A stretch of 64,000 bases of DNA from an uncultured Armatimonadia bacterium (GTDB lineage Bacteria; Armatimonadota; Zipacnadia; Zipacnadales; UBA11051). The stretch covers positions 6,155 through 70,154 of the forward strand of contig CAYMIN010000009.1 of assembly GCA_964390495.1 (NCBI GenBank), written 5' to 3'. Numbering within the stretch: the stretch's first letter is position 1; every line of letters begins with the position of its first letter. This document shows positions 1 through 64,000 of the stretch, in pieces. Both the position numbers and the translations under genes were made by a program. Below the pieces are notes generated by a model. It saw only the letters and a program-made list of their open reading frames with translations, ran no database searches and was not told where the DNA came from.

Positions 1-330
1 CGCAAGAGCCAATTCTTCATGAAAGATGAGATCGCGGTCAATGAGGATACGGTGCCGTACGCGGAGATGGTCCGGCGGGCGGCGGCTAAGCAACCTTTCC
101 TTGACACCGACCATACCCTGACCCATTTCCGCGAGCTGTGGAACTCCGACTTACTGCCCCTGACGGTTCCGGCGACCGCCGGCGGCATCGGCCAGGAGCA
201 GAAGATGCTGGATAGATGCGAAGAGCGCTGGCGGGCCAATGTCGAGAAATGGGTGCCGCCGGAGATTGACGAGGACAAGCTCAAGGCCCTGACGAAGCTG
301 CAGGAGCGGGCCGAAAAGGAGTTCCTGTAG
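1..330 (+). CDS. 5'-truncated CDS; C-terminal ~109 aa of an MttB-superfamily (trimethylamine/glycine-betaine:corrinoid) methyltransferase-like protein
   Basis: Frame 1 is open from window position 1 (RKSQFF upstream of the first Met). The tail ...RWRANVEKWVPPEIDEDKLKAL..ERAEKEF resembles C-termini of non-Pyl MttB/MtgB family proteins. Assignment by recollection of family C-termini only. Confidence 0.45.
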   Translation, partial: RKSQFFMKDEIAVNEDTVPYAEMVRRAAAKQPFLDTDHTLTHFRELWNSDLLPLTVPATAGGIGQEQKMLDRCEERWRANVEKWVPPEIDEDKLKALTKLQERAEKEFL

Positions 331-344
331 GCTCGGAGCTTAAC

Positions 345-1190
345 ATGGAGGTGATCGGACCGACCATGGAAACCGAGAAGCTGGAGGAGTATCAGGAGCT
401 GGCGACCAAGATCCGCGCCCACTGCCTGCACATGACCCATCGCGGCATGAGCGGGCACCTGGGCAGCATGTTGTCCATGGCCGACCTGCTGGCGGTGCTG
501 TACACCAGTATCCTGCAGGTGGACCCGCAGAACCCCGACTGGGACGAGCGCGACCGCTTCGTGCTCAGCAAGGGCCACGGTGGCGCGGCTGTCTATGCGG
601 TGCTGGCGGAGAAGGGCTTCTTCCCGATGGAGTGGCTGAATACCTACTACCTCGACGACGGCAAGCTGTCCGGCCACATCAGCCACCACGTCCCGGGGGT
701 GGAGTTCTCCACCGGATCGCTGGGCCATGGGCTGCCGGTGGCCGTCGGCATGGCACTGGCGGCGCGTAATGACGGCAAGCGGCATCGCATTTTTTGCCTG
801 ATGAGCGACGGAGACTGTAACGAGGGCTCGACCTGGGAGGCGCTGATGTTCGCCGCCCACCACCGGTTGGACAACCTCATAGTGATCGTGGACTACAATC
901 GCGTCCAGGCGCTGGGCAAGATGGAAAATGTCATCGAGATGGAGCCGTTTGCGCCCAAGCTGCATCTCTTCGGCTGGAGCGTGCGAGGCATTGACGGGCA
1001 TGATTACGAGGCTATCGAGACGACGCTGTCGGATCTGCCGTTCGAGCCGGGCAAGCCCTCATGGTTGCTGGCCAGCACCACCAAATGCAAGGGCATCAGT
1101 CGGCTGGAGAACACGGTCGGCAGTCACTACGGCTGTGTGAACGATGACGAACTGGCGGAGGCGCTGGCCGAATTGGGGGTGTCAGAATGA
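345..1190 (+). CDS. transketolase, N-terminal (TPP-binding) subunit of a split transketolase
   Basis: SKGHGGAAVYAVLAEKG and GSLGHGLPVAVGMA motifs. Stop overlaps the start of the next gene (ATGA). Confidence 0.85.
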   Translation: MEVIGPTMETEKLEEYQELATKIRAHCLHMTHRGMSGHLGSMLSMADLLAVLYTSILQVDPQNPDWDERDRFVLSKGHGGAAVYAVLAEKGFFPMEWLNTYYLDDGKLSGHISHHVPGVEFSTGSLGHGLPVAVGMALAARNDGKRHRIFCLMSDGDCNEGSTWEALMFAAHHRLDNLIVIVDYNRVQALGKMENVIEMEPFAPKLHLFGWSVRGIDGHDYEAIETTLSDLPFEPGKPSWLLASTTKCKGISRLENTVGSHYGCVNDDELAEALAELGVSE

Positions 1191-2113
1191 GAAGCGCATT
1201 CAACGAAGAGCTGCTCAAGATCGCCGCACAAGATGACCGCATCTACATGGTGCTGGCCGACATCGGCTATGGCGAGATCGAGCCGTTCGCGGAGGCCTTT
1301 CCCGACCGCTTCTACAACTGTGGGGTGGCCGAGCAGAACATGACCGGCGTCGCCTGCGGTCTGGCTATGGAAGGCAAGATCGCCATCACCTACTCGATCG
1401 CCAACTTCCCGACCCTGCGATGCCTGGAGCAGATTCGCAACGATGTCTGCTACCACGATCAGAACGTCAAGATCGTCATCATCGGCGGCGGACTGGCATA
1501 CGGCTCGCTGGGGGTGTCCCACCATTCCACCGAGGACATCGCCATCATGCGGTCGCTGCCGGACTGTGTGGTGGTGTGCCCGGCGGATATCCAAGAAGCC
1601 AGAGCCGCGACCCATGCCATGATCGAGCATCAGGGGGCCTTCTACTACCGCTGCGGCTATAAGAAGGAGCCCGACCTGCACCAAGGCCAGATTGATTTCC
1701 GCCTCGGCGAAGCGATCCAGGTCTCCGACGGCTCGGATGTTACGCTGATAGGGACCGGCACCGTGACCTACCGGGCCTGGCAGGCGGCGGAACTGCTGGC
1801 CGGCGAGGGCATCAAGGCCCGCGTAATCAGCATGCACACCGTCAAGCCGATAGACCGCGAGGCCATCGTTACCGCCGCCCGGCAGACCGGGGCAATCGTC
1901 ACCGTCGAGGAGCACAATATCTGCGGCGGTCTCGGCGGCGCAGTCGCTGAGGTCATCGCCGAGGCCGGAATCGGCATCCGCTTCAAGATGATTGCGCTGC
2001 CGGACCAGTATGTCCACATCGTCGGGACCCACGAATGGCTGCTGGACTACTACGGCTTCTCGCCCCAGGGCATCGCGAACATGGTGCAGGACTTGTTGGC
2101 GAGCGGAAACTAA
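1187..2113 (+). CDS. transketolase, C-terminal (pyrimidine-binding/C-terminal domain) subunit
   Basis: 4-bp overlap with the upstream subunit. Typical transketolase C-terminal half: FPDRFYNCGVAEQNMTGVA ... KPID. Confidence 0.85.
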   Translation: MRSAFNEELLKIAAQDDRIYMVLADIGYGEIEPFAEAFPDRFYNCGVAEQNMTGVACGLAMEGKIAITYSIANFPTLRCLEQIRNDVCYHDQNVKIVIIGGGLAYGSLGVSHHSTEDIAIMRSLPDCVVVCPADIQEARAATHAMIEHQGAFYYRCGYKKEPDLHQGQIDFRLGEAIQVSDGSDVTLIGTGTVTYRAWQAAELLAGEGIKARVISMHTVKPIDREAIVTAARQTGAIVTVEEHNICGGLGGAVAEVIAEAGIGIRFKMIALPDQYVHIVGTHEWLLDYYGFSPQGIANMVQDLLASGN

Positions 2114-2142
2114 TGGGTACTACATCCCAACGACCACATCCC

Positions 2143-2210
2143 CGACTGCCGCGTGGCTCGGGCTTCCAGCCCGAGGCCGTGCGCAGACGCTAGCGTCGGC
2201 GTGAGAGGAT
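2143..2210 (+). repeat. conserved ~67-nt leader element upstream of E1 alpha, related to the TTCCAGCCCGA repeat family
   Basis: Near-identical to 3206-3272 (actgccgcg..gggc.t.ccagcccgaggc.gtgcgcagacg...cgtcggc.tgagagga). Hairpin ctcgggc-ttcca-gcccgag. Palindrome GACGCTAGCGTC. Confidence 0.6.
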
Positions 2211-2224
2211 AATTCAAAGGAACC

Positions 2225-3196
2225 ATGAAACCGACTGAAGAGCAAATGAAAGCAATGCTGCGGACGATGCTAACCATCCGCGGCTTCGAGGCGACCGCCC
2301 GCGCGCTCTATACGGCTAACTGGGAGAGCGGCAACTTTTTGGGCGCGCTGCATTCTTACGAAGGCCAGGAGGCCGTCGCCACCGGCGCGTGCGCCTGCCT
2401 GAGGCAGGACGACTATGTCTTCAGCACCCATCGCGGCCACGGGCACTTCATCGCCAAGGGTGGGGACATCAAGGCAATGTTCGCCGAGCTACTCGGCAAG
2501 GAAGCCGGCTGCAGCCGCGGGCGCGGCGGCTCGATGCACATGTTCGACCCCGGAAAAGGTCTGATGGGCGGCAACGGCATTGTGGGCGGCGGGATTCCCC
2601 TGGCCCTCGGACCCGCCTTCGCCGCCAACTACCTAGGTAGTGACCAGGTCACCGTCACCTTCTTCGGTGACGGCGCCTCCAGCCAGGGCGTATTTCATGA
2701 GTCGTTCAACTTGGCGGCGCTCTGGGACCTGCCCTTGATCTTCGTCTGCGAGAACAACCGCTATGCCGTGGGTACGCCGGCCTCTCAAGGCATTTCGGTG
2801 CCTAACCTATCGGTTCGCGCCGCCGGCTACGGCTGCCCTGGAGTGACGGTGGATGGCGACGACCCGGTGGCCGTCTATGAGGCGGTCAGTGAGGCCATCG
2901 CCCACGCCCGCGCAGGTAACGGCCCCAGCCTCGTCGAGGCCGTGACCCACCGGCATAGCACACACTGTATGGTTATGCGCGAAACTCGCGAAGAGCCGGA
3001 ACTGGACAAAATGAAGGAGTATGACCCCATCCCCCGCTTCGAGCAGCGCCTGCAGGAAAGCGGCATCATCGGGGCCGACGAACTGACGCAACTCAAAGAG
3101 GAAGTGAGCCAACTCATCGAGGCGGCCGTGGCCTTCGCTGAAAACGCCGCCTTCCCTGATCCTGCGACGGTGGCCGATGGTCTGTGGGTAGGCTAG
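2225..3196 (+). CDS. 2-oxoacid (pyruvate/acetoin-type) dehydrogenase E1 component alpha subunit, TPP-dependent
   Basis: E1 alpha motifs HRGHGH, GGNGIVGGGIPLALG and FFGDGASSQG. AAAGGA RBS 4-9 nt upstream of the ATG. Confidence 0.85.
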   Translation: MKPTEEQMKAMLRTMLTIRGFEATARALYTANWESGNFLGALHSYEGQEAVATGACACLRQDDYVFSTHRGHGHFIAKGGDIKAMFAELLGKEAGCSRGRGGSMHMFDPGKGLMGGNGIVGGGIPLALGPAFAANYLGSDQVTVTFFGDGASSQGVFHESFNLAALWDLPLIFVCENNRYAVGTPASQGISVPNLSVRAAGYGCPGVTVDGDDPVAVYEAVSEAIAHARAGNGPSLVEAVTHRHSTHCMVMRETREEPELDKMKEYDPIPRFEQRLQESGIIGADELTQLKEEVSQLIEAAVAFAENAAFPDPATVADGLWVG

Positions 3197-3205
3197 GCGG
3201 GGCCC

Positions 3206-3272
3206 GAACTGCCGCGCACCCGGGCCTGCCAGCCCGAGGCAGTGCGCAGACGACATCGTCGGCATGAGAGGA
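3206..3272 (+). repeat. second copy of the conserved leader element, upstream of E1 beta
   Basis: Aligns to 2143-2210. Palindrome GACGA-CA-TCGTC carries compensatory changes relative to copy 1. Confidence 0.6.
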
Positions 3273-4259
3273 GAACTTAGAGCATTGGCAAAGACGCGAC
3301 AGGTTGTGTTCGCCCGAGCGCTCAATGAGGCGCTCCGTGAGGAGTTCGAGCGCGATGACAGCGTCTTCCTGGTCGGCGAGGAGGTCGGCGGGATCTTTGG
3401 TGTCACCAGGGGTCTGGACCGGCGCTTTGGTGAAAAGCGGGTGCGCTGCACCCCGATCTCGGAGGCGGCCTTCACCGGACTGGCCGTCGGCGCGGCGATG
3501 GTCGGCCTCCGGCCCATCGTCGAGATCATGTACCTCGACTTCGTCACCGTTTGCTGGGACCAGATCGCCAACCAGGCGGCCAAGCTGCGGTATATGTCCG
3601 GCGGCCAGATCAGCCTGCCCCTGGTAATTCGCGGCCAGCAGGGCAACCTCACCCGCGAGGCCGCCCAACATTCCCAACAGATCGAGGGCTGGTGCGCCCA
3701 AGTACCGGGGCTCAAGGTCGTGATGCCGGCCACCGTCGAGGACGCCAAGGGCCTCCTCAAGTCTGCCATTAGGGATGACAATCCGGTCATATTCGTCGAG
3801 CATCGCGGCCTCTATGACCTCAAGGGGCCTATGCCCAAAGGCGAGTACACCACCCCGCTCGGTGTGGCCAAGGTCCACCGCGAAGGCACCGATATCACCG
3901 TTGTCGCCACATCCCTAGCCTTGCAGAAGGCACTGGCAGCGGCGGAAGCCCTCGCCGATGAGATCAGCGTGGAGGTGGTGGACCCGCGCACACTGGTGCC
4001 GCTAGATACGGAGACGATTCTGCAATCGGTACGCAAGACCGGCCGGCTGCTGGTGGCTCACGACGCCCCGGTGCGGCTGGGCTTCGGAGCCGAAGTCGTG
4101 CGCGCGGTTACCGAAGAGGCCTTCGCAGCTCTGCAGACAGCACCTCGTGTAGTCGGCGGAACCAATCTGCCGATGCCGTATAGCTCGGTGCTGGAGGACG
4201 CTTGCATCCCCAGCGAAGATGACATCACACAAGCTATCCGACAGGTGGTGAAGAGTTAG
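3264..4259 (+). CDS. 2-oxoacid dehydrogenase E1 component beta subunit
   Basis: E1 beta / transketolase-like pyrimidine and C-terminal domains (ALNEAL.EE, FLVGEEVG ... ). Start ambiguous: ATG at 3264 or in-frame TTG at 3285, with GAGAGGAG RBS at ~3266-3273. The aminotransferase start abuts the stop codon. Confidence 0.8.
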   Translation: MRGELRALAKTRQVVFARALNEALREEFERDDSVFLVGEEVGGIFGVTRGLDRRFGEKRVRCTPISEAAFTGLAVGAAMVGLRPIVEIMYLDFVTVCWDQIANQAAKLRYMSGGQISLPLVIRGQQGNLTREAAQHSQQIEGWCAQVPGLKVVMPATVEDAKGLLKSAIRDDNPVIFVEHRGLYDLKGPMPKGEYTTPLGVAKVHREGTDITVVATSLALQKALAAAEALADEISVEVVDPRTLVPLDTETILQSVRKTGRLLVAHDAPVRLGFGAEVVRAVTEEAFAALQTAPRVVGGTNLPMPYSSVLEDACIPSEDDITQAIRQVVKS

Positions 4260-5618
4260 ATGAGAAGCCATGATGAGTTGGTGGAGGCGGCTCGCAAGCA
4301 CGTCTGGCTGCATTTCGCGCATTACGACGATATTGAGAAGCGGCCTAAGATCTTCGTGCGCGGCGAGGGGATGTATCTATGGGACGATGAGGGCAACAAG
4401 TACCTGGATACCTTCGCCTCGCTGCTGACTACTATCTGCGGCCATCACCGCCCCGAAGTGCATGAAGCGGTGCAGAAGCAGATGGAGCAGCTTGAGTTCT
4501 TCCCGAATTACCATGATTGCTACACCATCCCCTCCATCGAGCTGGCCGAGAAGTTGGCCGAGATCATGCCGGGCGACCTCTCTGTCGCTTTCTTCACGGG
4601 CGGCGGCTCGGAAGCCAACGAAAGCGCTATGAAGATGGCCCGCCAGTACTTCTGGGAGCAGGGCCAGCGCTCCCGCACCGGCATCCTGGCCAAACGTTTC
4701 AGCTACACCGGCGCTACTATGGGCACGATGTCGGCCACCGGTATCCCCTGGTTCTGGGAGACCTTCCAGCCGCGCATGCCCGGCTACGGCTTTTTCAACC
4801 CGGAATGGTACTACCATCGCGAGCTGGGCCTCGCTGAGGAGCAAGCCGGCAAGATCGCCCTGCAAGACCTGGAGGAACTCGTGGAGTTTGAGGGGCCGGA
4901 ATCTATTGCCGCCTTGATTATGGATCCGGTTTCCGGCTCCAACACCGGCTATTGGGTGCCCTCGGCCGCCTTCATGCAGGGCGTCCGCGAGCTATGTGAC
5001 AAACACGGCATCCTCTTGATCTTCGACGAAATCCAAGTCGGCTTCGGCAAGAGCGGCAAATGGTTCTGCTGCGAGCACTGGGACGTGGTGCCCGACATCA
5101 TGACCCTGGGCAAGGGCTTCTCCGGCGGCTATCTACCTCTCGCAGCGGCGGTAACCACCCAGAAGATCGCCGAGGTCTTCCGCAAGCCTGATGCGGAGTT
5201 CCGCCACGGCTTCACCTTCGGCGGCCATACCACCGCGTGCGCCGCAACTTTGGCCAATATCGAGATTATCGAGCGCGAAAACCTCGTGGACAGGGCCGCC
5301 GAGATGGGTACCTACCTGCGCGAAAAGCTGGAGGCGCTATACAAGTACCCCATCGTCGGCCACGTGCGCGGCATCGGCCTGCTGCTGGCCCTTGAGCTAC
5401 TCGAGGACCGCAAGACCTGGAAGAAGCTGGAGCCGGAAGGCGAGATCGGCGCCTGGGTGCGCGACCGCTGCTACGAGCTGGGCATGATCCTGCGCAACAA
5501 CGACGACATCTTGGTCTTTGCACCCTCCTTGACCATCACCAAAGACGAAGTTGACTACATGGTCGGCCTCACCGAGCAAGCGCTCGCAGAGGCGTGTGAG
5601 AAGTTCGGCAAAGGTTAG
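4260..5618 (+). CDS. class-III (omega-type) PLP-dependent aminotransferase
   Basis: LWDDEGNKYLD and FDEIQVGFGKSG motifs, with the PLP-lysine region (TLGKG). Confidence 0.8.
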   Translation: MRSHDELVEAARKHVWLHFAHYDDIEKRPKIFVRGEGMYLWDDEGNKYLDTFASLLTTICGHHRPEVHEAVQKQMEQLEFFPNYHDCYTIPSIELAEKLAEIMPGDLSVAFFTGGGSEANESAMKMARQYFWEQGQRSRTGILAKRFSYTGATMGTMSATGIPWFWETFQPRMPGYGFFNPEWYYHRELGLAEEQAGKIALQDLEELVEFEGPESIAALIMDPVSGSNTGYWVPSAAFMQGVRELCDKHGILLIFDEIQVGFGKSGKWFCCEHWDVVPDIMTLGKGFSGGYLPLAAAVTTQKIAEVFRKPDAEFRHGFTFGGHTTACAATLANIEIIERENLVDRAAEMGTYLREKLEALYKYPIVGHVRGIGLLLALELLEDRKTWKKLEPEGEIGAWVRDRCYELGMILRNNDDILVFAPSLTITKDEVDYMVGLTEQALAEACEKFGKG

Positions 5619-5625
5619 GGAGAAG

Positions 5626-6669
5626 ATGGCATACCCCACGGTTCTGCAGGACGTACAGACTTGCATTGACCTCGGCGTGCCCTCCCGGGTGCCGATTTTC
5701 CTCCTGGGTGAGGAGTTCGATGTCGAGCAGTATGATATTGACTATCGCACCTACATCACCAGCCCGGAGGATATGGTCAACTGCTGGGTGCAGGCCGTCG
5801 CGCGCTTCGACTATGACTGGATTCTGCTGCATCCCGACGACTACATCGAGTTCGAGCCGTTGGGCCTTGTGACGGCGGCAGATGAAAAGATCCCGCCATC
5901 GCCCATCGAGGAGTTGCCTGCAGATTACGACACTCTTAACAGCCTGGAAATACCCGATGCCCACAGCGCCGGGCGAATGCCGCATCATCTGGCCGGCCTG
6001 CAAGGCATCAAGGAGGCGATGGGCGACAGCATCTGCCTCGCGGGTCGCGTGGCGGCACCGTTCAGCTCGGTGTGCCTGCTTTACGGGGTGCAGGAAGCGC
6101 TGATGCTGATGATGACCGATCCGCAACTGTTCCGCGATACGGCCGAGTTCATGGCCGAATTGATGGTCTATTGGGCGCACGAGCAGATCAAGGCCGGCGC
6201 CGACGCCTTGTGGGTCGGGGATTGTGTGGCCTCATCGGGGTTCTTGTCGCCTGCGCACTACGAGGAGTTCGCCATGGCCGGAGCCGGCCGGGTCTGCGAT
6301 GCCATCAAAGACGCCGGCGCATGGGCGATCTACCACGGTGGCGAGCCCTCTCTGCCCCACCTCCAACTGGCGGCTCAGTTCCAGCCGAGTATGCTCAATG
6401 TGGGCGAAGACCTTGACCTGGCGGTCGCCAAACAAGCCCTAGGCGACCAAGTCTGTCTGTCCGGCAACCTCAACCCGATTCAGCTCTTCGAGGCCAAAGA
6501 CCTTGCACTGGTAGCAGAGGAGACGCTTCGAGTTATCGAGGCCGGCAAGCCGGGCGGCGGATATATCTTCAACAGCGGTGAGGGCGTGCCTCGGCAGACT
6601 GACCCCGAGATCATCGCCACGATGATGCAGGTGGCAAAGGAGCACTGCTGGTACGACCAGCAGGACTGA
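5626..6669 (+). CDS. uroporphyrinogen-decarboxylase (URO-D) family protein, MtaA/CmuA-like methylcobamide methyltransferase candidate
   Basis: URO-D fold signature spread over the length. Start placed at the ATG with an AGGGAGAAG RBS (MAYPTV...); the longer track ORF start is unlikely. Confidence 0.6.
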   Translation: MAYPTVLQDVQTCIDLGVPSRVPIFLLGEEFDVEQYDIDYRTYITSPEDMVNCWVQAVARFDYDWILLHPDDYIEFEPLGLVTAADEKIPPSPIEELPADYDTLNSLEIPDAHSAGRMPHHLAGLQGIKEAMGDSICLAGRVAAPFSSVCLLYGVQEALMLMMTDPQLFRDTAEFMAELMVYWAHEQIKAGADALWVGDCVASSGFLSPAHYEEFAMAGAGRVCDAIKDAGAWAIYHGGEPSLPHLQLAAQFQPSMLNVGEDLDLAVAKQALGDQVCLSGNLNPIQLFEAKDLALVAEETLRVIEAGKPGGGYIFNSGEGVPRQTDPEIIATMMQVAKEHCWYDQQD

Positions 6670-6674
6670 GTGAA

Positions 6675-7754
6675 ATGCAGCAGCACAAGGATACGCTAAA
6701 CTGCGCTGTCGTCGGCTATGGCCGCTATCACGACTTCGGGCGGATGCACTGCCGCTGGATCAGCGCCTGCCAGGAACTCAACCTGGTCGCCGTTTGTGAT
6801 ATGGACCCACAGGCCCGCCAACGCGCCGGCGGCGATTTTCCCGATGCGCGCCTTTATGCTTCGGTCGCTGAGATGCTCGCCGATGACGACATTGACATGG
6901 TCAGCGTCGTCACTCCCCATTTCACCCATACCGAAATCGCCACCGACTGCTTGCGGGCCGGCAAGCATGTAATCGTCGAAAAAGCGATGGCTACTAGCGT
7001 AGCCGACTGTACGGCCATGATTGAGGCCGCCGAGCGCGCCGGCCGCAAGCTGGCGGTATTTCACAATCGGCGCCATGACGGCAACTACCGCGCCATTCAG
7101 CGAGTAATCGCCGATGGCACCATCGGTGAGGTGTTCCACGTCGAGTGCTCGGAGGAAAGCTACACCGAGCCGCAGCAGTGGTGGTATTCCGAGCCCGACA
7201 AGTCCGGCGGGGCGCTGTTCTACTGGGGCCCTCATGCGGTGGACTGGGTGCTACACCTGGTGCCGTCGAGGGTGGCCCGGGTCGTCGGCGCCACCCAGAG
7301 GCGCGTCTGGTCACACGTGGACATCGCCGACGAGGTGCGCGCCTATCTCTGGTTTGAGAACGACGCGACCGCCACTATCACCTTCTCCCGCATCGCCGCC
7401 ATCCGCAAGCCTTTGTGGCGGATACTGGGCACCAAGGGTGGCATCGAGGATTCCAAGGTCGGCGTCTGCGAGGGCAACTACATCCCCCATTACCAGGAGC
7501 TGCTGGTGGGCGATGCCGGTGAAGGCCAGATCCGTGTGGTGACTGTGGATGGCGAGGAGAAAAGCGAGACTCTGGTTGACTATCTGGCCTCGGATTGGCT
7601 GACGTATTACCAGGACATGGCCGCCGCGGTCTTGCGCGATCAGCCGCTCCCGGTCACGGGAGAAGAGGGACGCATGACGGTGGCGGTCATGGCTGCGGCG
7701 CAGGAGTCGGGCGACCAAGGCGGAGTCATCATCGAGATGAGTGACTATGAGTGA
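6675..7754 (+). CDS. Gfo/Idh/MocA family NAD(P)-dependent oxidoreductase
   Basis: N-terminal Rossmann VVGYGR..., conserved EKPMA-like motif (VEKAMA), and a C-terminal alpha/beta domain. Confidence 0.8.
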   Translation: MQQHKDTLNCAVVGYGRYHDFGRMHCRWISACQELNLVAVCDMDPQARQRAGGDFPDARLYASVAEMLADDDIDMVSVVTPHFTHTEIATDCLRAGKHVIVEKAMATSVADCTAMIEAAERAGRKLAVFHNRRHDGNYRAIQRVIADGTIGEVFHVECSEESYTEPQQWWYSEPDKSGGALFYWGPHAVDWVLHLVPSRVARVVGATQRRVWSHVDIADEVRAYLWFENDATATITFSRIAAIRKPLWRILGTKGGIEDSKVGVCEGNYIPHYQELLVGDAGEGQIRVVTVDGEEKSETLVDYLASDWLTYYQDMAAAVLRDQPLPVTGEEGRMTVAVMAAAQESGDQGGVIIEMSDYE

Positions 7755-8034
7755 CAGCGCCGACGATGTTACGGTGCTGATCCCGGAGCCGCTGCGGGTC
7801 TACACCAACGGACACGCGCAGGTGAGCGTGCCGGCCGGCACCGTCGGTGAGGTGCTGTACCAGCTTGTCACCCGCTACCAGGAGATCGGGGCGCAGATAA
7901 TTGACGAAGCCGGCGTTCTGCGACATGGCGTGACAGTTGCAGTCAACGGCCAGGACATCCGCTTCGTCGGGCACCTCCAAGCTCCCGTGCGGCCCGGCGA
8001 GCAACTCCAGATCGTGGTGACGATGCTGGTCTAG
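7747..8034 (+). CDS. MoaD/CysO/ThiS-like beta-grasp protein lacking the C-terminal Gly-Gly
   Basis: The whole length aligns to long-form MoaD/CysO proteins (VTV.IP..LR.YT.G...V.V...TV.EVL..L...Y..., VAVNG.DIRF). It ends ...QIVVTMLV* instead of ...GG*. The start overlaps the upstream stop. Confidence 0.5.
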   Translation: MSDSADDVTVLIPEPLRVYTNGHAQVSVPAGTVGEVLYQLVTRYQEIGAQIIDEAGVLRHGVTVAVNGQDIRFVGHLQAPVRPGEQLQIVVTMLV

Positions 8035-8101
8035 GAAACAATTCGTGCTCCCCCGCGTCGAAATAGATAGAAATTCGACATCGAGACACGGAGACGACCG
8101 G

Positions 8102-9253
8102 ATGCGTGTAAGGCGCCTCATCATAGCGATATGGGTATTGGTATTGCTTTTCAGTGCCACCGCGGTGCTGGCCAGGCAGTGGTCTGAGCAGCGCGAGCAG
8201 GCCGTCGGTGCCGAAGTTGCCGAGCAGATCGAGAAGCAGTACAAGCTCTGGGAGGACGAGGCGAGCCAGAAGCAGGTCGAGGAAATCCTAGCCGAATTGG
8301 TGCCACACACCGACCGCCCGGATGTTGAGTATCTGGTGAAACTGCTGGACAGTGATGAGGTCAATGCCTGCAGCATACCCGGCGGCCGCATCTACGTGCA
8401 CCGAGGACTGATCGAGGAAGTCGAGTCCGTTGACGAGCTGGCCGCGGTAATGGCCCACGAGATTGCCCACAACTGCACTTATGACGCCATGGACCAGGCC
8501 GAGCGCAACCAGAAGCTATTCATCGGCGGGATCACGGCGGCGCTGGTGGCGATATTCGTCGGAGCCGACAGTAGCGAAATATCCGGCGTTCTGGCCGCCG
8601 GCTCGTATGTGCGCCAGGGGATTCTCAGCCGGTATTCCATTGACATGGAGCAGCGCGCTGACCTCAACGCCATCCGCTATCTGGCGGCTAGCAAGTACAA
8701 CCCCACCGGCCTGCTGACCTTTATGGAGCGGCTGCTGGCCCAGACCTACAAGACGGCGCGCCCCGACTACGGGATCTATGAGACCCACCCCCAGGCCACG
8801 GAGCGCTGCGCATATATCATCCAGGCCATCTATGACGCGGGGTTCGACATCAATCGGCGTGCGGTAACTAAGTGGGACCCGCCCAGCTTTGAGAGCATCG
8901 GCCCTGAAGAAACGCAGATAGACCGCCAAACAGCGCCGGCCAAGATATCACTGTGGGGCGAAGAGCTGGTCACCCTATACTATGCCGGCGAATATCCGGG
9001 CATTGACAAGCGCGCCGAGGCCATCTGCAAGCACCTCACGGAAGCGCTCGCGGCGGGCCTGGTGCTGTACCAGATAGACACTGCTGAGACTGACGGAACC
9101 TCTACGATCACGCTGCGGGGTCAGCCGATGATGAAAATCTATCCCGAGGACGTGCAATCAGAAGCAAGCTCACCCCAGGCTGTGGCCGACGGCATCGTCA
9201 GGGCGCTGGCCAGAGCCATGCACCGGGAGGAGCTGGCGCGGCGGTATCACTAG
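8102..9253 (+). CDS. membrane-anchored M48-family zinc metallopeptidase
   Basis: HEIAHN (HEXXH) and a downstream ETHPqatER motif. N-terminal hydrophobic anchor. GGAG RBS. Stop is immediately followed by the start of the lipoyl protein. Confidence 0.75.
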   Translation: MRVRRLIIAIWVLVLLFSATAVLARQWSEQREQAVGAEVAEQIEKQYKLWEDEASQKQVEEILAELVPHTDRPDVEYLVKLLDSDEVNACSIPGGRIYVHRGLIEEVESVDELAAVMAHEIAHNCTYDAMDQAERNQKLFIGGITAALVAIFVGADSSEISGVLAAGSYVRQGILSRYSIDMEQRADLNAIRYLAASKYNPTGLLTFMERLLAQTYKTARPDYGIYETHPQATERCAYIIQAIYDAGFDINRRAVTKWDPPSFESIGPEETQIDRQTAPAKISLWGEELVTLYYAGEYPGIDKRAEAICKHLTEALAAGLVLYQIDTAETDGTSTITLRGQPMMKIYPEDVQSEASSPQAVADGIVRALARAMHREELARRYH

Positions 9254-9760
9254 ATGGGCCAGCGCATCACCATCGAGAAGTGGGCCGAGAACCTCGAAGA
9301 AGTCACCCTTGCCCGCTGGCTGAAGGCCGAGGGCGACCACATCGTTGCCGGCGAAGTGCTGTGCGAGATCATCACCGATAAGGCCACCTTCGAGTACACC
9401 GCTGAGCAAGCCGGCACAATCGTCAGGATCTACGCCGCCGAGCGCAGTACCGTACCCGTCGGCTATATCATAGCCTTCCTCGCCACTGCCGGCGAGCAGC
9501 CGGACCCCGACATCGAGACCCACAATGAGAAGCTGCTTGCCGATAACCAACAGCAGGCGCAACTGGACCTCGACGATATTCTCTCAGCCGCCGGTGGAAA
9601 ACCTGCTCGACCGCGCGCAACCGCGGCCGCACGACGGCTGGCGCGCCAACTTCAGATTGACCTGCAGCAGGTCGCCGACTGGCTCAGTCCGCCCACCGAA
9701 CTGATTACCGAAGACCACGTGCAAGCATACTTGAGCGACAAAGGGAGCAGCGGTGATTGA
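9254..9760 (+). CDS. stand-alone lipoyl-attachment domain + peripheral-subunit (E3/E1) binding domain protein; E2 without a catalytic acyltransferase domain
   Basis: Lipoyl-lysine motif [11 protein letters not shown]. Ala/Pro-rich linker, then a PSBD-like segment [19 protein letters not shown]. Only 168 aa, with no CAT-like catalytic core (no DHRxxDG). Confidence 0.75.
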
Positions 9761-10499
9761 CCTAAGCGGCAAAGTGGCGCTGGTGACGGGTGGCTCGCGA
9801 GGCTTGGGCCGGGCCATCGCGGTACAGCTCGCCGAAGCCGGCGCGGAGGTTGCGGTCAATTACCTGCAGAACGCCGCAGCGGCTGAAGAGACCGGTCGCC
9901 TCATCACCGAATACGGACGCCGCTGCATTCTCTGCCAGGCGGACGTGAGCGACCGCGAGGCCGTCAAGGCGATGGTCGAGCAGGTTTCCCAGGAATTGGG
10001 CGGGCCGGATATCCTAGTCAACAACGCCGGCATCATCAGCGACCAGTTCCTCGCCTTCATGAAGCCGGAGCAGTGGGAGAGCGTCATTGCCACCTCCCTG
10101 ACCGGCGCCTTCAACTGCTGCCAGGCGGCCATGCGGCCGATGCTGAAAAAGCGCTGGGGTCGCATCGTCAATATCGCCTCTGATGCCGGCTTGATGGGCG
10201 ACTTGCGGCGCACCAACTACGCCGCCGCCAAGGGTGGTTTGATCGCCTTCACTAAGGCGCTGGCGCGTGAGGTTGTCGCCCAGGGCATTGTCGTCAATGC
10301 GGTGGCGCCGGGTGTCATCGAGACCGACCTGATCGCTGAGATGACCGACAAGCAGCGCGAGCAGATGTGCCAATTGATCCCAGCCGGTCGGTTCGGGCGG
10401 CCTGAAGAGGTCGCTCCCCTCGTGGCATTTCTGTGCTCGCAGCATGCCAATTACATCACCGGCCAGGTCCTCAGCGTTGACGGCGGCCTCCGCATGTAG
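9753..10499 (+). CDS. fabG: 3-oxoacyl-[ACP] reductase-like short-chain dehydrogenase (FabG family)
   Basis: GTG start with a [20 protein letters not shown] and NNAG motifs, YAAAK catalytic YxxxK. 8-bp overlap with the upstream gene. Confidence 0.8.
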
Positions 10500-10526
10500 C
10501 GCCTGAATCGGCTGTAATTCCCCGAC

Positions 10527-10555
10527 TTGCAAAGCCCACCTGAATCGTTTATATT
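10527..10555 (+). promoter_or_regulatory. sigma-70-like promoter candidate (TTGCAA-17 bp-TATATT) for the DUF47-pitA-fabF-KS-like-E1alpha transcript
   Basis: Hexamers read directly, with 17-nt spacing, inside the 213-bp gap upstream of the DUF47 gene. Confidence 0.45.
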
Positions 10556-10712
10556 GTGGGCGCGGATAGAAGTAATTCACCTCTACGATGGGATCGGATG
10601 CGTTACCGTAAACGTACATTCCCACGTACCGACCTGCCACTAGGCCTACCGCCACTTGCTATTGCTCCACTGTCACTTGCATCCAGCGACCTCAAGGGAA
10701 GGGACGGATATC

Positions 10713-11378
10713 ATGCCGGGGCGGAACCGTTTTCTTGACGGCCTGCAGCGGGTCATGCGTGCCTTCGCGCCGAGCGAAGAGAACTTCTTTGAGCTGTTCG
10801 AGGCTCTGGGCGACAAGGCCCTGGCGGCCGCCGAGTGCCTCGACGATGTCATGCAGAGGTTCCACCGTTTGCCGCTAGCTGTAGAGAGAATCGAGGACAT
10901 CGAGCACGAGGCCGACGAGATCGTCCACGAGGTAGTCAGGCGGCTCAACACCACCTTCGTCACCCCCGCCTTGTTCGACCGCGAGGACATCTACCGCGTT
11001 GCCGAACGCCTCGACGACATCATTGACCAAACCAAAGGCGCCATTGACCGCCTACAGCTTTTCAAGATTGAGAAGCCCACCGACAGGTGCAAAGAGCTGG
11101 TGAAAATCTTCGTGCAAGCGGCAGAGTGTCTGCAGAGCAACATGCACAACCTGGCCGGGCTCAAACCCACAGACTGCGAATACGTTGCCGAGGTCAACAC
11201 TCTGGAGAACCAGGCTGATGTGGTCAACCGGGCGGCCATGAGCGAGCTGTTCCAGTACGAAGGCGACCCCCGTCAGATCATGAAATGGCTGCAGATTTAC
11301 CAATTCATCGAAGAGGCGATTGATAGCTGCGAGGCGGCAGTCAATTTCGTCGAGGCAGTGGTGGTGAAGAATGCCTGA
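10713..11378 (+). CDS. DUF47 family protein (PhoU-like putative phosphate-transport regulator)
   Basis: Helical PhoU-like sequence. Conserved pairing with, and 8-bp overlap of, the downstream PiT transporter. Confidence 0.7.
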   Translation: MPGRNRFLDGLQRVMRAFAPSEENFFELFEALGDKALAAAECLDDVMQRFHRLPLAVERIEDIEHEADEIVHEVVRRLNTTFVTPALFDREDIYRVAERLDDIIDQTKGAIDRLQLFKIEKPTDRCKELVKIFVQAAECLQSNMHNLAGLKPTDCEYVAEVNTLENQADVVNRAAMSELFQYEGDPRQIMKWLQIYQFIEEAIDSCEAAVNFVEAVVVKNA

Positions 11379-12405
11379 CCTGCCGATCTGGGTCTGGGTG
11401 ACCGTCGCGGTGGCCCTGACCTTCGACTTCATGAACGGATTTCACGATACGGCCAACGCGATTGCCACTTCCGTGCTTACCCGGGCCTTGAGTATCCGTC
11501 AGGCGATTGTGTTCGCATCAGGCCTCAATTTCCTGGGTGCGGTGGTAAGCGTCAGGGTCGCCGCAACCATTGGCAAGGGCATCGTGGACCCGGCCGATAC
11601 CTCGCATACGGTAGTGCTGGCCGCTTTGCTCGGGGGCATTACTTGGCTGCTCATCACCTGGTATCTGGGCTTGCCGACGAGTTGCTCTCACGCTCTCGTT
11701 GGCGGAGTGATTGGAGCTGTACTGGCTGACCATACGACCCTTCAGGCCGGTGGCGGCATGCTGGGCTGGGGTGTTAACTACGGTGTGCTACAATACGCGG
11801 GGCTGACCAAGATATTCGTGTCTCTGCTACTGTCCCCGATATTCGGTGTGATCGTCGGTGTCGCGCTGATGATTACTCTGTTGCACATCTTCGGCCACTG
11901 CGCCCCGGCGGCGCTCAACCGCCATTTCAAGCGTTTCCAGATCATGTCCGCAGGCTTTATGGCCTTCAGCCACGGCTCCAACGACGCCCAGCAAGTCATG
12001 GGCATCATCACTCTTACACTGGTTGCGAGCGGAGCTCTAGGCACCTTTATAGTCCCCTTCTGGGTCAAGGTGTGCTCGGCCACTGCTATGGCTCTGGGCA
12101 CGGCCGCCGGCGGCTGGCGGATCATTAAAACAGTCGGCCGCAAGGTGATGGAACTGAAGCCGATCCACGGTTTTGCCGCCGAGACGGCTGCAGCCTCAGT
12201 CATCCAGTTCGCGACGCACTTCGGCGCTCCGGTCAGCACCACTCACGTCATCTCCACCGCCATAATGGGCGTGGGCCTATCTCACCGACTCACGGCGGTG
12301 AGATGGGGCGTAGTGGGGCAGATCGTCGGCGCTTGGATACTGACGCTCCCGATGTCTATGTTCTTCGGCGCGCTGGCTCACTGGATAATCCACAACTGGC
12401 TGTAA
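11371..12405 (+). CDS. pitA: PiT-family inorganic anion (phosphate/sulfate) transporter
   Basis: N-terminal FDFMNGFHDTANAIATSV and a repeated C-terminal GSNDAQ-type motif. Confidence 0.85.
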   Translation: MPDLPIWVWVTVAVALTFDFMNGFHDTANAIATSVLTRALSIRQAIVFASGLNFLGAVVSVRVAATIGKGIVDPADTSHTVVLAALLGGITWLLITWYLGLPTSCSHALVGGVIGAVLADHTTLQAGGGMLGWGVNYGVLQYAGLTKIFVSLLLSPIFGVIVGVALMITLLHIFGHCAPAALNRHFKRFQIMSAGFMAFSHGSNDAQQVMGIITLTLVASGALGTFIVPFWVKVCSATAMALGTAAGGWRIIKTVGRKVMELKPIHGFAAETAAASVIQFATHFGAPVSTTHVISTAIMGVGLSHRLTAVRWGVVGQIVGAWILTLPMSMFFGALAHWIIHNWL

Positions 12406-12428
12406 ACTCCGCACACAGGCGATGAGCG

Positions 12429-13655
12429 ATGCAGGCCAGGCTGTACCATGTTGCCATAACCGGGCTCGGGGTCGTCAGCCCTTTGGGCAGCGGCGCCAGT
12501 ACCCTCTGGGAGGGTTTGCTGGCCGGCTGTCGCGGTCTCACTAGCCTGACCAAATTCGACCCCACCGGCCTGCGCAACCAGAAGGCCGGCCAGGTTAATG
12601 ACTGGCAATTCGACCCCGCTGAATATGGCCTCCAGCAAGCGCCTGACGAGGCCACCCAGTTTCTGCTCGCTGCGGCGCACGAGGCGGTCGCCGATGCCGG
12701 TCTCGATGACCGTTTGCACCCAGGCGCGGAGCCTGTCGCGCAGGCAGGGGCAGTGCTGGGGACCAACTTCGGCGGCGCTGCTTCGTGGGAGAGCTACATC
12801 AACGGAGTACTGGTCGGCCGGCCCTCACCCACGGCTTTCGAGCAATTTAGCTTCCACGAGGCGCTATCCCTGCTATCCAGCAGCTTCGCCCTCAGTGGCC
12901 CCTGCAGCCAGCTCTCCATGGCCTGCGCCTCCGGAACTGCCGCTATCGGCTACGGAGCCGAGCTGATACGAACCGGCCAGGCCGAGCTGGTGCTGGTCGG
13001 CGGCTACGATGCCCTGGCTCCCAGTATTCTCAGCGGGCTAAGCCTACTCCGCACCATGACCGATGACGACCTCTATCCGTTTTCGGCCAACCGCAGTGGG
13101 ACCCTTTTCGGTGAGGGCGCGGGCGTGCTGGTGCTGGAGAACCTGCAGCGCGCCCACCAACGCCGCGTGCGCTGCTACGGCGAAGTCTTGGGGGCGTGGC
13201 AGAACAACAATGCTTACCACCTGACCGCCCCCGATGCCGGCGGTGCCGGTATGGCACGAGCCTTGCGGGGAGCGCTGCAGGTAGCGGGAATTGCCCCTGA
13301 GGACCTGGATCACATCAACGCCCACGGCACCGGGACAGAGTACCACGATGTGGCCGAGACCGAGGCGATCAAGGCCGTCCTCGGCCCGGCCGCTTACGAC
13401 ATAACCGTGGTGTCCATAAAGGGGGCTATCTCGCATCTGATGGGGGCAGCCGGGGCCGTCGAGGGTGTTGTGACAGCTCTAGCGCTCTTCCATCAGATGG
13501 TGCCGCCTACCACCAATTACGGCGATCCGGACCCGGCCTGTGACCTGGACTACGTTACCACCGGCGCGCGCCGCCAGCCTATCAAACACGCGGCCTCGCT
13601 CTCAGCCGGCATCGGCGGCGATAACGCGTGTGTGGTCCTGGGCCGGCTTATCTAG
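12429..13655 (+). CDS. fabF: beta-ketoacyl-[ACP] synthase II-like condensing enzyme (intact Cys-His-His triad)
   Basis: Active-site Cys in SMACASGTA, HGTGT present (INAHGTGTEYHD), and second His in SIKGAISHLMGAAG. Confidence 0.85.
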   Translation: MQARLYHVAITGLGVVSPLGSGASTLWEGLLAGCRGLTSLTKFDPTGLRNQKAGQVNDWQFDPAEYGLQQAPDEATQFLLAAAHEAVADAGLDDRLHPGAEPVAQAGAVLGTNFGGAASWESYINGVLVGRPSPTAFEQFSFHEALSLLSSSFALSGPCSQLSMACASGTAAIGYGAELIRTGQAELVLVGGYDALAPSILSGLSLLRTMTDDDLYPFSANRSGTLFGEGAGVLVLENLQRAHQRRVRCYGEVLGAWQNNNAYHLTAPDAGGAGMARALRGALQVAGIAPEDLDHINAHGTGTEYHDVAETEAIKAVLGPAAYDITVVSIKGAISHLMGAAGAVEGVVTALALFHQMVPPTTNYGDPDPACDLDYVTTGARRQPIKHAASLSAGIGGDNACVVLGRLI

Positions 13656-13659
13656 CAAC

Positions 13660-13766
13660 GCGTAGCTCGGCCTGCCCTGAGCTTGTCGAAGGACAGGTGA
13701 GAACGCGGTTCACCGCGTTCTCAGCTTCCAGCTCGAGGTCATTGCCGTGATTACACTGTGCCATTT
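13660..13766. repeat. long copy of a dispersed intergenic repeat element with two hairpins
   Basis: Aligns to 43974-44077 over ~105 nt, roughly 80% identical by eye. Hairpins cctgccc..ggacagg and gagaacgcgg-ttca-ccgcgttctc. Confidence 0.7.
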
Positions 13767-13794
13767 CACTCGGGGATAATCCAGACTACAGACT

Positions 13795-14799
13795 GTGAAA
13801 AACGCATCGTCTCAAAACCAGCGCATAGTCATCAGCGGAGCCGCACCGATTGCCTCCGTCGGCATCGGGCGCGAGGACTTCTTAGAGGGCCTGCGCGAAA
13901 ACCGCGCGGGCCTCGGCGCCTCGCAACGCCTGACTGATGCCGGCGGCTTCGCACAGGTGGCGGAGTGCCGCGACTTTGTGGTCGAGGACTATCTGGAGAG
14001 CAAGAAGACCTACCTCGACCGCTGCTCGGAGCTGGCGCTGGCGGCTGCGGCCCTGGCCTTCGCGGACGCCGGACTGGTCTGGTCGGAACTGGATGGCGAG
14101 CGGATCGGCCTATGCCTGGGCACCGCCTACGGCTGTCTCGAATCCATGACCAATCACACAGCGCGGGTGCAGGCCAAGGGCTTGCGTTTCGGCTCGCCGA
14201 TGATCTTCACCCACACAATGCCCAACTCACCCACGGCGCTGGTGGCCATCGAGTACGGTATCCACGGGCCGGCTGGGACCTTTTGCGCCGGCAGCATAGC
14301 GGCGGCCTGTGCGCTGGAGTTCGCCCTGCGCCGCCTCAAGAGCGGAGATGCCGACTTTGTACTGGCCGGCGGCTGTGAGGCACTGAGTGTCGCGCTGCTT
14401 GGCGGCCTGGGCGGCCCCGAGCGACTCGGGCCGGATTTCGTACCGGGTGAGGGCGCCTGCCTATTCGTCCTGGAGCGCATGCACACGGCAGCGGCCAGAG
14501 GTGCTGAGATGCTAGCCGAGATCGCCGCTGTCGGTCTGGCGGTGGCTACCGAAGCCAATCCCGACGCCGCTCTGGACGCCGCGTGCGCGCAAGCCGCTCT
14601 GACCGACAGGCCCGCGATATTCGCCCCGCCCGCCGCATACGGCCACACCTTCGGCACCTCAGTGGCTCTGGACATTTGTGCGGCACTCGGTAGTTTGAAA
14701 TCGGATGCGAGCTGCGATTGCATCGCCATAACCGGCCGCAGCGGCCTTACCGGCACTCATGCGCCGGCCGCTGCTGTCATCATCCGGAGCCTAACATGA
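13795..14799 (+). CDS. degenerate ketosynthase-like protein (KS partner/CLF-like); retains GHxxG His region but lacks the HGTGT motif
   Basis: KS N-terminal RIVISGAAPIASVGIG. Possible Cys in GPAGTFCAGS. No HGTGT, with ~25 residues missing before AAYGHTFGTS. 334 aa versus 408 aa for the FabF-like neighbour. Stop overlaps the start of the E1 alpha paralog. Confidence 0.65.
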   Translation: MKNASSQNQRIVISGAAPIASVGIGREDFLEGLRENRAGLGASQRLTDAGGFAQVAECRDFVVEDYLESKKTYLDRCSELALAAAALAFADAGLVWSELDGERIGLCLGTAYGCLESMTNHTARVQAKGLRFGSPMIFTHTMPNSPTALVAIEYGIHGPAGTFCAGSIAAACALEFALRRLKSGDADFVLAGGCEALSVALLGGLGGPERLGPDFVPGEGACLFVLERMHTAAARGAEMLAEIAAVGLAVATEANPDAALDAACAQAALTDRPAIFAPPAAYGHTFGTSVALDICAALGSLKSDASCDCIAITGRSGLTGTHAPAAAVIIRSLT

Positions 14800-15776
14800 G
14801 CTATCCAGCCAAGGAGTTAATCGCCCATTATCGGCTGATGGTCACCATCAGGGAGTTTGAGGAGGCTCTGGATGACCTCTTCAGTCAGGGACTAATCACC
14901 GGCACCGCGCACTTCTGCCGAGGCCAGGAAGCCTGTGCGGTGGGAGCCGTCGCGGCGCTGGAAGCCTCTGATTTGGTGACATCGAATCATCGCGGGCACG
15001 GCCATTTCATCGCCAAAGGCGCGGAACCGGGGCGGCTGATGGCTGAGCTGATGGGCAAGCGGGCCGGCTATTCCGGCGGGCGCGGCGGCTCCCAGCACAT
15101 GGCTGCCTTTGACCTCGGCTTCCTGGGCTCCAACGGAATAACTGCCGGTATGATACCGATCGCGACCGGGGCCGCAATGACCCAGAAGCTCAAGCAGACC
15201 GGCCGCGTCGTACTATGCTTCTTCGGCGACGGGGCTTGCGCTCAGGGCGCCTTTCACGAGGCGATCAACATGGGGGCGCTCTGGGAGCTGCCTATCGTCT
15301 ATTTCCTTGAGAACAATCTCTACGCAATGAGCACGCATGTCGGCGAGAATTTCAAGATCACGGAGCTCGTGCAGTTCGCTGACGCATACGGTCTGGCGGG
15401 GGTCAGCGTTGATGGCAATGACTACTTCGCAGTGCGAGCGACGGTCACTGAGGCTGTGAGCCTGGCCCGCTCCGGAGCCGGGCCGACGCTCATCGAGGCC
15501 CGCACCTACCGCATGTGCGGACACTCCAAGAGCGATGACTGCGAATACCGGTCTGATGAAGAAGAGCGAACCTGGGCGGCCCGGGACCCGCTGCTAGTCA
15601 TGAAAAGCCGGCTCATTGCCGACAGCATTATGGATGAAGCGACGGCGGCAGCAGCCGAGCAGCGAGCTGCCGACGATGTTGCAACGGCGATTGAGTTCGC
15701 CCGCCAAGCATCCGAACCTGACCCTGATACGCTCACCGAGGGGCTTTTCGCTGCTTCATACCTCAAGGCTCGGTAG
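14796..15776 (+). CDS. second 2-oxoacid dehydrogenase E1 alpha subunit paralog (TPP-dependent)
   Basis: HRGHGHFIAKG, GSNGITAGMIPIATG and FFGDGACAQG motifs. ATGA overlap with the KS-like gene. No cognate beta subunit downstream. Confidence 0.8.
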   Translation: MSYPAKELIAHYRLMVTIREFEEALDDLFSQGLITGTAHFCRGQEACAVGAVAALEASDLVTSNHRGHGHFIAKGAEPGRLMAELMGKRAGYSGGRGGSQHMAAFDLGFLGSNGITAGMIPIATGAAMTQKLKQTGRVVLCFFGDGACAQGAFHEAINMGALWELPIVYFLENNLYAMSTHVGENFKITELVQFADAYGLAGVSVDGNDYFAVRATVTEAVSLARSGAGPTLIEARTYRMCGHSKSDDCEYRSDEEERTWAARDPLLVMKSRLIADSIMDEATAAAAEQRAADDVATAIEFARQASEPDPDTLTEGLFAASYLKAR

Positions 15777-15935
15777 CTCTAAATACCACGCACGACCCCG
15801 CTGGGCGCAGAAGTAGCGATTCACCGAGGATTATATGAGGCGGTATGGAATGTTCTCATCGTCAACCGATAAAAATCTGCCGCAATTTTTGACCAAACAC
15901 ATCTAACTGAATCGGGTCACTATGGAGGGCTTCTG

Positions 15936-18900
15936 ATGCATTCATCTTACCAGGGTAACACTCTGCTGTTTAGGCTCGTTGCAGTAATGCTGTTTGTGCT
16001 GCTTTACCCGATATGCGTTGCCGCAGCCCCGGGCATCGGCGTCGCCTTTTTCGCCAATGCGACCCCCAACTGCCCCGCGCCTGAGGGCTTCGCGGCCAGT
16101 GACTGGGAATGGCGCCCGCTGTATGTGAGCAACTCCGGAAGCTTCGCTATGCCGCAGAACCCGAACCTCATCGGCAAACCGTTCCACTGGCAAAGTACGG
16201 TCGCGTGGAAGAACCACATGGGCGCTTCCCCGTGGGGCAACAGCGCGGATTTCGCGCACGACGGTCTGCCCTCGGGTGTGTGGCGCAGGTATTCGGAGAC
16301 ACTCTATCATCAAGTGAACGGTGCGGTCATCCCCAACCCGCAGGCGGTCCCGGGCTATGATGTACCGGATTACTATTTCCAGCACTACGGTGCAGGGGGC
16401 ACGATGTCGGCCGACCAGCTCCCCACCAACTGGTATCTCGATCCGATGAAGCGGTGGTTGGTCTGGTCGGCACTCACTGCTTCGGACGGAATTAGTAATT
16501 GGGGTGCGTATCAGGACATCAGCGGAATGTACAGCTTCGAGAAATGGGAAGGCGGGGAGGCCCGTACCCTGCAGTGCGGAGCGCGGATGGGCTCCGGTGG
16601 TGCGGGGCTCTTTGCCGGGCTGCTGGTCGCTGAGTATGCTCTGACTATCGCCTATGACCAGCAGGTGCAAGCCCTCAACCAACAGGTCGCGGCCTACCGT
16701 GCAGCCCAGATGCCCACCGAGCACGACTACTATGGCATTGATGACCCGTCGCTCGGTCAGCGGATCGTCGTCCGGCGCAAAGTCCCCAACTTTGCCATTC
16801 CTTCGGGCTGCGACTCGGGAATTGCGCCCACCCGCAACAGCCAGGGAAGTGTGGGTATTCGCACTCCGGAGCTGACGGCACCGCAGTCCGGAGAGGCCTC
16901 ACAATCCAAGGCCGTGACCTTCAACGAGAGCTTCACCACCGCGACGGTGCCGTTCCAGTTCAGCATCGAGCCGTCCTGTGAATCCGGCACTCCGTCATCG
17001 CAGTTCAGCGGCCGTTTCTCCCTCCGCCTGCACGAATATGGCGGCGGATGGCATGAGGTCCCCATCGCCGGCGTGAAGGCCGGCCAGTGGATCAGCCCCT
17101 GGAGCTACGTGCAGGACCGCGACACGGCCCCAAGCTGGAACAGCACCAATAACGCTGGTGAGGCAGTCTCGACCCAGGTCAGCACCAGTGGCACGAACTC
17201 ATTGGCCCTCGCCTGGTCGGGCGAGGTGATTGTGCGAGCGTATGACTGGGGCGTCAGTCACTTCGATAAGCTGGAGGTGAAGGCCACCGTTTCGGCCAAG
17301 GGCGCCGCGGGTGGAGAGACCACCAAGGCCCGAGGCTGGCTGTCGGTGCAACCGCTGTTCACCCGCAACATCGCCCAGGCGGGGCCGTGGGCGTCAAAGC
17401 AGCCCGGCCAGTCGGTTACCTTCTCGGCGGATACCAGCGTCATCCCAAGCAACGCCACCGCCACCACCTATACATGGACTTTCCCTGACGGCTCGACCCA
17501 GACCGGCAGCAGCGCCAGCTACACCTTCAACACTGCCGGCATCTATGATGTCAAGCTGAAGGTGGACCCGACCGTGCCCGATGTCGCACCCAATGCCTAC
17601 CTGTTCAACGATCCGGCGGGTGGACTCTCCTATGACATCTGTCGGGTTGCGGTCGGCCAGAGCTCGAATCCGGTCGACTCGTCCGACGCGGCCACTGTGC
17701 AGTTCCAGAACGTGACTGTAACGGCCACCGCCTCGCAGATCACCGCCGATTTCACCACCAACACACCCTTACAGGCGCTGTTTTCCTGGAGAATGGCACC
17801 GCCCGATTTCGTCGGCCCGATGCCTACCGGGCTTGAGGGCTACGTGACCGACCAGAATGCCACCACGAACCACCACCTCTCTGTCTCTGTGGACCAGGGA
17901 ACGCCCTACACCCTGAGCATCTCCGTGCAACCCGGCGGATCGGGCACCAAAGTGTACGCCCGCTACGACAACCAGCAACTCTGGAACATCATGACACCGA
18001 CCAGCGGCACGGGGTCCGTGGCCCTGTCATCGAGTACCGCCCCGGTCTCGTTCTCGGTCCCGACATTCGCAGGCACTCCCGGCCAGGCGCACATCACTTG
18101 GGCAAGCGATGTCGCCACCACCACGCGCGTGCAGTGGAGCGACCAGCTAAGCAGTCCCCCAAGCAGCGCCGCTGCCGCCGGCAACTACTATGATCCCACC
18201 TACACCACTGACCACGATGTGACCATCACAGGTCTGACGCCCGGCCAGACCTATACCTTCTATCTGTCGGGCGTACCGCAAGCGAGCACCGGGCACGTCT
18301 ATCTGCGACACCCCTATGCGCCGGGGTCGTCGCTTGCCCCTATCGGCTGGAGGTTCACTGTGCCGCAGTACTATGACTCCGGCAGTCGCGCGGGCGAGGC
18401 ACATCCGCTGGAGTACCTGACGGCTACATCACAGGAGGGGGGAGCTTTGCAGGTCCAGGCCGTCCTCCAGCAGCCGGGCCGGATTCGCCTGAACTACCGG
18501 CCATACGGCACTGGAGACTGGACAACCGGGACCTGGACGGACGCCTCCGGCACCCAGCAGTGGTCGCTGGCTCTGTCTCAAGGGCCGTATGAGCTGGTGG
18601 TGGATTGGGAGACACTCGGTGGTCAGATCATGTCCTCGCGACCATACGCTGTCGTGCACCAAGAGGTGGAGGAACCGCAGCCGGTGGGCTTGATCAGCGT
18701 CACTGTGGTGCGAGCCGACAATAGACAAAGACTGCAGGGCATCGGCGTATGCGTGGATACGTGGAGCAATCCGGACTTCGTAGGCGAGACCGATGCCAAT
18801 GGCAACATCATCTTCCATGACATCGCGGTCGGGGAGCACACTGTTTTCGCCTCGGAGGCGGGCTACCATTCGGCGAATCAGACGGTCACGGTGCAGGAGG

Positions 18901-19769
18901 ACCACGGGCACATCGTAGAACTGTGGCTTGGCATGAAATCCACCGTGTACGGCTCCATCAAGCTTGCCGCCGAGCATCGAAACGCGCGGCCACAACTGCC
19001 GAGAAAGCCCGTGGATGGCGGAGACGGCTTCTATTACGCAGACCAGATCAACGTCTCGGCGACCCCCGGCGGACCGACTGTGCAAAGCCATCGCGAGGAA
19101 GCCGCCGGTAGCTTCGAAGCAGGTATGAAGCAACACGGCTTCTATCTGTTCGAGGACCTTGCACCGGGCGCACACACTATCAACATTTCGCTGGCCGGGT
19201 GGACCACACAACCATATACGGTAAATATCACACAGCCCGGCCAGAAGATCCGCCATGACTTCGTCATCCAGCCTGCCCAGGAGCAGCAGGGGCAGGGCCA
19301 ACAGGTCGCAGTGCAGGCGAGCGCCTATTCGCCATACCGCTGCTCACGCATCGTCGGATGGGACTGGCTGCGGAGCAACGGAGCGGCCATCACCTTCGCC
19401 TTCTCTGGCGCGGAGTTCCGGGGCTGCGATCCAGCCGGCATTCGCCTGGAGGTCGAGGCCTTGTGTACCGACAAGGCCAGCGGCGGCGCCGGCTATAGTG
19501 CCGACCTAACCTTCCACCTCAGCGCAGGATCTCAGTCACACGTATGCAAGGTAGAGATGAAAAACCCGTTCGGGCCGCCTGACCCCAATCTGAGAACCGG
19601 CAAGGGCTACACGATAAACGGCAAGAGCGGAACGATACCGGCAGCCTTGATCAACCAGGCGATCGCCACCGGGCAGCTCACAGCGGCAATCACCTGGCCC
19701 TCGGATGTGAGTCCGCAAAACCGCCATGTCGCATTCAAACAAAGCTCCCTGACACTGAAGTCGCAATAG
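15936..19769 (+). CDS. 1277-aa secreted multidomain protein with PKD, fibronectin-III-like and carboxypeptidase-regulatory-like domains
   Basis: N-terminal signal peptide (LLFRLVAVMLFVLLYPICVAAA). PKD motif TYTWTFPDGSTQTGSSASYTFNTAGIYDVKLKV. Fn3-like ITWASDVATTTRVQW...LTPGQTYTFY. CarboxypepD_reg-like ISVTVV...GVCVDTW..ETDANGNIIFHDIAVGEHTV. GGAGGG RBS. Confidence 0.8.
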   Translation: MHSSYQGNTLLFRLVAVMLFVLLYPICVAAAPGIGVAFFANATPNCPAPEGFAASDWEWRPLYVSNSGSFAMPQNPNLIGKPFHWQSTVAWKNHMGASPWGNSADFAHDGLPSGVWRRYSETLYHQVNGAVIPNPQAVPGYDVPDYYFQHYGAGGTMSADQLPTNWYLDPMKRWLVWSALTASDGISNWGAYQDISGMYSFEKWEGGEARTLQCGARMGSGGAGLFAGLLVAEYALTIAYDQQVQALNQQVAAYRAAQMPTEHDYYGIDDPSLGQRIVVRRKVPNFAIPSGCDSGIAPTRNSQGSVGIRTPELTAPQSGEASQSKAVTFNESFTTATVPFQFSIEPSCESGTPSSQFSGRFSLRLHEYGGGWHEVPIAGVKAGQWISPWSYVQDRDTAPSWNSTNNAGEAVSTQVSTSGTNSLALAWSGEVIVRAYDWGVSHFDKLEVKATVSAKGAAGGETTKARGWLSVQPLFTRNIAQAGPWASKQPGQSVTFSADTSVIPSNATATTYTWTFPDGSTQTGSSASYTFNTAGIYDVKLKVDPTVPDVAPNAYLFNDPAGGLSYDICRVAVGQSSNPVDSSDAATVQFQNVTVTATASQITADFTTNTPLQALFSWRMAPPDFVGPMPTGLEGYVTDQNATTNHHLSVSVDQGTPYTLSISVQPGGSGTKVYARYDNQQLWNIMTPTSGTGSVALSSSTAPVSFSVPTFAGTPGQAHITWASDVATTTRVQWSDQLSSPPSSAAAAGNYYDPTYTTDHDVTITGLTPGQTYTFYLSGVPQASTGHVYLRHPYAPGSSLAPIGWRFTVPQYYDSGSRAGEAHPLEYLTATSQEGGALQVQAVLQQPGRIRLNYRPYGTGDWTTGTWTDASGTQQWSLALSQGPYELVVDWETLGGQIMSSRPYAVVHQEVEEPQPVGLISVTVVRADNRQRLQGIGVCVDTWSNPDFVGETDANGNIIFHDIAVGEHTVFASEAGYHSANQTVTVQEDHGHIVELWLGMKSTVYGSIKLAAEHRNARPQLPRKPVDGGDGFYYADQINVSATPGGPTVQSHREEAAGSFEAGMKQHGFYLFEDLAPGAHTINISLAGWTTQPYTVNITQPGQKIRHDFVIQPAQEQQGQGQQVAVQASAYSPYRCSRIVGWDWLRSNGAAITFAFSGAEFRGCDPAGIRLEVEALCTDKASGGAGYSADLTFHLSAGSQSHVCKVEMKNPFGPPDPNLRTGKGYTINGKSGTIPAALINQAIATGQLTAAITWPSDVSPQNRHVAFKQSSLTLKSQ

Positions 19770-19855
19770 TGGGGACATTATGCCGATCTGAAGGGCGGTG
19801 TGTGAGGACGTAGCAGAAATATGTGGCATAGATGTCTTGACACGGGGCCTGTTTC

Positions 19856-19897
19856 ACTACTATGATTAGTAGTACGTGTTATGGGGAATACTACTAG
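19856..19897. promoter_or_regulatory. candidate BlaI/MecI-type operator: ACTACTA-TGAT-TAGTAGT dyad plus a third ACTACTA half-site
   Basis: Perfect 7-bp inverted repeat with a 4-bp spacer, and a direct repeat of the half-site ~30 bp downstream. Lies 55-100 bp upstream of the BlaI-family repressor gene. Confidence 0.45.
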
Positions 19898-19952
19898 CAG
19901 GTAAGCAACTCGCCGAACCCGCTATCTGCGTCAACGCTCCAAGTAGCCGGAG

Positions 19953-20408
19953 GTGACCATCGTGGAAAAAGACAATGCGCCGGAGGTCCCCGTCTATCGC
20001 CCTGGCGAAGAGGGCCTGCAACAGACCCTGGGAGCCCTGGAAGCCCGCGTGATGAATGCCGTCTGGGACGTCGAGGGCCACGTCTCGGTGGAGCAGGTCC
20101 GCCAGAAGCTCGAGGAGCAGGGCAAGAAGGTCGCCTACACCACCGTCATGACCACCATGAGCCGCTTGTACAATAAGGGGCTGCTTAGCCGCGAGATGCG
20201 CGGCAAGGCCTACTACTATACCGCCGGCGTATCGCGCGGCGAGCTCGACACCAATGTCATCAGGCAGGTGATAGACGGCCTGCTGGGCACCTTTGCCGAA
20301 CCGGTCATGTCGTACTTCGTCGAGGCGCTGCGGGACAGCGACCCGGCCCAACTCGATTCGTTAGCAGCGATGATCGAAGAGAAGCGCAAGGAAGATCAAG
20401 GGGGTTAG
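19953..20408 (+). CDS. BlaI/MecI/CopY-family winged-helix transcriptional repressor
   Basis: VSVEQVRQKL...YTTVMTTMSRLYNKGLL.RE..GKAYYY matches the penicillinase-repressor family. GTG start (19953 or 19962), GGAGG RBS. Confidence 0.8.
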   Translation: MTIVEKDNAPEVPVYRPGEEGLQQTLGALEARVMNAVWDVEGHVSVEQVRQKLEEQGKKVAYTTVMTTMSRLYNKGLLSREMRGKAYYYTAGVSRGELDTNVIRQVIDGLLGTFAEPVMSYFVEALRDSDPAQLDSLAAMIEEKRKEDQGG

Positions 20409-20412
20409 CTTC

Positions 20413-21408
20413 TTGGCCGCTGTGCTGGCCGCGGCCCTGCTGTTGATCGTCTCTGGCGCAGTAATACAACTGCTCATCGCCCTGCCGGCAACGGCTGCAG
20501 CCGAATCACTTTCCGATGACAATCCCGCTAGCGCTGCCCGTTTCTGGCTGGCGGTTTGCCTGTTACCCCCGATCGCCGCCGTTCTGCTCACCAGCCTTTG
20601 CCTGATCGCCCCCTCAACTGCTGCTCTCTCACCGCACCTGGAGCGCGTCCGCTCGCACTTCTGCTGGCGAGGTCTGACCCAGGCGCCTGACGCGGTCTGG
20701 CACTTCCGCCTAGCCGCCACGCTCGCCGCTGCCGTCATCCTCTTCGCCCTATCACGTTTCATCTGGCGCTGGGTAAGCTCCCGGCGAGTGGAGAAGCTGG
20801 CGGCGCAGATGGCAGCAGGCAAGGACCAAAGCCACCTGCTAATTGCGAGAAGCGACCACGACTTCTCTTTTACTGTGGGGGTGCGCGAGGGTTTCGTGGT
20901 GGTGTCGCGCGGACTGGTGGACCGGCTCACGGATGAGCAATTGCGCGCCCTGCTGGCCCACGAGCAGGCCCATGTTGAGCGCAAAGATAATATGTGGCAT
21001 CTGATCGTCGAACTGGCCGGCACGCTTGCCTTGCCGATGCCGTTGGGCTTCCTCTCTGCTCAGCGCTGGCGGGCAGCGGCGGAAGCTGACTGTGATTTGC
21101 AGGCGGCCCAAGCTACCAGCCGGGAGACCGTCAGCCGGCTCCTGCTGATGCTGGAGCAGCAGACCCGCCCGCCGCAAGCCTCGCTGCCTGCCGGACTGAC
21201 CCCCGTATATCATGCCGGCATCTCCCCCAGTCACCGTGCCGGCCGCCTGATCGGCTCGCCCCGACCTTTGGTGGCGCCGCCGCTGGCAGTCGTGATCGCC
21301 GCCGAATTGGGCGCCATACTGATAGCAGTTGTGCTAGCCAGACGTTGGCTGTGGGATTCGCTTTACTGTGCCGGTGAGAGCCTGCTCAGGGTGATGGCCG
21401 GCCGGTGA
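20413..21408 (+). CDS. BlaR1/MecR1-like M56 membrane metalloprotease without a C-terminal penicillin-binding sensor domain
   Basis: N-terminal TM helices. HEQAH zinc motif in LLAHEQAHVERKD. 331 aa, versus ~585 aa for sensor-containing BlaR1. Immediately downstream of blaI. Start codon uncertain (TTG or GTG). Confidence 0.7.
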   Translation: MAAVLAAALLLIVSGAVIQLLIALPATAAAESLSDDNPASAARFWLAVCLLPPIAAVLLTSLCLIAPSTAALSPHLERVRSHFCWRGLTQAPDAVWHFRLAATLAAAVILFALSRFIWRWVSSRRVEKLAAQMAAGKDQSHLLIARSDHDFSFTVGVREGFVVVSRGLVDRLTDEQLRALLAHEQAHVERKDNMWHLIVELAGTLALPMPLGFLSAQRWRAAAEADCDLQAAQATSRETVSRLLLMLEQQTRPPQASLPAGLTPVYHAGISPSHRAGRLIGSPRPLVAPPLAVVIAAELGAILIAVVLARRWLWDSLYCAGESLLRVMAGR

Positions 21409-21506
21409 CCGCGCAGGCCGTGGCGGATGGCGTATCTCTTTTGCAAAAACCACCGGTTTGTGCTAAAATCTCGGCGATGGAGAACCTGGGTTTTGAGTGG
21501 AGCACT

Positions 21507-22103
21507 ATGCGCCGTGTCGGCATAATGGGCGGCACTTTTGACCCTATTCACCACGGGCATCTGGTCGCCGCCGAGCAGGTGTGTCAGGACTATGATCTGC
21601 AGCGCGTCGTTTTCATTCCCTCCGGCCGGTCTCCCCACAAGCCTGACGCCAAAATCAGCAGCGCTAAAGACCGCTATCTGATGGCGCTTCTGGCGACGAT
21701 TGATAGCCCCCGCTTCTCCGTGTCCCTGGTGGAACTGAGCCGTGATGAGATCACTTACACCATAGACACCTTGCGGCAGTTGCGGTTATGGACTGGGCCG
21801 CGTTGCCAACTGTATTTCATTGCCGGCGCCGACATGGCCCTGGACCTGCCCACCTGGCGGCAGCCGGACGCCGTCCTGGACGAATGTCACTTTATAGCCG
21901 TCGAGCGTCCGAGGTATGATTTGACCAATCTTGAGCAGGCAATCGGCCCGCAGCGGGCGGCCAAAATGCAGGTGGTAGCGGCTCCCACCCCGGATATCTC
22001 GGCTACGGACCTCCGCAAACGGGTCGCTGCAGGCACGTCCCTGGCTGGCCTGACTCCGGAGCCTGTCAGCCTGTATATCGCGGCAGCAGGGCTCTACAGT
22101 TAG
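21507..22103 (+). CDS. nadD: nicotinate-nucleotide adenylyltransferase
   Basis: GIMGGTFDPIHHGHL (H/TxGH motif). Confidence 0.85.
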   Translation: MRRVGIMGGTFDPIHHGHLVAAEQVCQDYDLQRVVFIPSGRSPHKPDAKISSAKDRYLMALLATIDSPRFSVSLVELSRDEITYTIDTLRQLRLWTGPRCQLYFIAGADMALDLPTWRQPDAVLDECHFIAVERPRYDLTNLEQAIGPQRAAKMQVVAAPTPDISATDLRKRVAAGTSLAGLTPEPVSLYIAAAGLYS

Positions 22104-22181
22104 CTCCTGCCGTGCAGGTGTGGCGGCGTTGCGGGCAGCAGGGACCGAAACCAAACCAGCAGCAGTCATTCGGAGCAAGAC

Positions 22182-23456
22182 ATGAAGAGCTCTCTCGATA
22201 TCGTCCTATACTTCCTGGCCATTGCCGTGATCGTCGGCGGAGCGCTGGGCGTGTACGACGCAGTGGTCTGCCCTACCGTGACCCGGCCGACCCCCGGTGT
22301 GGCTACCGATAGCGGTGAGCCGTGGTACCGGCCCAGCCACCTGCCTAGCGGCACGACCCTGCGCGTGGTCCTGCTGGGCGCTGATGAACGCAAGGACGAC
22401 CCCGGCCGCTCCGATACCTTGATTGTCGTTTTCATCAACCCAAGCTTGAAGAAAGTGGCCCTACTCTCGATCCCGCGCGATCTCCGGGTCCGTATCCCCG
22501 GCCACGGTTACGACAAGATTAATGCCGCCTTTGCAGAGGGTGGGCCTCAACTCACCGTTGCCACGGTCCGGGAATTGCTGGACCAGGATACTGACTACTA
22601 TGTGAAGGTCAATTTCGAGGGCTTTGTGAAGGTGGTGGACACCCTCGGCGGAGTTGACATAACTGTGCCTGACATCGAGGGGCCCAAAACTAATGGTGCC
22701 CATGAGGGCATGAACTATGACGACAACTGGGGCAATCTGCACATCGCGCTGAAACCGGGACGCCAGCACCTTGATGGCAGACAGGCTCTGGGATTCGTCC
22801 GCTACCGCAAGTCGAACGTTTACCGCACCCGCTCGGGCGTGAAATATCAGGTTGAGATCGGCGACCTGGAGCGCGCCGCCAACCAGCAGATGTTCATCAG
22901 GGAGCTGATGGACCAGAAGCTGCGGGTATCGCAATGGTGGCGACTGCTCAAGGCCGGCAGCCAGATAATGAACTATATCGAGACCGACATCGGCTGGCTC
23001 GAAGCCGTGGACATGTTCAAGGTCCTGAGGGCCGTCAAGCCCTCGGAGGTCCACTGTGCAACCGTGCCTATGGGCGGCCGCATGCACAACGGCGTCTGGT
23101 ACGGCGAGCTGCACGAAACGGCCTTTCACGAAGAGCTTAGCACGATCCAGGACCATCTCTATGGCCGCATCAACACTGACTGCCCGGTAGCGGTCTATAA
23201 CGGCTGCGGCAAGACCGGGATAGCCGGCCAGGCCGCCGAACTGCTGCGCCGCTACGGCTTCGAAGACGTCACCACCGACAACGCCGAGGAGTTCGACCAC
23301 CAGCGCACCTCAATCGAGTACCACGGCGACACCAAAGCCATAGCCGAGCGCGCCGCAGAGGCCATCGGCTGCGGACAAGTCGTCGCCGCCACCGGCCAGG
23401 AGGCGCACGCGCGGCTGGATATCGTGATCGGTGAAGACTTCCAGCCGCCGAGTTAG
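22182..23456 (+). CDS. LytR-CpsA-Psr (LCP) family cell-envelope phosphotransferase with C-terminal LytR_C-like domain
   Basis: N-terminal TM, then RSDTLIVVFINP...LSIPRDL...GYDKINAAF... and the GGVD.TVP core. Confidence 0.8.
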   Translation: MKSSLDIVLYFLAIAVIVGGALGVYDAVVCPTVTRPTPGVATDSGEPWYRPSHLPSGTTLRVVLLGADERKDDPGRSDTLIVVFINPSLKKVALLSIPRDLRVRIPGHGYDKINAAFAEGGPQLTVATVRELLDQDTDYYVKVNFEGFVKVVDTLGGVDITVPDIEGPKTNGAHEGMNYDDNWGNLHIALKPGRQHLDGRQALGFVRYRKSNVYRTRSGVKYQVEIGDLERAANQQMFIRELMDQKLRVSQWWRLLKAGSQIMNYIETDIGWLEAVDMFKVLRAVKPSEVHCATVPMGGRMHNGVWYGELHETAFHEELSTIQDHLYGRINTDCPVAVYNGCGKTGIAGQAAELLRRYGFEDVTTDNAEEFDHQRTSIEYHGDTKAIAERAAEAIGCGQVVAATGQEAHARLDIVIGEDFQPPS

Positions 23457-23492
23457 ATTCTTGAACCCGCAGCACCTAGGGCGGGCACCAGT

Positions 23493-23876
23493 TTGCACTC
23501 AGTTCAGGGAGGCGATTACTTGGGTTTGAATCCCAAAGAGAAGGCCGAGGCGATCGTCCAGGCGGTTCAGGACCGACGCGGCTTGGACATTGTACTGCTG
23601 GACATGCGACCGGTCACGACGATCTGCGATTACTTCGTTATCTGCCACGGGCGCTCGCCTCAGCATCTGGCAGCGATCGCCGAAGAAGTGCAGCAGCAGA
23701 TGGAGAAGCTCGGCATCCGGCCCGGCCACGTCGAGGGCAGCCGCGAGGGCCGATGGATACTCATTGACTACCTCCACGTGGTGGTGCACATCTTTTCCGA
23801 AGAGACCCGCCAGACCTATGATCTGCAGCGCCTCTGGGCCGACGCCAAGGTCGTCATAGAGCCTAGCGATGACTGA
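23493..23876 (+). CDS. rsfS: ribosome silencing factor RsfS (Iojap family)
   Basis: DIVLLDMRPVTTICDYFVICHG..S..H...IA and IDYLHVVVHIF. Conserved proximity to nadD. Confidence 0.85.
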   Translation: MHSVQGGDYLGLNPKEKAEAIVQAVQDRRGLDIVLLDMRPVTTICDYFVICHGRSPQHLAAIAEEVQQQMEKLGIRPGHVEGSREGRWILIDYLHVVVHIFSEETRQTYDLQRLWADAKVVIEPSDD

Positions 23877-24585
23877 TGAAATAGCCGACGACAGTCAGGT
23901 CGAGCTCGACAAGCTCCTGGCACGGGGCCAGCTTCTGCTTCGGACCGGCGACTTGGCCGGGGCCGAAGCGGCGGCCCTTGAGCTCGCCGAGCGGCATCCG
24001 GACAGCACCTCAGCCCACGAACAGCTTGGCGATGTCTATCTGGCTATGGGCAAATCGGCGCAGGCCCGCAGGCACTACCGCTGCGCCCTCCAGATCGAGC
24101 CGGCCAATGCCGATGCCGAGCGCAAGTTCGCTGCTGCGCTAGTTAACATGTCGCCTGAGGAGCAGCGACGCCAGGCGATCCGGGGGCTTGTGAGCGGCTC
24201 TGACGATTATCAACCGAGTGCTCGCCGGCCGCTCAATGCGGTAGTAGCGGCTGTGATATTCCCGGGCCTGGGACAGCTCTATAACCGCCAGTACGAGAAG
24301 GGCCTGGCGCTTTTCGGCGGCGCCGCCGTGCTGGTCATGCTGCTGTTTTACGGCTTCGTCATCAATCCCTGGAGCATCGTGGCACATCAGGCCGCCGGCA
24401 AGAGCCTTACCTGGCAGCAACAGATCGAACTGGCCCAGAAGGTGCTCGCGAACATGTCAATAGGCTATTGGGCGCTGCTGATATGCGGCACTATGGTATT
24501 GGTGGCCGTCTATGTTTACTGCATCTACGACGCCCACAGAACCGCTCAGGAGCAGGTAGATACTCCCGAGGGACTGGGAGTCTAG
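23869..24585 (+). CDS. TPR-repeat protein with C-terminal two-helix membrane domain
   Basis: TPR-like helices in residues 1-110, then hydrophobic segments around the GLGQLYNRQYEKG motif. 8-bp overlap with rsfS. Confidence 0.6.
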   Translation: MTDEIADDSQVELDKLLARGQLLLRTGDLAGAEAAALELAERHPDSTSAHEQLGDVYLAMGKSAQARRHYRCALQIEPANADAERKFAAALVNMSPEEQRRQAIRGLVSGSDDYQPSARRPLNAVVAAVIFPGLGQLYNRQYEKGLALFGGAAVLVMLLFYGFVINPWSIVAHQAAGKSLTWQQQIELAQKVLANMSIGYWALLICGTMVLVAVYVYCIYDAHRTAQEQVDTPEGLGV

Positions 24586-24681
24586 CGGCGAATCCTGATA
24601 GGCCAGGTTGACACGTGTTGAACTTTTATACTAAGCTGTTCCCAAGCATGACGGCATATTTGCGATTGGGAGGCAACACAA

Positions 24682-24942
24682 GTGCGTGGGCGTGTAAAAT
24701 GGTTTGACGCCCAAAAGGGCTACGGCTTCATCGAGCGCGAGGACGAGGAGGATGTTTTCGTCCACTACTCGGCGATTCAGGAAGAGGGCTACAAGACGCT
24801 CGATGACGGCGAGGAGGTAGAGTTCGACGTGGTGCAGGGCGACCGCGGCCCACAAGCTGCGAACGTCGTGCGCATGGGCGGCTCTAGCGCATCGCCGGTA
24901 TCTGACGAAGAAGACGAAGCCGATACCGAGTCGGTTTGGTAG
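24682..24942 (+). CDS. cold-shock protein (CspA family) with an acidic C-terminal extension
   Basis: GTG start with a [21 protein letters not shown] (RNP1) and VFVHYSAI (RNP2). ~20-aa tail rich in D/E. Confidence 0.85.
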
Positions 24943-24988
24943 TCAAGCTCAGCACCAGTGCAGCTAATCGAGACCTAGAGTAAGCGAC

Positions 24989-25033
24989 AACCCCGGGGTC
25001 CTCCGAGGGAGGAGAAGGCTGAGGGGTTTTTTG
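24989..25033 (+). terminator. rho-independent terminator downstream of csp
   Basis: GC-rich hairpin (CCCC/GGGG outer stem, CCTCC-GAG-GGAGG inner stem) followed by TTTTTT. Confidence 0.6.
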
Positions 25034-25088
25034 CGATTCCTAAACGGAGGCACGATAGGGCTTATAGACATACAACGCCCTGCCGAAG

Positions 25089-26885
25089 ATGGCCAGGCGG
25101 AGAAGCATTGCATACAGGTTGGGTAGATATTATTTCCACATTCTTGAAAGAAGCGTCCGCCGTTCGGACCTTTCTCAGTATTCGCTGATTCTGGCTGCAG
25201 GAGCTCTGGTCGGGGTCCTAGCCGGCGGCGGCGCAGTTGCCTTCCGCTTGCTGATTGAGTACTTCCACATGGTGTTCTTCACGCAGCTACCTCACGCCTT
25301 CGCCTTCATGGGTGACAGCTACGTGATACTTGCGCCTGGGATCGGCGCGCTGTTGGGCGGCGCCCTGGTCCATCTGCTGGCACCCGATGCCGGCGGTAGC
25401 GGCATACCTCAGGTTATGGAAGCAGTGGTGGCGCAAGGCGGCAAGATCCGCGGCCGCGTCGCCGTGGTTAAGGCGCTCGCCTCCTCACTGACTGCCGGCT
25501 CCGGTGGCTCGGTCGGCCGCGAAGGCCCGATCGTGCATATCGGGTCGGCGCTCGGTTCGCTGATTGCCCAGGTTTGTGGCCTCAATCGCACGCGCATCCG
25601 CACCTTGCTGGCCTGTGGCGCGGCCGCCGGGATTGCTGCCACCTTCAACTCCCCCCTGGCCGGTGCCTTCTTTGCCCACGAGATCATCCTGTCAGAGGTC
25701 GGCGCCGAATCGTTTGCCGCAGTGGTGGTCTCCGCAGTCACTGCGTCAGTCATCGGCCATGCGGCCTTTGGCGATTCCCCGGCCTTTCTGATACCCGAAT
25801 ACAAACTCGCCACCTTAGGCGAATTGCCGTTCTTCTTCGTGTTAGGATTGGCAGCAGCGGCAGCGGCAGTGGTCTTCACCCGGGTGCTATATGCCGTCCA
25901 GGACCTGTTCGCGGCATCTCGGCTGCCGATATGGCTCACCGCAGCCATTGGCGGGCTCTTGGTGGGCTTGATTGGCTACTTCTATCCCGCCGTCCGTTGC
26001 ATCGGGTATGACAGGATCAGGGAAATCTTGATCGGCCAGGAAACGGCCGCCGGGCTGCTATTGCTTCTATGTGTGCTTAAAATTGTGGCAACATCGCTGA
26101 GTATCGGCTCCGGCGGCTCCGGCGGCCTGGTGGCGCCTTCGCTGTTCATAGGAGCCGTTTTGGGGGCCGGACTCGCCCGCCTGACTGCCAGCTATACCGT
26201 GACGACCACACCGGCCTACGCGCTGGTGGGTATGGGGGCCACCTTTGCGGCCGCCAGTCATGCCCCCATCACCTCGGTCCTGACCGTGTTCGAACTGACC
26301 CGGGACTATAGCATGATACTGCCTCTGATGCTGGCCTGTGGCGTGGCTACCATCGCCGCCCGTATGATGTACCGCTTCTCGATCTTCAACTTCTACTTGG
26401 TGCGACGCGGCATCCACTACTCCCTGAGCCGGGACACGCGGCTGCTGGATCAAATCACCGTCAGCGAAGCGATGGCAACCGACATCATGACGGTGCCCCC
26501 TGACATGCCCGTGTCGCAGGCTGCTCACCTTTTCGATCAGACCAAGCACCACGGCTTCCCGATTGCCGATGACAACGGCATCCTGCACGGCATCATCTCT
26601 CTGGGTGATGTGCGCGAGGCCCTGGCGCGCGGCCGACACAACATCACCGTCCAGGAAGCGGGCACCCACGACCTGATTGTCGCCTTCCCGGACGAAACCC
26701 TCAATGACGCCTTGCGCAAGCTGGGCCTGCGCGATATCGGCCGGCTGCCCGTAGTCGAGCGCGATTGTCATACCAGACTCGTCGGGCTAGTCACCCGCAA
26801 AAACATTATCGGCGCGTACAACAGGGCCCTGGTCAAGCTGCACACCCATCTGGACGAGACCGTCAAACCGGAACACATCGAATAG
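25089..26885 (+). CDS. ClC-family voltage-gated chloride channel / H+-Cl- antiporter with C-terminal CBS pair
   Basis: GSGIPQV and GREGP selectivity motifs and a GxFxP-like region. Two C-terminal CBS domains. Confidence 0.85.
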   Translation: MARRRSIAYRLGRYYFHILERSVRRSDLSQYSLILAAGALVGVLAGGGAVAFRLLIEYFHMVFFTQLPHAFAFMGDSYVILAPGIGALLGGALVHLLAPDAGGSGIPQVMEAVVAQGGKIRGRVAVVKALASSLTAGSGGSVGREGPIVHIGSALGSLIAQVCGLNRTRIRTLLACGAAAGIAATFNSPLAGAFFAHEIILSEVGAESFAAVVVSAVTASVIGHAAFGDSPAFLIPEYKLATLGELPFFFVLGLAAAAAAVVFTRVLYAVQDLFAASRLPIWLTAAIGGLLVGLIGYFYPAVRCIGYDRIREILIGQETAAGLLLLLCVLKIVATSLSIGSGGSGGLVAPSLFIGAVLGAGLARLTASYTVTTTPAYALVGMGATFAAASHAPITSVLTVFELTRDYSMILPLMLACGVATIAARMMYRFSIFNFYLVRRGIHYSLSRDTRLLDQITVSEAMATDIMTVPPDMPVSQAAHLFDQTKHHGFPIADDNGILHGIISLGDVREALARGRHNITVQEAGTHDLIVAFPDETLNDALRKLGLRDIGRLPVVERDCHTRLVGLVTRKNIIGAYNRALVKLHTHLDETVKPEHIE

Positions 26886-26889
26886 CGGG

Positions 26890-27627
26890 GTGGCGATGGA
26901 CTCCCAAGCGCGAGAACTGCTCATTATCGTCGCAACCTATAACGAAAGCGAGAATATCCCCATCCTTATCGCTAAGCTGAGGGAGCTACCGGTACCCGCG
27001 CACCTGCTGGTGGTGGATGACAACTCCCCCGACGGCACCGGCCGAATCGTGGAAGAACTCGCCGAGCAAACGCCCGCAGCCATCCGCGTCTTGCACCGCA
27101 GCGGTAAGCTCGGATACGCCTCGGCGCTGCGTGAGGGCTTCGCCCTGGGGCTGGCCGAAGGCTATAAGGTTATCATGACGATGGACGCCGACCTGTCTCA
27201 CGACCCGGCCAAGATCCCCGAAATCTACGCAGCCACTGAGCACCACGATGTGGTGCTGGGCTCGCGCTATGTCCCCGGCGGCGGGACCGTCAACTGGCCG
27301 CTGCATCGGCGCTTGCTCAGCCGCACCGCCTCGCGCTTGGCCCGGTTGCTGGCCGGCCTACGGGCTTCTGACTGCACCGGCGGCTTCCGCGCCTACCGCA
27401 GCCCTATCATCACCGCCGCAGGTCTGCTTGACAGCAACACCGAGGGCTACTCCTTTTTGGTCGAGACGCTGTTCAAATGCCAACGTGCCGGCGCCAGTAT
27501 CGGCGAGGTACCGATACTTTTTGCCGACCGCCGGCTGGGCACCTCGAAGATTTCCAAAAAGATTATCCTCGAGGCCGGCTGGGTGCTGCTGAAGCTATTC
27601 TGGTGGCGACTCACCCGTAAGCCCTGA
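26890..27627 (+). CDS. GT2 polyprenyl-phosphate glycosyltransferase (Dpm1/ArnC-like)
   Basis: LLIIVATYNESENI, VVDDNSPDGT, MDADLSHDP (DXD-like). Confidence 0.8.
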   Translation: MAMDSQARELLIIVATYNESENIPILIAKLRELPVPAHLLVVDDNSPDGTGRIVEELAEQTPAAIRVLHRSGKLGYASALREGFALGLAEGYKVIMTMDADLSHDPAKIPEIYAATEHHDVVLGSRYVPGGGTVNWPLHRRLLSRTASRLARLLAGLRASDCTGGFRAYRSPIITAAGLLDSNTEGYSFLVETLFKCQRAGASIGEVPILFADRRLGTSKISKKIILEAGWVLLKLFWWRLTRKP

Positions 27628-27774
27628 GTGCAACACAGGCGACGTCGTGCTTGGCTTGGCAGGCAGACCCGGGCGTTCTCATTTCTCGATGCAGGTCTCT
27701 TTCCTTTTGGTTTCAGCAGGAAGGTATTCGGAGCAAATTGTGGAACCTAGACTGAGACACACAAGAAGCGATGG

Positions 27775-27791
27775 GCGGTGTCGGACACCGC
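27775..27791. promoter_or_regulatory. 17-bp perfect palindrome GCGGTGTC-G-GACACCGC upstream of the DegT-family gene
   Basis: Read directly. Lies ~45 bp upstream of the RBS-supported start at 27835. Confidence 0.3.
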
Positions 27792-27834
27792 TTTAGCACT
27801 CGTAATTGGGATACGATATAGGAGGAATACTCAA

Positions 27835-29109
27835 ATGTCCGAGAAGCTAGCGATTGACGGCGGTGAGAAGGTCAGAGCAGAGCCGTTTCCGCCCTGGCCG
27901 TATTTCGACCAGGAAAGCATCGAGGCGGCCATGGAGCCGTTGCGCAGCGGCAAGGTCAACTATTGGACCGGCTCGGTCGGCCAGCAGTTCGAGAGTAAGT
28001 ACGCCGAGTGGTGCGGCTGCAAGTATGGCATCTCAACCAACAGCGGCACCAGCGCTTTGCATGTGGCAATGGCCGGCGCGCTTAACATCGGCCCCGGGGA
28101 TGAGGTGATCGTCCCCAGCTACACCTTCATCGCTTCCTCGATGTCCATCGCCCAGGCCGGCGCCGTGCCGGTATTCGCCGATGTCGAAAAACTCACCCAC
28201 ACCATTGCTCCGGCTTCCATCGAGGAGAAGATCTCCGACCAGACCAAGGCCATCGTTCCGGTGCATCTCTACGGCTGCATGTGCGACATGGACCCGATTA
28301 TGCAGATTGCCGAGAAGCACGGGCTGTATGTGATTGAGGACTTCGCCCAAGCCCCCGGCGGTGAGTACAAAGGCAAGCAGGCCGGCAGTATCGGGCACGT
28401 CAACGCCACCTCCTTCTGCCAGAGCAAGCACTTCACCACCGGCGGCGAGGGCGGTTGCGTGGTCACCGACAACGAGGATTGGGCCTGGAATGCCCGCGCC
28501 TTCCGCGACCACGGCTATGACGTATCCGAGCGGATGCGGCTGCTGGAGCTAGAGGAGAAGCTGCCTTACATCCACAACCGCATCGGTTTCAACTTCCGCA
28601 TGACCGAGATGCAGTCGGCCATCGGCCTGCGCCAACTCGAACTGATGGACACCTGGCATCTGCCTACGCGCCGTCGCAATGCCAAGATCCTTGACGAAGA
28701 GCTGCAGGACCAGCCGTACATCCTGGCGCTGCCGATTGATACCGAGGAGCGCAAGAACGCCTACTGGATGTACCCGATCATCCTGGATACGGATAATATC
28801 ACGGTTGATGCCCGGCAGTTCTTCCAGGCGGTGGCTGCCGAGGGCGTGCCGGCCGGGCCTGTGATGTGGCCTGAAGGCTACAAGGAGAAGTGCTATGCCG
28901 AGCATGTCGGCTTCGGCGAGTTGGCCTACCCGTTCAAGGACCCGGCCACCAGGCCTGAGGCCGTGGACTACAAGAACATGGAGATGGCCAACGCCGTCTG
29001 GGTCGAGAGCCGCACCTTCTTCGTACCGCCGCATCCCACCTATGAAGAGCAAGACATGCGCGACATTGCCACAGCAATCAAGAAGGTCGGCGCAGCCTAC
29101 GCCAAGTAA
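27835..29109 (+). CDS. DegT/DnrJ/EryC1/StrS-family PLP-dependent sugar aminotransferase (ArnB-like) with C-terminal extension
   Basis: AGGAGGAA RBS 8 nt upstream. GTSALHVAMAGALNIGPGDEVIVPSYTFIAS and the PLP-Lys region (SFCQSKHFTTGGEGG). Confidence 0.8.
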   Translation: MSEKLAIDGGEKVRAEPFPPWPYFDQESIEAAMEPLRSGKVNYWTGSVGQQFESKYAEWCGCKYGISTNSGTSALHVAMAGALNIGPGDEVIVPSYTFIASSMSIAQAGAVPVFADVEKLTHTIAPASIEEKISDQTKAIVPVHLYGCMCDMDPIMQIAEKHGLYVIEDFAQAPGGEYKGKQAGSIGHVNATSFCQSKHFTTGGEGGCVVTDNEDWAWNARAFRDHGYDVSERMRLLELEEKLPYIHNRIGFNFRMTEMQSAIGLRQLELMDTWHLPTRRRNAKILDEELQDQPYILALPIDTEERKNAYWMYPIILDTDNITVDARQFFQAVAAEGVPAGPVMWPEGYKEKCYAEHVGFGELAYPFKDPATRPEAVDYKNMEMANAVWVESRTFFVPPHPTYEEQDMRDIATAIKKVGAAYAK

Positions 29110-29344
29110 GCAGGCCTCAGCGGTTAAACCGCCGGAGGGCAGCTATGAAGCGTCGGGGCATCTGCCCGGCGCTTTGCTGTGTTCCGCTGACGATCTTGAT
29201 GCCGAGCAAATAGTCGTTATGCTATAATACCAGCGCCAGAAAACACAAACAGCGAGGCCCGGGCTGCTGGCAGTGGTGCCGGGCTTGACGCAATTGTCAT
29301 TCGGGCGACGGCCACGGCGCTTCTGGCCCAAAGGAGTTGCTGCT

Positions 29345-29812
29345 ATGACCGCCAAAGATATCATGCAACCCGACTTCGTCTGCGTGCAGCCGGATATGCC
29401 TCTGAGGCAGGCGGCCGAGCTGATGACGGAGCAACGCAAGCTGCTACTGCCGGTGATTGACGCGGAAGGCTGCGGACAGGGAGTTCTGATGGAGGCCGAC
29501 CTGCTACGGGTGGTGCTACCCAAGTATTTAGACGGTCTGGCCAGCCTCAACTTTCTGCCGGAGGCCTGCGACTTGTTCGACCTCAATGTGAAGATCCCCA
29601 GCCTCAAGGTCCAAGATGTTATCGGCCAGCGCAAGCTCTACACCGTTAAACCGGATACCAAGGCGATGGAGATCGCCCACGTCATGCTCACCGAACAGAT
29701 ATCGTCGGTAGCTGTCGAGAAGGATGGCAAGATCGTCGGGATCGTCACTCGCGGCAGCCTGGTGCGTCACATCTTCGAGCACCTACTCTGTGAGGAAGAG
29801 CAGCAGCAATGA
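29345..29812 (+). CDS. CBS-pair domain protein
   Basis: Two CBS motifs (TAKDIMQPDFVCV..., ITEQISSVAVEKDGKIVGIVT). AAGGAG RBS. Stop overlaps the permease start. Confidence 0.75.
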   Translation: MTAKDIMQPDFVCVQPDMPLRQAAELMTEQRKLLLPVIDAEGCGQGVLMEADLLRVVLPKYLDGLASLNFLPEACDLFDLNVKIPSLKVQDVIGQRKLYTVKPDTKAMEIAHVMLTEQISSVAVEKDGKIVGIVTRGSLVRHIFEHLLCEEEQQQ

Positions 29813-31161
29813 ATTACCCTGCCATAGGCGCGGTGGCAATATTCCTCGTCACTTACATACTTCTGGCCACCGAGAAGGTCCACAAAACCAAGGCGGTGCT
29901 GGCCGGCGCGGTCTTGATGATACTGCTCGGCATCGTCAGCCAGCGCACTGCCTTCCACGGGGGGCAAGCCAAGTACCTCGAGAACGTGTACATCGAGGGT
30001 ATTGACTGGAACACCATCATGCTGCTCATCGGCATGATGATCATCGTCAACATCATCCGCACCACCGGAGCCGTCGAGTTTTTGGCCATCAAGTCCGCCA
30101 AGGCCGTCCACGGCCATCCCACTCTCATCATTGTGCTGCTTTGCGTCATCACAGCCGTATTGTCGGCATTCCTGGACAACGTGACCACGGTGATCATCAT
30201 AGCGCCGGTGGCTATCCTAATCTTTGAGCGCCTGGAAAGCGATCCGGTTCCCTGCCTAATATCTGTTATCTGCGCCTCTAACATTGGCGGGACGGCAACA
30301 CTTATCGGGGACCCGCCTAATATCATCATCGGCTCGGCAGCGCGTCTGAGCTTTCTCGACTTTCTATCGGTGGACGCCCCTGTGGCGATCGTCTCGATGC
30401 TGGCGCTCTTGGTGGCGATAGCTCTATTTCTACATCCCCGTCTCTCGGTAAGTCAGCAAGTGCGCGAACGCGTCATGGAGTTTGATGAGAGCGCGGCGAT
30501 TACCGACTGGAGCCTGCTGCGCCGCTGCCTTGTGGTTCTGGGGATCACACTGATAGGCTATGTCGTTCATGACCGGCTTAGTCTGGAGCCGGCAACTATA
30601 GCTCTGGGCGGCGCGGCACTGCTGCTGCTGCTTCACACCGACGGCCCGGAAGAGGCGCTCGAGCGCGTTGAGTGGCCCACCATTTTTTTCTTCATTGGCC
30701 TCTTCATAATGGTAGCCGGCCTGGTGGAGAGCGGCGTAATGGAGATGCTGGGGCAAGGCTTCAGAACCTTCACTGGCGGCAACACCGCGGCAATGACCAT
30801 GCTGATGCTCTGGGGCTCAGGTATCATGTGCGCAGTAGTCAACAACATCGCCTATACCACCATGATGACGCCGCTGATCACAACCATCGCGCTCTCCGCA
30901 CATCCTGCAGCAGCCACCGCGTCATGGGTGGAAATATATCATTCGCCCGAAATACTGCCGCTGTGGTGGGCGCTCTCACTGGGCGCGTGTTTGGGTGGCA
31001 ACATGACGTATGTGGGTTCGGCCGCTAATGTGGTGGTCGTGGGTATCGCTGACGGCAGTGATCACCCGATTGGCTTCGGTCGCTACCTCAAGTACGGTGT
31101 GCCGATTGCCTTCGCGTCGCTGCTGCTGGCCACCTTGTGGTTGTGGCTGCTGTTCTTGTAG
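29809..31161 (+). CDS. ArsB/NhaD-superfamily anion permease
   Basis: ~12 TM helices with an internal repeat and NhaD/ArsB-like hydrophobic pattern. Family call by overall architecture only. Confidence 0.6.
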   Translation: MNYPAIGAVAIFLVTYILLATEKVHKTKAVLAGAVLMILLGIVSQRTAFHGGQAKYLENVYIEGIDWNTIMLLIGMMIIVNIIRTTGAVEFLAIKSAKAVHGHPTLIIVLLCVITAVLSAFLDNVTTVIIIAPVAILIFERLESDPVPCLISVICASNIGGTATLIGDPPNIIIGSAARLSFLDFLSVDAPVAIVSMLALLVAIALFLHPRLSVSQQVRERVMEFDESAAITDWSLLRRCLVVLGITLIGYVVHDRLSLEPATIALGGAALLLLLHTDGPEEALERVEWPTIFFFIGLFIMVAGLVESGVMEMLGQGFRTFTGGNTAAMTMLMLWGSGIMCAVVNNIAYTTMMTPLITTIALSAHPAAATASWVEIYHSPEILPLWWALSLGACLGGNMTYVGSAANVVVVGIADGSDHPIGFGRYLKYGVPIAFASLLLATLWLWLLFL

Positions 31162-31198
31162 GGGTGGGTAACGACGGGGCCGCCAGGAGGATAATGCA

Positions 31199-31630
31199 AT
31201 GAGCAATACACAACGTTTCGGCATTTCCATGCCCGCTGATCTGCTGCAAGCCTTCGATGAACTCATCGCCAAGCAGGGCTATGCCAACCGCTCCGAGGCC
31301 ATCCGCCATATCGTCCGCGACTTCCTGATCCAGCGCCAGTGGATGATGCCCGAAGGCCACGTCGTCGGCACTATCACTATCGTCTATGACCATCACGTCC
31401 GCGGACTGCAATCACGGCTGATTGACCTACAACATCAACATGAACACATCGGTCACATCTCCTGCACCACCCACGTACACCTCGACCATGAGAATTGCGT
31501 GGAGGTTATGGTGGTTGAGGGCACTGCGGAAGAGGTGCGCCAGCTTGCCGACACCATCATCAGCGCCCGTGGGGTCAAGCACGGCCAACTCTCCTGCACC
31601 GGCGTGACACCGCTCAAGCACGCTCACTAG
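31199..31630 (+). CDS. nikR: nickel-responsive transcriptional regulator NikR
   Basis: RHH N-terminus QGYANRSEAIRHIVRDF. High-affinity Ni-site residues in HEHIGHISCTTHVHLDHENCVE. RGVKHGQLSC C-terminus parallels E. coli NikR. Confidence 0.9.
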   Translation: MSNTQRFGISMPADLLQAFDELIAKQGYANRSEAIRHIVRDFLIQRQWMMPEGHVVGTITIVYDHHVRGLQSRLIDLQHQHEHIGHISCTTHVHLDHENCVEVMVVEGTAEEVRQLADTIISARGVKHGQLSCTGVTPLKHAH

Positions 31631-31749
31631 GCAAGCTGAACAAGCCTGTGCCCCGACCGATTTTGGTTTGCAGAATCTGCCTGGCGGGAATATTGCTATT
31701 TGGGAATTGTTCAATCGGCACCTGACCGTACCCAAGGAGGAGAGCCGTT

Positions 31750-32202
31750 ATGTCACCTGCGCTGATCTGGCTGATTGTGGGGCTTGGCCTGCTCATCATT
31801 GAGCTTTTCACCATGACCTTCTTCTTGATGTGGCTGGCCTGTGGCGCGCTGCTGGCGGCCGTTGCGGCCTTCTTCACCAGCGCCGCCTGGGTGCCGTGGA
31901 TGGTCTTTTCGGTCGCCACGGTGGTGCTCTTGATCGCTACCCGGCCTCTGGCCCGCAGCATGCACGGCAGCGTCACCGTCCCCTCCAATGTGGACCGCCT
32001 CGTCGGCCAGACGGCGGTCGTCCTGGAGACCATCGACAATCTCCACAATACCGGCCGGGTGCGCATCGAATCCGATGAATGGCGCGCCCGCAGTGCCGGC
32101 GATGCTATCGCCCAGGGCCAACACGTCATCGTCAAGAGCGTCGAAGGCACTACCTTGATGGTAGAGCTCCCCGACGCCGAGACAACTGCAACAGACCAGT
32201 AG
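31750..32202 (+). CDS. NfeD-family membrane protein (short form, OB-fold C-terminus)
   Basis: Two N-terminal TM helices and a C-terminal beta-rich domain. Immediately upstream of an SPFH gene (canonical operon). Confidence 0.8.
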   Translation: MSPALIWLIVGLGLLIIELFTMTFFLMWLACGALLAAVAAFFTSAAWVPWMVFSVATVVLLIATRPLARSMHGSVTVPSNVDRLVGQTAVVLETIDNLHNTGRVRIESDEWRARSAGDAIAQGQHVIVKSVEGTTLMVELPDAETTATDQ

Positions 32203-32288
32203 CCGAGTCGCCGCCGACGCCGTTCCGCCTCATCAGTATGTCCGTTAGTACGGTGCGAATGCGGTCGCAACCAAGGAGTTGACAAGCG

Positions 32289-33230
32289 ATGAGTTGGGCA
32301 GGTTGGATTGTCTTAGCGATTCTGGCACTTGTGGTCGTGGGCAAGGCGGTCTATATCGTCCGCCAGCACCAGCGAGGTGTGGTGGTGACCTTCGGCAAAT
32401 ACTCGAGGACGGTGCAGCCGGGGCTGGTGTTCGTCTTCCCCTTCGTCCAGGGCATTACCCTGGTGGACATGCGCGAGACGGTCCTTGATGTGATGCCGCA
32501 GGAGGTCATCACCGAGGATAACGCTCTGGTGACCGTGGATGCGATCGTGTACTACGAGATCACCGATCCCTTCCGCAACCTCTACAATGTCACCGACTTC
32601 CGCATGGCGGCGGTCAAGCTGGCCCAGACCAACCTACGTAACGTAGTCGGCGATATGGAGCTTGACGAGGTGCTGACCTCCCGCGAGACAGTCAATGCCC
32701 AGTTGCGGCAAATCCTCGACGACGCTACCGATAAGTGGGGCGTGCGCGTCACCCGCGTCGAGTTGCAGACCATCGAGCCGCCCGCCGACATCATTCAGGC
32801 CATGAGCCAGCAGATGAAGGCTGAGCGCCTCAAGCGTGCCGCGATCCTCGAGGCCGAGGGCCTGAGGCAGGCCGCGATTCTCAAAGCCGAGGGTGAGCGC
32901 CAGGCCCGCATCAACATCGCCGAGGGTGAGGCGGAAGCGATCAAGAAGGTGGCAGACGCCGAGAAGTACCGCGAGATCGCGGTGGCCCAAGGCGAAGCCC
33001 AAGCTATCACCACCGTCTTCGACGCCATTCACGCCGGCGATCCCACACCCGACCTGTTAGCGATTAAGTATCTCGAGGCGCTCGCCGATATCGCCGACGG
33101 TGAAGCCACCAAGATCTTCTTGCCGCTGGAAGCGATGGGCGTCCTGGGAAGCATGGCCGCTATCGGTGAGGCCTTCAAAGACGTTCAGCCGCCGGCAGCC
33201 AAAGGTCAAGTGGCTCCATCGGACGGGTAG
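32289..33230 (+). CDS. SPFH/band-7 (stomatin/prohibitin-like) protein
   Basis: N-terminal TM and band-7 core (YIVRQHQRGVVVTFGKY..., VDAIVYYEI.DP). C-terminal coiled-coil with EA-rich repeats. Confidence 0.85.
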   Translation: MSWAGWIVLAILALVVVGKAVYIVRQHQRGVVVTFGKYSRTVQPGLVFVFPFVQGITLVDMRETVLDVMPQEVITEDNALVTVDAIVYYEITDPFRNLYNVTDFRMAAVKLAQTNLRNVVGDMELDEVLTSRETVNAQLRQILDDATDKWGVRVTRVELQTIEPPADIIQAMSQQMKAERLKRAAILEAEGLRQAAILKAEGERQARINIAEGEAEAIKKVADAEKYREIAVAQGEAQAITTVFDAIHAGDPTPDLLAIKYLEALADIADGEATKIFLPLEAMGVLGSMAAIGEAFKDVQPPAAKGQVAPSDG

Positions 33231-33243
33231 TAGCTAGCTCTGG

Positions 33244-34218
33244 ATGGGAGCCGACGACGCAATGAAGCGGATCGTCAGCGTCAGCTTGGGGTCGAAAAGC
33301 CGAGACGCCAGCGCCACCGTTGAGATATTCGGCCAGCAGTTCCATCTGGAACGGGTCGGCACTGACGGCGACATCGCGGCCGCTCGGCGGATCATCTCCG
33401 AGCTCGATGGTCAGGTTGAGGCGATCGGGCTCGGTGGTATAGACCTCTATCTGGTCTGTGGGCGCCGTCGCTGGACGATCCGCGATGCGGCCAAGCTGGC
33501 GCGCGCCGCCAAGACCACTCCGGTCGTGGATGGCAGCGGCCTCAAGGACACTCTCGAACGCCGCGCCATCCGCGTGCTGCACGAAGAGGGACTCCTGGTC
33601 CCGCCTTCGTCTGCCCGTGATCCCGAGGCCGGCCCCCACTCCACCAAGGTCCTCATCGTTTCCGCGGTGGACCGCTTCGGCATGGCCGAAACCTTCGCCG
33701 AACTCGGCTACGACTGCCGCTTCGGGGATCTCATTTTCGCCCTGGGGCTGCCGCTCGTCCTAGCCTCGCTGACCTGGATCAAGCTCGCGGCCATAACCCT
33801 CCTGCCCCTTCTGACGCGCCTCCCCTTCACTGTCCTCTACCCCACTGGCAGCAAACAGGAGAGCCAGACCGGAAGAGCGCCTAAACACTTCGCGTGGGCC
33901 GACATCATCGCGGGGGACTTCCACTATATCAGGCGCAACTTACCTGCTGAGGGCGACTTACTGCGGGGCAAGACCATCATCACCAATACCACCACCGAGG
34001 CCGACATGCAGTTGCTGCGCGGCCTGGGCCTGCACCGGCTCATTACGACCACACCGCGCCTGGAGGGCCGCTCCTTCGGCACCAACATGATGGAGGCGGC
34101 GCTGCTGGCGCTGTCCGACAAGCCGTTTGCCGAGATCGGCCGCGACGATTACCTCGAAATGCTCGATAGAATGGAGTACGGCCCCTCGGTGGAACTACTC
34201 AACGACCCCAACAGGTGA
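33244..34218 (+). CDS. conserved hypothetical protein (unassigned family)
   Basis: ORF with good codon usage, 13 bp after the SPFH gene. No motif I can assign confidently. Start could be the internal Met (MKRIV) at 33262. Confidence 0.5.
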   Translation: MGADDAMKRIVSVSLGSKSRDASATVEIFGQQFHLERVGTDGDIAAARRIISELDGQVEAIGLGGIDLYLVCGRRRWTIRDAAKLARAAKTTPVVDGSGLKDTLERRAIRVLHEEGLLVPPSSARDPEAGPHSTKVLIVSAVDRFGMAETFAELGYDCRFGDLIFALGLPLVLASLTWIKLAAITLLPLLTRLPFTVLYPTGSKQESQTGRAPKHFAWADIIAGDFHYIRRNLPAEGDLLRGKTIITNTTTEADMQLLRGLGLHRLITTTPRLEGRSFGTNMMEAALLALSDKPFAEIGRDDYLEMLDRMEYGPSVELLNDPNR

Positions 34219-34453
34219 AGCTGGCGTCTTGGGCTGTCCAGTCTCTGTATATGACTCTTCGGCGTGCGGTGCTTCATGGAAGCCAGGCCATGAAACTGGC
34301 TCTGATGCACAACAATCTCCAGGACGACGGGCATCCCTGCCTGTCGCGAAACGGGGACAGGCGAGGATGCCTGTCCTCCAGGATGGGGTTGTGGGGGCGA
34401 GGCGTCACCGGCTGCCTTGCCTGTCCACTCCTCTAACGCCCCAAGCTGAGCAA

Positions 34454-35890
34454 TCACAGCTCCCGTCGGTGGCGCAGGTACTTCTCCTCCATATTCAGTT
34501 CTTCCAGCAGCTTGACGTAATCGGCGTGAAGCTCTCTGGCGATTTCCGGATGCTCGCCGATGACGTTTTGCTGCTGGCCGGGGTCCTCAGCTAGGTCATA
34601 GAGCTCCGGCGGCGGGATCCTGTCCCCTACTACCACGGCGTCGCGGCTCTCATCGTCCACGATGCTGGTGACATGCGATACCGGCGGCGCGTCGGGGCTG
34701 CCGAAGTGTACCAGGCACCAGTTGCCTTTGGTCACTGTTACCGGCCGTCCGCCGTTGGGATCGTGGGCCAGCGAGGCGGTCGTGACAGCGAAATCGCGAT
34801 TGCTTTGGCGCTCGCCGTTGATGATCGGCAGCAGACTGGCTCCGTGCATGGTCCCGGGGTCGGGTGCGCCGCTGAATTGCAAAATCGTCGGCATCAGGTC
34901 AGGCGGCTGGGCATAAGCTGAGACGCGCTTGCCCGTAGTCTGTTCGGGCATCCGGATCAGCAGCGGAATGTGCGCCACCTCCTCATAAAGCTGGACGATG
35001 GCGTGACCCTGCTGTTGAATCAGGCTCTTGCCGGTCAGCCCGTGCTCGCCCAGATAAAAGCCGTGGTCCGTGGTGAAGATGACCATGGTCTCGTCCAGCA
35101 CGCCGAGTTGGTCCAGGCGCTGCAGCAGGTAGCCCACCCAGGTGTCCACCAGGCTGACCTCGCCCGCATACAAGGCCCGCATGTGCTGCAACTCCGCCTC
35201 GGTGTAAACGTCGGCCGGACCGTAATTCGGGTAGTAGCAGATCTCGCCCCGATAGTTGGGATCAGCGTACAGGTCGGCGTACCACTTCGGCGGGTCGAAC
35301 GGCTCATGGGGGTCGAAGGTGTCCACGTACATGAAAAAAGGCTGCTGGTAGTTGTCTTCCAGCCAGCGAGCGGCTGTCATCATAGTGCGGGCCGGGAAGT
35401 AATCCTGCTCCTCCCGCCGCCACGAGGTATTGCGGATATACTGCCTGACGCTGTTGACGCCGCCATAGCGGATCTTGGCTTCGGAGCTGGGCAGCGGCGG
35501 ATCTGCCGGCGCTGACTTCCAGTTATCGTTCTCCTCCCCGCGGATCCAGTCATAGGCCGAGAAGCCGCGGAAGAAGTTCTGCTGGCCCCTGGCGATGTGG
35601 GGAGTATCCACGCAGAAGTACGTGGTGTAGCCGGCCCGGCCCAGCGCCTCCGCAACCACCGGCTTATCGGCAGGCAGCGGCGACCAGTCGAAATCAATGA
35701 AAGTGAACTGCCCTGTCATCACGTCACAGCGGTTGGGTACGGTCGGGAAAGACGCTGCGTAGGCGTTGTCGAAAATGGAGGCTTCGGCGGCCAGCCGGTC
35801 CAGGTTCGGCGTCCGTATCCAGTCATTGCCGTAGCAGCCCAGATGGTCGCGACGCATCGTGTCCGAGATGATGACTACCACATTCTTCAT
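34454..35890 (-). CDS. cytoplasmic sulfatase-like / alkaline-phosphatase-superfamily enzyme with Thr in the nucleophile position
   Basis: VVIISDTMRRDHLGCYGN metal-binding start. FPTVPNRCDVMTGQ replaces the sulfatase C/S-x-P-x-R, putting Thr at the nucleophile position as in EptA/LtaS-type transferases. No signal peptide. Confidence 0.7.
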   Translation of the reverse strand: MKNVVVIISDTMRRDHLGCYGNDWIRTPNLDRLAAEASIFDNAYAASFPTVPNRCDVMTGQFTFIDFDWSPLPADKPVVAEALGRAGYTTYFCVDTPHIARGQQNFFRGFSAYDWIRGEENDNWKSAPADPPLPSSEAKIRYGGVNSVRQYIRNTSWRREEQDYFPARTMMTAARWLEDNYQQPFFMYVDTFDPHEPFDPPKWYADLYADPNYRGEICYYPNYGPADVYTEAELQHMRALYAGEVSLVDTWVGYLLQRLDQLGVLDETMVIFTTDHGFYLGEHGLTGKSLIQQQGHAIVQLYEEVAHIPLLIRMPEQTTGKRVSAYAQPPDLMPTILQFSGAPDPGTMHGASLLPIINGERQSNRDFAVTTASLAHDPNGGRPVTVTKGNWCLVHFGSPDAPPVSHVTSIVDDESRDAVVVGDRIPPPELYDLAEDPGQQQNVIGEHPEIARELHADYVKLLEELNMEEKYLRHRREL

Positions 35891-35934
35891 AATTGCAGCT
35901 CCTCTTGATGCTCATCACAGTGCCGCATTCCATT

Positions 35935-37944
35935 CTAGAACACGGCATAGTAACGCCTTGAAACGGCACCCTCGATGAACAGGCTGAGCACTGACCAGCC
36001 GATGCCGCCAATGAGGTAGTGGGCGACCACATAGCCGATGAACAGCGGTATCAGCCGGCGGAATAGCCGAATGCCTCCGATCTTCAGGATCGCCCCCTTG
36101 ACGATCCACACACACAAAAAAGCGAACCACAGCGGTGTCGAAGGCCCGTAGGCCAGGGCCACTACGAAGCCAAGCGGATGCAGCGGGAAGCGCAGCCATA
36201 TCATCCTGGCCATCGCTAGTCCTAACGTAATCAAGGCGCCGCTGGCGATTGCGCCGGTGTGCTGCCAGTCGGGACCGGTCGGCGATTCGATCCGCCCCAC
36301 CATCCCCGTGTACGCCCCTACGGTGTCCGCCGTCCGCCAGTCCTGATTATTCGGGTGACTCTCCAGGACATTGAGCCCGTTCGCGTAGAAAGTGGTGAAA
36401 TGGCCCCAGAAGGCCAGTGTCAGGCCGGCTAGGAACGCCACCACCAACAAGGCCGAGAGCGCCCGCCGGTTGAGGCCGCCGGCCTTGCCGATCTGGAAAG
36501 CATCGGTCTGATTCGAGGTCATTATCTGCGTCGGGTGGAAGCGCGACAGAAACGCCAGCATCTCGAATACAACCATAGTGCGTTTCCCGCCCGCTGCCAG
36601 CACCCCTCGCGAGCCGATCGCGTAGAGAATCGTGTATTGCGGTAGCCGGTAGGGATACACGAAGTCATGTGCCACACCGACCTCGGCCCGTACGCGACCG
36701 TAGGTAAGGCCATAAGCCAGCACGATAAGGAAAAACGGCAGCGCGATTTTCAAGCTCATTCCCGAAAGCGTCATCCAGCCCACAACCATAGCGCCGCCGG
36801 CGGCCATGCCGATTATCGCCCAGCGGTAAGGCAGCGGCTCACGGCTGTCATCTATCCCCGGCGCTCGCCCGAAACCCTTGGCGAATACCTCCCGCAGATG
36901 CCCCTTGGCCACCCACAGCACCAGCACCGCCATCATCAGGTAGCCGCCGGCGCTCTGCTCCTGCATGTACGGCCAGCCGGGCGGCTCGTACCCGACTATG
37001 GCCCCGCCGACTGCCGCCAACTTGGCCAGGGCCGTGCAGGCGAAGATGCTGAAACACAGCTCCTGGGAGACCAGATAGCCGAAGCCGAAATACTGCGGAG
37101 TGCTGGACACCACCAGCGGATTCACCGCCGACCAGGGCCGCTCGGTGAAGAATTCGTTGAGGCTCCTGCTCTGCTCGATGGTCGGCACCGCCGGGTTAAC
37201 CGCGTGGGCGATGTTGAGGCCATTGTAGATGACTGCCATCAGTACCCCGACCCACGTCATCGGGTTAGTGAGAAAGTTGGCGAAAGCGCCTCGGGCGCTG
37301 GTGCCCTGCACCATCTCCATCGGCAGTTGCACCAGCGGGTACGGCAAATGCTCGCCGTCCGACCACTGCTTCGACATGATGCTCATCAGCGACATCGTGC
37401 ATACAAATAGCCCCAGGAAAAACAGCGTCCACAGCGCCAGGGGCTTGCCCCACACCGCCCAGGGCAGCCCGGTCTCGCTCAGTCCCTCATACATCTCGGT
37501 GATCCGCTGCAGCGACTGCGGCGCGTACCACGAAGGGATCAGGTGAGTGTATTCGGCCAAGTGGTTCTCCGGGGTCGCGTAGTACTGCATCACTGTCAAG
37601 CGGGGCAAGAACGAGCGGATACCGTAGGTGCCACAGAACGGTATCGCGATGATCATCAGGATATAGACCACCAGCAGCTCGCGCCGGGAAATGTTGAACC
37701 GCCCCAGCAGGCGTTGTCCCAGGGGATAAAGCGCCACCATCAGCGCCAGCACGGTGACGGCCGGTATCGGTGGGATGCCGCTGGCAATGTAGCGGCCGGT
37801 GACCAGCTCGATACGGCTCACCATCAGGTTGAAGATGAATATGAAGACCAGCGCCAGCAGCACGGCTCGCAGGGTGATGCCGCCAAGCTCAGGCTGCGCG
37901 GCGGCTTGCTCTTCGGGACTTGCGCTAGTTTCCTGGGTAGCCAT
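35935..37944 (-). CDS. 669-aa polytopic integral membrane protein of unknown function
   Basis: >14 predicted hydrophobic helices along the length. No recognisable catalytic motif. 25-bp gap to the upstream GHMP kinase gene and 44-bp gap to the downstream sulfatase-like gene. Confidence 0.7.
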   Translation of the reverse strand: MATQETSASPEEQAAAQPELGGITLRAVLLALVFIFIFNLMVSRIELVTGRYIASGIPPIPAVTVLALMVALYPLGQRLLGRFNISRRELLVVYILMIIAIPFCGTYGIRSFLPRLTVMQYYATPENHLAEYTHLIPSWYAPQSLQRITEMYEGLSETGLPWAVWGKPLALWTLFFLGLFVCTMSLMSIMSKQWSDGEHLPYPLVQLPMEMVQGTSARGAFANFLTNPMTWVGVLMAVIYNGLNIAHAVNPAVPTIEQSRSLNEFFTERPWSAVNPLVVSSTPQYFGFGYLVSQELCFSIFACTALAKLAAVGGAIVGYEPPGWPYMQEQSAGGYLMMAVLVLWVAKGHLREVFAKGFGRAPGIDDSREPLPYRWAIIGMAAGGAMVVGWMTLSGMSLKIALPFFLIVLAYGLTYGRVRAEVGVAHDFVYPYRLPQYTILYAIGSRGVLAAGGKRTMVVFEMLAFLSRFHPTQIMTSNQTDAFQIGKAGGLNRRALSALLVVAFLAGLTLAFWGHFTTFYANGLNVLESHPNNQDWRTADTVGAYTGMVGRIESPTGPDWQHTGAIASGALITLGLAMARMIWLRFPLHPLGFVVALAYGPSTPLWFAFLCVWIVKGAILKIGGIRLFRRLIPLFIGYVVAHYLIGGIGWSVLSLFIEGAVSRRYYAVF

Positions 37945-37969
37945 ATCTACCTCGGGCGAAGACGCTCCC

Positions 37970-38989
37970 TTACCAGCACAGAATGCCGTGGATATCTATG
38001 CTGCAGTCGAAGATCCTGGCCTGCGCCTCGCGCAAGGCCTGGCGCACGGCAAATTCGCGGTTGGGTGCCGCGAAGAAGACCATCGTACCGCCACCACCGG
38101 CGCCGCACACGCGACCACCCGTCGCGCCGGCTGCCATCGCGGTCGCGAAAAGCTGCTCCAGACGTTCGTTAGTCACATCGGGGTGCAACTGCTTGTGAAG
38201 CTGCCAGACCTCCGTCAAGATCGGCCCGATGGTATCCACCTTGCGGTCCAGAAGCTCCCGCCGCAACCGCTCGGCAAACTCGCTCATGCCCTGCAGGGCG
38301 CCGACGACCTGCCCAGCCCCGGCCAGTACACCAGCGGCTACCGCATCGAGAATTGACTTGGCGGGCCGCGAGATGCCACTGTAGCATACCACCATGCTCT
38401 TCTCAAGCTGCGCCATGCTTCTGGCGTCCAGCGGGATCAGGTTGATCTCGATGCCGCGCCCGCTGGCGACAGGCCAGTGCTTCATGAACTTCATGCCCCC
38501 GCCAGTCACCGGGCTGTATTGGTCCTGCCAGCCGTAGGTGGTGTCCAGAGCCGCGGTCTCGCAGTCCCGGGCCATCTCCGCCATCTCGTACGCCGACAGC
38601 CCATGACCGGTCAGAGCATCAAGCGCGGCGATGATACAGGTCGCGATTGTCGAGGACGATCCCAGTCCGGCACCGCTGGGCATCTCGGAATAGGTGGTCA
38701 GCTCCATGCCGCAGGGAAGATCAAAGCGCCTGATCAGTTCCTGGGCCAGGCCCAGCTCGCCCTTGGCGTCCAATTCCTCTGGAGACGCCACCTCGACACG
38801 CAAATCGCCATGATCCGGTGCATTGAGGATGATCCGTTCGTCCTGGCGGGGCGCCAGATGGGCGTAGATGTACTTGTTGATGGTGGCGTTGATGATGCTG
38901 CCGCCGAACTGCCGGCAGGCGGGCACGTAATCGGTCATGCCCACCAGGTCCACCCGTAGCGGCGAACGCACTGTAATATCTTCGGCCAT
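37970..38989 (-). CDS. GHMP-family sugar kinase (HddA/fucokinase-like)
   Basis: PLRVDLVGMTDY...GGSIINATINKYIY N-terminus. PSGAGLGSSS ATP-binding motif. C-terminal GAGGGG. Confidence 0.8.
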   Translation of the reverse strand: MAEDITVRSPLRVDLVGMTDYVPACRQFGGSIINATINKYIYAHLAPRQDERIILNAPDHGDLRVEVASPEELDAKGELGLAQELIRRFDLPCGMELTTYSEMPSGAGLGSSSTIATCIIAALDALTGHGLSAYEMAEMARDCETAALDTTYGWQDQYSPVTGGGMKFMKHWPVASGRGIEINLIPLDARSMAQLEKSMVVCYSGISRPAKSILDAVAAGVLAGAGQVVGALQGMSEFAERLRRELLDRKVDTIGPILTEVWQLHKQLHPDVTNERLEQLFATAMAAGATGGRVCGAGGGGTMVFFAAPNREFAVRQALREAQARIFDCSIDIHGILCW

Positions 38990-39010
38990 CCTCAGACCTC
39001 AGCGAAATCG

Positions 39011-39829
39011 CTACTTCTTCGCATCATCAAGATAGCGGCGCAGCACCTCAGCGTTCTGCGGCAGGATCTCCTCCGGCGGGAGCCACCCGATCCACTCGCC
39101 TGACAGCGCGCCCTGGAAGTCAATCGTGCTCAGCAGTTGCACGGCCTCGTCGTGAGGGATGTCGCCCTCGCCAGTCAGGCACAGCTCGACCTTCCCGTTC
39201 TCGTCTATGATGCCGTCATGGATGTGGCAGTGCCGCGCGTGGCCCTTGACATGCTCAAAGGCCTCGGCCATGCTCATGCCGTGAGTCACCGGGTGCATGA
39301 TGTCCCAACACACCTGCACGTGCGGATGGTCGGCCATGTTGATGACCTCCATCAGGTCATTGGCCAGGCAGTAGGCGTCATGGCTTTCCATGCACAGATA
39401 GACTTCGGTGCCTGCAGCGGCCTCGGCAGCGGCCCGCAGTGCTTCGGCCACGTACTTCTTAGCATCGGCGAAGTCCATGCCCTCCGGGGTCCCGCCGCCG
39501 AACACGCGCAGGTGGTGGCAGCCCACATCATCGGCCAACTCAATGAAGCGCCTAGTGATGTCAACGCTCTCCTGCCGCTCTCTGGCCTCGGCCTTCGCGT
39601 AGCTGCGCGAGGTAGCGATGCAGCTCATAGTGATGCCGGTGTCCTCGAACGCCGCCTTGATCGCGGCCCGCTCCTTTTTGGTCGTCTCGAGCTCCACGCC
39701 GTGCTTCTGTTGGTCGGTCTCAGCCCGGGGCTCGACCGCATCGTAGCCGTAGCGAATCGCGGCAGTCAGGACTTCGTTGAGGTCCCAGTCGGGGCATACC
39801 CATGTCATAAAGCTCAGTTGCATGATCAC
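39011..39829 (-). CDS. xylose-isomerase-like TIM-barrel sugar-phosphate isomerase/epimerase
   Basis: AP-endonuclease-2/xylose-isomerase TIM-barrel pattern with conserved His/Glu/Asp metal ligands. Confidence 0.7.
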   Translation of the reverse strand: MIMQLSFMTWVCPDWDLNEVLTAAIRYGYDAVEPRAETDQQKHGVELETTKKERAAIKAAFEDTGITMSCIATSRSYAKAEARERQESVDITRRFIELADDVGCHHLRVFGGGTPEGMDFADAKKYVAEALRAAAEAAAGTEVYLCMESHDAYCLANDLMEVINMADHPHVQVCWDIMHPVTHGMSMAEAFEHVKGHARHCHIHDGIIDENGKVELCLTGEGDIPHDEAVQLLSTIDFQGALSGEWIGWLPPEEILPQNAEVLRRYLDDAKK

Positions 39830-40464
39830 TTCTCACCTTTCTCATGGCTCATTCTCTTGACCAGTACGCACCTACTGTCCGAGTAGTAATACCGCAGCAG
39901 CAGCTCTTCGCCGTGCCCCTCCGCCAGCCCGATGCGACTTGTCACCACCACGGGCCGCTCCGGCCGGCTCCGGTCCGCCGCAACGTACAGCGGGGACCCA
40001 TCGAGCCGCGAGCGGTTGTCATCGCGGTCTATGCCTAGCGCCTGGGTCAGTTTCCCTGGGCCGCTGGCTAAATCCTCCAGCCGCTGGCGATTGCGCCGCT
40101 TTTGCATCAGCTCAATGCCGAGCAGCGGCTCCAGGGCGCGGATCAAAACGGCCCCAGGGAAGTTTATGGCCCCGGCGACCGCATCGAGGCAGCAGCGGGT
40201 GTGGATCGCATATACATAAGCCGTCCCTGGCGCTTCCCACATCACACTGTTGCGCGGGGTCTTGCCACGGGCGGCGTGACAGCCATCATCACCACAAGCC
40301 AAGTACGCTTCCGTCTCCACGATCCGCCCGGCGCAGATACCCTCTTCAGTCTCCTTGACCAGTATCTGCCCCAGCAAGCTGGCGGCGACCAGTTCAGCGG
40401 GCCGCGCATAAAAAGATGCCGGCAGAATCCGCCGGCGGAGCTGCTGAATCTCAGAGTTCCGCAT
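39826..40464 (-). CDS. mpg: DNA-3-methyladenine glycosylase (Mpg/AAG family)
   Basis: ARPAELVAASLLGQILV...RIVETEAY...GPGKL.QALGI motifs. Confidence 0.8.
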   Translation of the reverse strand: MRNSEIQQLRRRILPASFYARPAELVAASLLGQILVKETEEGICAGRIVETEAYLACGDDGCHAARGKTPRNSVMWEAPGTAYVYAIHTRCCLDAVAGAINFPGAVLIRALEPLLGIELMQKRRNRQRLEDLASGPGKLTQALGIDRDDNRSRLDGSPLYVAADRSRPERPVVVTSRIGLAEGHGEELLLRYYYSDSRCVLVKRMSHEKGEK

Positions 40465-40528
40465 CTGATGCTGGTTCTTCGGCGATTAGGCGCTTCCCTG
40501 CCTGAGCCGAGGTCGCTAGAGGGCGACT

Positions 40529-41197
40529 TCAGTCATCAGCCTTGGTCCACAGTGCATCCTTGGCTGTGGCCTCGATCGCGCTCAGCCACTTGGAGTGACC
40601 GTCGCAGTAGCCGTAGTTACCGCCGCCGTTGTGACGCCTGGCCACATTACTCAAGGCCGGGTCGTCGGCGGGGTTGTCGTCGACATCACGCTGGCTAGGG
40701 CCGTAGATGCACATGCCTCCGGCGTCGTGGAAGCCCTGGTCGGGGTCGTCGCCGATAAGTATGGTGCCGGCCGGTATCGGGATCCCACCCAGCTTGCAGC
40801 CCGCGCTGCTGCTGATGCTCCCGCTCGCAGCCCGATAACCGAAATTCTGGTAATTCCACCCGTAGCCGATATGCTGGTTGGGATAACTGGGGCAAACTAT
40901 GATCTGGGTGTTCTTCACATATGGCATCAGGGCCTGGTACCAGTAAATGTTCGTCGGCGTCCCGGCCTCACCCCACGCGGAGGCATAGGGCAGCGTTTCA
41001 TCATAGTCCTGGGCGTACATCATGATGCCCAGCATCAACTGCTTGACGTTTGACAGGCAGCTCGATTGTCGGGCCTTCTCCCGCGCGCGGGCGAAGACCG
41101 GGAACAAAATGGCCGCCAGGATCGCGATAATCGCGATCACCACTAGCAGTTCAATCAGCGTGAAACCTCGCCGGCTCATATCATCACCCCTATCCAT
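40529..41197 (-). CDS. prepilin-type N-terminal cleavage/methylation domain protein with DUF1559 (H-X9-DG) domain
   Basis: [25 protein letters not shown] class-III signal. C-terminal [13 protein letters not shown]. Likely start at the internal Met ([12 protein letters not shown]). Confidence 0.8.
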
Positions 41198-41447
41198 AAT
41201 ACAGCGTTCTATATTTAGTTCGGCGCGGGCAGGCTAGATTCCTGCCGGAAAATGCTTCGCCTTTGAGAGAACTATACCCAAATCGTTGCTTCCCTACACC
41301 CCCGAAAACGCGCGGAACAGGCGACTATCCCAGTTCTTCCCAGGTGCTGCACTTCGAGCCCGAAAGCAGGTCTGGCGCTGCCAAGTGGTGAACTACTGTG
41401 TGTCGGCAAGCTCCTACCAATAGCCGGTTACTCACGGGAGGTCTTCC

Positions 41448-42236
41448 ATGATCAAGTTAGGATTGTCGGGGCGCATCATCGAGGAGAGCGGGCCGAGCTA
41501 TCGGATGCCCGTCAGCGACTTTATTGCCAAAGCTGCTGAGATTGGCTATCGCGGTGTCGAGTTGCGCTCCGGCCAGCTAGACCACGAGACTAGCGACGAA
41601 CAGGTCGCGGAAATAGCTCAGGCGCTCACCACCAACAATGTCGCCTGTGCCTTTGCCAATTGTCTGGTTGCGCAGACGCCCGAGAATACGCAGAATCTCC
41701 GCCGCATGGCCGAGGTGGCCCGCTCGCTGGCCGCACCCTATCTGCGCATGGGCGCCGGCGATATCGAATGGGTACAGCAGGCCTGCGACATCAGCGTTGA
41801 GTTCGAGGTAAGCATCATCGTCCAGATTCACACCAATACGCCACTGGAGACCGTGGAGGGGGCGCTGCGGGTCTGCGAGCAGGTTGACCGGCCCAACTTC
41901 GGCCTTACCTACGAGCCGGCCAACTTCGTGCTGGCAGGCCGTGACTACGGCCAGCAAGCCCTTGAGCAGCTCGGCGACAAGCTCTTCAACGTTTCGCTGC
42001 AGAACCTCAAGCCGGTTGATACCACCGAGGGCGAGGGCGTCATCGCGCATCAGCAGCGCGGCTTCGTGCGTTGCCGTCCCGACGATCCCGAGGGCGTCAA
42101 TTTCGACAAGGTCTTCGGAGCGCTGAAGGCGGTCGGCTATAACGGCTACGCCACGCTGATTGAGCCGATATCACCGGTGATGGACAACCTGGAGATGGCC
42201 GCAGCTTACTACGACAAACTCAACCCGCTGTGCTGA
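41448..42236 (+). CDS. xylose-isomerase-like TIM-barrel protein (second, divergent paralog)
   Basis: TIM-barrel sugar-phosphate isomerase/epimerase pattern. GGGAGG RBS. Confidence 0.65.
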   Translation: MIKLGLSGRIIEESGPSYRMPVSDFIAKAAEIGYRGVELRSGQLDHETSDEQVAEIAQALTTNNVACAFANCLVAQTPENTQNLRRMAEVARSLAAPYLRMGAGDIEWVQQACDISVEFEVSIIVQIHTNTPLETVEGALRVCEQVDRPNFGLTYEPANFVLAGRDYGQQALEQLGDKLFNVSLQNLKPVDTTEGEGVIAHQQRGFVRCRPDDPEGVNFDKVFGALKAVGYNGYATLIEPISPVMDNLEMAAAYYDKLNPLC

Positions 42237-42263
42237 GGTCCGACGATTCCAGGAGATAGTGAC

Positions 42264-42749
42264 ATGCGAGGCCGTCTGGCTGAGGACATACTGGCGCTGC
42301 TGGTGGCTGTCGTGGTCTGCCAACTGGCCGGCGCGGTCGGTGCCCTGTTCACCGCTCCCGCGATACCAGGCTGGTACAGCCAACTTGCCAAGCCGCCGTT
42401 TAATCCCCCATCGTGGGTATTTGCGCCCGTCTGGATGTTGCTGTATCTGCTGATGGGCGTTTCAGCGTTCTTGGTGTGGCGCAAGGTCCGCGCCGTGCCC
42501 GGTGCCAAACTCGCGCTGGCTGTGTTTAGCGTCCAACTGCTGCTCAACGCGGCCTGGTCGCCGGTGTTTTTCGGTCTGCAATCACTCCTGGGCGGGCTCT
42601 GTGTCATCATTCCCCTGTGGATCGCGATCGTGGCGACAATAGCGTTGTTCTGGCGCATTTCCGCGGCGGCGGGTGCATTGCTGGTGCCTTACCTCCTGTG
42701 GGTGAGCTTCGCCGCGGTACTGAACTACTCGATATACACGCTTAACTGA
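42264..42749 (+). CDS. tspO: TspO/MBR tryptophan-rich sensory protein
   Basis: Five TM helices. Trp-rich motifs PPSWVFAPVW and NAAWSPVFFG. Confidence 0.85.
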   Translation: MRGRLAEDILALLVAVVVCQLAGAVGALFTAPAIPGWYSQLAKPPFNPPSWVFAPVWMLLYLLMGVSAFLVWRKVRAVPGAKLALAVFSVQLLLNAAWSPVFFGLQSLLGGLCVIIPLWIAIVATIALFWRISAAAGALLVPYLLWVSFAAVLNYSIYTLN

Positions 42750-42925
42750 TAAGCGCAACGCCGGTAGGCACCTTCGTACTGGCGGAGGCGTTCAGCTTCG
42801 ACGGTTTATTTCCCCACGCAGGAGGAATCCCTGTCTTGGTATCGAAGCTAGCCTAAGCACGCGGCCAGTCACAGTGGCCCGTGCTCAGTACCCAAACGTG
42901 TCGCTTTATTCGTAGGAGGTCGCAA

Positions 42926-43954
42926 ATGGAATACCGACAGCTTGGTCGTACCGGTACGCGCGTCTCAAAGCTGTGTCTGGGCACGATGAACTTCGTCGGC
43001 AGCACGGACCTCGATGAGGCCAAGCGCATTGTTGATGAGGCAATTGACGGAGGTATCAATTTCATAGACACCGCCGACTGCTACGCCCGTGGCGGCTCCG
43101 AGGAGTATCTGGGCATGGCCCTGCAGGAGAACGGGCACCGCGACGATGTGGTGGTGGCAACCAAAGCCGTGGCGAACATGGGTGACGGACCCAACGACCA
43201 CGGAGCCAGCCGCTACCATCTCACCCGTGCCGTCGAGGCCAGCCTCAAGCGTCTGCAGACCGACCGCATTGACCTGTTCTACCTCCACATCACCGACATC
43301 TCCACTCCCATTGACGAGATCCTCGATACCCTCGATGTCCTGGTGCGGCAGGGCAAGATTCTCTACATCGGCACCTCGAAGTGGCCGGTGCCGCTGATCA
43401 TGGAGCTGCTGGCGCTGAGCGACAAGCACGGTCTGCCGCGCACCGTCGCCGAGCAGCCCCCCTACAACCTCACCGACCGGCGCATCGAGATGGAGCTGGT
43501 GTGGACCTGCCTGCGCCACGGCATCGGCATCGTGCCCTTCGGGCCGTTGGCAGGCGGCATTCTCAGCGGCGTATATCGCAAAGGTCAGCCGGCTCCCGCA
43601 GGCCATAAGTTCAAGGAAATCGGCCAGCGCGACGGTCACAACCGCTACACCGAAGCGACTATGGACCTAGTCGAGAAGCTGATGCCGCTGGCTGAGGCGC
43701 GGGGCGTGACGCTGGCCGAGTTCTCCACCGCCTGGCTGATGCAGCGGCCGGGGATCACCGCACCGATAGCCGGGCCGCGTACGGTCGAGCACCTGCGCTC
43801 TTCGCTCAAGGCGTGCGAGATCGAGCTGACGCAGGAGGAGTTGGATAAGGTGGATGAGGCCATCCCGCCGGGCACCAATCTGACCAACTACTGCACGCTG
43901 TATGAGCGGATGTGCCGCGCCGTCAACAAGCCCGAGCCGCTGGGGGCGTTCTAA
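42926..43954 (+). CDS. aldo/keto reductase (AKR11/YhdN-like), paralog 1 of 3
   Basis: MEYRQLGRTGTRVS..LCLG, INFIDTADCY, and a C-terminal NADP-binding region. AGGAGG RBS. Confidence 0.85.
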   Translation: MEYRQLGRTGTRVSKLCLGTMNFVGSTDLDEAKRIVDEAIDGGINFIDTADCYARGGSEEYLGMALQENGHRDDVVVATKAVANMGDGPNDHGASRYHLTRAVEASLKRLQTDRIDLFYLHITDISTPIDEILDTLDVLVRQGKILYIGTSKWPVPLIMELLALSDKHGLPRTVAEQPPYNLTDRRIEMELVWTCLRHGIGIVPFGPLAGGILSGVYRKGQPAPAGHKFKEIGQRDGHNRYTEATMDLVEKLMPLAEARGVTLAEFSTAWLMQRPGITAPIAGPRTVEHLRSSLKACEIELTQEELDKVDEAIPPGTNLTNYCTLYERMCRAVNKPEPLGAF

Positions 43955-43973
43955 GCCCGAAGTACCCACCAGC

Positions 43974-44077
43974 GCGTAGCTCGGCCTGCCCCGAGCCTGT
44001 CGAAGGGCAGGTGAGAATGCGTCAGCATTCTCAGCTTCCAGCCCGAGGCCGTTGGGGTGACCACAGTGCGCCGTTTT
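43974..44077. repeat. second long copy of the intergenic repeat element
   Basis: Aligns to 13660-13766. Hairpins cctgccc..gggcagg (perfect) and gagaatgc-gtca-gcattctc, with compensatory substitutions relative to copy 1. Confidence 0.7.
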
Positions 44078-44181
44078 GCTCGCGTTCGCAAAAGCCCACG
44101 GCATCACTGTCAGCATGTTAGCAGAATCTACCTAGCTTCAGTCGGAAACCTGACCGACGCGACAAGAATAAGGAGGCAGTC

Positions 44182-45207
44182 ATGGAGTACCGACAACTGG
44201 GCCGCACCGGAACCAGAGTCTCAGAGCTCTGTCTCGGCTTGATGATTGACAGTCTGACCGATGAACAGACCTTTATAGACATCGTCAATGAGGCGATTGA
44301 TCTGGGCATCAACTTCCTTGACACCGCCGACTGCTACGGCACCGGCGAATCGGAGCGGCGCTTGGGCAAGGCGCTGGCGCAAAACGGCAAGCGCGATGAC
44401 ATCGTGCTGGCGACCAAAGCCGTCGCGGGCATGGGCCCCGGGCCTAACGACCACGGCGCCAGCCGCTATCACCTCTCCCGCGCAGTCGAGGCCAGCCTCA
44501 AGCGCCTGCAGACCGACCGCATTGACCTGTTCTATCTCCACATCGTGGACATCACCACCCCGCTGGACGAGATCTTCGGCCAGCTCGACATTCTGGTCAA
44601 GCAGGGCAAGATCCTCTATGTCGGCACCTCCAAGTGGCCGGTACCGCTGATCATGGAGGGCCTGATGATGCACGAGAAATACGGCTATCCGCGTATCGTT
44701 GCTGAGGAGCCACCTTACAGCCTCTGCGACCGCGGTATCGAGAACGAACTGGTGTGGACCTGCCTGCGCCACGGCATCGGTCTGTGTACGTGGGGACCAC
44801 TGGCCAGCGGCATCCTCGGCGGCGCCTATCGCAAGGGCCAGCCCTTCCCGGAGGGGCATCGCAAGTCAACGGTGGACCCTTCCGAAGACAAGCGCTTGAC
44901 CGAGGGTGCTCTCGACCTGATCGAGAACCTGATCCCGCTGGCCGAGGCCAGAGGCATAACGCTGCCCGACTTGTGTCACGCCTGGCTGCTGCAGCGGCCC
45001 GGCATCACCGCCCCCATCATCGGCGCGCGCAAGGTCGAGTATCTCCAGGCCGCGGTCAAGGCCACCGAGATCGAGCTAACCCAGGAAGAACTCGACAAAA
45101 TTGATGAATTCGCGCCGCCGGGCAGCGCAGTCAGCAACTACTACGACGGCAATGTCTATGCCCGCATGCGCAATGCCATCAACACCGACAACCCGCTGGG
45201 CTACTGA
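44182..45207 (+). CDS. aldo/keto reductase, paralog 2 of 3
   Basis: ~70-75% identical to the flanking AKRs by eye. AAGGAGG RBS. Confidence 0.85.
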   Translation: MEYRQLGRTGTRVSELCLGLMIDSLTDEQTFIDIVNEAIDLGINFLDTADCYGTGESERRLGKALAQNGKRDDIVLATKAVAGMGPGPNDHGASRYHLSRAVEASLKRLQTDRIDLFYLHIVDITTPLDEIFGQLDILVKQGKILYVGTSKWPVPLIMEGLMMHEKYGYPRIVAEEPPYSLCDRGIENELVWTCLRHGIGLCTWGPLASGILGGAYRKGQPFPEGHRKSTVDPSEDKRLTEGALDLIENLIPLAEARGITLPDLCHAWLLQRPGITAPIIGARKVEYLQAAVKATEIELTQEELDKIDEFAPPGSAVSNYYDGNVYARMRNAINTDNPLGY

Positions 45208-45224
45208 GGCCGGCGCACAGCCAC

Positions 45225-45262
45225 TGTCGCGTAGGTCGGGCTTCCAGCCCGACAATGCCGTA
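45225..45262. repeat. short variant of the same repeat family (gcgtaggtcgggcTTCCAgcccgac...)
   Basis: Shares the 5' gcgtag.tcgg and 3' cttccagcccga / caatgccgtaatg blocks with the long copies, but lacks the central ~50 nt. 7-bp stem gtcgggc/gcccgac around the TTCCA loop. Confidence 0.55.
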
Positions 45263-45321
45263 ATGCCAACTCGCTGCACGGACAGACAACCATCAACTCT
45301 CAGCTAGCCAGGAGGAACACC

Positions 45322-46356
45322 ATGGAGTACCGACAGCTAGGCCGCACCGGAACCAGAGTTTCACAGCTTTGCCTCGGCACCATGAACTTCGGCAATGTCA
45401 CCGATGAGCCGACCGCCCACCAGATGATTGATGAAGCTCTCGACGCGGGGATCAACTTCATTGACACCGCCGATTGCTACCAACGGGGCGTCTCGGAGGA
45501 GTTTATCGGCAGGGCGCTGGCCGAGAACGGCAGGCGCGATGACATCGTGCTGGCAACTAAAGCCGTCGCGGGTATGGGCGAAGGGCCCAACGATCACGGC
45601 GCCAGCCGCTACCACCTGTCGCGCGCGGTTGAGGCCAGCCTCAAGCGCTTGCAAACCGAGCGCATTGACCTGTTCTACCTGCACGTCGTGGATATCACCA
45701 CGCCGATGGATGAGATCTTCGGCCAGCTCGACGTGCTGGTCAAGCAGGGGAAGATCCTCTACGTGGGGACCTCGAAATGGCCGGTGCCGCTGATTATGGA
45801 GGGGCTGATGATGCACGAAAAGTACGACTACCCGCGCATCGTCGCCGAACAGCCGCCATATCAACTATGCGACCGCGGCATCGAAATGGAGCTGGTCTGG
45901 ACCTGCCTGCGCCAAGGTATCGGCATCGTCCCGTGGGGACCGCTGGCCTACGGGTTGCTTACCGGAATGTACCGCAAGGGCCAGCCGATTCCCGAAGGCC
46001 ACCGCTGGTCAGGTGCCGACCCCGACGCCAACAAGCGCTTCACCCATGCGGCCTTGGACCTGGTGGAGAAGCTGATTCCCATCGCCGAGGCTAAGGGCAT
46101 TGACCTACCGGCAATGGCACATGCCTGGCTGCAACAGCGGCCCGGCATCACCTCCCCGATCGTCGGCCCGCGCACTATCGAGCATCTACGCGCCGCCCTG
46201 GCGACCACCGAGATCACCTTCACCCAGGACGAACTTGACGCGATTGATGAGGCCATCCCGCCGGGCACGTGGGTAAGCGACTTCTACTTCGGCAACACCT
46301 ACGCCCACCTGGTGCGCTCGATCAATGACCCGGAGGACCCGACCGGATACCATTGA
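45322..46356 (+). CDS. aldo/keto reductase, paralog 3 of 3
   Basis: Same family signature. AGGAGGAA RBS. Confidence 0.85.
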   Translation: MEYRQLGRTGTRVSQLCLGTMNFGNVTDEPTAHQMIDEALDAGINFIDTADCYQRGVSEEFIGRALAENGRRDDIVLATKAVAGMGEGPNDHGASRYHLSRAVEASLKRLQTERIDLFYLHVVDITTPMDEIFGQLDVLVKQGKILYVGTSKWPVPLIMEGLMMHEKYDYPRIVAEQPPYQLCDRGIEMELVWTCLRQGIGIVPWGPLAYGLLTGMYRKGQPIPEGHRWSGADPDANKRFTHAALDLVEKLIPIAEAKGIDLPAMAHAWLQQRPGITSPIVGPRTIEHLRAALATTEITFTQDELDAIDEAIPPGTWVSDFYFGNTYAHLVRSINDPEDPTGYH

Positions 46357-46503
46357 GCCGGCCGGCCTTCCTAGGCAGTCGGGCCAGCGTTTTGTGGGGC
46401 GGGGCTATATTGCCACCGCCCCATTAGGCCACTGCCCACTCAACCTCAATAGCAACAGCCACTGCCAGCCTGAGCGAGGCAAAGGCCAACAGAATGCGCC
46501 AGG

Positions 46504-47445
46504 TCAGAAATGTACCCGGCCAATCTTCAGCCGCTCGCTGCGCTGGAGGTTGGCCATCAGGACCGCGGTAGCGATGGAGTACAGTCTCGCCTCGGGACTA
46601 TCGGCGCGCGAGGTGAGAATCACCGGAGCTGCTGCCCCCACCAGCACCCCGGCTATGCGTCCCTTGGCCAAGAAGCTGAACGACTTGGCCAGGATGTTGC
46701 CGGCCTCGATGTCAGGGACCACCAGGATATCGCACCTGCCGGCTACATCTCCCGTGATCCCCTTGATGTCAGCGGCCAATACCGACACGGCATTGTCGAG
46801 TCCGAAGGGGCCGTCCACTATGCAATCAGGGAACTGCCGGCGCGTCGCCATCGTGCGAAGCGCCGCCGCTTCAACGGTGACCGGCATTTTGGGGTTAACC
46901 ACCTCGACGGCACCTAGGACACCGACCCGCGGGCGCTCGATGCCGAAGCAGCGAGCCAAGTACACAGCATTCATGATAATATCACCCTTGGTGGTCAGGT
47001 CCGGGGCAATGTTCATGCCGCCGTCAGTGATGAAGGTGAGTCGGCCGCGGTCGAGGGTTTCCAGGATGAAGATATGGCTCATGATCGACCCGGTGCGCAA
47101 GCCGGCTTCCTTGTCGAGGACCGCGCGCAGAAAGTCGTCGCTGTGGATATGGCCCTTCATCAGCAAATCGGCCCGGCCTTCGCGGACAGCCAGGGTGGCC
47201 AGGTGTGCGGCCTGCAGGTCATCGGCCTCGTCAATGATCTCAACGTCACTGAGATCGAGGGCGACCTCCTCGGCCAGCGGCTCAATCAGAGCGCGGCGGC
47301 CCACCAGCAGCGGGCGAGCCAAGTCCATATTCATGGCGGCCTTGACCGACTCGATGACCGGTCGCCTTTCAGCCACTGCCACGGCAACCGTGCGGATCGG
47401 GTAGTTGGCAGTAGCCTCAGCGAGTTCCTCAAATTTGGTGATCAT
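46504..47445 (-). CDS. phosphate acyltransferase of the Pta/Ptb family (phosphate butyryl/acetyltransferase-like)
   Basis: Family-wide conserved blocks (ILVVPDIEAGNI, SRADS). Confidence 0.75.
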   Translation of the reverse strand: MITKFEELAEATANYPIRTVAVAVAERRPVIESVKAAMNMDLARPLLVGRRALIEPLAEEVALDLSDVEIIDEADDLQAAHLATLAVREGRADLLMKGHIHSDDFLRAVLDKEAGLRTGSIMSHIFILETLDRGRLTFITDGGMNIAPDLTTKGDIIMNAVYLARCFGIERPRVGVLGAVEVVNPKMPVTVEAAALRTMATRRQFPDCIVDGPFGLDNAVSVLAADIKGITGDVAGRCDILVVPDIEAGNILAKSFSFLAKGRIAGVLVGAAAPVILTSRADSPEARLYSIATAVLMANLQRSERLKIGRVHF

Positions 47446-47459
47446 ATGGTGTGCTCCTC

Positions 47460-48296
47460 CTAAAGACGCTGCTTGAGAGCAGCATTGACGGCTTCGATGG
47501 CACTGTTAGGTGTGGAGGCGCCGGCAGTTATACCTACTCTGACAGCGCCGGCAACCCATTCGGGTTGGAGCTCCTCGGCGCGCTCTATATGGTAAGTGCG
47601 AGGATTGACTTCGGAGCAGATCTCGGCCAAGCGCGCCGTGTTGGCGCTGTGGTAGCCGCCGATGACGATCATTACATCAACCTCCCTAGCCGTGGCTAGG
47701 GAAGCCTCCTGCCGCTGAGTCGTAGCACCACAGATGGTGTTACTGACGGTGAGCAGCCGCACGCGCGGCAGCAGCTCACTGACCAGGGCGTCGAGATTAT
47801 CCATGCGCTGGGTCGTCTGGCAGACCACGGCGACACGGTCCTTGAGCTGCAGTCCGTCCAGGTCCTGGGGGCCCTCGACGATGACTGCACGACCGCCGGT
47901 GTGCTCTCTGATGGAGCGGGCCTCGGGATGCTCGGGCTCGCCGAGGATGATGACCTGCCAGTCTTCGTCGCAGAGCCGTTGAGCCTCGCGTTGGGCCCGA
48001 GCAACAAACGGGCAGGTAGCGTCCAGTACCACAACACCGCGGGCTCGGGCCGCGCGCTCAACCGCAGGGTCGCAGCCGTGGGTGCGGATCATGAGCGTCT
48101 CGCCCGGCTGCATGTCACTGACCTGCTCCACCACCCGAACGCCCTGCTGCTGAAGCTGCTCGACCACCTGCGGGTTATGAATCAGAGGCCCAAAAGTGGC
48201 GCTGAGCTGCTTCTCCCGGATGGCTTCCCCGGCCATATCCAGCGCTCGCCGCACCCCGAAGCAGAAGCCGGCCCCCTTGACGATCACTATTTCCAT
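47460..48296 (-). CDS. ispH: 4-hydroxy-3-methylbut-2-enyl diphosphate reductase
   Basis: MEIVIVKGAGFCFGVRRA..., three Cys ligands, LIHNPQVV. Start taken at the internal Met of the track ORF. Confidence 0.85.
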   Translation of the reverse strand: MEIVIVKGAGFCFGVRRALDMAGEAIREKQLSATFGPLIHNPQVVEQLQQQGVRVVEQVSDMQPGETLMIRTHGCDPAVERAARARGVVVLDATCPFVARAQREAQRLCDEDWQVIILGEPEHPEARSIREHTGGRAVIVEGPQDLDGLQLKDRVAVVCQTTQRMDNLDALVSELLPRVRLLTVSNTICGATTQRQEASLATAREVDVMIVIGGYHSANTARLAEICSEVNPRTYHIERAEELQPEWVAGAVRVGITAGASTPNSAIEAVNAALKQRL

Positions 48297-48307
48297 GCCT
48301 GTTCCTT

Positions 48308-49207
48308 CTAGCTGTCGCGCTCCAGGAGCAAGTTCACCAGTTGCACCCACAAGTCGTTGCGAGCCTGCAGGACCTCGGCTGCGGCGATTGCCATCCGTGC
48401 CACCTCCTGCGCGCGCTGTCGCGAACCGGCTACCCCCAAAAGCGCCGGATAAGTCATCTTCTGCGAGGCCCGATCAGCCCCCACCGGCTTCCCGAGCCGC
48501 GCCTCAGTGCCGGTTGCATCCAAAATATCGTCAGTAATCTGGAACAGGAGGCCGAGGTGATGGGCATACTCGCTGAGCGTCCGCAGCGGAGCGTCTTCAG
48601 CAAGCGCTAGGATCGCGCCAGTACGGGCCGCTGCGACAATCAGCTTGGCCGTCTTATTGGTGTGGATGAAGCTGAGCAGATTGGCTTCCGGCGGTTGGTT
48701 CTCCGCCTCAATGTCTGCAGCTTCGCCCCCGATCAGCCCCATCGCGCCGGTCGCCTCAGCGAATTCGCCGATAACGCGGACAATTGCCGCAGGATCAATT
48801 CCACTCGTCCGCACCGAGGCAAGTAGCTCGAAGGCCCGCACGATCAGAGCATCCCCGGCCAGCAGGGCCGTATGTTGATCGAACTGAGTGTGGCATGAGG
48901 GCAGGCCACGGCGCATCGGGGAGTCGTCAATACACGGCATGTCGTCGTGAATCAGCGAGGCAGCGTGCATGAACTCGATGGCGACGGCGGCGGGTAGTAC
49001 GGCTTCGGTGGTGAGGCCGAACATCTCAGCGGCCTGAATGGTGATAAAGGCGCGGACGCGCTTACCTCCCTGGACACTATACCTCATAGCGGCCAGCAAG
49101 CGCGCCGCCGGCCCCACCGGCTCGGGCAAGAAGCCGTTGAGCCCTTGCTCTATCAGGGCTTGGGTTGCTGCGAGGTGCTGGGCTATGTCCATTGTATGCA
49201 GTCTCAA
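48308..49207 (-). CDS. polyprenyl diphosphate synthase (GGPP/FPP synthase family)
   Basis: First DDxxD (IHDDMPCIDD), second DDxxD (ITDDILD). Confidence 0.85.
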   Translation of the reverse strand: MRLHTMDIAQHLAATQALIEQGLNGFLPEPVGPAARLLAAMRYSVQGGKRVRAFITIQAAEMFGLTTEAVLPAAVAIEFMHAASLIHDDMPCIDDSPMRRGLPSCHTQFDQHTALLAGDALIVRAFELLASVRTSGIDPAAIVRVIGEFAEATGAMGLIGGEAADIEAENQPPEANLLSFIHTNKTAKLIVAAARTGAILALAEDAPLRTLSEYAHHLGLLFQITDDILDATGTEARLGKPVGADRASQKMTYPALLGVAGSRQRAQEVARMAIAAAEVLQARNDLWVQLVNLLLERDS

Positions 49208-49230
49208 AAAGGGGCAGCGATAAACGCCCC

Positions 49231-50277
49231 TCAGCTAATGTCACCGGTGCCGATCAGGACGCGCTTGGGCTGGGGCTCCTCAATGGTCTGCTGTTCAACG
49301 ACTTCCTTGGCCACCTGTTTGTCGTTGTGCTTCTTGATGCGGTAGGTAACTTTGCGCCGCCCCGCCTTGCCAGGGAACGAGACACGCTTCTCGCCGCGTT
49401 TCAGCGCCGGCGAGTGCTGCTGGTTGACCGGCGGCGGGATGCTTTCTTCGCATGTAGCCTCCAGGACGGTCACCACAGTGATGGCTGGGACGGCGACACC
49501 GACTTTGAGCTTCTCGCCGGGATGAATCGTGCGCCCCTTTAGGCCGGGATTGGCCTGATAAAGCTCGCCCACACTCAGATGGTGGGCACTGGCGATCTTT
49601 TCCGGAAAGTCGCCCGCTTTGACGACATAAACCTTGGGCTGGCGCCTGACTTGGGTCAACTGCCCGACGACCTTGCGAATGTCCGTAGAGATGCTCTCGG
49701 GACGCTCGCCCGAGGCGCAGACGTTGACTTCGGGTACCAGCTTCTGAGACACGACGGTCGCGGCGTCGTCGCCGATATACTGAGACTTGAGCGTGTCGAG
49801 CACTTTCTGAGCGAGGTTTTCCGAGGCCAAAATCGCGATATTGACGCCGTTGACGTTGATGGCCGCAGCCTCAACCTTGACGCTGACCTTATCCTTGAGA
49901 GCCTCAACGGCCTCATCTACGGAGAGCACGGGCCGCTCATCCACAGCCCAGGTCTCGTCTTCCCATTTCTGCTCGATGCAGGCCTCGCCGGGCAGTTGCC
50001 CTTTGGCGGCGCCGACAAGGCGTTGGCGGACGGTCTCGGCATCCCTCTGACTGGCTACCAAGCAGCAGATTTCGTTATCCACAACAATGGCGCGGGCAAA
50101 GTGCCTGCGCTGGCCGAGGGCATTGAATAGAAGCACAGCCAGCACCAGCGCCACACAAACGGCCAGAGCGGCGCGATAGACGCGGAGGCTACGTTCCAGC
50201 CGCTCGATGTTGCGCCGGGCCAGGCGCAGCAGTTCGGCGCTGTCCTCGTTTTCGAAGGCCATCACTAGCACCGTCAC
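49231..50277 (-). CDS. cell-wall-binding protein with LysM and G5-like domains (YabE-like)
   Basis: N-terminal TM. LysM: YVVKAGDFPEKIASAHHLSVGELYQANP. G5-like beta-rich C-terminus. Confidence 0.65.
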   Translation of the reverse strand: MTVLVMAFENEDSAELLRLARRNIERLERSLRVYRAALAVCVALVLAVLLFNALGQRRHFARAIVVDNEICCLVASQRDAETVRQRLVGAAKGQLPGEACIEQKWEDETWAVDERPVLSVDEAVEALKDKVSVKVEAAAINVNGVNIAILASENLAQKVLDTLKSQYIGDDAATVVSQKLVPEVNVCASGERPESISTDIRKVVGQLTQVRRQPKVYVVKAGDFPEKIASAHHLSVGELYQANPGLKGRTIHPGEKLKVGVAVPAITVVTVLEATCEESIPPPVNQQHSPALKRGEKRVSFPGKAGRRKVTYRIKKHNDKQVAKEVVEQQTIEEPQPKRVLIGTGDIS

Positions 50278-50343
50278 AGGTGCGGCGCGGCCCCAAGAAC
50301 GGTCTTATGCCGCGCCGCATAGGACTAGTCGGTTGCTGCTAGG

Positions 50344-51645
50344 TTATGCGTTCTTCTCGGCTTTGAGTAGCTCCACGGCTCTATCAATTTGCTTCTGGTG
50401 CCATTCCTCGAAGGTATAGGTGGCATCAGGGTCGGGCTCCGGGAAGATGTACTCAGGCTTGACGCCGCGATCGCCGTTCTCGTCCTCCTTGCCCAAGTCG
50501 GTAAGTTCCGGCGTCAGATAGACGGCGGTTGAGAGGAACAGGGCGGAGCCGTCGCGCATCTCGATAATCGTCTGCACCTTCGACTTCCCGAAGGTGTGGT
50601 GGCCCGCGACTTTGGCACGGCCGCGTTCCTGGAGCGCACTGGCCACGATCTCCGAAGCGCTGGCACTGCCCCGATCCACCAAAACCAGCATCGGCAGTGT
50701 GTCAGGGACCTCGGTGCCCGGGGAGGCATTGAGCGCCTGAGGCTCACTGTCACGCCCCTTGATATAGACTACCGGCCCACCATCGAGAAAGAAGCCGGCC
50801 ACGCCTACAGCGGCGTCGAGAATCCCTCCGGGGTCCATGGACATATCCAGCAGCAAGGCTTCCATGCCCTGCTTGGAGAGGTCTGTGACGGCTTTGGCCA
50901 TTTCATTCTCGGCGAGCTGGTTGAAGTTACGCAGCCAGATATAGCCGATCTTGCCATCCAACATCTCATACTCGAGGGTGGGCAGGTCCACCTTGGCCCT
51001 GATTATCTCTACATCAAAGCTGTCCGCGCGGCCTTCACGGATCAGGGTAAGAACCACCGGGGTCCCGCGCTTGCCGCGAATCTGGCGCACTACTTGCTGC
51101 AGGGTCTGGCCCTTGACGAGCTTCTGGTCAACTTTGATGATCTGATCCCCGGGGCGCAGCTCGGTACTGGCGGCTGGTCCCTCGGGGAGTACCGAACTGA
51201 CTACCACCCGCTGGTCGTGGCCGGTGTCATCGCTCTGGGCCTCCAGCACGGCGCCGATGCCGTCGAAATGGCCTTCGCTCTCGGTGCGGAAGTCCTTGAA
51301 CTCCTCGGGGGCCAGGAAGCGGCTGTAGGGGTCCTCGAGGGCGGCTAACATGCCGCGGACAGCGCCGTAAGTGAGCCGCTTGTCATCCTCCACAGGATAG
51401 ACGTAGTTGATCTTGATCTTCTCCCGCACCTGCCAGAAAGTCGCGAGCGGGGACAGATCGGTGACCGTCGGTATGTCGTAGTCGCTAGCGTGTTGATAGA
51501 CACCGGGTATTATCTGGGCCAGCGAGGCCGACAGCGGCAATATCTTGCCGTCACTCATTACCTGCGCGGTCGTGACGGCCCCGATGGCAAAGGAGACTGC
51601 AGCAACAAGCACGCCGGCTATGCCTAGATAGATGTTGCGCTTCAT
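50344..51645 (-). CDS. ctpA: carboxyl-terminal processing protease (S41, CtpA-like) with PDZ domain
   Basis: S41 catalytic Ser/Lys blocks (GGPVVYIKGRDSEPQA..., SASASEI). PDZ segment. Signal anchor. Confidence 0.85.
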   Translation of the reverse strand: MKRNIYLGIAGVLVAAVSFAIGAVTTAQVMSDGKILPLSASLAQIIPGVYQHASDYDIPTVTDLSPLATFWQVREKIKINYVYPVEDDKRLTYGAVRGMLAALEDPYSRFLAPEEFKDFRTESEGHFDGIGAVLEAQSDDTGHDQRVVVSSVLPEGPAASTELRPGDQIIKVDQKLVKGQTLQQVVRQIRGKRGTPVVLTLIREGRADSFDVEIIRAKVDLPTLEYEMLDGKIGYIWLRNFNQLAENEMAKAVTDLSKQGMEALLLDMSMDPGGILDAAVGVAGFFLDGGPVVYIKGRDSEPQALNASPGTEVPDTLPMLVLVDRGSASASEIVASALQERGRAKVAGHHTFGKSKVQTIIEMRDGSALFLSTAVYLTPELTDLGKEDENGDRGVKPEYIFPEPDPDATYTFEEWHQKQIDRAVELLKAEKNA

Positions 51646-51676
51646 TTTAGATCCTAAGCCTCCAGGAACTTGCGGA

Positions 51677-52840
51677 TTATAGGTAATTCATGGGATTGAC
51701 ATGTCTGCCGTTGACCCGCACCTCGAAATGCAGGTGGTTGCCGGTGGAGCGGCCGGTGGTGCCGCAGCGACCGATCATCTGGCCGCGGCTCACGTTCTGG
51801 CCCCGGCACACGCGCAGACTCCCCGACTGCAGGTGACCATAGACGGTGGACATCCCGCTGCCGTGGTCTATGATCACGCACACGCCATAGGCGCCGCGCC
51901 AGCCAGCATAGATCACACGCCCGGCAGCGGCGGCCTTGATCGGGGTACCACCGGCTCGCGCGATGTCAATCCCCGTGTGCATCTTCCGGTAGCCGAGGAT
52001 CGGGTGCATGCGCATCCCATAGGGTGAGCTGAGGCGGCCGGTCATCGGCCAGGCGAAGGTGCCGGCCCATTTGCCCTTGTAGCTCCCGCCGACGCCGCTG
52101 CCACTGGCCAGCTTGGCCAGCATCTCGCCAATGGCCCTAGATTCGGCCTCAAATTGGGCCAGTTGCCTCTCGTAGGTGGCGCGGTCGGTGCTTGCCTTGT
52201 GGAGCAACTGCTGGGCCGTGGCCTTCTTCTCTGCTACCGCGTTGCGCTGCTGGGTGACCTTGCGCCGCAAGCTGATCTGCTCTTGCTCTTTGGAGCGAAG
52301 TTGCGCCTGTTGTTGGTCGCGGCGTTTGTGGTAGTCCAGCATTGCCTGGAGCAATCGGCTGTCCTCGGCGGCCATCCGGGCATTGAACTCGGCGCGGTTG
52401 GCGAAATCGTTAAAGTCGGCGGCATTGAGCAAGACTTCCACGTAGCTGGGTGTGCCGCTCTTAAAGGTGACCAGGATGCGCTGCTCGGTTTCGCTTTTGT
52501 GGCGGTTGAGCGTGGCTTCGGTGTTAGCCAACTCCTGCTTGACGCGGCGGATAGTCACGCGGGTGCTTTCGAGCTGCCACTCCGCGGCTTTGAGATGCCT
52601 CTCAGCCTCGGCCAGGTCCTGCTGGGCCTCGACAAGCTCGTTGCGATAGGTGGCCTGCTCGGCCTTAGCGGTCTTCAGTTTCCTGCGGGCCTCGGCTTTC
52701 TCCCGCTCAATACGATTGAGGCTGCGGCGCAGTTGCGACCCGCTCTGGGCGCTGGCCTGGTTGCCAGCAGTGAAGATGCTGATAGCAACCAGAAATGCCG
52801 CCAGCGTCGAAAAGGCCCGCAAGCCGTTGCTGTTGTGCAT
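51677..52840 (-). CDS. M23 peptidoglycan DD-metalloendopeptidase with N-terminal coiled coil (EnvC-like FtsEX effector)
   Basis: Long coiled-coil, then HTGIDIA...G.PI.AAAAG.V.YAGW...YG..VIIDHG....TVYGHL. Confidence 0.85.
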   Translation of the reverse strand: MHNSNGLRAFSTLAAFLVAISIFTAGNQASAQSGSQLRRSLNRIEREKAEARRKLKTAKAEQATYRNELVEAQQDLAEAERHLKAAEWQLESTRVTIRRVKQELANTEATLNRHKSETEQRILVTFKSGTPSYVEVLLNAADFNDFANRAEFNARMAAEDSRLLQAMLDYHKRRDQQQAQLRSKEQEQISLRRKVTQQRNAVAEKKATAQQLLHKASTDRATYERQLAQFEAESRAIGEMLAKLASGSGVGGSYKGKWAGTFAWPMTGRLSSPYGMRMHPILGYRKMHTGIDIARAGGTPIKAAAAGRVIYAGWRGAYGVCVIIDHGSGMSTVYGHLQSGSLRVCRGQNVSRGQMIGRCGTTGRSTGNHLHFEVRVNGRHVNPMNYL

Positions 52841-52855
52841 GCAAAGCTCCCCCGT

Positions 52856-53755
52856 TTAGGCCTCGGAGAGGTAGCGATTGGCGCTGATAAAGGCGCCGGC
52901 AGTGCCGAATAGCGCCCCGGCCAGGATAAGCCCCAGGGCAAAGGCTGTCAAGAACTGTGCCGAGTACACGATCTTTATGAACTTCAGGCTGTCGGCCAGA
53001 TAAGAGTGCAGATACACGTAACCAATGATCAGCACGATAGCGGCCAAGAGGCCACCGACGATGCCCTGAAACGCCCCCTCAAACAGAAGCGGCGCTCTAA
53101 TGAACCAGTTGGTGGCTCCGACAAGCTGCATGATGCGTATTTCGCGCCGGCGGGCATAGATGGTGAGGCGGATGGTGGTACTGACGATGAGCATGGTGCC
53201 CGCAACCAGCAGCAGGCCGAGTACCAGACCACTGACCTTAATGCCGTGAGACAGTATCAGGAGCTTGTCGAACACCGAGCGGCTGTAAGAGGCCTCCTCA
53301 ACACCGGGCATCTGCTGGGCCAGTTCGGCGACGGCTGCCATGTCATCAGGGTCGGTGACTTTGACGCGGACAATGTCGGGCAAGGGGTTGTGAATGATCT
53401 TGAGGGCTTCAGGGTCCACGCCGGTCATCTCGGCCCATTCCTGGAGCGCCTCCTGCTTGCTGACAAACTCAGTCTTTTCGACGCGCAAATCGCCGTGGAG
53501 TTCGGCCTCGATATCACCGGCATTGGCCTCATCTTCGAGATAGACACTGATAAAGACGCTCTTAGCCTGGACCCCGGCCATGTAGTCGAGATTGATAGCG
53601 CCTACGACAAAGGCGCCGAGTATCGCCAGAGAGACGGCCATATTACCGATAGCGGCAAAGGTGATGAGCAGATTGCGGCGGATCGCCGTCCAGGTTTCCA
53701 GGAGGATGAAGTCAAGCCCGCTACGTTCCATCGTAGCTGCCCCCCTGCTTGGCAT
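52856..53755 (-). CDS. ftsX: cell-division ABC transporter permease FtsX
   Basis: FtsX topology with a large periplasmic loop and C-terminal TM triplet. Overlaps the ftsE stop. Start may be the internal MERSGLD Met. Confidence 0.85.
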   Translation of the reverse strand: MPSRGAATMERSGLDFILLETWTAIRRNLLITFAAIGNMAVSLAILGAFVVGAINLDYMAGVQAKSVFISVYLEDEANAGDIEAELHGDLRVEKTEFVSKQEALQEWAEMTGVDPEALKIIHNPLPDIVRVKVTDPDDMAAVAELAQQMPGVEEASYSRSVFDKLLILSHGIKVSGLVLGLLLVAGTMLIVSTTIRLTIYARRREIRIMQLVGATNWFIRAPLLFEGAFQGIVGGLLAAIVLIIGYVYLHSYLADSLKFIKIVYSAQFLTAFALGLILAGALFGTAGAFISANRYLSEA

Positions 53756-54407
53756 CCCTGACTATAGCGCCCTGGACGAGGTTGATGACGCGCTTGCGCA
53801 TGCGGTCAACGATGTATTTATCATGAGTACCAACAACCACAGTGGTGTCGCGTTGCGCGATGTTGGCCAGGAGTTGGACAATATCCCACGAGACGTCGGG
53901 GTCCACATTGCCGGTCGGCTCATCCGCCAGCAGCACGGGTGGAGCGTTGACCAGGGCCCGGGCGATGGAAACGCGCTGCTGTTCGCCTCCGGAGAGCTGG
54001 TGCGGGAAGGCATCGCTCTTATCGGCAAGCCCGACAAGCTCCAGGCTGATTGGGACCTTGTGGTGCTTCTCCTTGCGACCGCTGCCGAGCACGTCAAGGG
54101 CGAATCCGACATTCTCCCAGACCGTCTTATCCGGCAGCAGGCGGAAGTCCTGGAAGACCACTCCGACCTGCCGGCGCAGATATGGCACCATGCGCCGGGG
54201 CAGGGCCGCGACATCCTGGCCGGCCACAACTACGCGGCCCTCGGTGGGAACGAAGTCGCGATAAATCAAGCCCAGTAGCGAGCTCTTACCACTACCCGAT
54301 GCGCCGACCAGGAAACAGAACTCACCGCGCTCGATGTGCAGGTCTATGGAGCGCAAGGCCCGGGTCCCGTCAGGGTAAACCAGGCCGACACCTTCCATGT
54401 GTATCAT
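53721..54407 (-). CDS. ftsE: cell-division ABC transporter ATPase FtsE
   Basis: Walker [13 protein letters not shown] signature [15 protein letters not shown]. Walker [12 protein letters not shown]. Confidence 0.9.
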
Positions 54408-54647
54408 AGCTGGTCGCCATCTTCTGTTGCGAAGCAAGACTGGGTATGTTTCTGCGAGATTCTGTGAATCCAGTATAGCAAAAACCGCAGTCAGAAGCAA
54501 CCAATTCAGCTACGACAAGCAGTTTGGGGCCACCAGGCAGGTAATCGGGCCAAGGGCCCCGAAGTAATTCCAATCCGGCAAGCGATTCCGGCCCGGCGAT
54601 GCTATGATGTAATACTAGACCGAGCGAAGAGGGGATATAGGGCTGCT

Positions 54648-55403
54648 ATGAGAACTTCAACATTGCTTACACGTGTGTGGCTGTTGGTGCTAGTGGTAGT
54701 GGTTGCGGGCTGTGTCGGCGGCTGCAAGCGTCCCGACCGGCTGTTGAGCCGGGATGAGGAAGTCCGGCTTGGACAAGAAGCCGGAGACGACTTCGAGCGC
54801 GAGCACGGCCGCGATTATGATCAGCGGCGCAACGCGATGCTGCAGCGGATCGGGCGCCGGATCGAGCAGGTCGCCGAGCCACCGGACTATCCCTACGACT
54901 TCCGGGTACTCGCCGATGATGCCGTGAATGCGGTGGCATTCCCGGGCGGCCGCATCTACTTCTACCGGGGCATATTCCAGGCGCTTGGCTACGACGAGGC
55001 GCAACTGGCATGGGTTGCCGGTCATGAGGTCACCCACATATCGCGCCAGCACGCTTGTCGTCGCATCGAGAAGTCGTTGGGCTACGAACTGGTAATCCAA
55101 CTGATCTTCGGCAAGGACACCGCCGGCCAGATAGCCGGCCTGGTGGCGGGCCTAATGCTGCAGGACTACGGGCGGGATAACGAGTTCGAGGCCGACCGTA
55201 TGGGAGTGGAATACGCCCACGCAGCAGGCTATGACCCGACGGCGGCGCTGGCGGTACTGCAGAAGTTCAGCGAGATGCAGGGCGAGGACCCCAGCGATTT
55301 CGAGCTGCTGTTTATGAGCCATCCCGGAAGTACCGCCCGCAGCGATGCTATCAAGAGCCACCTGCGCCAGCGCGGCTGGCGCGGCAAGTACTTCGCGCCC
55401 TGA
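54648..55403 (+). CDS. M48-family metallopeptidase lipoprotein
   Basis: Lipobox LVVVVAGCVGGC. HEVTHISRQH (HEXXH). MSHPGSTARSDAI motif. Confidence 0.75.
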   Translation: MRTSTLLTRVWLLVLVVVVAGCVGGCKRPDRLLSRDEEVRLGQEAGDDFEREHGRDYDQRRNAMLQRIGRRIEQVAEPPDYPYDFRVLADDAVNAVAFPGGRIYFYRGIFQALGYDEAQLAWVAGHEVTHISRQHACRRIEKSLGYELVIQLIFGKDTAGQIAGLVAGLMLQDYGRDNEFEADRMGVEYAHAAGYDPTAALAVLQKFSEMQGEDPSDFELLFMSHPGSTARSDAIKSHLRQRGWRGKYFAP

Positions 55404-55482
55404 AGGGCGGGCGTAGAGGGATGCGGCCTTGGTGCGGCAGTTGCCGGTGAGCCAGCGCACGCGTTTGAGGCTGCGGTGATTT

Positions 55483-56763
55483 ATGCCTGAGCCGATAGAG
55501 CTGATGCACATCTTCCGTTCTGCAGCGCCCTTCATCTGCAACCAGGCGCTGGCGCTGATCTCGCGCTTGCCCCGCCAACGCTTCCATACCACGGTTGCGG
55601 GCGAACTGGATCGGCGTACCAAACGGCGGCTGGCGATGAGCCGGGCGCGGTGGGTGCAGATGCCCCTGCCTACCGACCTCCAGCCGCTGCTGCAGATCGG
55701 TACCGCCCGGCGCCTGGCCCGCCTGTTTGCCGGTCAAGGTACCGCCCTGGTGCATGCTCACGGCTTCCAGGCGGGGTTTACTGCGCTGCTTGCCAGGCGT
55801 CATCTGGCCGATGGGCCGGCGATCATTTGCAGTCCGTACGGTCCGCCGGGACTGGCTGACCGCTCGGGCCTCGCCCGGCAATCGGTGGTGACGGCGGCGC
55901 GCTGGGTGATGCGCCAGGCCGATGTGGTCGCGGTGCAGTCTGAGCACGAGGCCGCACAACTCGCCAGTCTGCTCCCCGGCAAGCAAGCTAATCTACGGGT
56001 GGTGCCCGAGGGTGTTGTACTGGAGAGCCTGCGGGAGGACTTCGAGCCGGGCACTAAGCGCCGGCTGGTGGGCTTGGACCCGATGGCTGCAATCGTCGGG
56101 GTAATGTCGCCGCCGGACGGAAGCGGCATCTCGGAGTTCCTCGAGGCCGCACGCCTAGTGATGGATAGCAGGCCGAACGTGGAGTTCGTGTCAATCGGCC
56201 AGGGCGCCAAGACCGAGCAGTTTGTCGAGGCTGCGCACCAGTTGGGCCTGAGCGGATGCACCGTGTTTCTGGGCGACCGGGCCGATATTGTGGAGATAAT
56301 CGCCTCCCTGAATGCCCTGGTGATCCCGGCCGACTACTCCGGCTGCCGGCGCTATGCGGTTCACGCTCTGGCCAGCAACATCCCGCTGATCGTCGCCGCC
56401 GATGGCGGGCTGCCCGACCTGGTGAGTGAAATCAAGCAGGCGCGCATTGTTGCTCCGGGCGATGTGGTCGCCATCGAGAAGGCGATTGCTGGGTTTCTCG
56501 ACACCGTACCCCCCGGCGACACCGATGCGCTAGCGGATGACGAACTCGGCTTCAGCCAGCGCGAACTGCTAGTATCGGGGATGGTCATAGACTTTGATAC
56601 CGTCGGTCTCGATCCGGTCCCAGGGCGCGAACTGAGCGAAGAACAGCAGGCCATACAGCAGACCATCGAGCGGTTCAGCATGCAGCAGGTGGCGCGTCAT
56701 CTCGCCGATCTCTACCTGCAAGTGGCCAGCATCAGCACGGCCGACGAGAAAAGCATTGATTGA
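55483..56763 (+). CDS. GT4-family (group 1) glycosyltransferase
   Basis: GT-B fold with an E-x7-E-like C-terminal region. Family call on overall similarity. Confidence 0.65.
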   Translation: MPEPIELMHIFRSAAPFICNQALALISRLPRQRFHTTVAGELDRRTKRRLAMSRARWVQMPLPTDLQPLLQIGTARRLARLFAGQGTALVHAHGFQAGFTALLARRHLADGPAIICSPYGPPGLADRSGLARQSVVTAARWVMRQADVVAVQSEHEAAQLASLLPGKQANLRVVPEGVVLESLREDFEPGTKRRLVGLDPMAAIVGVMSPPDGSGISEFLEAARLVMDSRPNVEFVSIGQGAKTEQFVEAAHQLGLSGCTVFLGDRADIVEIIASLNALVIPADYSGCRRYAVHALASNIPLIVAADGGLPDLVSEIKQARIVAPGDVVAIEKAIAGFLDTVPPGDTDALADDELGFSQRELLVSGMVIDFDTVGLDPVPGRELSEEQQAIQQTIERFSMQQVARHLADLYLQVASISTADEKSID

Positions 56764-58268
56764 GCATGGCATACTTCTTGGGCATAGATGTCGGGACGAC
56801 GCTAGTCAAGGCCCTGGTCGCCGATGAGGCGGGCCGGGTGGTTGAGGAGGCCGGCGTCGAGTACGGCTACAGCCAGCCGCACCCGGGCTGGGCCGAGCAG
56901 AATGCCGAGGACTGGTGGGGCTGCCTGAAACAGGTTACGCGGGCCGTTGCCGGCCGACTTGCGGAGCCACCGGTGGCCCTGGCGCTCTCGACCCACGGCG
57001 ACACGATGGTGCCGGTGGATGCCGATAATCACCCGCTGCTGCCGGCGCGACTGTGGCTCGACAACCGGACCGCCGCGCAAGTGGCCCGCCTGGTGGACCA
57101 AGTACCCCAGCAGCAGTGGCTGGAGGTAACGGGCAGTCGCTTGGCGGCCTATGCGGCCGCCGCCAGCCTGGCCTGGTGGGCCGACGAGCGCCCTGCGATA
57201 TTCGCCCGAGCCGCCCGCTTCTGCCTGGTGCAGGATTACCTGACGGCGCGGCTGACCGGACGCCACCTGGCGGATGCGCCCAATGCCTCCCGCACGTTGA
57301 TTTTCGATCTGCACACCCGTGACTGGTGTGAGGCGCTGCTGGCCGCGGTCGGCGTCGAGCGCGAGCGGCTGCCGGTCGCCGCCGAGTCAGGTACGCCGGT
57401 AGGTAATTTGACGCGGGAGGCCGCCGGGGAACTGGGCCTGCCGCCGGAGACGTTGGTTGTGCTCGGGGCCCACGATCAGACCGCGGCCGCGATCGGCTGC
57501 GGGGCCGTCAAGCCGGGCACGGTGATGCTCTCCACCGGCACCGCCTGGGTGGTGCTGGGCGCCGCCGATGAACTGCATATTGACCCGGGCGGACGGCTGC
57601 AGACTTACTGCCATGCCATGCCTGGAGGCATTGCTATTCTGGGGGCCTATGCCGGCGGTTCGCTGCTGCGCTGGGCCCGGGATAACTTCTCCCAGCTTGC
57701 CGATGCCGACGCGGCCGACTATGACACCATCGTAGCTGAAGCACAGGCAGCCGAACAGGCAGGACGCGGCCCGCTGGTGTTCTTGCCGCATTTCTACGGC
57801 TCCGGACCGCCGCTGCGGCGCACTTATGCCCTGGGGGCGCTGACCGGACTGCAACTGCAGCACACCCGCGCAGACATATACCTGGCGCTGCTCAGAGGGG
57901 TCGCTACCCAGACAGCCGCGGCCCTGGCGACGATGGCGGAGATGGGCTACGATATCGGGGAGGTGCGGATGATCGGTGGTGGCGCCCAGAGCGACTTCTG
58001 GGCCCAGCTTGTGGCCGATGCCCACGGCGCGCCGCTGGAGTTGCCCGTGGTATCGGAGGCGGCGGCCTACGGTGCGGCGATGCTAGCCGCCATCGGTTCC
58101 GGCCACCTCGCATCGGCAGAGCAGGTGGCCGAGAGGGTCGCCATCCGCAAACAGATTGTCCCACGCCCGCAAGCCTCAGCCGTCGCGCCCGAATGGCACA
58201 CCCGGTATCTTGAGGCACTTGATGGAACCTGGCAAGCGCTTGCGGGCTATCGCGCCGAATACCGCTAG
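56760..58268 (+). CDS. FGGY-family carbohydrate kinase (xylulokinase-like)
   Basis: LGIDVGTT...KAL N-terminus and an FGGY C-terminal block (MIGGGAQSDFWAQLVADAHGAP). 4-bp overlap with the GT4 gene. Confidence 0.8.
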   Translation: MSMAYFLGIDVGTTLVKALVADEAGRVVEEAGVEYGYSQPHPGWAEQNAEDWWGCLKQVTRAVAGRLAEPPVALALSTHGDTMVPVDADNHPLLPARLWLDNRTAAQVARLVDQVPQQQWLEVTGSRLAAYAAAASLAWWADERPAIFARAARFCLVQDYLTARLTGRHLADAPNASRTLIFDLHTRDWCEALLAAVGVERERLPVAAESGTPVGNLTREAAGELGLPPETLVVLGAHDQTAAAIGCGAVKPGTVMLSTGTAWVVLGAADELHIDPGGRLQTYCHAMPGGIAILGAYAGGSLLRWARDNFSQLADADAADYDTIVAEAQAAEQAGRGPLVFLPHFYGSGPPLRRTYALGALTGLQLQHTRADIYLALLRGVATQTAAALATMAEMGYDIGEVRMIGGGAQSDFWAQLVADAHGAPLELPVVSEAAAYGAAMLAAIGSGHLASAEQVAERVAIRKQIVPRPQASAVAPEWHTRYLEALDGTWQALAGYRAEYR

Positions 58269-58478
58269 TACACTGAATCGGCAGACGCCAATGGCCCCTG
58301 TCCCGGCCTTAGCGAAGGCCCCATCCCGATGGGCCAAGCAGCCAGCGACTTTTCGTCACTTCTGTCCGAGGCAGGACTGGGATCATTAGGCGCCTCGCTG
58401 AGATTACGTGTCCGGATAATGTCTTCTCCATCCGGTCAGGCCGCCTCGAGTTCGACACTATGTAAGGCTTGGAATCGT

Positions 58479-61154
58479 ATGCTAAATGATGCAGAACTGA
58501 CACCGATGTACCGACAATGGGCCCGGGCCAAGCGGGACTATCCCGATGTCCTGATGCTTTTCCGCATGGGCGATTTCTACGAGATGTTCGGTGAGGATGC
58601 CGAGATCGGCGCGCGTGTGCTGGAATTGACGCTCACCAGCCGCGGTATGGGCAACAAGGGCCGGATCCCGATGTGCGGCGTACCCCACCACGCAATCGGC
58701 CGCTACCTGAAGACACTCGTGGAGAAGGGCTACCGGGCGGCGATCTGCGAACAGGTCGAGGACCCCAAGCAAACCAAGGGCCTGGTACGGCGGCAGGTCA
58801 CGCGCGTGGTCACGCCGGGGACGCTGCTGGAGGATGAACTGATCGGGGACAGCGGCTACAATTTCCTGACCTCGATTGCCAAAATCGGCCCGGCCTATGG
58901 GGTGGCGACAGTTGACGCCTCCACCGGCGAGTTTGTAGTGACTCAGATTGATGCAGCCAGCGACAGCCAGCCGGCTGTGGCGGCTACGCTGCCGGAGATG
59001 AGGACCCCGGGCCTGGAGCCGACGCTGGCCGCGATGCTGGATGAGCTAGTGCGGCTGCAGCCGGCTGAAGTGGTCCTCAGCGCCGACCTGAGCGAGGACG
59101 AACCGACTCACGCCGCTATCAGTGAGGCTTTGCCTGTGCCGATCAATCCGGCGCCGCCCGACAGCGGCTTCACATCTCCCGCCCAGCAGTTGCAGGAGCA
59201 CTTCGGCGTCGCGACGCTGCACGGCTTCGGGTGCCAGGACCAGCCGGCGGCAGTGGCAGCGGCGGCTCAGGCCCTCCGCTACCTGCAGAGCGTGCAACTG
59301 GAGGCGATGCCCCGTCTCACCGGCCTGACGACCTATTCCACCAGCGATTTCATGGTGATAGACGCCGCGACACGGCGCAACCTGGAGCTGGTGCGCTCGT
59401 TGCGAGATGGTAGCAAGCGCGGCACGCTGCTGGAGCTGCTGGACCAGACGGAGACGCCGATGGGAGCTCGGGCGCTACGCTCCGCCCTGCTGCAGCCGCT
59501 TCTGAGCCTGGAACAGATCAATCTGCGCCTGGATGCGGTGGAGAATCTCAGCTCCGGGACGATTCTGGCCGACCAGCTGCGCCAGCGACTGGATGAGATT
59601 TACGATCTGGAGCGCCTCGCCAGCCGCGCCTCTGCCGGCACGGCCAACGCCAAGGACCTGCGTGCCCTCTGCAGCTCGCTGCAGCAGCTTCCCGAGATCC
59701 GCCGGGAGCTCGACAGCGCCACCGCGCACCTGCTCAAGACCATCCAGAGCCGCATTGACCCGCTGGAGGAGCTCACCGAGCTGCTGGAACGCGCCATCGT
59801 CGAGGACCCGCCGGTGCAGATCACCGAAGGCGGCATCATCCGCCCAGGCTACAACGCCGAGCTGGATGAGTTGCGCGACGGTGCCGCCGCCGGTCGCGAT
59901 TGGATCGCCCAACTGCAGGACGGCGAACGCGCCCGCACCGGCATCAAGTCACTGAAGGTCGGCTTCAACAAGGTTTTCGGCTACTATATCGAGGTCAGCA
60001 AGCCTAACCTCGACCTGGTGCCGGAGGACTACGAGCGCAAGCAGACGCTGGTCAACGCCGAGCGCTTCATCACCCCGCAGCTCAAGGAGCAGGAGGCGCG
60101 GATCCTCGGCGCCGATGAGCGCAGTCAGGAACTGGAGTACCAGCTTTTCGGGGAAGTGCGACAGCAGGTCGCCGCAGTCAGCGACCGGATTATGTCCAGC
60201 GCCCGGGCGATAGCCGAACTGGACATGCTCATCTCCCTGGCGGCCGCCGCGGTGCAGTACAACTATACTAAACCGCAGGTCAACACCTCCGCCGAATTGC
60301 GCATCGTTGACGGCCGCCACCCGGTGGTGGAACAGGCCCTGCTCAGCGAGCTGTTTGTGCCTAATGACGCGCACCTCGACTGCGAGAAGGACCAGCTCCT
60401 GATAGTGACAGGGCCGAACATGGCCGGCAAATCCACCTACCTGCGTCAGGTGGCGCTGATCGCCTTGATGGCGCAGATGGGCAGCTTCGTGCCGGCGAGG
60501 TCGGCCACGGTCGGGCTGTTGGACCGCATATTTACGCGCGTCGGGGCCAGCGATGACCTGGCCAGCGGGCGTTCGACATTCATGGTGGAGATGACCGAGG
60601 CGGCCAATATTCTCCAGAATGCCACCGACAGAAGTCTGGTTGTACTCGATGAGATCGGGCGCGGCACCTCGACCTATGATGGCATGTCCCTGGCATGGGC
60701 GGTGGCGGAATATCTGGTCAAGAGCATCGGGGCCAAAACGCTGTTTGCTACCCATTACCATCAGCTCAACGAGCTTGCCGAGCTACTTGAGCCGGTCAAG
60801 AATCTGCGGGTTACGGTCAAGGAAGAGGGAGATGAGATAATCTTTCTACGTAAGATCGTCCCCGGTGGCACGGACCGTTCCTACGGCATTCAGGTGGCGC
60901 GGCTGGCAGGACTCCCGGATGCGGTAGTCGAGCGGGCCAAGGCAGTGCTGCATACGCTCGAGCAGCAGGACCTGGCGGCCGGTCCCAGCGCCGAAGCGGT
61001 CAGTAAGGTGGCCGATACGGTGCAGTTGCGGCTGTTCGAGGGGGTGCGCGATCCGGTGGTGGAAGAACTCAAGCAGTTGGACCTGGACACGATGTCGCCG
61101 CTGGAGGCGCTGACGAAGCTCAAGCAGTTGCAGGACGAGGCCGGTCAGGACTGA
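58479..61154 (+). CDS. mutS: DNA mismatch repair protein MutS
   Basis: TPMYRQW...LFRMGDFYEMF mismatch-binding domain. Walker A GPNMAGKST. DEIGRGTSTYDG. Start placed at the MLNDAELTPM Met inside the longer track ORF. Confidence 0.9.
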   Translation: MLNDAELTPMYRQWARAKRDYPDVLMLFRMGDFYEMFGEDAEIGARVLELTLTSRGMGNKGRIPMCGVPHHAIGRYLKTLVEKGYRAAICEQVEDPKQTKGLVRRQVTRVVTPGTLLEDELIGDSGYNFLTSIAKIGPAYGVATVDASTGEFVVTQIDAASDSQPAVAATLPEMRTPGLEPTLAAMLDELVRLQPAEVVLSADLSEDEPTHAAISEALPVPINPAPPDSGFTSPAQQLQEHFGVATLHGFGCQDQPAAVAAAAQALRYLQSVQLEAMPRLTGLTTYSTSDFMVIDAATRRNLELVRSLRDGSKRGTLLELLDQTETPMGARALRSALLQPLLSLEQINLRLDAVENLSSGTILADQLRQRLDEIYDLERLASRASAGTANAKDLRALCSSLQQLPEIRRELDSATAHLLKTIQSRIDPLEELTELLERAIVEDPPVQITEGGIIRPGYNAELDELRDGAAAGRDWIAQLQDGERARTGIKSLKVGFNKVFGYYIEVSKPNLDLVPEDYERKQTLVNAERFITPQLKEQEARILGADERSQELEYQLFGEVRQQVAAVSDRIMSSARAIAELDMLISLAAAAVQYNYTKPQVNTSAELRIVDGRHPVVEQALLSELFVPNDAHLDCEKDQLLIVTGPNMAGKSTYLRQVALIALMAQMGSFVPARSATVGLLDRIFTRVGASDDLASGRSTFMVEMTEAANILQNATDRSLVVLDEIGRGTSTYDGMSLAWAVAEYLVKSIGAKTLFATHYHQLNELAELLEPVKNLRVTVKEEGDEIIFLRKIVPGGTDRSYGIQVARLAGLPDAVVERAKAVLHTLEQQDLAAGPSAEAVSKVADTVQLRLFEGVRDPVVEELKQLDLDTMSPLEALTKLKQLQDEAGQD

Positions 61155-61178
61155 GCTTGCCATCGCGAGCCGCGCTGT

Positions 61179-62213
61179 TTACAACAATCCTCGGCGCGGA
61201 GCGAACTCCCCGGCGGCTCCCTCCATGATGTCCAACTGATCCAGGACCTTGCCGGTGCCCATTGCCACCGAGGAAATCGGGTCTTCGGGTACGTGTACCG
61301 GAATGCCGGTCTCTAGATACAGCAGGCGGTCCAGCCCATTGAGCAGCGCCAGGCCGCCGGTGAGAGTGATGCCGCGCTGAATGATGTCGGCGGCCAGTTC
61401 GGGCGGAGTACGTTCTAGCTGGCTCTTAACGGCCTCGATGATCTGGCTGATGTTCTCAGCCATTGCCTCCCGGACCTCATGGGAGCTTACCGCTACGGTT
61501 TTGGGCAGGCCGGAGACGATGTCCAGGCCGCGCACCTCCATCTCCTGTTCCTCTTCCGGCTCGAACGCCGAGCCGATCTCCTGCTTGATGGTCTCGGCCG
61601 TGCGCTCGCCGATGTCGAGGTTATAGACATGGCGGATATGGCGGGTGATGGCCTCGTCCAGCATCGTGCCTCCGACCCGCAGCGAGTCGCTGATCACTAT
61701 ACCGCCCAGGGAGATGACGGCGATATCGGTGGTGCCGCCGCCGATGTCCACGACCATATTACCACCGGGGCTGGCGATCGGCAGGCCGACACCGATAGCT
61801 GCAGCCATCGGCTCTTCGATGGGGATGACCTTGCGGGCTCCGGCGGCCCGGGTAGCCTCGAGGGCGGCTCGCTCCTCGACGGCGGTAGCACCTGAGGGGA
61901 TACAGATTACCACTAGGGGCTTGAAGAATCGCGCACGACTGCCGCAGGCCTTGCGGATCAGGTAGCGCAGCATCTCGCGGGTGACCGAGTAGTCGGCTAT
62001 GACTCCGTCGCGCAGGGGCCTGAGGGCGACGATATTGCCGGGCGTGCGGCCGAGCATCTCCTGGGCCTGATGGCCGACGGCGAGCACGCGTTTGGTCTGC
62101 TCGCTGATAGCTACCACAGAAGGCTCGCGGACCACAATACCCCGCCCGCGAGCGAATACAATGATAGTAGCGGTGCCGAGATCAATTCCGATACGTTCAC
62201 CGATGCCAAGCAT
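61179..62213 (-). CDS. mreB: rod-shape-determining actin homolog MreB
   Basis: IGIDLGTA, DIGGGTTD, typical MreB length. Confidence 0.9.
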   Translation of the reverse strand: MLGIGERIGIDLGTATIIVFARGRGIVVREPSVVAISEQTKRVLAVGHQAQEMLGRTPGNIVALRPLRDGVIADYSVTREMLRYLIRKACGSRARFFKPLVVICIPSGATAVEERAALEATRAAGARKVIPIEEPMAAAIGVGLPIASPGGNMVVDIGGGTTDIAVISLGGIVISDSLRVGGTMLDEAITRHIRHVYNLDIGERTAETIKQEIGSAFEPEEEQEMEVRGLDIVSGLPKTVAVSSHEVREAMAENISQIIEAVKSQLERTPPELAADIIQRGITLTGGLALLNGLDRLLYLETGIPVHVPEDPISSVAMGTGKVLDQLDIMEGAAGEFAPRRGLL

Positions 62214-63495
62214 TCCGCGCCTTGTCGTCCTCTACAGATGGCGTGCTGGTTATGGTGGCGCCGAGCTGCTGCAGTTTGCCTTCGAGGTTCTCGTAGCCGC
62301 GCGCCAGGAACTCAGCGCCGCTAATCTCGGTATAGCCGTCGGCAGCCAGGCCGGCCACCACCAGGGCCGATCCGGCGCGGATGTCGGTGGCTTCGACCGG
62401 CGCCCCGTACAACTTCGGCACACCTCTGATGATTGCCACACTGTCCTTCAACTGCATGTCAGCACCCATCCGCTTCAGTTCATCTATGTAGTTGAAGCGG
62501 GCCTCGAAGATCGTCTCCTGGATCACCGTCGTGCCAACGGCGAGAGCCCCGAGAACGCCGGCATTAGGCTGCAGATCGGTCGGAAAGCCGGGGTAAGGAG
62601 CCGTGGTGACCTCAAAGGCGTGCGGGCGCTTGTCCGCGATTGCGTGTACGTAATCGGGCCCGCTTTCAACTTTTAGGCCGGCCCTTTGCAGCAGATTGAG
62701 CACCACCCCCATGTGGCGCGGCTCGACGGCTCGCACCGTAACATCGCCGCGGGCGACACCACACGCTATCAAGAAAGTGCCGGCCTCCATGCGGTCGGGG
62801 ACTGAGCGGAAGCGGCAGCCGTGGAGCTTCTCGACGCCCTTGATGACCACGATGTCGGTGCCGACCCCACGGATATCGGCGCCGGCTTGCTGGAGGAACT
62901 GCTGGCAGCAGATCACTTCCGGCTCGCGGGAGGCATTCTCAATCACGGTCACGCCATCCGCCAGCACGGCCGCCAGCATGACGTTGACGGTAGCGCCGAC
63001 ACTGCGGTAGCGGCTGTCCATATACATGCGACTACCTGTGAGCTTGTCGGCGCGGGCGCGCATGATACCGTGGCGTTCCTCTACCACGGCACCGAGCGCC
63101 CGGAAGCCACTAAGATGGTAGTCAACGGGTCGCGAGCCGATGACACACCCGCCCGGCAGCGGCACCTCCGCCTCGCCGAGGCGTCCCAACAGTGCCCCGG
63201 CCACATAAAAAGAGCCCCGCATCTTTCGCACCAGATCATACGGGGCACTTACCGAGGTTATGTGGCTTGCATCAATGCTGAGTACCGAGCGCTCAATAAA
63301 CTCGCACTTGGCTCCCAGGGCACGCAACATGTCAATCATTGCGTTGATATCGTCAATGCGGGGGACGTTTTCGATGATGCTCTGATCGGCGATCAGCAGG
63401 GCAGCAGCCAGCAGCGGCAGGGTGCCATTCTTCGAGCCGCTGACTGTGATCTCGCCACCGAGGGGATTGCCGCCGTGGATCTTGATGGTTGCCAC
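62197..63495 (-). CDS. murA: UDP-N-acetylglucosamine 1-carboxyvinyltransferase
   Basis: KI.GG..L.G...VSGSKN and the active-site Cys region (LPGGCVIGSRPVD). Confidence 0.9.
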   Translation of the reverse strand: MATIKIHGGNPLGGEITVSGSKNGTLPLLAAALLIADQSIIENVPRIDDINAMIDMLRALGAKCEFIERSVLSIDASHITSVSAPYDLVRKMRGSFYVAGALLGRLGEAEVPLPGGCVIGSRPVDYHLSGFRALGAVVEERHGIMRARADKLTGSRMYMDSRYRSVGATVNVMLAAVLADGVTVIENASREPEVICCQQFLQQAGADIRGVGTDIVVIKGVEKLHGCRFRSVPDRMEAGTFLIACGVARGDVTVRAVEPRHMGVVLNLLQRAGLKVESGPDYVHAIADKRPHAFEVTTAPYPGFPTDLQPNAGVLGALAVGTTVIQETIFEARFNYIDELKRMGADMQLKDSVAIIRGVPKLYGAPVEATDIRAGSALVVAGLAADGYTEISGAEFLARGYENLEGKLQQLGATITSTPSVEDDKARNAWHR

Positions 63496-63577
63496 GATAA
63501 CTCCCTCCCAGTATCCCTCATTAGCTGCGTCTAGGCTGCAAACGGTTGCTGCGATGCCGGCGGGCCGGCCGTTGCCC

Positions 63578-63997
63578 TCAGCCTAGCATACCAGCTTTTC
63601 CCGCGGCGTGCAAGCGGTTCAGCGCTCTGGCCAAAGCCAGTCTGGCGCGGTCGGCATCAATCAACTCGCGTTCCACACCCCGGTAGGCGGTCTCCAGACG
63701 CTGCTTCGCCCGCTGCATCGCCTGCTGCGCTCGCTCGATATCAATCTCACTGGCCATTTCTGCAGCATCGGCCAGCAGCATCACCCGATTGTCGAAAACC
63801 TCCATCACCCCGCCGGCCACGGCAGCGTACTCATCGCCGGCGGGGGTATGCAGAGTGACTACGCCGGTGGTCAGATTGGTCAGAAGCGGGGCGTGTCCAC
63901 GCCTGACTCCCAGGTAGCCCAGGCCGCCGGGCGCAACCACGCCCTCAACAGGCCCCTCATATTCTACACCAGATTGGGTCACAATCTCAACTACCAA
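63578..63997 (-). CDS. atpC: F-type ATP synthase epsilon subunit (start at or just beyond the window edge)
   Basis: N-terminal beta-sandwich then C-terminal helical hairpin, typical of AtpC. TTG start 3 nt from the window end, so the true start may lie outside. Confidence 0.7.
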   Translation of the reverse strand: MVVEIVTQSGVEYEGPVEGVVAPGGLGYLGVRRGHAPLLTNLTTGVVTLHTPAGDEYAAVAGGVMEVFDNRVMLLADAAEMASEIDIERAQQAMQRAKQRLETAYRGVERELIDADRARLALARALNRLHAAGKAGMLG

Positions 63998-64000
63998 TTC

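Follow-up and report, generated by a model that had tools for sequence, protein, structure and literature searches.

The described systems that come closest to the locus examined here are the heptose-7-phosphate kinases of nucleotide-sugar synthesis, the S1 sulfatases and their phosphonate-hydrolysing relatives, the phospho-group transferases of the LtaS/EptA type, and the oligopeptide (OPT)/Yellow Stripe-like transporters. The OPT proteins that have been characterised carry peptides and metal chelates rather than sugars. In the alkaline phosphatase superfamily, threonine and serine nucleophiles serve phosphoryl transfer, and in arylsulfatase A a serine at the nucleophile position traps the sulfo-enzyme. 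A trio of isomerase, kinase and phosphoesterase-like enzyme, for its part, parallels the GDP-heptose route. We examine a locus where members of these families lie side by side, in a window of 64,000 nucleotides, by which we mean the whole stretch of DNA that was analysed. Its four genes are not a conserved multi-gene module; they are a lineage-specific packed run in an Armatimonadota (Candidatus Zipacnadia-like) genome.

Layout of the gene run

The earlier note had described four co-directional minus-strand genes with gaps of 21, 25 and 44 bp, and the coordinates of the open reading frames (272, 339, 669 and 478 aa) bear this out, each of the four being preceded by a Shine-Dalgarno-like sequence. 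The run extends past them to a methylpurine-DNA glycosylase gene and a prepilin-like DUF1559 gene upstream. From its head, it comprises:

40529-41197, minus strand: prepilin-type N-terminal methylation / DUF1559 (SBP_bac_10) / H-X9-DG protein, head of the run (PF07596, PF07963, TIGR04294)
39826-40464, minus strand: methylpurine-DNA glycosylase, DNA repair (PF02245, E 3.4e-57; TIGR00567)
39011-39829, minus strand: xylose-isomerase-like TIM-barrel protein, 272 aa (PF01261)
37970-38989, minus strand: GHMP sugar kinase, HddA/fucokinase branch, 339 aa (PF00288/PF08544)
35935-37944, minus strand: membrane protein DUF6785 + DUF6784, 669 aa, putative proton-coupled elevator-type importer (PF20581 + PF20580)
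34454-35890, minus strand: sulfatase-fold Thr-type enzyme, 478 aa, cytoplasmic (PF00884)
35729-35743, minus strand: T50-V-P-N-R54, the sulfatase signature (C/S)-x-P-x-R with Thr as nucleophile (translation, 5g2v alignment)

The glycosylase, whose function is unrelated to sugars and which yet lies in the same tightly packed run, scores 157 bits against TIGR00567 (cutoff 116), and its stop codon falls 2 nt ahead of the likely true start of the TIM-barrel gene, an ATG at 39823 with the Shine-Dalgarno sequence AGGTGA ahead of it. With a DNA-repair gene joined to the run by translational coupling, tight spacing is no proof of shared function here. Promoter and terminator scans gave no signal above shuffled expectation, and neither the open reading frame list nor the Pfam matches hold a glycosyltransferase, a nucleotidyltransferase, a lipid-linked-sugar enzyme, a SIS-type isomerase or a HAD phosphatase within the block. 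Genes for a NikR regulator and for a CitMHS/ArsB-type transporter are found 3-6 kb from the block in the window, an arrangement that is kept in L017 (L numbers designate the loci compared).

The membrane protein

The 669-aa protein, which had been said to have no recognisable family, is a member of DUF6785/DUF6784, a large unstudied family without assigned function: it matches PF20581 (DUF6785) over its full length with 371.3 bits and PF20580 (DUF6784) with 70.2 bits, far above the respective gathering cutoffs of 25 and 26.4, and both domains are present in all 49 aligned homologs. No mention of either was found in the literature searched. The many transmembrane segments first proposed (more than 14) are borne out by a hydrophobicity profile with some 13-15 peaks and by the approximately 20 helices of the structure model.

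The protein displays the YS1-type fold, with core and scaffold domains and inverted repeats, and its sole structural relative, an iron-phytosiderophore importer, belongs to the OPT family. Membership of that family is thus supported by fold and not by sequence or profile: none of the 49 DUF6785 family members matches Pfam OPT (PF03169) at E<=10, and the family profile finds no match at E<=10 among all PDB sequences. Judging from the model, the protein is a secondary transporter with an OPT/Yellow-Stripe elevator-type fold. With an identity to YS1 of 12-15% and no sequence match to a PDB chain or to OPT, the YS1 substrate is therefore not transferable to it.

The sulfatase-fold enzyme

The 478-aa protein matches the PF00884 sulfatase domain (E 1.6e-42), and its structure model (pLDDT 93.8) has its nearest folds among the S1 sulfatases and phosphonate monoester hydrolases (PMHs), at a TM of ~0.7. 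Translation and alignment with 5g2v confirm the threonine that the earlier note had placed at the nucleophile position of an FPTVPNR motif (35729-35749, minus strand), as Thr50 aligns to the nucleophile of BT4656 (5g2v). Among the 120 best homologs, the residue is Thr in 118 of the 118 whose motif could be read, and these all begin straight at the first beta-strand. T50, P52 and R54 are invariant in a set of 50 sequences and at least 97% conserved in the set of 120; D10-T11, D95-T96-P97-H98, D275-H276 and K288 are conserved as well. Because the threonine is strictly conserved, the likeness that had been drawn to Thr-nucleophile phospho-group transferases is a reasonable one. The lack of a signal peptide had also been rightly seen: no hydrophobic N-terminal segment was found, and we therefore take the protein to be cytoplasmic.

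Measured against the S1 sulfatases, the protein has the PF00884 fold but not a convertible Cys or Ser, and D10-T11 and D95-T96-P97-H98, positions assigned via the 5g2v alignment only, stand where the Asp-Asp metal pair and the Lys-x-His sulfate motif are expected. Threonine is not oxidisable to formylglycine (PMC5066984; also textbook enzymology). Measured against LtaS and EptA, it has the Thr nucleophile in an alkaline-phosphatase-superfamily domain but neither the membrane domain nor a convincing profile match, scoring 19-22 bits with LtaS/CptA-type models whose cutoffs are 404-970. The protein is a cytoplasmic member of a large clade in which Thr has taken the place of the formylglycine precursor. 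As the second metal Asp and the Lys that binds sulfate are replaced too, a phospho-Thr route is likelier than a sulfatase, and we predict a phosphoryl-transfer enzyme.

The kinase and the TIM-barrel protein

The kinase belongs to the GHMP superfamily, with PF00288 (57.9 bits) and PF08544 (32.8 bits) both exceeding their cutoffs. It had been described as being of the sugar-1-P or heptose-7-P type, and the affinity to HddA does hold: HddA NF049969 is its best NCBIfam model (E 3.9e-50) and the heptose-7-phosphate kinases 4n3o (E 4e-43) and 4usk are its best solved relatives. Its 171.2 bits, however, do not reach the equivalog cutoff of 600, which leaves the narrower assignment unsupported. GmhA, GmhB and HddC are absent from the block and from the four kinase-ortholog loci L055-L058, and kinase orthologs adjoin degradative or oxidoreductase genes. 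The TIM-barrel protein scores 120.8 bits against PF01261 (gathering 31.1; E 1e-34), and its NCBIfam matches, to L-ribulose-5-P 3-epimerase and IolO, are weak and every one below cutoff; by its sequence, it is predicted to be of the sugar or sugar-phosphate isomerase/epimerase class, xylose-isomerase-like.

Gene order among relatives

The complete four-gene set is limited to relatives whose membrane protein is ~88-92% identical (L001, L002, L025). At 78% identity the kinase is missing from the block, at 70% the sulfatase is, and below 60% the genes found nearby are a varied, unrelated set in which carbohydrate-degrading enzymes are frequent. Close relatives differ in whether kinase and sulfatase are present, and a lipoprotein gene is gained or lost between transporter and sulfatase among ~90%-identical ones; a lipoprotein with CarboxypepD_reg repeats immediately follows the transporter in L003, L004 and L025. 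The MPG-TIM gene pair is retained in L001, L003, L004, L017 and L030. The only pair that recurs with the transporter is that of the kinase directly upstream of the DUF6785 gene, in 4 of 11 ortholog lineages: it is seen in the window and in the L001/L002/L025, L004/L030, L019/L020 and L044 lineages, over 60-90% identity and in two upstream contexts. The sulfatase is kept in just 2 of ~11 ortholog lineages of the transporter, and Thr-type sulfatases also occur next to DUF6785 in L022, an unrelated genome of 4.56 Mb, and 6.6 kb from a DUF6785 gene in L021, which is from Poribacteria. No DUF6785 gene adjoins three kinase orthologs (63-68% identical) or 3 of the 4 Thr-sulfatase homologs examined.

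The company of the DUF6785 homologs is heterogeneous, with no dominant partner family among 100 neighbour proteins at 26 distinct loci (top count 3-4). It includes a heparinase II/III-like enzyme with CBM9 and DUF4432, GH4 with AraC, DUF4838/GH67N-like, PcRGLX-like lyase and CBM35 proteins, and alpha-L-arabinofuranosidase, 3-keto-disaccharide hydrolase and GH123. One 36%-identical DUF6785 gene is overlapped by an APH-type kinase gene, after which come genes for a polysaccharide deacetylase, a GFO_IDH oxidoreductase and an enzyme of the MR_MLE type. Some loci have neighbours of the amidase/peptidase type (amidohydrolase, DMFA2_C, creatininase, M28), and DUF1559 prepilin-like genes lie beside the homologs in L008, L022, L029, L037/39/40 and L050.

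A conserved four-gene module is not borne out, since synteny is lost beyond relatives of ~88% identity and the orthologs of each gene lie among unrelated neighbours. Lack of conserved synteny is what the earlier note had itself named as refuting its proposal.

Possible function of the cluster

We tentatively favour a loose cluster for the uptake and phosphorylation of a probably glycan-derived solute, and not a conserved four-part machine. The DUF6785 transporter would most likely import a small organic solute, and the genomic company of the family suggests a glycan-derived sugar or derivative. The HddA-like kinase, going by its family, would put a phosphate on this sugar after import, probably at the anomeric carbon, and the TIM-barrel protein, on similar grounds, may next isomerise or epimerise the phosphorylated sugar. 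The sulfatase-fold enzyme most likely acts on a phosphate mono- or diester by way of a phospho-Thr intermediate, and not as a sulfatase; it is only weakly tied to the other three genes. Against a sugar as the solute speak the characterised OPT substrates and the amidase- or peptidase-type neighbours of some homologs, and against a joint function of the cluster the restriction of the full gene set to relatives of ~88-92% identity, the lack of a dominant partner family and the DNA-repair gene within the run.

That the genes are co-transcribed through compactness of the genome, each serving its own pathway, is a rather unlikely but serious alternative. A juxtaposition of this kind, by chance or loose selection, accords with the coupling of an unrelated DNA glycosylase gene to the TIM-barrel gene, with the presence of sulfatase and kinase in 2 of ~11 and 4 of 11 lineages, with the lipoprotein gene inserted or deleted at ~90% identity, and with kinase and sulfatase orthologs that are usually located elsewhere among heterogeneous neighbour families. 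It accounts less well for a kinase-transporter adjacency that persists to 60% identity in two upstream contexts, for the other type of kinase (APH) overlapping a 36%-identical DUF6785 gene, or for the Thr-type sulfatases that recur near DUF6785 in L022 (adjoining) and L021 (6.6 kb). We consider it improbable that the DUF6785 protein takes up a peptide, an amide or a metal chelate as OPT/YSL proteins do, with adjacent enzymes that are unrelated: the single structural relative, an iron-phytosiderophore importer, points that way, as do the amidohydrolases, M28 peptidase, DMFA2_C, creatininase and ceramidase-like proteins next to homologs and the NikR and CitMHS/ArsB-type genes 3-6 kb off (kept in L017), but the 12-15% identity to YS1 comes with no sequence match to a PDB chain or Pfam OPT, and carbohydrate-active neighbours and sugar-type kinases are commoner than peptidases.

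The earlier note had spoken of an envelope-modification or transport module, of which the transport half is supported by the OPT/Yellow-Stripe elevator-type fold. The envelope half, in which GmhA/HddA/GmhB-like steps would yield a sugar 1-phosphate (of heptose or another sugar) and the membrane protein would export or attach the product, is improbable too, and less likely than the uptake-and-phosphorylation cluster. It draws on the heptose-7-phosphate kinases as top matches of the window kinase, on the resemblance of the block's isomerase, kinase and phosphoesterase-like enzyme to the GDP-heptose pathway, on the likeness of the Thr and Asp/Asp/His metal ligands of the 478-aa protein to LtaS and EptA, on the GT2 glycosyltransferase, LptF/G or PMT_2-type glycosyltransferase near some kinase orthologs, and on NTP_transf_3 and HAD hydrolase genes divergent from a Poribacteria DUF6785 gene. 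Against these stand the HddA score of 171 bits for a cutoff of 600, the missing SIS-type isomerase, HAD phosphatase, nucleotidyltransferase and glycosyltransferase, and a membrane protein whose fold is that of an importer-type transporter, neither GT-C nor EptA. Moreover, the 478-aa protein is soluble, with neither signal peptide nor membrane anchor, and so cannot work at the outer face of the membrane as LtaS and EptA do; synteny is not conserved, and the homologs' neighbours are mostly degradative enzymes.

Extending the uptake-and-phosphorylation reading, DUF6785/DUF6784 might be a large, unrecognised bacterial branch of the OPT/Yellow-Stripe elevator transporters, recruited to the import of glycan breakdown products and possibly fed by surface lipoproteins or prepilin-anchored DUF1559 binding proteins. 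Its partners in some members of the Armatimonadota and Poribacteria would be anomeric sugar kinases and a cytoplasmic Thr 'sulfatase' (a sugar-phosphate phosphotransferase or phosphodiesterase). This is a speculative extension with a small chance of being right; if true, the transporter, kinase and Thr enzyme would constitute a previously undescribed sugar-salvage route. The interest of the locus rests on two uncharacterised families, the DUF6785 transporters and the Thr-type 'sulfatases', each of which merits separate study.

Comparison with known systems

With the OPT/Yellow Stripe-like transporters (TC 2.A.67; barley HvYS1, PDB 7wsr/7wst), the 669-aa protein has its fold in common, at just 12-15% identity to HvYS1; unlike them, it is bacterial and located among carbohydrate-degradation loci. 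By family and by structure, the window kinase is matched best by the HddA and WcbL D-glycero-D-manno-heptose 7-phosphate kinases; both of its GHMP domains, N and C, are intact, and with them the PSGAGLGSSS phosphate-binding motif, whereas its block is without the GmhA, GmhB and HddC partners of HddA systems. LtaS, EptA and CptA share with the 478-aa protein the Thr nucleophile, the acid/Asp/His single-metal ligands and the alkaline phosphatase superfamily fold, but they carry an N-terminal multi-helix membrane anchor that it lacks, their motif is of the T-x-N-x-E type (PMC5066984) against T-x-P-x-R here, its scores with their models are low (CptA 21.8 bits, cutoff 900; LtaS 19.3, cutoff 970), and its closest structures are sulfatases and PMHs. 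From the S1 sulfatases, it differs by a Thr nucleophile that is not convertible to formylglycine, by Thr11 in place of the second N-terminal Asp, by D-T-P-H in place of the K-x-H sulfate-binding motif and by the absence of a signal peptide. With the S1 sulfatases and S1_0 PMHs (BT4656 5g2v, ArPMH 4uph, EfAS 9koq), it nonetheless has in common the fold, the P-x-R and TG of the S1 signature, the Lys of the G-K motif (K288) and, in D275-H276, the Asp-His metal pair found in PMHs and EfAS (PMC12421950).

Organization of the gene run

The block is an ordinary one, in which a transporter gene stands beside genes of metabolic enzymes and which is not conserved as a set. Its four minus-strand ORFs lie where the earlier note had placed them, with the same intergenic gaps of 21, 25 and 44 bp, and each is preceded by a Shine-Dalgarno-like sequence 5-10 nt ahead of its start. 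The run of genes on this strand exceeds the four-gene block that had been claimed, as it also includes a methylpurine-DNA glycosylase (MPG) gene and a prepilin-type gene upstream:

34454-35890, minus strand: sulfatase-fold gene (478 aa)
35935-37944, minus strand: membrane-protein gene (669 aa)
37970-38989, minus strand: GHMP kinase gene (339 aa)
39011-39829, minus strand: TIM-barrel gene (272 aa)
39826-40464, minus strand: MPG gene (PF02245, E 3.4e-57; TIGR00567 above its cutoff)
40529-41197, minus strand: prepilin-type DUF1559/H-X9-DG gene, 64 bp upstream of the MPG gene

The TIM-barrel gene probably starts at the ATG of 39823, 2 nt behind the MPG stop; with a start at the GTG instead, the two genes overlap by 4 nt (junction at 39823-39829). 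Plus-strand genes border the run on both sides. The scan of 33200-42300 for sigma-70-type promoters and intrinsic terminators gave 2 promoter-like sites, where shuffled sequence led one to expect 2.1, and 5 terminator-like sites, where 5.1 were expected, and is thus uninformative on the operon boundaries. The six proteins gave no match to anti-phage defense systems in a PADLOC scan.

Several features of the surroundings can be mentioned. The MPG-TIM-barrel gene pair is retained down to about 70% identity (locus L017), which makes for a curious but conserved link between DNA repair and a sugar-isomerase-like gene. On the other side of the run, a conserved 324-aa protein (33244-34218, plus strand) matches no Pfam or NCBIfam model, and in all the close relatives (L001-L005, L017, L031) its gene adjoins those for SPFH/Band-7 and NfeD, which form a pair. 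A second TIM-barrel gene (41448-42236), which keeps its synteny with the block in L001, L003, L004 and L017, is followed by a TspO gene (42264-42749) and then by three tandem aldo-keto-reductase-like paralogs (42881-46356, plus strand; 357, 341 and 344 aa), all beginning MEYRQLGRTGTRVS.

A membrane protein with the fold of Yellow Stripe transporters

What the earlier note saw in the sequence is largely right, but it is wrong that the 669-aa protein has no recognizable family. Two Pfam models match this protein: PF20581 (DUF6785) over its full length, with E 8.6e-111, and PF20580 (DUF6784), with E 1.8e-19. Neither name was found in the literature searched. Among 1.84 billion cluster representatives, a profile search returned 9,134 members at E<=1e-3, of which 3,735 at E<=1e-30, so the family is large. 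One of them, P0261, has 2,120 aa, and residues 1473-2117, at the C-terminal end, form a full DUF6785/6784 region; this protein represents either a transporter fused to a large N-terminal part or an error of gene calling.

The AlphaFold2 model built with 49 homologs is confident (mean pLDDT 90.9, pTM 0.91), and its sole Foldseek matches are the barley HvYS1 structures 7wst and 7wsr, with a probability of 1.00 and TM-scores of 0.62-0.71. The model points to a transporter of the OPT/YS fold with a probable OPT-like mechanism. At the sequence level, the family profile has no match among PDB sequences at E<=10, and none of 49 DUF6785 members matches Pfam OPT at E<=10. Because the relation is invisible at this level, the protein is filed under DUF6785/DUF6784 and not as a demonstrated OPT family member.

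The cytoplasmic enzymes

The TIM barrel is xylose-isomerase-like (PF01261, 121 bits), with a weak, sub-threshold likeness to L-ribulose-5-phosphate 3-epimerase, IolO and hydroxypyruvate isomerase. The kinase had been proposed to be of the sugar-1-phosphate or heptose-7-phosphate type, and heptose-7-phosphate kinases are indeed its top matches (NF049969, 171 bits; 4n3o, E 4e-43; 4usk, E 1.4e-39), with fucokinase coming next. Its NF049969 score, however, is far under the 600-bit equivalog cutoff; the kinase is therefore classed only as HddA-like.

The 478-aa protein has the PF00884 sulfatase fold (E 1.6e-42). Its FPTVPNR motif (35729-35749, minus strand) matches the (C/S)-x-P-x-R signature of the sulfatase BT4656 (5g2v) position by position in the alignment, and Thr50 occupies the nucleophile position. 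This substitution, already proposed in the earlier note, is borne out both by the alignment and by the homologs: among the best 120 in the database (50-88% identical), all 118 in which the motif is readable have Thr, and the remaining 2 also have FPTV there. The absence of a signal peptide holds as well, since no hydrophobic segment is detectable in the protein; the 120 best homologs all open with the first beta-strand, and none has a signal peptide. Conservation over the 120 sequences is at least 97% at D10-T11, T50/P52/R54/T59/G60, D95-T96-P97-H98, D193-P194-H195, D275-H276-G277 and K288, and these residues are also invariant in a 50-sequence alignment.

A hydroxyl nucleophile traps the sulfo-enzyme, yet phosphoryl transfer in the alkaline phosphatase superfamily normally relies on such a nucleophile. 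Thr is not convertible to formylglycine (SulfAtlas paper, PMC5066984). From these two points we infer a cytoplasmic phosphoesterase or phosphotransferase, which would act via phospho-Thr50. The Mn-dependent arylsulfatase EfAS was considered as a possible Thr enzyme and ruled out, as it uses Cys61 (PMC12421950). The literature searched held nothing specific on Thr-type sulfatases or on Armatimonadota glycan transporters.

Conservation of the block

DUF6785 loci were gathered from GTDB genomes (16), from metagenomes (27) and through exact-protein look-ups, making 37 non-redundant loci together. The scan used a narrow alignment (A3) that reaches to about 30% identity only. As longest-ORF calling picks antisense shadow ORFs in these GC-rich loci, the neighbor gene calls were filtered by third-codon-position GC. 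The window comes from an Armatimonadota genome, and the loci nearest to it (about 90% protein identity) belong to MAGs that bear the label Candidatus Zipacnadia.

Table. Genes found with the transporter gene in related loci (L numbers), by identity to the membrane protein of the window. Partners are the kinase, TIM-barrel and sulfatase-fold genes.
About 89-92%; L001, L002, L025: all four genes
78%; L003/L026: kinase absent; lipoprotein gene (as in L025) ahead of the sulfatase
About 70%; L004/L030: MPG-TIM-kinase-transporter; sulfatase absent in L004
About 70%; L005/L017/L018: TIM-transporter present; kinase and sulfatase absent
About 70%; L031: sulfatase absent; locus ends upstream
About 60%; L019/L020, L044: kinase-transporter (9-bp gap in L019), behind CBM9, DUF4432 and heparinase II/III-like gene
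About 60%; L006/L027, L007/L028, L029: no partner
About 50%; L008, L009: no partner

The four genes stand together only at about 89-92% identity, so that the proposed module lacks conserved synteny, an outcome that the earlier note had named as refuting it. Upstream sequence is available for 11 ortholog lineages; the transporter has the kinase next to it in 4 of them, the TIM barrel also in 4 and the sulfatase in 2. A weaker link between kinase and transporter survives, as possibly does the one between sulfatase and transporter. Three kinase orthologs (63-68% identical) have as neighbors a beta-helix/NPCBM protein, a paralogous TIM barrel with a GT2, and a GFO_IDH oxidoreductase, and no DUF6785 gene lies beside any of the three. 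An AP_endonuc_2 gene beside the kinase ortholog of locus L056 was considered as a conserved pair and rejected, being a paralog only 29% identical to the TIM barrel of the window. Four Thr-sulfatase homologs were examined: one divergently adjoins a DUF6785 gene (L022), another lies 23 bp behind a GH127 gene, and the surroundings of the other two are unrelated. In a Poribacteria locus, a Thr-type sulfatase (SFPTIPTR, VDTPH) lies 6.6 kb from a DUF6785 gene.

The block also differs by the presence or absence of one gene among near-identical genomes. A lipoprotein (lipobox LTGCGG, three CarboxypepD_reg domains) is encoded directly behind the DUF6785 gene in relatives that are 70-92% identical (L003 5393-6463, L004 12062-13294 and L025 2295-3299, in the last between transporter and sulfatase), and it is missing from the window, L001 and L002.

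Neighbors of DUF6785 genes in the wider family

When the immediate neighbors in divergent DUF6785 loci were annotated with Pfam, many proved to be carbohydrate-active proteins or proteins of sugar metabolism: heparinase II/III-like enzyme, CBM9 and DUF4432; GH4; DUF4838 with a GH67-N-like domain (two loci), PcRGLX-like lyase and CBM35/PKD; alpha-L-arabinofuranosidase and 3-keto-disaccharide hydrolase; GH123 and an FG-GAP/lambda-carrageenase-like propeller. An APH-family kinase gene overlaps a 36%-identical DUF6785 gene, and genes for polysaccharide deacetylase, GFO_IDH and MR_MLE come next. Amidohydrolase, DMFA2_C, creatininase and M28 peptidase occur among the neighbors as well. No partner dominates a pooled scan of 100 neighbor proteins, where the top counts are 3-4 (AAA_21, DegT, DUF3830, N_methyl). 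This looks like a versatile transporter family inserted into many catabolic loci, and not like part of a fixed machine.

Some neighbors recur. DUF3830 proteins, the most recurrent uncharacterized ones, are near DUF6785 in about four loci (L024 9571-10023, L048 6839-7957, others in alignment A6). Prepilin-type DUF1559 (Pfam id SBP_bac_10)/H-X9-DG proteins are found 1-2 genes from DUF6785 genes in at least 6 distinct loci (window 40529-41197, minus strand; L008 8725-9471; L022 3613-4623 and 16173-17153; L029 3-173; L039 4688-5716; L050 3156-4178) and might be anchored substrate-binding partners; such genes are very abundant in these genomes, the one listed being the only copy in the 64-kb window. 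In a 4.56-Mb genome (L022 1364-16104), three DUF6785 paralogs, one seemingly split in two ORFs or frameshifted, lie within 17 kb. The genes set among them encode an AraC regulator, GH4, a beta-helix protein, an MTTB-family protein and a Thr-type sulfatase, a mix by which the locus resembles a polysaccharide-utilization locus. In the 60%-identity lineage (L044 2679-6998, L019 78-9995), genes for a CBM9 protein, DUF4432, GHMP kinase and DUF6785 follow one another on one strand. We take DUF4432 to have a mutarotase-like fold, in which case mutarotase, anomeric kinase and transporter would fit sugar salvage.

Possible functions

Starting from the families, the fold, the Thr substitution and the variable synteny, all of which the analysis shows, we tentatively read the block as serving the uptake of a probably glycan-derived solute and its subsequent conversion. 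The DUF6785 protein would import this small solute with protons, and the HddA-like kinase would phosphorylate it, probably at C1, the position that related kinases use. The TIM-barrel enzyme may then isomerize or epimerize the phosphorylated product, and the Thr-type enzyme may remove or transfer the phosphate, its membership in the pathway being doubtful. That the genes are unrelated and merely packed together is somewhat unlikely; the translationally coupled DNA glycosylase gene speaks for it, showing that tight spacing here need not mean shared function.

An OPT-like importer of peptides or chelates, with neighbors unrelated to it, seems to us quite unlikely. The envelope-biosynthesis model of the earlier note is the least probable. 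It is weakened by the lack of any nucleotidyltransferase or glycosyltransferase in the block, by the cytoplasmic location of the Thr enzyme, by the importer-type fold of the membrane protein and by the mostly degradative enzymes encoded beside its homologs. The transport part of that interpretation thus agrees with the fold, whereas a conserved, undescribed envelope-modification module is unsupported.

Comparison with known transporters and sulfatases

The DUF6785 protein has its fold in common with the OPT/Yellow Stripe proteins, but a match at the sequence level is absent. What makes it notable is that about 9,000 clusters (at 50% identity) of uncharacterized bacterial proteins would share the otherwise unique fold of Yellow Stripe 1, and a tractable bacterial member could show how OPT-type elevators work and what else they carry.

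Also notable is the uncharacterized clade in which cytoplasmic proteins of the sulfatase fold have a conserved Thr as nucleophile. The structures nearest to the model of the 478-aa protein (pLDDT 93.8) are those of S1 sulfatases and phosphonate monoester hydrolases, with a TM of about 0.7 and about 20% identity, and not those of LtaS/EptA; against the LtaS/CptA NCBIfam models the protein scores 19-22 bits, for cutoffs of 404-970. Because Pfam counts such proteins as sulfatases, surveys based on it will over-count in Armatimonadota and related phyla. According to the 5g2v alignment, the second N-terminal Asp of canonical S1 sulfatases is a Thr in the 478-aa protein and the K-x-H motif has no Lys, whereas the later Lys is retained, as is the Asp-His metal pair, which phosphonate monoester hydrolases and EfAS use too (PMC12421950). 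This populous clade, in which formylglycine is swapped for Thr and the rest of the signature kept, seems to have changed naturally from sulfuryl transfer to phosphoryl transfer within the alkaline phosphatase superfamily.
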